A DNA stretch of 34,455 nucleotides, from the IMG/VR virus record IMGVR_UViG_3300046787_000353, positions 64,001 through 98,455 of that record. One strand, given 5' to 3'. Position numbers and translations under genes: made by a program. Shown here in pieces: positions 1 through 34,455 of the stretch. This DNA comes from a virus. Lineage: Duplodnaviria; Heunggongvirae; Uroviricota; Caudoviricetes. The notes below the pieces were generated by a model that was not told where the DNA came from, made no database searches, and worked only from the letters and a program-made list of their open reading frames with translations. How positions within the stretch are numbered: position 1 is the first letter of the stretch; each line of letters begins with the position of its first letter.

Positions 1-798
1 ATCACTCATCCAACTTTTTTGGAATGCTGCTCCTACAAATACACCAACCTCATCACCAACTTTAACTTGTGTTGTGAAAAGTGCTTCCCCACTACCATCC
101 AATGGTAATACTGCAATAGGTTGTTGTGACCAATCAATCGTACCATCTGTTTTCAATCTCATCAATTGAACACTGTGGTCGGTGATTGTAGTATATGTTG
201 ATGGGAATAAAACTCTAACTTTAAATTGAGATGTATTACCAGTTACACCTGCTATTGTAGACCAACCGCCACCATATATAGTTCCAACATTTGCACCATC
301 TGTATTAGTACCCGTTGCTAAATCTATTTTGAATATATTACTATAAGAGTTTTGGTCTTTTAAGATATACTTTTGAGTTGCAACCAACCCATCGATAGGA
401 GCATCCGTTCTCTGAACAGTCAATTGACCAACATTCCAATCTGGGTTTTGGGTATAGTTCCAAGGGGTCATACCATACTGAACATTCAAATCATTATCAC
501 TAGCTCCACCATTAAATGTGAATTTATAATTATTCCAACTTGTATAGAATGTTTGAACCGATGAACCTTGATTGAATGTAGTAGATACATACGCTAATGC
601 TTTGTTATTATATTGGTATCTAAACCAAAAATAACGAGGATTAACTACAGTCTGTCCTTTTGTTAGATTGTATTTTACTGTGATTGTATCACCAACTTTT
701 AATCCAGTCGCAGGTGTTAGTGATTGTGCAATAGTTAATTGTCCATAAGATGTTAGAGATATTAAAAATATCCCCATCAACATAATTAATTTTTTCAT
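1..798 (-). CDS. Exported/secreted beta-rich hypothetical protein, 3' end truncated by window edge
   Basis: Not in ORF track. Open from ATG at 798, which overlaps the TGA of the upstream gene (ATGA), to base 1. Translates MKKLIMLMGIFLISLTSYGQLTIAQSLTPATGLKVGDTITVKYNL...; Bacteroidota-style signal peptide ending at Gln; Thr/Gly/Asn/aromatic-rich. Confidence 0.85.
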   Translation of the reverse strand, partial: MKKLIMLMGIFLISLTSYGQLTIAQSLTPATGLKVGDTITVKYNLTKGQTVVNPRYFWFRYQYNNKALAYVSTTFNQGSSVQTFYTSWNNYKFTFNGGASDNDLNVQYGMTPWNYTQNPDWNVGQLTVQRTDAPIDGLVATQKYILKDQNSYSNIFKIDLATGTNTDGANVGTIYGGGWSTIAGVTGNTSQFKVRVLFPSTYTTITDHSVQLMRLKTDGTIDWSQQPIAVLPLDGSGEALFTTQVKVGDEVGVFVGAAFQKSWMSD

Positions 799-1448
799 TT
801 TTCTCCTAATAGTTTAGTGATAAGTTTATCAGAACCTTTTTTAAGTGCATTACTCAATGAAGTTTGATTAAACTTACCACCCTCATCTACTATGAGAGTT
901 GACATTGAGATTTCAGATGAACTTTCTTCAACTATAACCTCTTTGTCTTTCTTGCCATCCTTATAGAGTGTTCCTCTTAAACGGATAACAACTTCCTCCT
1001 CGTTTGAGTGGAATACTGATATATTCTTTTTCGTAGTTAAAACATCTAAATAGATGATATCTACTTTCAATCGATGCGTAGAAGATGGAGCTAAATCCAA
1101 TCCTCTTTCTTGTAGATACTCTTCTAAGATGTTTTTAACACCGAATTCTAAATTTCTATTTCCTGCTAATTTTCCAATCTTAACTTGATTGGTTACACTT
1201 TCAACCCAAATATGGTCATCGGCATCATACATAATGTTACCAGGCGTATTTTTATATCTACCATCGAACTTATTATCAAACCAATCTACTATTTGTTGAG
1301 TAATCTCGGTTTGCTCGGTGAAGTGTAGATACACCATCGTTAATTGGAAAGATAGTGCTAATACTACCCATACACATACAAAGTATGCGAACCCTTGTAG
1401 GAGTAAATCTCCTAAATTTGAACTTAATTGAAGAACTTTTGCTTTCAT
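795..1448 (-). CDS. Membrane-anchored hypothetical protein (N-terminal TM, periplasmic-type alpha/beta domain)
   Basis: 217-aa ORF with hydrophobic segment FAYFVCVWVVLALSFQLTMVYL. C-terminal part loosely recalls CsgG/LpoB-like lipoprotein domains (weak). Confidence 0.6.
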   Translation of the reverse strand: MKAKVLQLSSNLGDLLLQGFAYFVCVWVVLALSFQLTMVYLHFTEQTEITQQIVDWFDNKFDGRYKNTPGNIMYDADDHIWVESVTNQVKIGKLAGNRNLEFGVKNILEEYLQERGLDLAPSSTHRLKVDIIYLDVLTTKKNISVFHSNEEEVVIRLRGTLYKDGKKDKEVIVEESSSEISMSTLIVDEGGKFNQTSLSNALKKGSDKLITKLLGEK

Positions 1449-1490
1449 AAATGATTATACCTTTACTTGTTAATATAACCATTTATTTAG

Positions 1491-1502
1491 TATAAATATA
1501 AA
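1491..1502 (-). promoter_or_regulatory. Candidate phage-specific promoter motif TTTATATTTATA (ATAYTTATA class)
   Basis: Intergenic, ~43 nt upstream of the ATG at 1448; identical 12-mer at 6223-6234 and variant ATACTTATA at 14976-14984. Confidence 0.4.
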
Positions 1503-1530
1503 CTTATACTCGAAACCCAAAATATTTTTA

Positions 1531-2616
1531 TTAGTTGCTCAAAGGTGCCTTTATAGTAGGATGTGATTGATAATTATGCATTTCTATATCATCGATTTCG
1601 TAATGTGCAATATCATCAACTTTGCTATCTAAAATTTTTAGTGTAGGCAAGTCGTATGCTTTTCTATCAATTTGTTCTTTTGCTTGTTCAATATGATTTG
1701 AATACAAATGTACATCTCCGAGATTTCCAATCAGTTCGTCTGTAATCATACCCACTTCTCTTGCGATAATCTCTAATAGTAATCCGTAGGATGCAATGTT
1801 GAAAGGTAATCCCAAAAACGTATCTACACTTCGTTGATTCCACATTAGAGAGATTGCTCTTTTAGGGACTGGGTATAATTCATCTATTTCTTGATGGTCA
1901 CCTCTATAAAAATCCGATGGTTCAAATACACTATAAGTTTTAGATGCTAAATCCAAACGCTCTTCAACACTCAACTCTCTTGTATATAATTGAAATCCAT
2001 AATGACAAGGTGGAAGAACCATTTGGCCTAATTCTCCAACATTCCAAGCATTGACCATTAATCGTCTTGAGTCTGGATTTGTTTTAAGGTCGTTAATTAG
2101 GTTTTGGATTTGGTCTATATACATTGAACCTGCTTCGTATATAGTTTCACCATCTTCTGTTTTTAATGTAGTTTCAATTCCTTTACCCACTCTCCAACTT
2201 CTCCATTGTGCACCATAAATTGGTCCTAACTCACCATGTTTGCCAGCGAACCCTTCTAAGTTTTTAATTCTATCAATGAATGTTTCCATAGTTGGCATTT
2301 CATAACCCTTACCTTGCCAATAATCTTCGAAACTCTTTTGATAATTTTTATACGCATCACCATTCCAAATATTACATCCATTATTAACCAAATATTTGAT
2401 GTTAGTATCTCCACGTAGAAACCATAACAACTCTGTTACGATTGTTTTAAATGGCATTTTCTTAGTTGTAAGTAATGGAAACCCTTGTTTCATATTGTGG
2501 CGAATCTGCCTACCAAATACCGAAATCGTACCAGTCCCAGTTCTATCTGATTTAGTAACCCCATTATCTAATATATCTTGTAGTAAGTCCTGATATTTTT
2601 TATCGATTGTATTCAT
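1531..2616 (-). CDS. thyA: Thymidylate synthase
   Basis: DRTGTGT, FPLLTTKK, ELLWFLRG, LPPCH and QRSVDTFLGLPFN motifs. Start moved to MNTIDKKY (2616) because that ATG overlaps the TGA of a small upstream ORF. Confidence 0.97.
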   Translation of the reverse strand: MNTIDKKYQDLLQDILDNGVTKSDRTGTGTISVFGRQIRHNMKQGFPLLTTKKMPFKTIVTELLWFLRGDTNIKYLVNNGCNIWNGDAYKNYQKSFEDYWQGKGYEMPTMETFIDRIKNLEGFAGKHGELGPIYGAQWRSWRVGKGIETTLKTEDGETIYEAGSMYIDQIQNLINDLKTNPDSRRLMVNAWNVGELGQMVLPPCHYGFQLYTRELSVEERLDLASKTYSVFEPSDFYRGDHQEIDELYPVPKRAISLMWNQRSVDTFLGLPFNIASYGLLLEIIAREVGMITDELIGNLGDVHLYSNHIEQAKEQIDRKAYDLPTLKILDSKVDDIAHYEIDDIEMHNYQSHPTIKAPLSN

Positions 2617-2699
2617 AAGTCCCAAATTGATTTTTTCTTTCTTTTAAATTTATTAAAAACTAAACTAATTACGAATATTATTCCCTTTATAATTTTCAC
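2613..2699 (-). CDS. 28-aa hydrophobic/basic peptide MKIIKGIIFVISLVFNKFKRKKKSIWDL
   Basis: GTG start 2 nt after the previous stop; TGA overlaps the thyA ATG; fills the gap exactly. Not in ORF track. Confidence 0.6.
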   Translation of the reverse strand: MKIIKGIIFVISLVFNKFKRKKKSIWDL

Positions 2700-2701
2700 A
2701 A

Positions 2702-2890
2702 TTACTCTCCGCCATTTAATGCAGATTTCACCAATTCGTTTAGAGGTAGTAAAATACAATACACACCAACTGCTTCTAAAAAGTTTAAATCCGGTAAATT
2801 GGGTAATAAGATTGTAAGGTATGATATTGCTAATCCAATAAGAGTTGTCATAAACAATACATTAATGGCTATTTTAAATTTATTTTGCAT
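2702..2890 (-). CDS. Small two-TM membrane protein
   Basis: 62 aa with two hydrophobic segments; preceded by a -33/-7 promoter. Confidence 0.75.
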   Translation of the reverse strand: MQNKFKIAINVLFMTTLIGLAISYLTILLPNLPDLNFLEAVGVYCILLPLNELVKSALNGGE

Positions 2891-2918
2891 GTTTTATTTA
2901 TTTAGTTATATTATTATG

Positions 2919-2950
2919 TAAATATAATAAAAAATTGTTACAATACCAAA
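2919..2950 (-). promoter_or_regulatory. Bacteroidota-type primary-sigma promoter (TTTG-N20-TATATTTA)
   Basis: Minus strand TTTGGTATTGTAACAATTTTTTATTATATTTA; one mismatch to TAnnTTTG; same spacing as five other copies. Confidence 0.7.
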
Positions 2951-2951
2951 T

Positions 2952-2978
2952 AAAAAAGGGATAACTTTCGTTACCCCC
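2952..2978 (-). terminator. Intrinsic terminator downstream of endolysin
   Basis: Minus strand GGGGTAAC-GAAA-GTTATCCC followed by TTTTTT; GNRA loop, one G-U pair. Confidence 0.85.
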
Positions 2979-2985
2979 TTTTAAA

Positions 2986-3831
2986 TTATGCTAATAAATG
3001 ATAATATTCTTTGAAATGTTTGATACGGTCTGGTAACCCAATCGTACCACCATTTACTCTTTTTGTGATTTTAGTTACAACTACATCACTTGCTCCTTCA
3101 TCTGCAATTTTGTGTAATCCATTTTTAGAAAAGAACCATGCAGCCGATGCTAATGCATATTTGGATGCTACTAAATCTGGGGTTGATGGAATATCTACAC
3201 CAATTGATTTACCAAATGCGGTATAATTATCTCTTCCCGTTAATTGGATATATCCTCTACCTCTGAATTTGTAGCCATCTCCACTTGCTTCACTTCCGTT
3301 ACCCATTCTATTTGAGTAAACTTTGTTTGCAATCTTTTGTGGGTTTCTATTATATGGTGCAGCAGCTGCTTCGGTTGGAAAGTATTTTCTAAATATACCA
3401 TTCAATCCTTTTGCGGAATAGTTTAGGTTTTCTTGTGTTAAACGGAAACCACCACTCTCATGTCCACATTGTGCTAAAAAGTGTGCAACTCTCAATGGAG
3501 TATTAATTCCAAATTTAGAAGCAACTTCTGGTATTGAATCTATTACAACTTGTGGAACGTGTCCTACAAGTTTATTTAATTTTAATCCCGCAACTTGTGG
3601 CGCAGGTGTTGATGGTTGTGCTACAACTGGAGCTACTGCTGGAGTCGATTCCCCCATTATCTTAGCCCATGTAGCAGGTCCAACTATACCATCAGCAGTT
3701 AAACCATTTTTTGCTTGCCAAGCCTTAACGGCTTCCTCCGTTTTTGGTCCGAAGTTTCCAATTGGTTCAACTCCCAATTTGGATTGTAATTTTTTAACAT
3801 TATCGTTAAAATCTCCTTTTTTAAGTAGCAT
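2986..3831 (-). CDS. Modular endolysin: PG_binding_1 domain + GH19 (chitinase-like lysozyme)
   Basis: N-terminal LKKG...VKKLQSKLG...GNFGPKTEEAVKAWQAKNGLTADGIVGPATW; P/A-rich linker; GH19 motifs AHFLAQCGHESGGF, ENLNYS, FRGRGYIQLTGRDNY, ITKRVNGGTIGL. Confidence 0.93.
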   Translation of the reverse strand: MLLKKGDFNDNVKKLQSKLGVEPIGNFGPKTEEAVKAWQAKNGLTADGIVGPATWAKIMGESTPAVAPVVAQPSTPAPQVAGLKLNKLVGHVPQVVIDSIPEVASKFGINTPLRVAHFLAQCGHESGGFRLTQENLNYSAKGLNGIFRKYFPTEAAAAPYNRNPQKIANKVYSNRMGNGSEASGDGYKFRGRGYIQLTGRDNYTAFGKSIGVDIPSTPDLVASKYALASAAWFFSKNGLHKIADEGASDVVVTKITKRVNGGTIGLPDRIKHFKEYYHLLA

Positions 3832-3843
3832 ATCTGTATAAGT

Positions 3844-4614
3844 TTAGTATTTGTTAACAATCTTGTAATCTACAATAGATATTGGTTTAACTACTATTTC
3901 ATTCCATAAAAATGTTTTATCATTCTTACACTCTTCCCAATCACGACATAAATTATTTTCATTGTCAGGATATGAGAAACGAAATAGATTAGCGGCACGA
4001 TTGCCTCTATCTGTAACCAAAGTCTTTGCATCCGATTGAAACGCTGCTACTAACTTACCTTTTAATTTAACCAACACATTACTTTCAGGTCTAAAGAATT
4101 TCTTAGCCTGTGTTGTAAATGTAGATACTGAAAATTGGAATCCTTGTTGGATTGAATCTTCAATATTTTTTAATCCTTGTGGAGATGTCCAATGAAGTGT
4201 TTCAACTTCAATATTATTTCCACCGTATGTTTCTTTTGTGAACCTCTCATCTAATAGGATATATGGTTCTATTGCACTTCTTGAATAAAAGAATGCAATC
4301 TTATCATCATCAATATTTACAATGTATCTTTCAAATTCATCTTTTAATCCCCACACTCTATGGTTTACAAAATCTTCTATGAAATCCAATACTTGCTTTT
4401 TAGTATAGTCATCATATTGTTCAGTTTCAACATATAGTTGATAGCCGAAGTATTTATTGATTAACCCAACTAAAGTTGCGTTATCATCGATTACTCCACC
4501 ACGAGTATCATAGCCTTGCTTTTCTAATTTTAGAAACTCATTAGCAATTTGTTCCCATTCTGAAATAGTATGGAAAGATGCTTCCGGCTTATAATATCCT
4601 CTTACTGCGTACAT
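3844..4614 (-). CDS. Hypothetical protein; possible ADP-ribosyltransferase-like fold in C-terminal half
   Basis: 256-aa ORF in operon context. LHWTS...SVSTF...WNEIVV ordering resembles the three ART catalytic strands (weak). Confidence 0.55.
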   Translation of the reverse strand: MYAVRGYYKPEASFHTISEWEQIANEFLKLEKQGYDTRGGVIDDNATLVGLINKYFGYQLYVETEQYDDYTKKQVLDFIEDFVNHRVWGLKDEFERYIVNIDDDKIAFFYSRSAIEPYILLDERFTKETYGGNNIEVETLHWTSPQGLKNIEDSIQQGFQFSVSTFTTQAKKFFRPESNVLVKLKGKLVAAFQSDAKTLVTDRGNRAANLFRFSYPDNENNLCRDWEECKNDKTFLWNEIVVKPISIVDYKIVNKY

Positions 4615-4617
4615 AGT

Positions 4618-5805
4618 TTATCCTTTTGCACCCGTATCGGCTGCTTTTGCTTTAATACCAATTGCTTCTGCAAATGCGTTTGAACGTTTTACCAATGGGA
4701 TAATAGGTTCATCTATCACTCTAATATTCATTGGTATTTGATTTTTAGGGTGTGCTGCATTATATGCTACAACCGCTGCCCATCTATGATGACCGTCTAA
4801 TACATATCCATCATTGGAAACGTATATAGGTGCGGCTATTTTAGGATGATTTGGATTCTCTTCTAATGCTTTACTCATCCCAGCAACTTTAACTCCTACA
4901 AGCTCACTTTGTGTTGCTTTTAAACGGTCTGGCGGAACTGAATATGGTTTCGATACTCCAATACCCTGCTTCTCCAACATTTGCTTAAAGAACTCTTCCG
5001 TATCGGCTTCACCACTTTTATCTTTTGGTAACTTATCAGCCGGAGAACCTGGTTCAGGTGTTCCTTTGAATTGTGGCATATCCTCACGAGGAATGCCTTT
5101 GTTACCATCACAATATAAGTTAGTACCTGGAATTGATACTTGGCAAAGATTGAAATTAGGAGCTTGTTCTCCTTTTTCTTTTGCTTGATTTCCCAATTCA
5201 GCCAACTTATCAATTATAGTAGAGATTTGTTGTCTTTCGATAGGTGTTACTTGTGAAAGTGGTTTATTTGAAAAATCTCCTCCAGGCATTAAATCCTTCA
5301 ATTTTGGCATATCGCCATCCTTTTTGTTTTGGGAGTATTTATCAATTATTTGTTGTGCGTATTTATTTCCTGGTTTACCAACAACAGCAGTCATTAAATC
5401 CATAGGTTTTAATTTTTTGGATTTTAAATCAGCTATCACTTTTGATAAATTCACATTATTTTCATCCGCCCAACCTGCTACCGCTTGAGTTCTTAAACCC
5501 GTTTTACTTGCAATTGCGTTAACAGTTGCCATTCCATCGGATTTCTTTTCAGCTGATGATGTGAAATCACCACCTGCTAATTTTTGTCCAGGTTTAATCG
5601 GAGCAGTATTTTGTGGAGTTTGACTTGGTTGCGGTTCTAATTTTGGCAATACACCATTATTGGATGCCTTAGCTTTTTCAATTTCAGCTGGAGTTGGTTT
5701 GTCGTGTTTAGATGGGTCATAATTCTGAACCACATAGACATTACCTGTCTTTCTATTCTTAACAATCTGCTCTTCCTCCTTTAATAGTGATTTTAATTTT
5801 ATCAT
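4618..5805 (-). CDS. Protein with C-terminal ParB/Srx-like domain
   Basis: ATQSE...APIYVSNDGYVLDGHHRWAA matches the ParB/sulfiredoxin DGHHR motif; low-complexity K/P/Q-rich N-terminal half. Confidence 0.75.
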   Translation of the reverse strand: MIKLKSLLKEEEQIVKNRKTGNVYVVQNYDPSKHDKPTPAEIEKAKASNNGVLPKLEPQPSQTPQNTAPIKPGQKLAGGDFTSSAEKKSDGMATVNAIASKTGLRTQAVAGWADENNVNLSKVIADLKSKKLKPMDLMTAVVGKPGNKYAQQIIDKYSQNKKDGDMPKLKDLMPGGDFSNKPLSQVTPIERQQISTIIDKLAELGNQAKEKGEQAPNFNLCQVSIPGTNLYCDGNKGIPREDMPQFKGTPEPGSPADKLPKDKSGEADTEEFFKQMLEKQGIGVSKPYSVPPDRLKATQSELVGVKVAGMSKALEENPNHPKIAAPIYVSNDGYVLDGHHRWAAVVAYNAAHPKNQIPMNIRVIDEPIIPLVKRSNAFAEAIGIKAKAADTGAKG

Positions 5806-5936
5806 CTTAATCTACCTTGTCCTCTGTATTTTTTTGGTTTTTCTTCTTTTGGTCCGTAGCTTTTTTTCAATTTGCCACTTTTACGTTTTCCGAATTGAAC
5901 CTTTTGCGAATTACTCGCACCTTTTGCTTTTGCCAT
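5802..5936 (-). CDS. 44-aa highly basic peptide (MAKAKGASNSQKVQFGKRKSGKLKKSYGPKEEKPKKYRGQGRLR)
   Basis: Not in ORF track. ATG at 5936; TGA overlaps the next ATG (ATGA). KKYRGQGR end resembles small basic peptides of T4-like aquatic phages. Confidence 0.75.
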   Translation of the reverse strand: MAKAKGASNSQKVQFGKRKSGKLKKSYGPKEEKPKKYRGQGRLR

Positions 5937-5963
5937 TTTGTTATTCTCTTACTTTAACGTTTA

Positions 5964-6188
5964 TTACTTTGTAGATTTCTTAGCTTTAGGTTTGGAAACT
6001 TTTGCTTCCATTTTTGCTACTGCTTCTTTTGCATCTGCCTTTACTTTCTTAGCTTTTACAACTTCAGCTTTTACCTTCAATGCTACTTCCGGTGCTTTTT
6101 CTTCTACTTCCGTAACAAATGATTCAACTTGCTTTTCAATTGCATCTGCTTTGGCGAAAAGACTTTTTAAGAATGAAAATAATCTCAT
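5964..6188 (-). CDS. Small K/A-rich (histone H1-like composition) protein
   Basis: 74 aa; amphipathic N-terminus and a tail rich in Lys/Ala (KAKKVKADAKEAVAKMEAKVSKPKAKKSTK). Confidence 0.7.
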   Translation of the reverse strand: MRLFSFLKSLFAKADAIEKQVESFVTEVEEKAPEVALKVKAEVVKAKKVKADAKEAVAKMEAKVSKPKAKKSTK

Positions 6189-6222
6189 TGATTTGTGTTT
6201 TAAGTTAACGATTTATTTTAAA

Positions 6223-6234
6223 TATAAATATAAA
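6223..6234 (-). promoter_or_regulatory. Candidate phage-specific promoter motif TTTATATTTATA
   Basis: Intergenic, ~35 nt upstream of ATG 6188; identical to 1491-1502; no -33 TTG at the 20-nt spacing. Confidence 0.4.
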
Positions 6235-6239
6235 AAATT

Positions 6240-6548
6240 TTATTTAAACTCATAACCATAAAATTCATAATTTTTATGAACCGATACGATATCGCCCATA
6301 GAAATTGCTTCCTCTTCATCTCTGTAAATGGCATCAACAGGACATTCGGGAATACAAGCACCACAATTGATGCATTCATCTGGGTTTATGTATAATTGTT
6401 TATCGAATAATTCATGTGGTTGCATAGTATGTACCTCCACACCTCTACCATCAATTGAAATAGGCCCATTGATACAATCTACTGGACAAACGGATACACA
6501 TCCCGTATCCACACATCCCACACAACTTTGTCCGATTATAAAACTCAT
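6240..6548 (-). CDS. 4Fe-4S dicluster ferredoxin
   Basis: CVGCVDTGCVSVCPVDC and CINCGACIPECPVDAI cysteine motifs, with an insertion between them. Confidence 0.93.
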   Translation of the reverse strand: MSFIIGQSCVGCVDTGCVSVCPVDCINGPISIDGRGVEVHTMQPHELFDKQLYINPDECINCGACIPECPVDAIYRDEEEAISMGDIVSVHKNYEFYGYEFK

Positions 6549-6973
6549 AATTTATTTTTTAATGTTGATGATGATTGGATTTTATCTCCCAATCCATCTA
6601 CTAATTTGATATCTAGCTCTTCGCATATATCAGTTTCTAATATGGTACTACCAAATTGGTCACCACCATTTGTGAATATATAATTATCTGCTTTTAAGAA
6701 TTTGTGGATGAACCCAATGGTTCTTGAAACATCTCTATCTGTATCGATTGATATAAATGTATAATCCACACATCCCAATGCATCAATTATAATTTTCCTT
6801 TCACTTTCAGATTGGAAAGGAGTTGAACCTTTAAGGTCAACTTGAATGTCGTTATTAATGATAACAGCAAGTTTGTTACCCAATTCTTTACTACGCTGGA
6901 GATATTCGATATGTCCTTTGTGTAATGGATTAAAGTAACCACTTGCTATTACTAATGTTTTAATCTTCGCCAT
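6545..6973 (-). CDS. Cytidylyltransferase-like nucleotidyltransferase (TagD/RfaE/FAD-synthase superfamily)
   Basis: SGYFNPLHKGH (HxGH motif), ERKIIIDALGCVD, GGD, terminal QSSS. Confidence 0.88.
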   Translation of the reverse strand: MAKIKTLVIASGYFNPLHKGHIEYLQRSKELGNKLAVIINNDIQVDLKGSTPFQSESERKIIIDALGCVDYTFISIDTDRDVSRTIGFIHKFLKADNYIFTNGGDQFGSTILETDICEELDIKLVDGLGDKIQSSSTLKNKL

Positions 6974-7208
6974 ATAATGAGAATCTCTTTACAGGTATTT
7001 CTATTTCCTCTTGTACTACGATTTCAACTGTTCCCTTTCTGGCATCAATATAAAATTGGGTATCCCCAAATGCTTGATACCACGCTTCGAGTGCATCGGT
7101 TAAAGATGGGTACGTTGCATTGGATGAACCATTTACAAATACCCATCTATCTCCCGGCGGAACTCTTTTAAGAACTAATTGTTTTTCTTCTTTAAGTTCC
7201 GTTCCCAT
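6960..7208 (-). CDS. Hypothetical protein
   Basis: 82-aa ORF tightly packed between neighbours; no recognised motif. Confidence 0.75.
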   Translation of the reverse strand: MGTELKEEKQLVLKRVPPGDRWVFVNGSSNATYPSLTDALEAWYQAFGDTQFYIDARKGTVEIVVQEEIEIPVKRFSLYGED

Positions 7209-7209
7209 A

Positions 7210-7416
7210 TTAGAATACTTCGATTATGTTTGTTTCAGAAACTTTAATTACTTCGTACTCCAACTTAACTGCTTCTGCTACGAATTTCTTAACCATCTTA
7301 GCTTCTGCTTCCGTTACCGATAACGCATCTACTAAATAGTTTTCTTTTTGTTTTTTAATTTTTCCTTTAGCATCTTCTACTTCGATTGCTACACATACTG
7401 CATAAAACTTAGCCAT
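7210..7416 (-). CDS. DUF4494-like protein (Bacteroidota family)
   Basis: GKIKKQKENYLVDALSVTEAEA resembles the DUF4494 signature YLVDALSFTEAE. Confidence 0.75.
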   Translation of the reverse strand: MAKFYAVCVAIEVEDAKGKIKKQKENYLVDALSVTEAEAKMVKKFVAEAVKLEYEVIKVSETNIIEVF

Positions 7417-7452
7417 AACTTTTCTTTTTTTGTTTATTATTTATTTAATTAA

Positions 7453-9075
<1,623 letters not shown>

Positions 9076-9096
9076 TTAATTATATTTTTGTTTCCA

Positions 9097-9128
9097 CAAA
9101 TATACGAATAATATTTCATTATACCAAA
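9097..9128 (-). promoter_or_regulatory. Bacteroidota-type promoter for groEL (TTTG-N20-TATATTTG)
   Basis: Perfect -33 TTTG and -7 TAnnTTTG consensus, 24 nt upstream of the groEL ATG. Confidence 0.85.
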
Positions 9129-9129
9129 T

Positions 9130-9160
9130 AAAAATGGGAGAAATTTTCGTTCTCCCATTT
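9130..9160 (-). terminator. Intrinsic terminator after the TonB-dependent transporter
   Basis: Perfect 11-bp stem AAATGGGAGAA/TTCTCCCATTT, 7-nt loop, following T-run. Confidence 0.85.
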
Positions 9161-9175
9161 AATTTTTTTATTTGA

Positions 9176-12100
9176 TTATCTACCAAATGTATATCGAATA
9201 CCTAATTGGGCACTCCACACATCGAATACCGATGAGTTATACTGATGGCTATCTCTAGCCAATACCGTAGAACCATCTACTAATCGTTGAGTTTGTAATC
9301 TGTAAGTTGGAACATTGTTTACATCTCTACTTACAAAGTTTAACAATTGCGGTGCAGTTGCTCTTTGAGAAACACCAAATGTATTATCAACCATATTACC
9401 AAAGTTAAGAATATCTGCTCTGATTTGGAATGAGTTTCTCTTTCCACCAATCTTAATAAAGATATCTTGTGCTACTGATAAATCAAATCTGTGTAAGTAA
9501 GGTAACAATCCACCATTTCTTTCAGCGTATTGTCCTCTACGAGTCGATAAGTATGGGTCTTGGTCTATGAATTTATCAAATGCCGCTTGTTGCTCACCTT
9601 CGGTATAAGTTTTACCACCAGCCGTTAAACTTGCGAATTTAATATCTGAACCTTTTAATGGAATGAAGATTAAATCATTGTTACTTACTCTATCACCATT
9701 TAAGTCACCCGCTACGATGTAAGAGTATGGGTTAGCTTGTTGCCCTACATATCCTAATGTAATTGTAGTTGCTCCACCCAATCCTTTTCCATATTCAATT
9801 CTATATCCTAATAAACCTACAAATCTGTTTTTTACAAATCCATCTGCCAATGATAATCCTAAATCATTATTACCATTAACTGATAATGCTGATTGCCAAG
9901 AACCACTAGCAATTGAACCGGCACTCATATAATCTTTTGAATTAGCCGTTGTCCAAGCGATTGAACCCCATAAACCTTTTTGAACAGGCTTTTCTAATTT
10001 TAATGTCAATGATTCGTGAAATGCACCATCTCTATTTGTAAGAACTGCTGCTCTACTTACGTTGTTGTTAATTCTTACAGTTACATCACTACCACCAAAA
10101 CGAGGTCTATTATCTACACCACCCAAAGTTCCAACTGGATTCTGTAAGTTAGCTTCGTAGTAATGAACTGCGTTAAGTGATTTGTTATAAAGATATTCAG
10201 CACTTGCTACCAATCCAAAGAATGGTAGTTTCTGGTCTACTGCTAAATTCGTTTTCCAAACTTGTGGGAATTTGTAGTTAGGGTCAGTTAATGCCAAATC
10301 AAATGTAGAAGGTAATGTTGGTGTAGAAGGAATGAAGTATTTGTTAGGGTCTGCGGTGAAACCATATTGAGCTGCCGCTGAACCACTCACATCTATAAAT
10401 CCCGTCAACACACCATTGTTACCAATTTGATTAGATAAGAATACATACGGAGGTCTACCAGTGAATACACCCGTTCCACCTCTAAATTGAGTCGTACCTT
10501 GTCCTTTTAAATCGTAATTAAAACCTAAACGTGGTTCAAAAAGAACTTGTGTTTTTGGCATTACAGCCGTATTTAATCTTTCACCATTTGCGAAAGTCAT
10601 TGCTGATACCGCTGGATTTTCTAATGCTGTATTTTCAAATCCAATAACATTTGCTCTAACACCAAATGTTAATTTCAAATCTTCGGTTGCGTTATATTCA
10701 TCTTGTAAATATAAATCTAATCTATCCGATTTCAAAGTTTGCATTGGTTCAATTGCGCCAGGCAATGCCGAATAACGGAATTGGAAACGAGCTGGTGCGA
10801 ATGTAGATGGTCTACCACCATTTGCTAATGATTGATTAGCTGCTGTGTAGAAATCTGCTAAACTATTGAAAATGTAAACACCATTAGATGCGGGGAAAAA
10901 TAAGTTGTTAGATTGATACTTTTGATAGTTAAACCCACCAACTAATGTATGTTTATCTAAATATTTAGTTACGTTATTCGTAATATTAAATGTAGTATAA
11001 TCTAATTTATTTCCAGGTGTGAATGGGTCAAATCCTACTGATGTAAGAGTTGTTGCTCCTTCTTTGATATCAATTGTTGGAAACAATGGAGATAAATACC
11101 CTCTGTTTTCAATTTGTTTATCATAAGAAACAATTAAGTTATTATGTAATGTATTTGAAAACTTAGAGTTTAATTCCAATACAGCCGAACGAGTATTATC
11201 CATAATGGTATAACCACTATTTTGGAAACTCATTGCGTTGATGTTTTGAGTTCTATTACCAAAACCTGCCGATTGTGAATTTGAAATATTGATTTGTGCT
11301 TCCGAATCATGGTAAACGTAACGACCCGTTAACTTATGTTTATCATTAATATTCCAATCCATACGAACTAAGAATTTGTCCGATTTGTTTGTATTAGAAT
11401 ATCCTTCAAATGGACCTGTTTCATATCCGAATTCATTTTTCATAAAGTTCGAAAGGTCAGTCAATTGTTGGAAAGTTGGTCTACTTACTTGTGAACCTGG
11501 CAATGGTGAACCCGTTGATGTCCAAGTTGTACCTGGTTCAGTTCTTTCAATACCTTCGTAGTTACCAAAAATAAATAATTTGTTCTTAATGATTGGTGCG
11601 CCTAAACGGATACCTTTAACTTTCTCATCAAATTTAGATGGAGTAATTGTAGTTCCATTTGCGTTATTACCAACGTAGGTAGAACTATTATCTCTTTGTG
11701 TTTGATATACAGAACCTTCAATTTCATTTGTTCCACTACGTGTTACTGCGTTGATACCTGCTCCCGTAAATCCACTTTGACGAATATCGAACGGTGCAAC
11801 ATTCACTTGCAATTGTTCAATGGCATCTAATGAAATAGCACTTGCTCCAGTTCTACCACCCGCTTGTGCCGATGAACCTAAACCGAAGTTGTTATTAAAT
11901 TGAGAACCATCAATTGTAAAGTTGTTCAAACGAGAATCTTGTGCTCCAAATGAGCTACCATTACCGAATGGGTTGTATTTCGTAATACCATCGATAGTTC
12001 TTGCTCCTGTAATTGGAATAGTGGTCAACTCTCTTCTACTGAATTGTTGAGATGCCCCAGTTCTTTGTTTTGAAATTAAACCATTTCTATTAGATGTTAC

Positions 12101-12451
12101 AACTACTTCTTTTAAATTAGTAGCTTCATCAACTAAAAAGAAATTAATATTAGTAGTAATACCCAATTGAGTAGCTACATCTTTAACTTCATCTTTTTTG
12201 TATCCCACATAAGTGGTTGATAATACATAAGGTCCTCCTACTCTAACTGCCGGTAGAATATAATTACCATTTTTGTTGGTAGAAGTTGAATACTTCGTAC
12301 CTGTTGGAGTGTGTACTGCTTGGACTGTTGCTCCAACCAATACTTCATTTTTCTCATTCTTTACAATACCTGAAATTGAGGATGAGGTAACTTGTCCAAA
12401 TCCCACAAAAGTAGATACCGAAAGGAGAAGCGATAGAATCACTTTTTTCAT
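9176..12451 (-). CDS. TonB-dependent outer-membrane transporter, Oar-like, with N-terminal carboxypeptidase-regulatory-like domain
   Basis: 1091 aa; signal peptide MKKVILSLLLSVSTFVGFGQ; GATVQAVHTPTG..YSTSTNKNGNY (CarboxypepD_reg-like); plug NFTIDGSQFNNNFGL and ISLDAIEQLQVNVAPFDIRQSGFTGAGINAVTRSGTNE; many amphipathic beta strands; terminal QLGIRYTF. Confidence 0.92.
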   Translation of the reverse strand: MKKVILSLLLSVSTFVGFGQVTSSSISGIVKNEKNEVLVGATVQAVHTPTGTKYSTSTNKNGNYILPAVRVGGPYVLSTTYVGYKKDEVKDVATQLGITTNINFFLVDEATNLKEVVVTSNRNGLISKQRTGASQQFSRRELTTIPITGARTIDGITKYNPFGNGSSFGAQDSRLNNFTIDGSQFNNNFGLGSSAQAGGRTGASAISLDAIEQLQVNVAPFDIRQSGFTGAGINAVTRSGTNEIEGSVYQTQRDNSSTYVGNNANGTTITPSKFDEKVKGIRLGAPIIKNKLFIFGNYEGIERTEPGTTWTSTGSPLPGSQVSRPTFQQLTDLSNFMKNEFGYETGPFEGYSNTNKSDKFLVRMDWNINDKHKLTGRYVYHDSEAQINISNSQSAGFGNRTQNINAMSFQNSGYTIMDNTRSAVLELNSKFSNTLHNNLIVSYDKQIENRGYLSPLFPTIDIKEGATTLTSVGFDPFTPGNKLDYTTFNITNNVTKYLDKHTLVGGFNYQKYQSNNLFFPASNGVYIFNSLADFYTAANQSLANGGRPSTFAPARFQFRYSALPGAIEPMQTLKSDRLDLYLQDEYNATEDLKLTFGVRANVIGFENTALENPAVSAMTFANGERLNTAVMPKTQVLFEPRLGFNYDLKGQGTTQFRGGTGVFTGRPPYVFLSNQIGNNGVLTGFIDVSGSAAAQYGFTADPNKYFIPSTPTLPSTFDLALTDPNYKFPQVWKTNLAVDQKLPFFGLVASAEYLYNKSLNAVHYYEANLQNPVGTLGGVDNRPRFGGSDVTVRINNNVSRAAVLTNRDGAFHESLTLKLEKPVQKGLWGSIAWTTANSKDYMSAGSIASGSWQSALSVNGNNDLGLSLADGFVKNRFVGLLGYRIEYGKGLGGATTITLGYVGQQANPYSYIVAGDLNGDRVSNNDLIFIPLKGSDIKFASLTAGGKTYTEGEQQAAFDKFIDQDPYLSTRRGQYAERNGGLLPYLHRFDLSVAQDIFIKIGGKRNSFQIRADILNFGNMVDNTFGVSQRATAPQLLNFVSRDVNNVPTYRLQTQRLVDGSTVLARDSHQYNSSVFDVWSAQLGIRYTFGR

Positions 12452-12493
12452 ACTTGTTTTTGTTTTGTTAAAAAAATTGTTTAATTGTTTAAT

Positions 12494-12526
12494 AAAAAAA
12501 GGGATACATAATCATGCATCCCTTTT
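12494..12526 (-). terminator. Intrinsic terminator between the Hc1-like gene and the transporter gene
   Basis: Minus strand AAAAGGGATGCAT-GATT-ATGTATCCCTTTT then TTT; one G-U pair. Confidence 0.8.
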
Positions 12527-12532
12527 AGGGTA

Positions 12533-12706
12533 TTAAGCCTTACCTTCTTCGGTAGAAGCTTTTCTGTAATCTGTGATTAATTTCTTAACCTCACCGATTG
12601 CTTTTCTGGCATTAGCCTGCGATTTCTTAGTTGTTCCATTGTGTTGTTGTACAAAATCAGCAAATAATACTTCCATTTGCTCGAACAATTCCTGCTTTTT
12701 ACTCAT
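12533..12706 (-). CDS. Histone H1-like Hc1-family protein (57 aa)
   Basis: Not in ORF track. MSKKQELFEQMEVLFADFVQQHNGTTKKSQANARKAIGEVKKLITDYRKASTEEGKA resembles the Bacteroidota Hc1 pattern (G.K.A..RARK...E.KKL...YRK.S); has its own promoter and terminator. Confidence 0.8.
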   Translation of the reverse strand: MSKKQELFEQMEVLFADFVQQHNGTTKKSQANARKAIGEVKKLITDYRKASTEEGKA

Positions 12707-12734
12707 AATTCTAATTTTTAATTTTTAATTTAAA

Positions 12735-12766
12735 CAAATATAAGGAAACTTTTTTACATTTCCAAA
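12735..12766 (-). promoter_or_regulatory. Bacteroidota-type promoter (TTTG-N20-TATATTTG)
   Basis: Perfect consensus 28 nt upstream of the Hc1-like ATG. Confidence 0.85.
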
Positions 12767-12967
12767 TTATCTTCCTCTTCTTCTACGAAGTTCTGCCTCT
12801 TTTAAATATTCGGCAGTATATTTATTTTCTACTGAAATCGGTCCATTGGGATTTTTTTTCAAATCATATTTCCAAATTGATGTGCACCCCTCTTCTTCGA
12901 ATATGTATTCAAATTTTGTAGGTTTTACCGATTTACTATTATTTTCTTTAGTATTCTTTATTGCCAT
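12767..12967 (-). CDS. Small hypothetical protein with Arg-rich C-terminus
   Basis: Probable start MAIKNTKE at 12967 (the track start at 13018 lies deeper inside the cupin gene); ends ELRRRRGR. Confidence 0.7.
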   Translation of the reverse strand: MAIKNTKENNSKSVKPTKFEYIFEEEGCTSIWKYDLKKNPNGPISVENKYTAEYLKEAELRRRRGR

Positions 12968-13337
12968 GTTCCAAATCTTCCCAAGTATTTTTATAAATTC
13001 TATATGAATCCGAATCAAAATGTTCGGTACTCACTTCGAAAATAGTTGCGTTATCATCCAATGCAATAAGTTTATGCGGTGAACCTCTTTCGATATACAC
13101 TACATCCCCTTCTTTCAATGTCGTATAATTGCGTTTACCATTTTCTGTATCAATCCAATCATATTGAAATTCGCCACTCTGAACATACCACGTTTCATTT
13201 TTAATCATGTGATAGTGCATAGAGAAGTGATTTCCTGCTTTTGTAAATACTAAAAGTTTTCCACAATATTGAGAATCGTTATGAATCCACAACTCATATC
13301 CCCACGTTTTCTCTACTCTTCTAGGTTGTAATATCAT
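12948..13337 (-). CDS. Cupin-fold protein (sugar isomerase-like: mannose-6-phosphate/D-lyxose isomerase type)
   Basis: VEKTWGYELW, FSMHYHMIKNETWYVQSG, GDVVYIERGSPHKL: cupin metal-binding His/Glu motifs. Confidence 0.85.
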   Translation of the reverse strand: MILQPRRVEKTWGYELWIHNDSQYCGKLLVFTKAGNHFSMHYHMIKNETWYVQSGEFQYDWIDTENGKRNYTTLKEGDVVYIERGSPHKLIALDDNATIFEVSTEHFDSDSYRIYKNTWEDLEHGNKEY

Positions 13338-13357
13338 TCTTATTAATTTATATTATA

Positions 13358-13389
13358 CAAATATACATAAAATTATCCAATTTGCCAAG
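13358..13389 (-). promoter_or_regulatory. Bacteroidota-type promoter (CTTG-N20-TATATTTG)
   Basis: Perfect -7 element 20 nt upstream of the cupin ATG; TTGG at the same spacing as the other copies. Confidence 0.7.
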
Positions 13390-14404
13390 TTCTTAGCCCA
13401 AATTTATTAAAAGTAAATGGCTGATTGTATCCTATGTTCAATTTATCTAACTCCTTTATCACATTATACTTCGTATTATCGGGACAATAAAAGAATACAA
13501 ACCCACCACCACCGGCTCCACTTATCTTACCACCAGTTGCACCGGCATTAATAGCAGTATCATACATTTGTTGTATTTCAGGTGTAGTGATTCCATTTGC
13601 CAATAAACTTTTTTGTAAAAACCCAGCTGATAGATGTTCTCCCAATTCATTAATTTTACCTCTAAGTAAACAATCCTTCACCAACTTAGCCCTTTCAGCT
13701 ATCCAATGTAAAGATGTCATCGAAGTTTGGTTATCATCTTCTATATTTTTAACTTGCTGGTCTAACACATCTGAACTCCTTCTAGTAAAGTTTGTAAAAT
13801 ACAATACAATGTTATTCTCCAATTCATCTTGTACCTTATCCTTTATTCTTAATGGATTTACGATAACATCATCTCCTTTGAATTCCATAAAGTTCCATCC
13901 ACCAAACGCTGCGGCATATTGGTCTTGTTTACCACCACTTTCTCCCAATTCAACTCGTTCTATTTGAACTGCCATATCGGCAATATCATACTCGCCCAAT
14001 GGTAAGTTGAATAATTCCTGATAAACTCCGATTAAAGAAACTATTAAAGTGGATGATGTACCCAATCCACTCCCAGTAGGTACATCTTGATATGTAACTA
14101 TATCATAACCAATAGGTTGTAACTTAAAACGTTTGAATATGTGATTATGGGTTGCTTTAAACAACTTTAATCCATAAGAACAATCTAACTCATTTGAGAA
14201 TGAATGCTGCTCTCTTTCATCCTTATTTACCCATTCAAACGTAATGTTAGTATCATCTCTTAATTGTAGAGATGTATGAGTAAATAAACGTATTGTAGTA
14301 TTGATTACTGCTCCGGTATGATTTTTAGTGTAAGATGGAATATCAGTTCCCCCACCACCAAAACTAATCCTGAATGGGACTTTGCTCCTGTATATCTTCT
14401 TCAT
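13373..14404 (-). CDS. hddA: GHMP-family sugar kinase, HddA-like (D-glycero-D-manno-heptose 7-phosphate kinase)
   Basis: PFRISFGGGGTD, DVPTGSGLGTSS, GGKQDQYAAAFGG, GGKISGAGGGGF. Confidence 0.85.
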   Translation of the reverse strand: MKKIYRSKVPFRISFGGGGTDIPSYTKNHTGAVINTTIRLFTHTSLQLRDDTNITFEWVNKDEREQHSFSNELDCSYGLKLFKATHNHIFKRFKLQPIGYDIVTYQDVPTGSGLGTSSTLIVSLIGVYQELFNLPLGEYDIADMAVQIERVELGESGGKQDQYAAAFGGWNFMEFKGDDVIVNPLRIKDKVQDELENNIVLYFTNFTRRSSDVLDQQVKNIEDDNQTSMTSLHWIAERAKLVKDCLLRGKINELGEHLSAGFLQKSLLANGITTPEIQQMYDTAINAGATGGKISGAGGGGFVFFYCPDNTKYNVIKELDKLNIGYNQPFTFNKFGLRTWQIG

Positions 14405-14951
14405 CTGGTATTCCGTTTTCTGCTATCCAATTTTTAACATTTCTTTCACCAACTAATAGAAAGAAACAATTATAACAAAGTGCTCTAATGTTTTCTAATT
14501 TTCTATTATTAAGATTACCATCTAAAAAATCAATCAACAATGGCATTTTACCATCTGTGATACGTTCTTCGTTAAATCCACAACTACAACATACTTTTGG
14601 TAAATACCCACTATCAAATAATTTGTTTTTGAATTTGAATAAAGGATACTTTAAATGCTTTCCAGCAATTAAATCATCAATGTGATATTTTTTGTTTTTG
14701 ATTTTTTTGGCACGTTCGATGCCAATACCATACGGATTTTTTAAATCCTCAAAGATACCATATAATTTAGCATATTTCTTATATGTGTTATATGAAATAC
14801 CTAATTTTCTAGCTGCTTCAAACGCAGAACGTGATGTAGATTGTGCATCTTTGATTTGAGATTCTAATATAGGTTTAGCGCCTAATCCTCTCTTTGTTCC
14901 TCTCGGAATAATGTTGGGGAAGAACCCTTCATTTTCATTTTCGTTTTCCAT
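14364..14951 (-). CDS. HTH + degenerate HNH-like zinc-binding protein
   Basis: AFEAARKLGISYNTYKKYA (HTH-like); CSC...LIDFLDGNLNNRKLENIRALCYNCF resembles HNH (LDHIDG.N.NN..ENL..LC.NCH) with both His positions replaced by Phe. Confidence 0.75.
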   Translation of the reverse strand: MENENENEGFFPNIIPRGTKRGLGAKPILESQIKDAQSTSRSAFEAARKLGISYNTYKKYAKLYGIFEDLKNPYGIGIERAKKIKNKKYHIDDLIAGKHLKYPLFKFKNKLFDSGYLPKVCCSCGFNEERITDGKMPLLIDFLDGNLNNRKLENIRALCYNCFFLLVGERNVKNWIAENGIPDEEDIQEQSPIQD

Positions 14952-14975
14952 ACCAATAACTATTTAGTTTATAGG

Positions 14976-14984
14976 TATAAGTAT
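14976..14984 (-). promoter_or_regulatory. Candidate phage-specific promoter motif ATACTTATA
   Basis: In the short intergenic gap ~25 nt upstream of ATG 14951; variant of ATATTTATA. Confidence 0.3.
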
Positions 14985-14985
14985 A

Positions 14986-15768
14986 TCAAATTAGTTTTAA
15001 AGGATAGATTTTGGATAAATATTTTAAAATAATTTCTGCAATTTTAATATTTCCCTCTATACCAGCGTGCCCATCCGATTTAATTCCAAGTTCATCCGAA
15101 ATAGTAAGGCCTGATTCCATAAACCACATATACATCTGTCTACCTTCAAACCAAACAAAATCAAAATTATTTTTATAATTAACTGAATTTAAAAACACTT
15201 GAAATCCGGCATTATCAATTATTATAAATTTTATATTTTGCATTTGCATAAATGAGAGTAGTCCTAAAAAATTATTCATACTCTTCTTTATTTCAATATC
15301 GGTATTTGTAAAATTATAAAATGAAGAAACTAAATCAGTATGAACTTTTTTCATATCCGATTTATCATTGCCACTAGCTATATCGGTTAAATCATCATCT
15401 GGAAATTTTATTGTTCCCCAAGTTACATTAATAAATCTATCCAATTTGTTTGAATAGATTTCATCTCTCCACCCCGGTGGAATTTCTAACATAAATAATG
15501 TATCTTTTAAATCAACTTGATTATCGTAGATATATTGGTAAGTTCTTCTAATTATCCTATTCAATGAACCGCCTGATTGTGAATCGTTGTGAATATTTAT
15601 GTTTAGCTTCTTTGCCACCACATTTGGATATGCATAATCTATATGATTTTCAATATCGATATTGAGTATATCTTTGTATTGCTGTCTAACATTTTCATAG
15701 TTGAATCCACCGGCACAACTAAAACTACATCCATTTGCGTATATTTTATTAAAAATAGGAGCTATCAT
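14986..15768 (-). CDS. SGNH/GDSL-like hydrolase-fold protein
   Basis: Block I ANGCSFS, oxyanion-like GGSLNR, C-terminal DGHAGIEGN. Confidence 0.65.
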   Translation of the reverse strand: MIAPIFNKIYANGCSFSCAGGFNYENVRQQYKDILNIDIENHIDYAYPNVVAKKLNINIHNDSQSGGSLNRIIRRTYQYIYDNQVDLKDTLFMLEIPPGWRDEIYSNKLDRFINVTWGTIKFPDDDLTDIASGNDKSDMKKVHTDLVSSFYNFTNTDIEIKKSMNNFLGLLSFMQMQNIKFIIIDNAGFQVFLNSVNYKNNFDFVWFEGRQMYMWFMESGLTISDELGIKSDGHAGIEGNIKIAEIILKYLSKIYPLKLI

Positions 15769-16214
15769 AGTATTAATTTAACCAATGTTGAAAATGTGGT
15801 ATCTGGATTAGAAGATGTATCTAAATTAACAAAAAATTCGGTAGGTGGTTCGTAATCTAATGCAAAGAAGTTTTCTCTACCTCTAATTTTTTTAGTATGG
15901 CAGTAGATTTCTGTAACATTGCATTCGGATTTAAAATTATTACGGAGTTCTTTGTAAGGTGCTACCAATGATATTACAACATCATTACCATTGTTATCTA
16001 AGAATTTAGCTATATCAAATGCTTTCTGAATATTTTTCTCCCTACCTTCTTTTGAGTAATCGGTATTTGGGAATAATTCTCTCAATTGGTCACCATCGAT
16101 ATGGAATACAGATTTTCTCCAATTTTTCTTATCAGTTTGTAACCATATTTGTAACTTCTTAGCCATAGTAGTCTTTCCACTACCAGGTTGACCTGTAAAA
16201 AGGTAAATTGCCAT
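15765..16214 (-). CDS. Adenylylsulfate (APS) kinase-like P-loop kinase, shortened lid
   Basis: FTGQPGSGKTT, IDGDQLR, YSKEGREKNI, VVISLVAPY, DYEPP. Confidence 0.8.
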   Translation of the reverse strand: MAIYLFTGQPGSGKTTMAKKLQIWLQTDKKNWRKSVFHIDGDQLRELFPNTDYSKEGREKNIQKAFDIAKFLDNNGNDVVISLVAPYKELRNNFKSECNVTEIYCHTKKIRGRENFFALDYEPPTEFFVNLDTSSNPDTTFSTLVKLIL

Positions 16215-16217
16215 AAC

Positions 16218-16883
16218 TTATTTTTTTGGTATCAACGATTTTAGTTTGTTTATGTTTGTTGATTTTGGTGCCTTTGGTACATCGTGCTGAACGTGTCTTA
16301 CTTTCAATGATATCTTTGGATATTTCTTTTCCAATGCCTTAACGGCTTGTACATTTTTATTAGAATCATCAATAAAGAACACATCGTTTGCTCCAGCTTT
16401 GATTTTATCTTCAATCCAATCTGCTTTCTTTTGTGGGTCGGAATCGGCTAATGCCACTACATATATGTTCTTCAAACCAATATCAGATAAATAATCCTTA
16501 ACCGGCTTATATGCTGCTCTTGCAGTCAATATGTAGATATCAGAGCCACCAACTCTTACGATATTTTTAAGTAATCTTGTAACTCCTTTTATTTCCTGTG
16601 GTTGGTTTACTTTTTGGAAATCCGAAAAGTCAAATTCATCTCCACTCTTTGGTTCATACACCGCGTATTCACCGGGAGTCAATTTTAGCTTTTTACCATT
16701 AGATTGAGTAACGTATATATGTGATACGGTCTGAACCAATGTATCATCAAAATCAAATACTCTAATTTTCTTTTCACCGGCTTCTTGCAATGGATTAAAT
16801 GCGAAAGCGTTCATATTGGAATATACTTTTCCAAATTCAACTTTCATTCCATTCCACATCCCAGATGTAAAGTTATTAACCAT
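16218..16883 (-). CDS. HAD-superfamily phosphatase-like protein
   Basis: VFDFDDTL (motif I), ILTAR (motif II), KK, FFIDDS..NV (motif IV). Confidence 0.8.
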   Translation of the reverse strand: MVNNFTSGMWNGMKVEFGKVYSNMNAFAFNPLQEAGEKKIRVFDFDDTLVQTVSHIYVTQSNGKKLKLTPGEYAVYEPKSGDEFDFSDFQKVNQPQEIKGVTRLLKNIVRVGGSDIYILTARAAYKPVKDYLSDIGLKNIYVVALADSDPQKKADWIEDKIKAGANDVFFIDDSNKNVQAVKALEKKYPKISLKVRHVQHDVPKAPKSTNINKLKSLIPKK

Positions 16884-17199
16884 TTAATAATGCTTTTTTT
16901 GCTTTCGGTAGTGCTTTTTCTAACTTATCATTTTCTTTTGTAAGAAACTCTACTTTAACACTCAATGCTGCCACTTCTCTAGTCAATGCCAACACCATAT
17001 CTCTTAATGTATCCTTTTCTCTACCAGCTTCAACTAATAAGGCTTCTAATTTAGCGATACGGTCTTTGCAATCGTGTCGAATAAATTCATCATCTTTTTC
17101 TTTTCTTTGAGCTCTTTTCTCATAGTAACGAAATGCGGATGCTCCTCCTAACACAGTTATTGCTGTTATCATTACCGAATACATATTTTCCATATCCAC
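16876..17199 (-). CDS. Single-TM coiled-coil protein
   Basis: N-terminal hydrophobic VMITAITVLGGASAF followed by a long heptad-like helix. Confidence 0.75.
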   Translation of the reverse strand: MDMENMYSVMITAITVLGGASAFRYYEKRAQRKEKDDEFIRHDCKDRIAKLEALLVEAGREKDTLRDMVLALTREVAALSVKVEFLTKENDKLEKALPKAKKALLNG

Positions 17200-17603
17200 T
17201 ATTTTAATTTAGGTTCTCTTTCGCCATCGTTGCCATCCATAGCATCGTGTACTGAATTTAGGTTTTCCAAAGCGACTGTAAGTTGTGAATACATCCAAGA
17301 ATCCAACTCCTGTCCTTCTTTCATTCGAGTTTCAATCATATTCGCATAATCAGCGATTCTTTCCAAATTACCCATAGCCATTTCTTTCAAACCGGCTAAA
17401 GTTTCTTCGGGAGAGTTTTCATCACCTTCGTTCATTTTTTGTTTAAGTAGTTCAGTCATTTTATTAAATACCTGCTCTCCTCCATTTTCTCCAAAACGAT
17501 ATGCTCCGCCCAATTTCTCGTAAACTCTGATTTTCTTTTTCATCGGAATATCTTTCTCGTTTACAGCTTTCCAAATAGTTGGATGAGTTATTTCAAATTT
17601 CAT
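17199..17603 (-). CDS. Hypothetical protein
   Basis: 134-aa ORF with overlapping start/stop junctions on both sides. Confidence 0.75.
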   Translation of the reverse strand: MKFEITHPTIWKAVNEKDIPMKKKIRVYEKLGGAYRFGENGGEQVFNKMTELLKQKMNEGDENSPEETLAGLKEMAMGNLERIADYANMIETRMKEGQELDSWMYSQLTVALENLNSVHDAMDGNDGEREPKLK

Positions 17604-18283
17604 ATTAATTTTTTAGTATATTTTAATGGTTTACCCATGATTACATCATATAAATATTGAAAAAAAAATTCATGGCCGATTTTATTCAAATGTTTATCAG
17701 AATTAGTTACCCAAAATGATGAATTATTTTCAATTATCTCGTCCATTAAGCTATATCTACCATTAAATGTAATCATATTGGATTTATATTTCTTAGCAAA
17801 TTGCTCATTAAATTGGCTATATGCATATCTTTCAGTAGCGCTATCCAATTCAGCATCCAATGACCATATATAAAATTTTACATTTCTATTAGTTAAATAA
17901 TGTGCTATAAATTCAAATTTAATTAAATCCTGTCTGATATATTCATCCATATCCAATGATTTGAATTCAAAGAAAGTATTTTCTATTGTATTGAATCTAC
18001 TATCATCTCCTAAATGTATTGTAGTATTTTTAAAATGGTCTAATATTCTGTGATAGAATCCAATTCCAACTATTACAATATCACCATCTGTTATGGTTTC
18101 ATATTCTTTAAAAAATTTGTTTATAATTTCACCATTACAGCAACCAATCAATGAATGATTGATTAAATTCAATTCTAATTTTTTGGATAATAGCTCTGGC
18201 CAACTTTCTTCTATCTTAACCGAACCATCTGTGGTGAAATGTGTTGAAAACGAATCACCAAAAATAATCAAATTATTGTTCAT
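17600..18283 (-). CDS. SGNH/GDSL-like hydrolase-fold protein
   Basis: IIFGDSFS, SWPELL, GCCN, terminal DKHLNKIGH. Confidence 0.7.
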   Translation of the reverse strand: MNNNLIIFGDSFSTHFTTDGSVKIEESWPELLSKKLELNLINHSLIGCCNGEIINKFFKEYETITDGDIVIVGIGFYHRILDHFKNTTIHLGDDSRFNTIENTFFEFKSLDMDEYIRQDLIKFEFIAHYLTNRNVKFYIWSLDAELDSATERYAYSQFNEQFAKKYKSNMITFNGRYSLMDEIIENNSSFWVTNSDKHLNKIGHEFFFQYLYDVIMGKPLKYTKKLI

Positions 18284-18284
18284 T

Positions 18285-19181
18285 TTAATTAATTTTATCT
18301 AACTCCGATTGAAATGCTTTATGAGCAATTTGTTTAAATTCTTCTTTCCTATCAATACGGCTTAATACTGAATCATAGTAAGTTCTATCTCTATATGCGT
18401 AGTTCTCACATACCACATAGTTCTTTAACTTAAATTGATAAATATTAGAATTTTTCTGATTTAGTTTTTCAATTCCCCACATTATAAATGTATCCTCTAC
18501 TCCATAATGCCCTAATGCTTCTGGCAATGGAACACTATCCAATAGTGCTTTTGATAAACAATTAAACCAACCACCGCCAAATTTAGTTTTAGGTTGCCCA
18601 AATATATCATTTGAAACTACTTCCACCTCAACATTACCAACTTCACCCGAATCTACGAATGGGTTATTTGTTTTACAATAATCCAATTGCTTATTCAAAT
18701 AATTTTGATTAACCAAACAATCCCAAGTGCTATCCCAATATCTAACTATTTCAGGTGAAATTATGTATTGATTGATATTATTTTCTTCAATCATATCAAT
18801 ACTACTCTCCATATAGTGTAAAACCTTATCATCAAAACATATATCAGTATCTAACCATATAAAATGAGTTGCATCTTTACATTCTAAATGGGCAAATCTT
18901 CTATGTGATACGCATCCCATAATATCATCCCTCATTTGAAACGTAGATTTACTAGCCCAATTTGTTAATGATTTTAATGCATAAAATTTATCAATAAAAA
19001 ATTGTTTAGTCAATTTGGAGTTCTCCCAATCAATTAAATAATCGGATGTTGATAGTGATATGTAAAATTCATAATTACTACCATTAACATATTTAGATGT
19101 TTTGTTTAAGTCTACCAACAACTTTTCCAAATCATCTATTTCGTGGGGTAAAATGAATACCGTTAATACTATTTTTTTCAT
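18285..19181 (-). CDS. Glycosyltransferase-like protein (GT-A fold)
   Basis: THFIWLDTDICF (DxD after a hydrophobic strand), FGGGWFNCLSK, GHYGVEDT. Confidence 0.7.
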   Translation of the reverse strand: MKKIVLTVFILPHEIDDLEKLLVDLNKTSKYVNGSNYEFYISLSTSDYLIDWENSKLTKQFFIDKFYALKSLTNWASKSTFQMRDDIMGCVSHRRFAHLECKDATHFIWLDTDICFDDKVLHYMESSIDMIEENNINQYIISPEIVRYWDSTWDCLVNQNYLNKQLDYCKTNNPFVDSGEVGNVEVEVVSNDIFGQPKTKFGGGWFNCLSKALLDSVPLPEALGHYGVEDTFIMWGIEKLNQKNSNIYQFKLKNYVVCENYAYRDRTYYDSVLSRIDRKEEFKQIAHKAFQSELDKIN

Positions 19182-19936
19182 TTATATAATTTTTTTGTAA
19201 CTAAATTATTTAATTCTTCGTTTCTATCATATTGATGAACCAAAACGTATGGCGTATCACCATTCATTATTAAATCATTTTCGATTTTTAAATTCTGCGT
19301 AGTAGTTCCAACTTGCAATGCAAAATCTGAACTAATAGATATCTTATCTCGTATAAGTTGATTATGTATAATAAAGTTAAACGAACTTTGGTCGGTAAAA
19401 TGTCTTATATCACCTGATTGCGATACTAACCAATTTAACATTAGTAATTCTTTAACTGCTTTACACTTCCCAGCTATTACACCAACGTTTCCAATTGTGT
19501 TGGGTTTAATCCAATCCCAAAACATCGGTCCATATCCTTCGTGAATATTTTTATGTCCCCATGGCTCATTCTCGTATGTCACACATTCGGATGCGCAAAT
19601 GATTTCTGTTTTAAGATTTTCTGCCAACCAATCCGATGGATTTAATTGCCACACAATATCTCTAACATCCGTTGTGATAATATGATTCCACGTTCTATCG
19701 GTTGTATTTAAAAAATACCACATATCAATTAATCTTCTCATGTGAGGGTGTCCTTCCAATTCGGCACCATAACACTCCCATCCAAATGAAGAAAGATATT
19801 CTATTGTTTCATTTGGTATGTTATAACATATCATCACTTTATCACCACTAAACCCTGATTTGTTTAATGATTCAACATATATTTTAATCTTTTCTGGCAA
19901 ATAATTTGCTATTGCTGATATAACTAAGTCTTTCAT
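19178..19936 (-). CDS. Glycosyltransferase-like protein (GT-A fold)
   Basis: IITTDVRDIVWQLNP, DQSSFN, VHQYDR. Start set at MKDLV (TAATG overlap with the upstream stop). Confidence 0.7.
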   Translation of the reverse strand: MKDLVISAIANYLPEKIKIYVESLNKSGFSGDKVMICYNIPNETIEYLSSFGWECYGAELEGHPHMRRLIDMWYFLNTTDRTWNHIITTDVRDIVWQLNPSDWLAENLKTEIICASECVTYENEPWGHKNIHEGYGPMFWDWIKPNTIGNVGVIAGKCKAVKELLMLNWLVSQSGDIRHFTDQSSFNFIIHNQLIRDKISISSDFALQVGTTTQNLKIENDLIMNGDTPYVLVHQYDRNEELNNLVTKKLYK

Positions 19937-20682
19937 TATCTTCCGTATTTTTGCCAATCGTTATGTTTGAATAATCCCTCACCGTGTGCAACTCCTATAT
20001 TTTGTTGTTGAGCCCACCATTTAGATATGTTACCTTCCAAATCGATACCATCTCCGGCAAATTGTTTAACGGTATCTAAATAAAATTGTTTCTTATACAT
20101 AGTTGGATTATTAGTCCAATTGCCCCATCGAGAAGTTGTTACGAAGTAATCTCCCAAATACTGTATCTTATCGGGAAATTCAATTGAAGGGTCTAACCAA
20201 TGTAGTGAATCTAAAAGATGTGGCGAAGTGCATCCAATCTCATCATCATAATAATTCAATTCATTACCCTTGTGTCTAAATGAAAAATGTGGATGACCAG
20301 GTTGATTACGATGTCTATATCTAACGGCATCATATCCATTAACATCCAACATCTGAATACCCGTAAGTAATCTATCATAGGTAGTTTCTCTACTTTCAAT
20401 CAAATTCCAATCATGCTCTAATACCAATACATTATCAGTTTGTGCATTTTCAGTCAATCTAAGAAATGCTTTACCTATACCAATATTACTCTGTAATGCT
20501 ATAAAATCCAATCCAAAATGTCTTGCGATTTCTACATCTTGCATCGATGCTTCTTGAAACAGAATTGTAACATCATTTACAATATCAAATAATCCATTTT
20601 GGTGATAGGTAGTTAGTGTATCTACTAATACTTGCCCACTATTCCAAGCTAATATTCCAATACTAATTGGTAGTTTGTCCAT
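19936..20682 (-). CDS. Glycosyltransferase family 2-like protein
   Basis: ISIGILAW, NIGIGKAF, VLVLEHDW, WTNNPTMY, FKHND. Confidence 0.7.
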   Translation of the reverse strand: MDKLPISIGILAWNSGQVLVDTLTTYHQNGLFDIVNDVTILFQEASMQDVEIARHFGLDFIALQSNIGIGKAFLRLTENAQTDNVLVLEHDWNLIESRETTYDRLLTGIQMLDVNGYDAVRYRHRNQPGHPHFSFRHKGNELNYYDDEIGCTSPHLLDSLHWLDPSIEFPDKIQYLGDYFVTTSRWGNWTNNPTMYKKQFYLDTVKQFAGDGIDLEGNISKWWAQQQNIGVAHGEGLFKHNDWQKYGR

Positions 20683-21310
20683 TTCTTAAATAATTTATAA
20701 AGTTTATTTGGTCTTGCTTCTTAACCTCATCCCATTGAGTTTCATCGGAAGTCGTGCTCATTTCAGTTTCTACTTTGAAATTTCTTAAAATTCCCTTTGG
20801 TGCGGGATTTACATCTTTAATGAAGTTATCACCATACCATATTTTAATGTTTTCTGGAATATTAATCCAATCTGATTTATGAAACATAATCATACATCCC
20901 CATCCCCAATCATTTACACCAGGTTGCCATTTATCTATATACGGCCCTTTGGTATCATCTATTGGATTTTTATAATTACCCTCACCCATTCCAATAATTC
21001 CAAATTCAGAAAATACTTCCGTATTTATTAAACCAAATATATTTGGGTCAAAGTTTATATCATCATTCAATAGAGCTATATGAGTGTTTCTAGCCAATTC
21101 AATTCCCCAATTCCATGCAGGATTTACATAGATGTTTTTACCAAATGAAACATGTCTAACTTTTTCTACTTTCCCATCCAATACATCTGTCAATTGATTA
21201 TTTATTACAATAATCTCATCTACATACTCACACTCATTTAAATCTGAAAGTAATTTTTTAGTTCTGTCTGATTTCCAAAGTGTTGGAATTACTATTGTAT
21301 ATTTATCCAT
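20663..21310 (-). CDS. Glycosyltransferase family 2
   Basis: YTIVIPTLW, EIIVINN, NPAWNWGIELA, IALLNDDINF, WYGDN. Confidence 0.85.
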   Translation of the reverse strand: MDKYTIVIPTLWKSDRTKKLLSDLNECEYVDEIIVINNQLTDVLDGKVEKVRHVSFGKNIYVNPAWNWGIELARNTHIALLNDDINFDPNIFGLINTEVFSEFGIIGMGEGNYKNPIDDTKGPYIDKWQPGVNDWGWGCMIMFHKSDWINIPENIKIWYGDNFIKDVNPAPKGILRNFKVETEMSTTSDETQWDEVKKQDQINFINYLRNGQTTN

Positions 21311-22169
21311 TTATTTTATATTTTTCAAATTCACCAATTAACGTATCTACGACTTGTATTTGAGTATAATTGTGTAATACTTTTATCATACCATTATGAG
21401 CAATCCTTTCTCTTTCCTCTTCATTTTCATTGTAGTAGTTCATCTTCTCTATACAATCAAACATATCATTGTAGAAAACTATTTCCTCACCTTCTTTGAA
21501 TATAGATTGTAATTCGGTTGTAGTATTCAATCTATCAGTCAACACTAATTTACCACAAGCCATTCCTTCGAATATTCTACGAGTTATTTCACCCCATCTA
21601 CTATTCTGAATAACCATCAAACCACTATTCAAAAATTCAGTATGTTCTTTTGGCCCCATACCATTTTTATTACCAACGACACCTTCTGCCCATCTTGTGA
21701 GATAATCTAAAAAATCAGAACTACCTTGCCCACGTGTAGTAACTGCTACATACTTCGGCTCAATATTCATTGGATATTGAACTGCCGTATCGGCAAAGTG
21801 GTTTATCCACATAGCATTAATACCTCTTTTAATATATTCTTTACAACTTTCGGATGCGGGTGTGATTGTTAAATGGAATCGATTTGCTTTAGGATAGTTT
21901 CTTTCAAAATTTTGAGGGTCATCTCCACTTTCTTGTATCCAAAATGCAGGAACTAAATCTTTGTTTAAATATTGTGAATCAAATCTACCCCAATCCATAA
22001 ACAATACAATATCGGTTTGTGGTTTGGAATCTATCCAATTTCTTAAGTCTGAATCGTTTGTTTTTACAATTTGGGTTTCCCACCCTCTTTCTTTAAATTC
22101 GTTTACTAATGCCAATGGAGTAGACCACTCTTCGCCATCTTTGTAATCGTATATGAATGTTATTTTCAT
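21303..22169 (-). CDS. Glycosyltransferase, CgeB/Glyco_trans_1_2-like (GT-B)
   Basis: RRIFEGMACGKLVLTD, FKEGEEIVFY, ERERIAHNG..KVLHNYT. Confidence 0.85.
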   Translation of the reverse strand: MKITFIYDYKDGEEWSTPLALVNEFKERGWETQIVKTNDSDLRNWIDSKPQTDIVLFMDWGRFDSQYLNKDLVPAFWIQESGDDPQNFERNYPKANRFHLTITPASESCKEYIKRGINAMWINHFADTAVQYPMNIEPKYVAVTTRGQGSSDFLDYLTRWAEGVVGNKNGMGPKEHTEFLNSGLMVIQNSRWGEITRRIFEGMACGKLVLTDRLNTTTELQSIFKEGEEIVFYNDMFDCIEKMNYYNENEEERERIAHNGMIKVLHNYTQIQVVDTLIGEFEKYKING

Positions 22170-22825
22170 TTTGCGTATTCGTTTCTTTTAAAATTTACCA
22201 AATAATGATTTAGATTTTCTAAATTATATGGTGAGTATGGTTGCCAATCTTCTCCGTTTTGAATAAAATCCGTTTCTGCTTTTGTTCTACTTTTACGAAT
22301 ATTCTCTAACTTTAAAGTCTTAGCATACTTACCAGTCATCCACCAAAAATTACCAGAATATATTCTCCAATTTGCAATCGATGTAAATAATACACCATAG
22401 GTATTAAACTTGCTTCGTTTAAAAATATCAAATACATTTTGTACTTTTTCTATATTAAAGTAATTCATCAATCTTCTCCAAGATTCAATATTATCGTAAG
22501 CAGGTGTATCTATTTTAGATGCCCCCTTTGTATGAAGATACAAAATATAATCGGAATCTCCAAATTTTTGTATATCTTTTTCTATCAAATCTAACGTAAC
22601 AAATTCGTGTCCATTGCTCTGTATATCTCTCACTTTCCAATTTGGATTATCATATCTATTCAATTTTTTTAACATCCAATCAATTGACATGTTATCTTTT
22701 CCAATTGAAATTCCCACATTTAGAATATATGGAAAATTAAAATGAGCCTCTATCAATGATAGTTGCTCATTTATTATAGATTCAACACCTTCTACCGCAT
22801 ATATGTGATAATAGATGTGAACCAT
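22166..22825 (-). CDS. Glycosyltransferase-like protein (LYLHTKG family)
   Basis: HIYYHI, HEFVTL, ILYLHTKG, YSGNFWW. Start set at MVHIY (TAATG overlap). Confidence 0.6.
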   Translation of the reverse strand: MVHIYYHIYAVEGVESIINEQLSLIEAHFNFPYILNVGISIGKDNMSIDWMLKKLNRYDNPNWKVRDIQSNGHEFVTLDLIEKDIQKFGDSDYILYLHTKGASKIDTPAYDNIESWRRLMNYFNIEKVQNVFDIFKRSKFNTYGVLFTSIANWRIYSGNFWWMTGKYAKTLKLENIRKSRTKAETDFIQNGEDWQPYSPYNLENLNHYLVNFKRNEYAK

Positions 22826-23448
22826 TATATAGTATCGTAATAATTGTTTTGTCGTTCTTGTCTTTCGATTGTCTTTGGATGCTGAATACAATATACCTCT
22901 TCTAATGGTAAATTCGTATAACTTTCAAATCCTACAATTCTCTCATGCACTTTACCACTCCATCCAATTTTATCGGAATTTTTGTAAATACGAGTTTGTA
23001 CATCTGGAAAGTTTACCCATCCGTTTTCGTTCACACTCCATCCCCATTTTTGAATATGAGCTTGGGTTAATCCTTCAACGGTATTGATACGTGGAACTAA
23101 GATAAGTTCTTTATCTGCGTTATTATCCAATATATCTTCTAAATTATGAATTAAATCATTCGATAAGAATTCATCCGCATCTAATTGGAATATCCATTCA
23201 CCTTTACATTGTGAATTTAATAAGTTCTTCCATTGTGCAAAATCTCCAGCAAATTCAGATTCTATAACAGTGATTTTATCGGCATTTGCTTGTAGTTCCA
23301 AATATTCGATTAATTCAGTCTGAGCTTTAGGTGTATCCAATAAAACTACAACCTCTGAATTTTCTCCTTTGTAGTTTAATAACTGATTGATTAGTCGTAA
23401 TGTTTCATCATATTCATTACATACTGTAATTGCGTAACTAATTTTCAT
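22825..23448 (-). CDS. Glycosyltransferase family 2
   Basis: ISYAITVCNE, DFAQWKN, WIFQLDADE, FPDVQTRIY, KVHE. Confidence 0.85.
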   Translation of the reverse strand: MKISYAITVCNEYDETLRLINQLLNYKGENSEVVVLLDTPKAQTELIEYLELQANADKITVIESEFAGDFAQWKNLLNSQCKGEWIFQLDADEFLSNDLIHNLEDILDNNADKELILVPRINTVEGLTQAHIQKWGWSVNENGWVNFPDVQTRIYKNSDKIGWSGKVHERIVGFESYTNLPLEEVYCIQHPKTIERQERQNNYYDTI

Positions 23449-23590
23449 CTATTTCTAATTTAATTGTAGGAACATCATTTACTTGCTCCAATATTTCTTT
23501 AAGTTCATCCCATTGCTTCGGTGAAATATTATAATGATGTACCCCCATTGCGAATCCTTTCAACCAAATAACAAATTCTTGTGATGTCAT
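23438..23590 (-). CDS. 50-aa hypothetical protein (MTSQEFVIWLKGFAMGVHH...)
   Basis: Not in ORF track; ATG 23590, TAG 23438-23440; fills the gap. Confidence 0.7.
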   Translation of the reverse strand: MTSQEFVIWLKGFAMGVHHYNISPKQWDELKEILEQVNDVPTIKLEIDEN

Positions 23591-23597
23591 AATGTAA

Positions 23598-23729
23598 CTA
23601 TTTATTTTTCTTTTTTAATTTTTGGATTTCTTTTTGAGTCTGAATCCGTTCTAACTGCGTAAGTTCATCGCATTTCCAACACCACTCTTTGTCGGTAGTA
23701 TCCCAATTATGTCTTTCGCATTTAGCCAT
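23598..23729 (-). CDS. 43-aa putative zinc-finger peptide (CERH-x9-CWKC) with basic helix
   Basis: Not in ORF track; MAKCERHNWDTTDKEWCWKCDELTQLERIQTQKEIQKLKKKNK; starts 3 nt after the upstream stop. Confidence 0.65.
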   Translation of the reverse strand: MAKCERHNWDTTDKEWCWKCDELTQLERIQTQKEIQKLKKKNK

Positions 23730-23732
23730 AAC

Positions 23733-24167
23733 CTATTTTTTATGTGGAGGAGTTAGTTCCTCAATATCCATATTTAATTTGATTATTCTCCCCAATCCAC
23801 TCATCTTATAAGTTCTATAAGCATCATTTGTGATTACCGGTACTTTTGCTACAACCGATTGGTAGAATTTCTTAGCACCACCTTTTATTTGTAAAGAATT
23901 TTCATCCTCATCTACAAACTTACCAAAGAATTTTTTAATCAAATCAGGTCTAACATTACTAACCTTTACAGCATGAACTACATCTTTAGCTTTGGATACA
24001 AATAATGTATAGATGATGGGAGCGGTTGTTTCCGTAAACTTACCCTTCGTGCCATCTACATAATCATATTCTTTGATTAAATAGAAATTACCCCTAACCA
24101 TTTGATTAGGAGTAATTGCATGTTTCTCATCTATATACTTACCGTATACTCTATTATATGTTATCAT
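23733..24167 (-). CDS. Hypothetical protein
   Basis: 144-aa ORF in tight operon context. Confidence 0.75.
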   Translation of the reverse strand: MITYNRVYGKYIDEKHAITPNQMVRGNFYLIKEYDYVDGTKGKFTETTAPIIYTLFVSKAKDVVHAVKVSNVRPDLIKKFFGKFVDEDENSLQIKGGAKKFYQSVVAKVPVITNDAYRTYKMSGLGRIIKLNMDIEELTPPHKK

Positions 24168-25434
24168 TTTTACTTAACATTTTCAATTTAGGTAACTGTA
24201 GTTGTTGAAACTTTGGTTGAGTTTTAGTATAAATACTATACTGATTTAAAATAGAATCAAACCCTTCGGTCATTTTTGATAAACTGAAATTTGCTAAGTT
24301 GTGTTTTCCTAATTTAGATGATTCGTTCTTATATTTATTATAATTCTTATAAACATCTTTGATTATAGGTAATGCTTTGGAAACATTTACATTGAACCAT
24401 TTAGCTTCTTTTAATAAAAATTGGTCAGCTGCCGATTCGTGTACTGCTTTCAATTCTCCTTCTAATAATACAGCCCCTTCTTTTAAGAAATCCAAATGCC
24501 CACTCCAATTAGAAACAATTACAGGCTTACCCGTCAAACTGAATTCTAATAAAGGTCTACCAAATCCTTCACCTTTTGTAAAGTTTAACATTGCTTTTAC
24601 CTTTGGATGTTCATATAATCCATTCATTTGAGATGGAGTTAAATCACCATGTAATAGATAAATTGGAACTGATTTATAATCGTTGCCCAATACTTCTCTG
24701 ATTTTCTTAATAGTGGCTTCTCTATCTAATACACTAAATCCAGCCGAAGATGTTTTTAAAACCAATGCAGGTTTTACTTTTTCATTCTTAAAAGCCATTG
24801 CGAATGTCTTAATCATCATTCCCACATTCTTTCTATCTTCACCCAAATCACCTCTTAGCCAATGTCCTACGAATAAGAATGCAAAATCTTCTTTGATTGA
24901 ATCCAATTCAGTTACATGTACCACTACATCAGTTCCGAAATCAAGTTCATCAAATCCTTCAAAGAGAACCTCTATCGGTTTTTGAATTTTATGCTGTGCA
25001 ATCAATTGTCCACTATTTCTATCCTGCTCATTATAAACAGAATCTACTAAACTCTTTTTAGAATGTTCGGATGGAACGATTAATAAATCCATTCTATTAC
25101 ATCCATGTACCCAATCCAATGCACAATGTGTCGTTTCAATTGCGGCAGTGATACCAATGTTGTAGTGCCCCAATGGTTGAAATTCATTTGGTACTGTGAC
25201 CTGAATGTAGATATCTGGCTTACTTTCTATTTTTGGTATAATACTATTAACTACCCATTTATGAAATTCGTTATCGTAATTAAGAGCATCCATTGGAGTT
25301 TGTCCCCAACGTGTACTAATTACTTTAATTTCGAATTTATCTAATTTATATAGTGAATGTAATAAGTCCCTAGCGTGGTCACCATATCCACTTCTCGTTG
25401 CTACCGGTCCTTGAAATACTAATGTCGGTTTCAT
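24154..25434 (-). CDS. Glycosyltransferase, GT-B (GT4-like)
   Basis: ATRSGYGDH, LLIVPSEHSK, FLFVGHW, DRKNVG, FTKGEGFGRPLLEF, VIVSNWSGHLDF. Confidence 0.88.
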   Translation of the reverse strand: MKPTLVFQGPVATRSGYGDHARDLLHSLYKLDKFEIKVISTRWGQTPMDALNYDNEFHKWVVNSIIPKIESKPDIYIQVTVPNEFQPLGHYNIGITAAIETTHCALDWVHGCNRMDLLIVPSEHSKKSLVDSVYNEQDRNSGQLIAQHKIQKPIEVLFEGFDELDFGTDVVVHVTELDSIKEDFAFLFVGHWLRGDLGEDRKNVGMMIKTFAMAFKNEKVKPALVLKTSSAGFSVLDREATIKKIREVLGNDYKSVPIYLLHGDLTPSQMNGLYEHPKVKAMLNFTKGEGFGRPLLEFSLTGKPVIVSNWSGHLDFLKEGAVLLEGELKAVHESAADQFLLKEAKWFNVNVSKALPIIKDVYKNYNKYKNESSKLGKHNLANFSLSKMTEGFDSILNQYSIYTKTQPKFQQLQLPKLKMLSKNDNI

Positions 25435-25435
25435 A

Positions 25436-26818
25436 TTATAACTCTATTAACTTAAATTTTTGTTTTGGTTTCCAATTTGCGAAAGCTCCTTCCATACCAT
25501 CTACTAATGATTGGCACATAGCCTCTCTACTTAGTAATCCATCGCCTAACATCCATTTTCTACCTTTTTCACCTGCTATATCTCTATCTTCTTTTGGAGT
25601 TAAATACCATTCCATAATAAGTGGCGAAATATCTTCGAAATCAACTCTATCATCAAAAATATATGGAGTAGGAACTGAACCTGTTGTTGAACGTACTGGC
25701 CAAATTGGTTTAACCCAATCTCCCCATACTACACCGGCTTTTTTATGCTTATCATGCAATGAACCAATTTCAACATAATCTTCAGCGGTTAATAATTTAC
25801 CCGTTGCGATATCTCTGAATCCACATTGGTCTTGCATACCACCCGTTACATTTACAATGATTGGAGTTCCAGCCATTACCGATTCTGCGGTTGCTAATCC
25901 AAATCCTTCATTTGATGCCACATTGATTGTAACATCTCCAATGTTATAAAGATAATTCAATTCGGTTTCAGTATAACGATTTGGTGCAAATATCACATTA
26001 GTTTCAGGTGAACAACAATGTGCAATTGTAGTTGGTAAGTCTGTACCATGCTCTTGAATAGGTTCGGTGTGCATTAATAAACAAACCTTATCTCTTTTTT
26101 CCGGAGCAAGCGCGGCAACAAACTTATCAAATGCTAATATAACATCGATTGGTTGTTTTCTACGAATGTTTCTATTATTCCAATATAAAACAAATTCATA
26201 TTCTTTTTCTCCAAAGATACTTTTTTTGAATTCTTGCGGAACATCTACTTTTTTGTATAGGTCTGAATTAATACCATGTGGTACATAGCTTACTTGCCAA
26301 TCAGCAGGTGGTGTCCAATGTGATTCCTTATCCCACCCCCAAACTCTCTTAGTAATACCATAGGTTTGTTTTGAGATACATCCAATCCAATCACAACTTT
26401 CATAATAATTTCTATTATATTTTGGGTCTGGCAAATCATCCCAAATGTGATAAAAGAATAACGGAACTGATTGTCTAATTTCGTGTTCAATCTCATATAA
26501 CCAAATCCAATATCTTGGGTCTGTAAAGTGTAAGATTGCATCCGGCTTCTCAATCATTAATAATTGCCTAATTATATCAGCGTTTCCATACCCATCTGAT
26601 GGGTAGATTTTCACATTTGCATCCGATACGCCCGTTTGAGCACGAACATCATCGTTTAAATCTAAAACCTTACCTGCTTCTGGATGTTTGATTGCTGCCC
26701 CCAATTGAACCCAATCGTATTTGTCAACTGTTCCCATAACCAATTGTTTGGAAACGTTAGCGATACCACTCGCCATTCGTAAATCATCTGATAATAACAG
26801 AATCTTCTTTTTTGCCAT
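25436..26818 (-). CDS. Glycosyltransferase, GT-B (GT4-like)
   Basis: LLSDDLRMASG, YVPHGIN, NNRNIRRKQPID, ASNEGFGLATAESVMAGTPIIVNVTGG. Confidence 0.88.
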   Translation of the reverse strand: MAKKKILLLSDDLRMASGIANVSKQLVMGTVDKYDWVQLGAAIKHPEAGKVLDLNDDVRAQTGVSDANVKIYPSDGYGNADIIRQLLMIEKPDAILHFTDPRYWIWLYEIEHEIRQSVPLFFYHIWDDLPDPKYNRNYYESCDWIGCISKQTYGITKRVWGWDKESHWTPPADWQVSYVPHGINSDLYKKVDVPQEFKKSIFGEKEYEFVLYWNNRNIRRKQPIDVILAFDKFVAALAPEKRDKVCLLMHTEPIQEHGTDLPTTIAHCCSPETNVIFAPNRYTETELNYLYNIGDVTINVASNEGFGLATAESVMAGTPIIVNVTGGMQDQCGFRDIATGKLLTAEDYVEIGSLHDKHKKAGVVWGDWVKPIWPVRSTTGSVPTPYIFDDRVDFEDISPLIMEWYLTPKEDRDIAGEKGRKWMLGDGLLSREAMCQSLVDGMEGAFANWKPKQKFKLIEL

Positions 26819-26833
26819 AACTGTTTTGTTCTC

Positions 26834-27031
26834 TTAAAATTGTGAACCACTAGTTTGTAATATAGTGTATTCATTTAATTGTTTTCTAAATCCTTCATTT
26901 TTGGTATAAAGGTCTAAAGTTCTATTAACAAGTCTTTGAAAGTTTAACCCACCTTGTATGGTTACCATTTTAAATTCCTCATCATATAACTCCTTTATAA
27001 CTTTAACCGTAGTTAATTTTAAATTTGCCAT
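26834..27031 (-). CDS. Ribbon-helix-helix-like DNA-binding protein
   Basis: N-terminal alternating strand LTTVKV followed by two helices (ELYDEEFK, FQRLVNRTLDLY); 65 aa. Confidence 0.55.
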   Translation of the reverse strand: MANLKLTTVKVIKELYDEEFKMVTIQGGLNFQRLVNRTLDLYTKNEGFRKQLNEYTILQTSGSQF

Positions 27032-27068
27032 AATAGTTTATTGTATATATACATATATATAACAAAAA

Positions 27069-27932
27069 TTATTTTCCATCACAAATTCCTCGTTGTTTAA
27101 ATTCACACCAATCACATAGCTTTGATGGTCGTTTTGGATATTCCACATCGGTTCTATACGAACCATCTTCATTAAATACACTATCTACGAATTCGGTAAA
27201 TCCTTTCCATGCTTTATTCATAGATGGTTTACCGCTCGCAGGAACGTGTCTACTAATACGTGGGATATGGAAATCAGCCGTTTCCGATACTTTACGTTTT
27301 AGAATCATAAATTCAACATCAATCATATCAGGTGAAATACCTAATAATTCTGCGTAGAATTTTTTATATAATAAAATTTGTGAATTTTTAACCGGGTCGG
27401 TTTTCTGATATTTACCCCATCCTCTAGTGGATGTTTTGAAATCGGTAATACGATATCTACCAGTCGATTTGTTTCTAACAATAAAGTCAATAAATCCTAA
27501 AAAAGATACATTCTCACCTATCTTAGTATTGATAACTTGCTCAATTGCAACTAACTCATCATCTTTTAAAGAAAAAAAGTTGTTGAAATTTTTAGATTTC
27601 TGAAAGTAGTCTAAAATTAGATACCCATCTTCTAAAAACTCCACCAACTCTTCTTTAGAACATATCGGGTTTTGCCCATCGTTTGATTCCTTAATAAAGA
27701 ATTCTCTCATTTTTTCTTTAAGAAATTCTTTTGTATTCATATTCTTATCAGCTTGTGATTTGGATATGGTAAGACATCTACTTAGATACTCTTGTAAGGT
27801 TTCGTGCATCGCAGAACCAAACACCGAATGTATATTAGACGATGAATCTCTCAACTCATCTATGTAACTAAATTTGTATTGTTGTGGACAACTACTCCAC
27901 ATACTATATTGGGAAAATGAAACTCTAGCCAT
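27069..27932 (-). CDS. PD-(D/E)XK nuclease with Fe-S staple (Cas4/AddB-like exonuclease)
   Basis: SCPQQY, FGSAMHE, GFIDF...ITDFKT, QILLY, terminal CDWCEFKQRGIC (1+3 Cys pattern). Confidence 0.88.
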   Translation of the reverse strand: MARVSFSQYSMWSSCPQQYKFSYIDELRDSSSNIHSVFGSAMHETLQEYLSRCLTISKSQADKNMNTKEFLKEKMREFFIKESNDGQNPICSKEELVEFLEDGYLILDYFQKSKNFNNFFSLKDDELVAIEQVINTKIGENVSFLGFIDFIVRNKSTGRYRITDFKTSTRGWGKYQKTDPVKNSQILLYKKFYAELLGISPDMIDVEFMILKRKVSETADFHIPRISRHVPASGKPSMNKAWKGFTEFVDSVFNEDGSYRTDVEYPKRPSKLCDWCEFKQRGICDGK

Positions 27933-27949
27933 TACTTATATTGTTTATA

Positions 27950-27981
27950 CAAATATACAACTTTTATTTCATTATTCCAAA
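27950..27981 (-). promoter_or_regulatory. Bacteroidota-type promoter (TTTG-N20-TATATTTG)
   Basis: Perfect consensus 17 nt upstream of the nuclease ATG. Confidence 0.85.
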
Positions 27982-27983
27982 TA

Positions 27984-28436
27984 TTATATCTTTAATTTTA
28001 ACTTTGTAATTTGCTTTTTGTCAATTCCGTATTTCTCCGAAATGTACTTCAAATTCTCTCTGCCTTCTCTGGTTGCATATAATACTTCCAAATAGTCGTG
28101 TGCTTGTCTTTCTGAACAACTATATTCTTTTTGAAGTAATTCCACGATAAATGCTTCATACTTTTCGGCAGATTTACCTTTCATATATTTCAGAAAATAC
28201 CTACCTTTTGGAATAACATTGATATACAACTTATACATATCCTTCGGTTCAAGTGTTTGAGTCAAAGGTAGTATAGTTGCAATCAATTCAACCCAATCAG
28301 GGTTCATCGAAAGAAAACGATTAATCATAAAATTACTCCACGTTTTCTTATCTTCTTCCGATAGTTTTTCATAATACTTCGGGTCTTGCTCGTTGGTTAT
28401 AGCCTTTATGTGGTCAAATAACGTTTTACCAGCCAT
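27984..28436 (-). CDS. Clamp loader small subunit, T4 gp62-like
   Basis: LFDHIKAI...FMINRFLS...MYKLYINVIPKGRYFLKY resembles the gp62 family; two genes from the gp44-like ATPase. Confidence 0.7.
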   Translation of the reverse strand: MAGKTLFDHIKAITNEQDPKYYEKLSEEDKKTWSNFMINRFLSMNPDWVELIATILPLTQTLEPKDMYKLYINVIPKGRYFLKYMKGKSAEKYEAFIVELLQKEYSCSERQAHDYLEVLYATREGRENLKYISEKYGIDKKQITKLKLKI

Positions 28437-28437
28437 A

Positions 28438-28680
28438 TTATTCTATTGTTGGAGTTTTAACTTCTCTTAATTCAAGAGGTAATAACTCTTGTAGTGGTTT
28501 TCCACAAGCCGTACATAAGTACATTTCAATTGGAATAATTGTATCCTGTGGGTTTCCAGTCATTATCTTACTTAATTTTTTGAATCTATAACCTGGCATA
28601 AATGTATTATTACCACAATCACAATTCATATCCCTTGCATCTTTTAAATTAATACCTGCCGGTAATCCTTGTCCTTCCAT
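28438..28680 (-). CDS. Small zinc-ribbon-like protein
   Basis: CDCG...CTACG; 80 aa; sits between the clamp loader genes. Confidence 0.7.
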   Translation of the reverse strand: MEGQGLPAGINLKDARDMNCDCGNNTFMPGYRFKKLSKIMTGNPQDTIIPIEMYLCTACGKPLQELLPLELREVKTPTIE

Positions 28681-29627
28681 TATCTTATGATATTTATAAG
28701 TTGAATTAATAATGATGCGAATACTATTTCCTTATCAACAACCAATGCATCTTTTGATTGTGCTTCAGCGATTGCTAAAATGATATTTGCTGTGTTACCA
28801 CCTGCGTAATCATCTACTTTATCGTATAAGAAAGTGTACATCTCTGTATAATCAGTCATCTGATTATCTAATACCATTTGTCTTGTTTTCAAATATAGAT
28901 TTCTCTTATCATCATTACCTTTAAGTGCTTCCACTAATTTGGTTTTGAAATCTGATTCAATCATAATTGCTTTATCCACTTTCAATTCTCCCTTATTCGA
29001 TTGTAATTGACAGGTATTTAAAATTCTGCGGATATCTGGGTAATATGTACTTACGATTTCAGCTACATTTTTTAAATCGTATGTAATCTTTTCAGTATCC
29101 AAAATCTTAGCTACTTGCATTGCTACATCCTTTTTCGTTGGAGGTGTGATTGCAAATGATTGACATCTACTTTGAATTGGGTCAATGATTTTTTCAATGT
29201 AGTTACACGTTAAAATGAATCTACAATGCTTACTAAACGTTTCCATTAAGTTACGCAAGATTGCCTGTGCATTTGGAGTCATATAATCAAACTCATCCAA
29301 AATTACAACCTTAAATCCAGCAAAACCTACCGATGATGCGAATCCTTTTACTTTGTTACGAACTGTATCAACGTTGTTTTCATCCGATGCGTTAATAATC
29401 ATAAAATCACATTTGATTGTGTTTACGATTAATTTAGCAAGTGTGGTTTTACCTGTCCCAGCTTTTCCATATAACAATAGATGTGGGATATCGTTACTAT
29501 CCAAATATTGCTGAATAGTTTCTTTGATGGTTTCGTTACCAACATAGTCAGCTAAAGTTTGTGGGCGGTATTTCTCCACCCACAAGCTATGCTCTTTTGT
29601 ATTAATGTTATTTGCGAAAAAGCTCAT
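28680..29627 (-). CDS. Clamp loader AAA+ ATPase (T4 gp44/RFC small-subunit-like)
   Basis: LWVEKYRP, LLYGKAGTGKTT, INASDE, ILDEFD, FILTCN, IQSRC. Confidence 0.95.
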   Translation of the reverse strand: MSFFANNINTKEHSLWVEKYRPQTLADYVGNETIKETIQQYLDSNDIPHLLLYGKAGTGKTTLAKLIVNTIKCDFMIINASDENNVDTVRNKVKGFASSVGFAGFKVVILDEFDYMTPNAQAILRNLMETFSKHCRFILTCNYIEKIIDPIQSRCQSFAITPPTKKDVAMQVAKILDTEKITYDLKNVAEIVSTYYPDIRRILNTCQLQSNKGELKVDKAIMIESDFKTKLVEALKGNDDKRNLYLKTRQMVLDNQMTDYTEMYTFLYDKVDDYAGGNTANIILAIAEAQSKDALVVDKEIVFASLLIQLINIIR

Positions 29628-29629
29628 AA

Positions 29630-29929
29630 TTAATTTTTAATGAATACTCCATTTTCGGTTTTACCCGTTCTGTCTTTAATCTCATTCCAAGCTGCTTCTA
29701 AACAATCAACAGGTTCTAAGCCTAATTGTTTTGCTAAGATAATAAGTGTTACAAATGAATCACCAATACCATCTTTGATTTCAGCTTCTTTGTTTTTCAA
29801 CAATGCTCCAGATGTTTCACCTACCTCTTCCATTACTTTTAGTAATTGTTTAGGTGCATTTTCTTTTTTTAAGATGTTTTTATCATCTGCCCATTGGCTT
29901 ACGTTTTCGATTAAATTGTCAAATGTCAT
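29630..29929 (-). CDS. MazG-like NTP pyrophosphohydrolase
   Basis: KVMEEVGE...IKDGIGD, AWNEIKDR.G acidic motifs. Confidence 0.88.
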   Translation of the reverse strand: MTFDNLIENVSQWADDKNILKKENAPKQLLKVMEEVGETSGALLKNKEAEIKDGIGDSFVTLIILAKQLGLEPVDCLEAAWNEIKDRTGKTENGVFIKN

Positions 29930-29930
29930 A

Positions 29931-30236
29931 TTATTTTTTTTGTTCTGCTCTTAATTTTTTAGTTTCTTCTGTGATTTCTCGTGGGAAGATTCTAAATGCC
30001 ATTCCGTTTTGAGTAAAGTTCATTCCTTCCGATTTTACTGGCTTCAATTCAAATGTAAGGTTTCCAGGTTCTTCACCTTCTGCCGACCATCCAAATACTA
30101 CCGGCTCATTATCAAAGAATTGAAAACACCATTCGGCATCTTTCAATGGTTCTTCGGGTGTAGTTGGTAGAACCGACCCATTTGCCGATTCTAAATTTAT
30201 TTCTTCGTTTGCTGCGAATCCGTTATCTTCTATCAT
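29931..30236 (-). CDS. Acidic hypothetical protein
   Basis: 101-aa ORF in tight operon context. Confidence 0.75.
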   Translation of the reverse strand: MIEDNGFAANEEINLESANGSVLPTTPEEPLKDAEWCFQFFDNEPVVFGWSAEGEEPGNLTFELKPVKSEGMNFTQNGMAFRIFPREITEETKKLRAEQKK

Positions 30237-30242
30237 AATTTA

Positions 30243-30956
30243 TTAGTTTGAGATTTCCACTAAATAATAACGACAATTGAACTCATCAATTTTGAAATTG
30301 ATTGTAGCCAATCCATCTGGCGATACACTCAATTTAGCCGATGTAGCCTCTTTGTTAGCCGTTAAGATTTCTTTTAAATATTTTGCTGAAAATGAAATTG
30401 GTTTTACATCACCTGTGAATCCTTTGATTGCTGTGAATGTAACTCTATTTGTTGAGATTGTAGAGTAACCAATTGCAAGTTTTAAATCACCACCTTCTGG
30501 GAAGATTGTAAATGTATCGATATCACTCAATGCTCCCTTTGCTTTGATGAACTTGTCAATCATAGAAGAAGTCATCTCAATATCAATATTGAAATCAGGT
30601 AATTGTTTCAAATCAGGTACAACCGGAATTACACCTAAATCTGCTAATTGATACGAAGTTTCAGTATCATCCGATGCTAATTTCAATACGGTAGCTTTAT
30701 CACCAGCCATATCTACTTTTAAACTTAAATCGTTATCTAAAATTCCTACCAAATTCTTTAATAAAGAAGTTGTGTAAATACCAATGTTGAATGGGGTTGA
30801 TGTAAATCCATCAAAATCCACTTCACCTAACATCGTTTTGTCATCGGAAATAAATCTAACTGATAATTTAGTTCCTTCTGCGTTCCATGCTACTGATTCA
30901 ATTACTCCACCTAATGAGTATTTCTGAATGAAGCGTAATAAATGTTGCTTGTTCAT
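30243..30956 (-). CDS. DNA polymerase sliding clamp (T4 gp45-like)
   Basis: 237 aa with a repeated beta-alpha clamp-like pattern (FNIGIYTTSLLKNLV; FSAKYLKEIL); lies between PolB and the clamp loader. Confidence 0.8.
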   Translation of the reverse strand: MNKQHLLRFIQKYSLGGVIESVAWNAEGTKLSVRFISDDKTMLGEVDFDGFTSTPFNIGIYTTSLLKNLVGILDNDLSLKVDMAGDKATVLKLASDDTETSYQLADLGVIPVVPDLKQLPDFNIDIEMTSSMIDKFIKAKGALSDIDTFTIFPEGGDLKLAIGYSTISTNRVTFTAIKGFTGDVKPISFSAKYLKEILTANKEATSAKLSVSPDGLATINFKIDEFNCRYYLVEISN

Positions 30957-30995
30957 ACTTTTTTTTTGTTTGTTTAAAATTTAATTATTGTTCTA

Positions 30996-31027
30996 CAAAT
31001 ATACTATAAATTTTTCAAAATACCAAC
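30996..31027 (-). promoter_or_regulatory. Bacteroidota-type promoter (GTTG-N20-TATATTTG)
   Basis: Perfect -7 element ~40 nt upstream of the clamp ATG; TTGG at conserved spacing, overlapping the end of the upstream ORF. Confidence 0.75.
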
Positions 31028-31762
31028 TGTTTTTAGATATTTGTGTAAATTTTGTGCATATTCTTTGTTTTCATCCGATGTGGCATGCTCATGTACATCT
31101 GAATATTGTTTATAATCTCCATCGAATCGGTTATCATCGGTGTATTCGGTATTAACGAATGTACCATTCCAGATAAATGGGATATTTTTGTTTTTTAAAT
31201 AATTGGAAATCAGTAAATGATTTTTTAACCAATTGATGTAATCATCTTCGGGGTTTGATACTGAACTTAGCATTTCAAATTCACGCATACCATCCGAATG
31301 TTCTTTATAATATCCCCAAGGATTTAAAGCGAATGGTTCAATTCCACCATCGGATTTGTAATATTCTCTACGAGATGGATATGTGTACATTACTAAAACT
31401 AAATTCGGAGTAACCTTATCCACAAACGTTAGAATTGTTCTAGCTATATAGTCATTACTTCTACCACTATACCCAAAATTCAAATCCACACTATTTGGAA
31501 TGGATTTAGATAAGTGATACGGCCAAGTCCCATCATCGGAAACGCCTATCCCTTCGGTATGCGAACACCCAACACTCATTATTTTGAATCCATTTTTTAA
31601 AAACGAATCACCTCTGAAACCTAATTCATTATAAGTGTAGGTATTCTCCGAACTATTATCCGAACCAGAGCCTTGGAATCTTCTTCCAACTCTCTCTTTC
31701 AGTTTCCATCTGAATGATGTTACATCAAATGTTATAGGTTTCCAAAATTTTAATCCTTTCAT
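31004..31762 (-). CDS. SGNH/GDSL-like hydrolase-fold protein
   Basis: SVGCSHTEGIG, TWPYHL, NFGYSGRSND, terminal HEHATSDEN. Confidence 0.65.
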   Translation of the reverse strand: MKGLKFWKPITFDVTSFRWKLKERVGRRFQGSGSDNSSENTYTYNELGFRGDSFLKNGFKIMSVGCSHTEGIGVSDDGTWPYHLSKSIPNSVDLNFGYSGRSNDYIARTILTFVDKVTPNLVLVMYTYPSRREYYKSDGGIEPFALNPWGYYKEHSDGMREFEMLSSVSNPEDDYINWLKNHLLISNYLKNKNIPFIWNGTFVNTEYTDDNRFDGDYKQYSDVHEHATSDENKEYAQNLHKYLKTVGILKNL

Positions 31763-34323
31763 TAGAATGCGAAAAACTTTTTAGCTGTTTTAGTATCGTT
31801 TGATGCTTTCTCCCATTTCAATGCGTTATAGAAATCATTTACTTTATTTTCCAACTCTGCTTTATAAATCATATCTCTATCAACATATTGCTCTACGAAA
31901 TCCATAATCTCTTTCGGGTCATTATAATCCTTAAATGCCACAGTATCTAATCCCAATGGATTTGTTTTAAGATATACCCATTTTACTTTATCTCCATCTC
32001 TAATCGGTTCGTTCTTAAACGGGCAATCAAAGAATTTCAATAATCGATTATAGGTAATACCAGCTTTGACGTGTGCAGGAGTTCCTTTCTCAAAAGATGC
32101 GATTGATTCTCCACCATCTTTTCTCCAAGTACCTTTATCATACTTACTCAACTCCTTAATTGCCCCACCCTTTGCTATGGTTCTCACCGGCAATGATGGC
32201 ATACTATTTTTGAATTCCAATAACTTCTTATCAACATAATCATTATCTTTACCCATAAGGATATCTTTCAACATACCACTCATTTGGTCCTGAAATGCTT
32301 TTGGAAATGATGAGCGAACTACATCTAATCCTTTAACATCTAACTTATCACATGGGATACCATTTTTCATAATCATCCATTGTGCGTATCGTTTCTTTGC
32401 TACCCAAAATCCTGCTTTACTGATATATTCTTTTTTGATTTCAAATCTATGTTTCTCTTTTGGAATATAGAAGAATCTTTCTGCTAACATATCATAGAAA
32501 GTATTCAAAAATGTTTGAGTTTCTTCAGCGATGGTGTTCACTTCGGTTGCCATTCTCTTCTCATCAAACTCTTTATAATTTGGATAACGATGTTTTACCA
32601 ATGGCTCAGCCATCATATAGATAGAATCCGTATCGATATACACATTATAATCTATTTTAGTACCCAACTCCTTCCAATATTTGATGTTAGCCATTTCAGC
32701 AGTTTTTTTAATTACTACTTGCCCTGTCAATGTTACTGCTTCTGCATTATCCACATCATAGAATCGGAATGCAGGTAAACCTAACACACCATACATTGAG
32801 TTCAAAAGAATCTTTTGTACTAACTGACGTTTAGCATAGAATTCATATTTTTCAGTATCACCTGCTTCACCAAATTGTTTTTCTAACTTTCTGAACTCCA
32901 CACGTTTATCAAACCAATTGTTAAGAATATCTGCGATTAGACCGGGTTTATCTTGTGTATAAAGAACTCCATTTGCCGCAATACCCAAATTACTATCTTT
33001 GATAACTTCCTTCAATTCCTGACTAGTATATGAGTACTCATCGCCATCCTTACCAACGACCTTATAAGTTTTGTCAGCTCCTCTAATGTTTTCTTCGGCA
33101 TCCCAACCTTCAACCTTACCCACTTTAGTTTCTGGCGAAATATTAAGTGTCATAATGATTGATGGATATAGGGAGGTTAAATCCAAATCATAAATCCAAT
33201 CATACTTACCAACGATAGGTTCTTTAACGTATGCTCCAATGAATTTCTCCTGATTGTTATCCTTCAATGCTTGCATTCTTTCTCTCCTATCTTTTGGTTT
33301 ATTAGTTGCTATTAAACCTTTTGTTTTAAGATATCCTAAACAAGCACCTTCCAACCACTTCGATGAATAAATGTAATCTTCATACGGAACGAATCCCGCA
33401 TGACAAACTGCTCTACATAATTCAATAAATTGTAATTTATTATCCATTGCTACAACCAATTCCACATCGGTAATGTTATACTCAATGAATTTCTCTAAAT
33501 CTGTTTCGAACAAATCATCCAAACTTCCTTCGTACTCCAACTTACCTCTACCCAATTCTTTAGTAGCGATGTAGTTTAATGTATAAGATGCTTCCAATGT
33601 ATAAGTGTAGGTTTTGTATAGATTGATATAATCCAAAATACTTACACCACCAAAACTGAACTTCTCTCTGTATGGCGACCAGAATGCTTCTCCAATACGA
33701 GATAACCTCTTAGCATGTCCTTCTCCACACACATTTTTAATACGATTGTAAATGTATGGAATATCAAAGAAGTCGATGTTCCATCCAGTTAAGATAGTTG
33801 GGTCAACCCCCTGATAATAGTTAAGGAATGCAAGTAATAGATTTTTCTCATTGTTGAAAATGTGAACCTTTACTTCCCTACCATCTTTACTAAATTCTTT
33901 AGCGTTGTTTTTGATTTTATTGGCTTTATCCAATACAAACACTTCGTAGATTTTTGAAACCGAATCCGTAGATGCGATTGCTGTAATCTCATTTTGTGCT
34001 TCTTTTGTGTTTGGTAATCCACTAATCATTTCAACCTCAATATCGAAAGTAAGGACTGTGTGTCCTTTTGATGGTAAATCATTATCATACATATCCACCA
34101 ACACTCTCGTTGTTTCAGGGATATCCGATTCAAATAAATCATCGGCATCTTCCTTTTCCCACTTTGAAATACGGGTCAATTTATCTCCATACATTGATAG
34201 ATGTTGACCGTATGGGTCTTTCTTATATGCATACTTTCGGTATGGCATTGTAGAATATCCCGTTGTATCATCCCATAGGTGAATTAAATTCTTACTTCGT
34301 TCGTAATAAATGTTTTGATACAT
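31762..34323 (-). CDS. Family B DNA polymerase (T4 gp43-like) with 3'-5' exonuclease
   Basis: Exo DIEVE, GWNIDFFDIPY, YNITDV; Pol DLDLTSLYPSII, KILLNSMYG, YIDTDS, KKRYA. Confidence 0.97.
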   Translation of the reverse strand: MYQNIYYERSKNLIHLWDDTTGYSTMPYRKYAYKKDPYGQHLSMYGDKLTRISKWEKEDADDLFESDIPETTRVLVDMYDNDLPSKGHTVLTFDIEVEMISGLPNTKEAQNEITAIASTDSVSKIYEVFVLDKANKIKNNAKEFSKDGREVKVHIFNNEKNLLLAFLNYYQGVDPTILTGWNIDFFDIPYIYNRIKNVCGEGHAKRLSRIGEAFWSPYREKFSFGGVSILDYINLYKTYTYTLEASYTLNYIATKELGRGKLEYEGSLDDLFETDLEKFIEYNITDVELVVAMDNKLQFIELCRAVCHAGFVPYEDYIYSSKWLEGACLGYLKTKGLIATNKPKDRRERMQALKDNNQEKFIGAYVKEPIVGKYDWIYDLDLTSLYPSIIMTLNISPETKVGKVEGWDAEENIRGADKTYKVVGKDGDEYSYTSQELKEVIKDSNLGIAANGVLYTQDKPGLIADILNNWFDKRVEFRKLEKQFGEAGDTEKYEFYAKRQLVQKILLNSMYGVLGLPAFRFYDVDNAEAVTLTGQVVIKKTAEMANIKYWKELGTKIDYNVYIDTDSIYMMAEPLVKHRYPNYKEFDEKRMATEVNTIAEETQTFLNTFYDMLAERFFYIPKEKHRFEIKKEYISKAGFWVAKKRYAQWMIMKNGIPCDKLDVKGLDVVRSSFPKAFQDQMSGMLKDILMGKDNDYVDKKLLEFKNSMPSLPVRTIAKGGAIKELSKYDKGTWRKDGGESIASFEKGTPAHVKAGITYNRLLKFFDCPFKNEPIRDGDKVKWVYLKTNPLGLDTVAFKDYNDPKEIMDFVEQYVDRDMIYKAELENKVNDFYNALKWEKASNDTKTAKKFFAF

Positions 34324-34324
34324 A

Positions 34325-34455
34325 CTATGCTCTTAATTTTTCGTTTAATATTTTAATCATTCTACCATCGTTTAATGATAGTTCTTTTGCTCTTTCGATA
34401 CTCTTCATAGATTGTTCTAATTTGAATTCACTATTATCTAATAATCTGTCCAAAG
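34325..34455 (-). CDS. 3' end of a gene entering from the right edge
   Basis: Open frame ...LDRLLDNSEFKLEQSMKSIERAKELSLNDGRMIKILNEKLRA* ending 1 nt before the polymerase ATG. Confidence 0.65.
   Translation of the reverse strand, partial: LDRLLDNSEFKLEQSMKSIERAKELSLNDGRMIKILNEKLRA

Follow-up and report, generated by a model that had tools for sequence, protein, structure and literature searches.

A predicted Oar-class TonB-dependent transporter gene, host-derived and exchanged among freshwater Bacteroidota jumbo phages, with a possible role in import

The DNA analysed, referred to throughout as the window, comprises 34,455 nt (positions 64,001-98,455 of IMGVR_UViG_3300046787_000353) and all coordinates are given relative to it. 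At 9176..12451 lies a complete coding sequence of 1091 aa plus stop codon, identified from its open reading frame, Pfam, a structural model and fold matches as an Oar-class TonB-dependent transporter (TBDT); its 1091 codons are uninterrupted, with no frameshift or internal stop. This and every feature described below are on the minus strand. Genes for PolB, the clamp loader, endolysin, GroEL and ThyA surround the transporter gene on the same strand. The first 19 residues (12395..12451) are hydrophobic and form a predicted signal peptide, MKKVILSLLLSVSTFVGFG, with cleavage predicted before Q20, a nearly invariant residue (at least 90% conserved), and the AlphaFold2 model places the signal-peptide helix, at low pLDDT, at residues 2-12. 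Cleavage before Q agrees with the 'Q-rule' of the Bacteroidota. The CarboxypepD_reg-like N-terminal extension occupies residues 20-110 (12122..12394; PF13620, PF13715), of which the CarboxypepD_reg Pfam match covers residues 25-106 (E 4e-16, 59.5 bits against a cut-off of 32.3), and is the most variable domain, at 53-82% identity among phage alleles. A disordered linker (residues 111-124, pLDDT <50 in AlphaFold2), otherwise hypervariable, contains the TonB box LKEVVVT (residues 113-119, 12095..12115), and no common phage linker variant among those listed lacks the core L-x-E-V-(V/T)-(V/I), although the flanking residues vary. The TonB boxes of Chitinophagaceae MAGs (n=9) are slightly more variable, D replacing E in two and I occupying the fifth position in one.

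The boundaries of the plug domain, approximately residues 126-244 (11720..12076), were drawn from fold alignments only: alignments to YddB, FusA and FepA begin at about residue 108 and span the plugs of those proteins, whereas the Pfam plug family PF07715 is absent even at E<=1. The remainder of the protein, residues 245-1091 (9179..11719), is a predicted 22-strand β-barrel with 11 extracellular loops (DSSP, PF25183), for which the OMP_b-brl_4 (PF25183) match covers residues 348-1021 (E 5e-52, 177.9 bits against a cut-off of 30) and the 22 long strands were counted by manual reading of the DSSP assignment of the model (pLDDT 86.6, pTM 0.82). The C-terminal strand ends in ...RYTFGR; F1089 is invariant, with GR or GK as the two residues behind it. 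A fold search of the PDB returned at least 359 matches at E<=0.001, and all 50 listed are TBDTs. The original prediction, that the locus encodes an intact 1091-aa Oar-like TBDT with a signal peptide, a CarboxypepD_reg-like domain and a full barrel, agrees with these results, the signal peptide being a sequence-based and the barrel a model-based assignment; its plug is recovered by fold but not by Pfam, and the phenylalanine that it took to be terminal sits at position -3. Given a PF25183 match above the gathering score together with PF13620/PF13715 at the N-terminus, the combination by which the Oar class is defined here, the protein is assigned to the Oar class of TBDTs.

The best full-length structural match, ranking first in AFDB-SwissProt, is M. 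xanthus Oar (P38370; E 2e-49, TM 0.64/0.66), which has the CarboxypepD_reg N-domain and the PF25183 barrel in common with the phage protein at 14% identity. The role of Oar in PopC secretion is established only in M. xanthus (PMC6434023); no Bacteroidota member has been shown to have it, and there is no pointer to export here. The top matches among solved structures are the protein-importing TBDTs FusA (4zgv, E 2e-32) and YddB (6ofr, E 2e-29), with TM scores by target of 0.68-0.69, which align from the plug to the C-terminus at about 12% identity and, unlike the phage protein, have no N-terminal CarboxypepD_reg domain; a substrate similarity to FusA and YddB is only a hint. SusC/RagA proteins likewise carry a CarboxypepD_reg-like extension followed by an EVVV-type TonB box, and fold matches include SusC Q8A1G1 and 8aa4, but the barrel of the phage protein belongs to PF25183 and not to the SusC type. 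No SusD-family Pfam domain was found among the scanned window neighbours, the Pfam lists of L002-L004 or the scanned host loci. NCBIfam gave no family for the transporter at E<=0.01, the SusC/RagA signature included, PHROGs gave none, and a sequence profile search of the PDB returned no match.

The gene is flanked by terminator-like hairpins. The upstream hairpin, of 13 pairs (12497..12526), ends the preceding Hc1-like ORF, and in most phage copies inspected a hairpin lies immediately upstream of the transporter gene; the downstream hairpin, of 11 pairs followed by a T-run (9132..9160), lies 16 nt past the stop codon. Between the upstream hairpin and the start codon, a short T-run is followed by an A/C-rich leader (12452..12496; ...AACAAAACAAAAACAAGT-ATG) that contains no TAnnTTTG. 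This Bacteroidota-type -7 motif is absent from the 150 nt upstream of the window transporter gene, is present in the same window upstream of GroEL, the Hc1-like ORF, the cupin gene and the PD-(D/E)XK nuclease gene, and precedes 41 of 73 cellular copies, whereas the phage copies are without it. The claim that the gene is flanked by the same terminators and promoters as the phage genes holds for the hairpins but not for the TAnnTTTG promoter, and, given that the host promoter has been lost in the phage copies, regulation differs from that of the host gene. The A/C-rich leader moves with the transporter gene between phage backbones and probably came with it, since similar CAAA-rich leaders precede host orthologues. 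The leader was also considered as a shared phage promoter or leader and rejected as such, being unique to the transporter gene in the 98-kb record.

Given a linear source record of only 51% completeness, it could be supposed that the gene reflects an assembly chimera, host DNA contaminating a viral contig, or a passenger gene in decay, and indeed the low-completeness 'viral' contigs L044, L045 and L054 cluster with bacterial copies and may be host fragments. Nevertheless, an artefact is effectively refuted. Both junctions recur in at least seven other metagenome assemblies (L002, L005, L017, L020, L049, L071 and the P0002-bearing contig). A single copy, accompanied by a terminase, is also found in each of three terminal-repeat-complete genomes: G001 (245 kb), G006 (321 kb) and G014 (179 kb). 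Intact copies occur on about 75 IMG/VR contigs, with a full-length ORF in about 75 of 80 viral copies, and the phages bearing the gene range from 179 to 324 kb. Proteins with 84% identity or more to the window copy fall into at least 120 distinct clusters at 90% identity; the copies checked are viral. The closest cellular copy found reaches just 70%. The GC3 of the gene (0.21) falls among the values of the remaining phage genes (0.19-0.31), and its dN/dS is well below 1. The original prediction that the gene is phage-borne is in this way upheld, and neither the chimera nor the absence from relatives that it had raised as objections was found; the survey of synteny that it proposed located the Hc1-like ORF in 12 loci and GroEL in 18.

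Phage copies and those of Sediminibacterium/Chitinophagaceae, the latter at most 70% identical to the window copy, form one clade (100% SH-aLRT) that is sister to the Flavobacteriales. As judged from its sequence, the gene is host-derived, from Bacteroidota, and the transporter-gene phylogeny points to Sediminibacterium/Chitinophagaceae-like phage hosts; GC and GC3 cannot reveal a recent transfer, since the candidate hosts have the same composition as the phage. The chromosomal stand-alone Oar-class TBDTs of Chitinophagaceae, as found in Sediminibacterium MAGs (67-70% identity), and of Flavobacterium (55-58%) match the phage protein in length, domain order, TonB-box core, the Q after the signal peptide and the absence of indels, and share with it a C-terminal ...RY(I/T)F-G-(R/K); by contrast, the phage copies lie between phage genes and evolve about twice as fast non-synonymously. 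Cellular copies have housekeeping surroundings, such as those on a 5.26-Mb contig or in the vicinity of pgi, and the Flavobacteriales orthologues show synteny at the level of the order only, with pgi upstream and a fasciclin-domain protein downstream. A functional partner was sought beside the bacterial orthologues, where no neighbour is conserved across classes, and the context therefore offers no clue to the substrate.

For the phage copies, dN/dS (Nei-Gojobori) is about 0.16 when pooled over 400 pairs, with 0.03-0.21 for single pairs and 0.03-0.14 for close pairs; bacteria give 0.08-0.10. By domain, dN/dS increases from plug to strands to turns to loops and N-terminal extension, and the same ranking is seen in the Chitinophagaceae and Flavobacterium orthologues, with the phage plug and strands about 2-3 times less constrained than the bacterial ones. 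Purifying selection acts on the viral copies, its profile across the domains resembling that of the host, and the relaxed selection envisaged as grounds against the original prediction is not what the pooled value indicates. Conservation peaks in the plug (84-96% identity, entropy 0.26, dN/dS 0.075); a conserved plug also stops a 22-strand barrel from leaking, so that its conservation is no proof of transport. There are no phage-specific indels and only three phage-fixed substitutions, all at N-domain positions. Signature residues or indels were also considered as flags of a new function, and nothing past these three positions emerged.

No other gene compared is as little diverged at synonymous sites as the transporter gene, whose value is 0.55-0.70 against phages with a saturated PolB. 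Between the window and L020/L071 the transporter gene agrees at 77% and its neighbours at 80-91%, and close backbone relatives bear different transporter alleles. Depending on the phage, the gene is found in one of at least six different neighbourhoods, among them, in other phages, the replication module and positions beside endolysin or ThyA, and the fixed link to a glycan island that had been envisaged fails on this account. Comparison of the sequences indicates a mobile and mosaic gene that recombines between phage lineages and is swapped among unrelated giant phages, and it is the youngest gene in every genome comparison made. None of its mobility, its youth and its promoter loss reveals the function of the protein. 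Allele swapping and loop variation are equally compatible with a surface-recognition role.

With regard to function, the protein is most likely a working transporter that uses host TonB, its expression and outer-membrane localisation being presumed. It is, on balance, somewhat probable that this host-derived Oar-class TBDT is encoded by a mobile auxiliary gene of several freshwater Bacteroidota jumbo-phage lineages and serves import into the infected cell. Neither the 98-kb record nor five related phage records (G001-G005, four of the five estimated 97-100% complete) yielded a tonB (TonB_C), exbB or SusD gene, which extends to whole records the earlier statement that SusD and tonB/exbBD are missing. 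We infer membrane insertion, TonB coupling, import and a benefit to the phage along the following lines. During infection the precursor would be exported by host Sec, with the signal peptide cut before Q20, and host BAM would insert the protein into the outer membrane via its C-terminal strand. The TonB box would then couple the transporter to TonB-ExbBD of the host, because the phages encode none, and the transporter would import the substrate of the host's single-copy orthologue, giving extra uptake over the extended time that a 200-320 kb genome takes to replicate. With no host-type promoter directly upstream, transcription might arise by read-through from the Hc1-like unit or from a phage-specific promoter.

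Among the roles considered, nutrient uptake is preferred to receptor remodelling or exclusion, on evidence that is not decisive; the weaker constraint on plug and strands in the phage copies, and a regulation unlike that of the host gene, count against the import reading. Given that the gene is a recombination hot spot whose mosaic alleles are traded between unrelated phages, that its fastest-evolving parts are the extracellular loops and the N-domain, and that the TonB box is kept, the protein might instead remodel the surface and exclude superinfection, replacing or crowding a native transporter that is a putative receptor, of rival phages or of the phage itself, or titrating host TonB and so blocking the TonB-dependent entry of competitors; a role of this kind is proposed for phage outer-membrane proteins generally in a 2026 preprint (bioRxiv 10.64898/2026.10.24.761521). 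This appears rather unlikely, however: the cellular orthologues also vary most in their loops and the constraint profile is host-like, there are no phage-specific loop changes or indels, and the N-terminal part would suffice to titrate TonB, but purifying selection extends over the entire barrel. A more far-reaching version, in which the transporter gene, sometimes with GroEL, sweeps as a fast-moving mosaic cassette through unrelated jumbo phages of one host group by way of phage-phage competition at the cell surface and not of feeding, is doubtful; here the host orthologue would be a common receptor, and a phage's own allele would exclude rivals or save progeny from cell debris.

Outward transport as in Myxococcus Oar, by which a phage or host protein or a glycan would be released, the product perhaps stemming from the neighbouring sugar-activation and glycosyltransferase genes, is improbable. 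Oar is the best full-length fold match and is needed for PopC secretion (PMC6434023), and the window gene adjoins genes for a GHMP kinase, a cupin, a cytidylyltransferase and a glycosyltransferase; but identity to Oar is only 14%, the link to glycan genes is not conserved, the neighbourhood differing in other phages, and the cellular orthologues stand alone in a housekeeping context.

Import by a phage-encoded TBDT, the favoured reading, can be set beside earlier reports. The original prediction regarded the locus as the strongest candidate for an undescribed system, a view that does not hold, given that passages of two sources already report phage TonB-dependent receptors at the level of annotation: a 'SusC' in the marine megaphage Mar_Mega_1 (Michniewski 2021, PMC9723777) and 22-stranded outer-membrane proteins in huge phages, including Lak phages (bioRxiv 10.64898/2026.10.24.761521). 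In those passages the authors read phage TBDTs as uptake genes or as agents of receptor remodelling. As there described, these proteins resemble the present one in being full-size TonB-dependent barrels in very large phages with Bacteroidota-type hosts, a likeness of description and not of sequence, drawn from reports at annotation or survey level. What is added here, relative to the searched passages of PMC9723777 and the preprint, is the mosaic exchange from backbone to backbone, the loss of the host promoter, the domain-wise selection profile and the position of the transporter gene as the youngest gene. That phages carry outer-membrane transporters suggests a refitting of the infected cell's surface by giant phages, which is relevant to lake nutrient fluxes and to phage competition, and the present case offers a clean test system, in which a single gene has an unambiguous single-copy orthologue in the host and naturally mosaic alleles. 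Among GenBank phages, megablast of the locus returned no match, and the tblastn hits were limited to two gut fragments labelled 'Bacteriophage sp.', both unannotated and 32% and 46% identical.

The transporter gene of the window (9176-12451, minus strand) is a continuous ORF of 1091 aa, intact and free of frameshifts as the original prediction had it. Pfam places a CarboxypepD_reg domain at the N-terminus (aa 25-106) and matches the barrel to the Oar-type family PF25183 (178 bits, where the cut-off is 30). An alignment of 43 sequences yielded a confident AlphaFold2 model (pLDDT 86.6, pTM 0.82) in which disorder is limited to the signal peptide (aa 1-19) and to one linker (aa 111-124); within this linker lies LKEVVVT (aa 113-119), which we take to be a TonB box of the type that SusC-like proteins carry behind an N-terminal extension. 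In the DSSP string of the predicted model, from which, and not from coordinates, we assigned strands and loops, a plug-sized region (aa 126-244) precedes 22 long barrel strands. The plug that had been predicted is a putative one, suggested by the fold but escaping Pfam even with the E threshold at 1, and the Phe described as terminal is instead a conserved third residue from the C-terminus (...RYTFGR). Foldseek identified Oar of Myxococcus xanthus as the top reviewed protein (E 2e-49, full length) and FusA and YddB as the top solved structures, with FepA, PfeA, Cir and further TonB-dependent transporters behind them.

The window forms the final 34 kb of an IMG/VR record of 98 kb, for which the CheckV completeness estimate is 51%, and its T4-type PolB, clamp loader, PD-(D/E)XK nuclease, GroEL, endolysin and thymidylate synthase are encoded on the same strand as the transporter. 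It is extremely improbable that this association is an artefact: contigs from other samples (L002, L005, L017, L020, L049, L071 and the contig carrying P0002) share genes with the window on both sides of the transporter, which rules out an assembly chimera. Furthermore, three phage genomes with direct terminal repeats (G001, 245,436 bp; G006, 321,283 bp; G014, 179,381 bp; each CheckV 100%) each encode a single transporter copy together with a large terminase. When IMG/VR was scanned with a degenerate pattern, 90 viral stretches encoding a relative emerged, with full-length ORFs in approximately 75 of the 80 examined. The system is not undescribed, as had been thought likely, given that phage TonB-dependent receptors are already reported: the consulted text of Michniewski et al. 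2021 (PMC9723777) interprets a putative SusC of Mar_Mega_1, a marine megaphage, as an uptake gene, and that of a 2026 preprint (10.64898/2026.10.24.761521) includes 22-stranded TonB-dependent receptors among phage outer-membrane proteins, with transcripts seen for a Lak phage. To these reports the present analysis adds the exchange of mosaic alleles, the pattern of the transporter as the youngest gene, the loss of the promoter and a selection profile resolved by domain. A 10-kb contig of an 'uncultured Cyanobium sp.' MAG (CAYNGR010000116.1) encodes a transporter 77% identical to that of the window and has six further genes in common with it, including the endolysin at 79%; the contig belongs to a phage and was wrongly binned into the cyanobacterial MAG. 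A contig of 636,496 bp (JGI 3300051786, Ga0502775_0000012) carries an 86%-identical transporter, with a second similar place reported, in a phage-like setting (an endolysin at 72% identity to that of the window and numerous small ORFs that Pfam does not match); since relatives that share the same two genes have lengths of ~324 kb (G005), it may represent two concatenated genome copies and not a 636-kb megaphage.

Among GTDB genomes, one per species, the closest cellular copies belong to Sediminibacterium/Chitinophagaceae MAGs (67-70% identity), one of them on a 5.26-Mb contig, followed by Flavobacterium isolates (55-58%), and the neighbours of cellular orthologues are ordinary chromosomal genes such as pgi, DAO oxidoreductase and CN hydrolase. 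The proposed phylogeny, constructed with FastTree and IQ-TREE, placed all 66-95% viral copies and the nine Chitinophagaceae copies in a single clade (100% support), sister to Flavobacteriales. Within this clade the viral copies are not monophyletic, at least three viral groups interleaving with cellular copies; the AU test gave p = 2e-6, for a group named after a first tree had been seen and for a gene that recombines. Composition is uninformative on origin because GC3 is equal in phage and candidate hosts, and the host assignment is based on the transporter gene only. A second, distinct Oar-class family, at 37-38% identity to the transporter of the window, is present on other large viral contigs (L078, L080-L084; for example G015, 273,997 bp, CheckV 100%) and groups with different Chitinophagaceae-type cellular copies, indicating that jumbo phages captured transporters more than once. 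Three IMG/VR 'viral' contigs (L044, L045, L054; CheckV 9-13%) fall with bacterial copies in the tree and have almost nothing in common with the phage of the window; they could be pieces of host DNA or the edges of prophages and so should not be counted as independent phage acquisitions. In Flavobacteriales (L095-L104, L122, L138) the orthologue lies between pgi and, ~50 nt downstream, a gene for a fasciclin-domain protein (~344 aa) that could be its surface partner; this gene is absent beside the phage copies.

The history of the transporter is discordant with that of the genome. Identity to the window is 88% for the transporter against 57% for PolB in L048, 88% against 36% in L003 and 72% against 83% in L035, while in L020 and L071 it is 77% with neighbours mostly at 70-91%. 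Synonymous divergence (dS) from L048 is 0.55 for the transporter, 0.94 for GroEL and 2.1 for the clamp loader, with PolB saturated, and from L003 the transporter stands at 0.70 and PolB at 3.5. The transporter is younger than its neighbours even in comparison with L002, the closest backbone (dS 0.61 versus 0.96-1.38). The gene itself is mosaic: in the window copy the N-terminus is nearest to backbone relatives, the plug and two segments of the barrel are 96% identical to L066 and the middle barrel segment is nearest to a third group. It occupies at least six different neighbourhoods and, in the survey of synteny that had been suggested, directly adjoins phage GroEL in four arrangements: that of the window (7453-12451), PolB-orf-TBDT-GroEL-clamp loader, GroEL-TBDT-clamp loader and GroEL-TBDT-orf795 (L048, L021, L003, L010, L074). 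Given that both genes are far less diverged from L048 than the clamp loader or PolB, the two may have moved together as a pair.

In 12 related loci the same survey found homologues of a 57-aa Hc1-like ORF (12533-12706, minus strand; 22.0 bits against the Pfam Hc1 cut-off of 23.5), at a distance of 69-112 nt upstream of the transporter gene. In the window this ORF has its own hairpin and, 36 nt upstream, the Bacteroidota -7 motif TAnnTTTG. The transporter had been predicted to share terminators and promoters with the phage genes; hairpins do bracket it, but the motif is missing from the 150 nt upstream, a distance within which it precedes 41 of 73 cellular orthologues versus 5 of 66 phage copies. 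Instead, in most phage copies inspected the ATG is immediately preceded by a hairpin, a T-run and a short leader rich in A and C, regardless of the upstream gene, and in this genome the leader is found at the transporter gene only. Only 5 of the 40 minus-strand window genes carry TAnnTTTG within 120 nt upstream (GroEL, Hc1-like, cupin, PD-(D/E)XK nuclease and 30243-30956), where it may mark host-polymerase, perhaps early, transcription units. As originally noted, partner genes are missing: no TonB_C or MotA/ExbB domain was found in the 98-kb record and five related phage records (four estimated as 97-100% complete), nor was a SusD-like partner found.

Relaxed selection, which the original prediction had raised, was assessed by Nei-Gojobori dN/dS, which is 0.03-0.14 for close viral pairs and, pooled over 400 phage pairs, 0.16 versus 0.10 in Chitinophagaceae and 0.08 in Flavobacterium, these being pairwise counts on a recombining gene of an AT-rich genome in which synonymous sites saturate at pS ~0.70-0.76. 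By domain, in the same order, the values are 0.075, 0.027 and 0.021 for the plug, 0.13, 0.051 and 0.047 for strands, 0.16, 0.069 and 0.077 for periplasmic turns, 0.18, 0.135 and 0.097 for extracellular loops and 0.16, 0.095 and 0.091 for the N-domain. Since cellular copies rank the domains as phage copies do, the TonB-box core is kept within a linker that is otherwise the most variable stretch, no phage-specific insertions or deletions were found relative to cellular copies and only three positions, all in the N-domain, are fixed differently, the phage protein has been maintained as a machine of the host type, if somewhat less tightly constrained.

The simplest reading is an account of uptake in four steps: the phage would produce a functional version of a transporter that is core to the host, Sec and BAM of the host would place it in the outer membrane, host TonB would power it, and it would add capacity for the substrate imported by the host protein. 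The main rival is a role in surface competition, whether by remodelling of receptors, exclusion or TonB titration; the swapping of alleles and the variability of the loops agree with it, and the consulted text of the preprint (10.64898/2026.10.24.761521) proposes such a role for phage outer-membrane proteins generally; nevertheless, this is the less likely role, given that host-like constraint across the whole protein and the lack of phage-specific loop changes favour transport. That the protein transports outward is improbable, and on balance we lean towards transport for uptake. As to the substrate, the nearest solved folds are protein importers, by analogy only a hint. FusA, the best match among solved structures, is a ferredoxin importer that takes plant [2Fe-2S] ferredoxin; the window encodes a 2x[4Fe-4S] ferredoxin (6240-6548, minus strand) 2.6 kb downstream of its transporter, a proximity that is probably coincidental.
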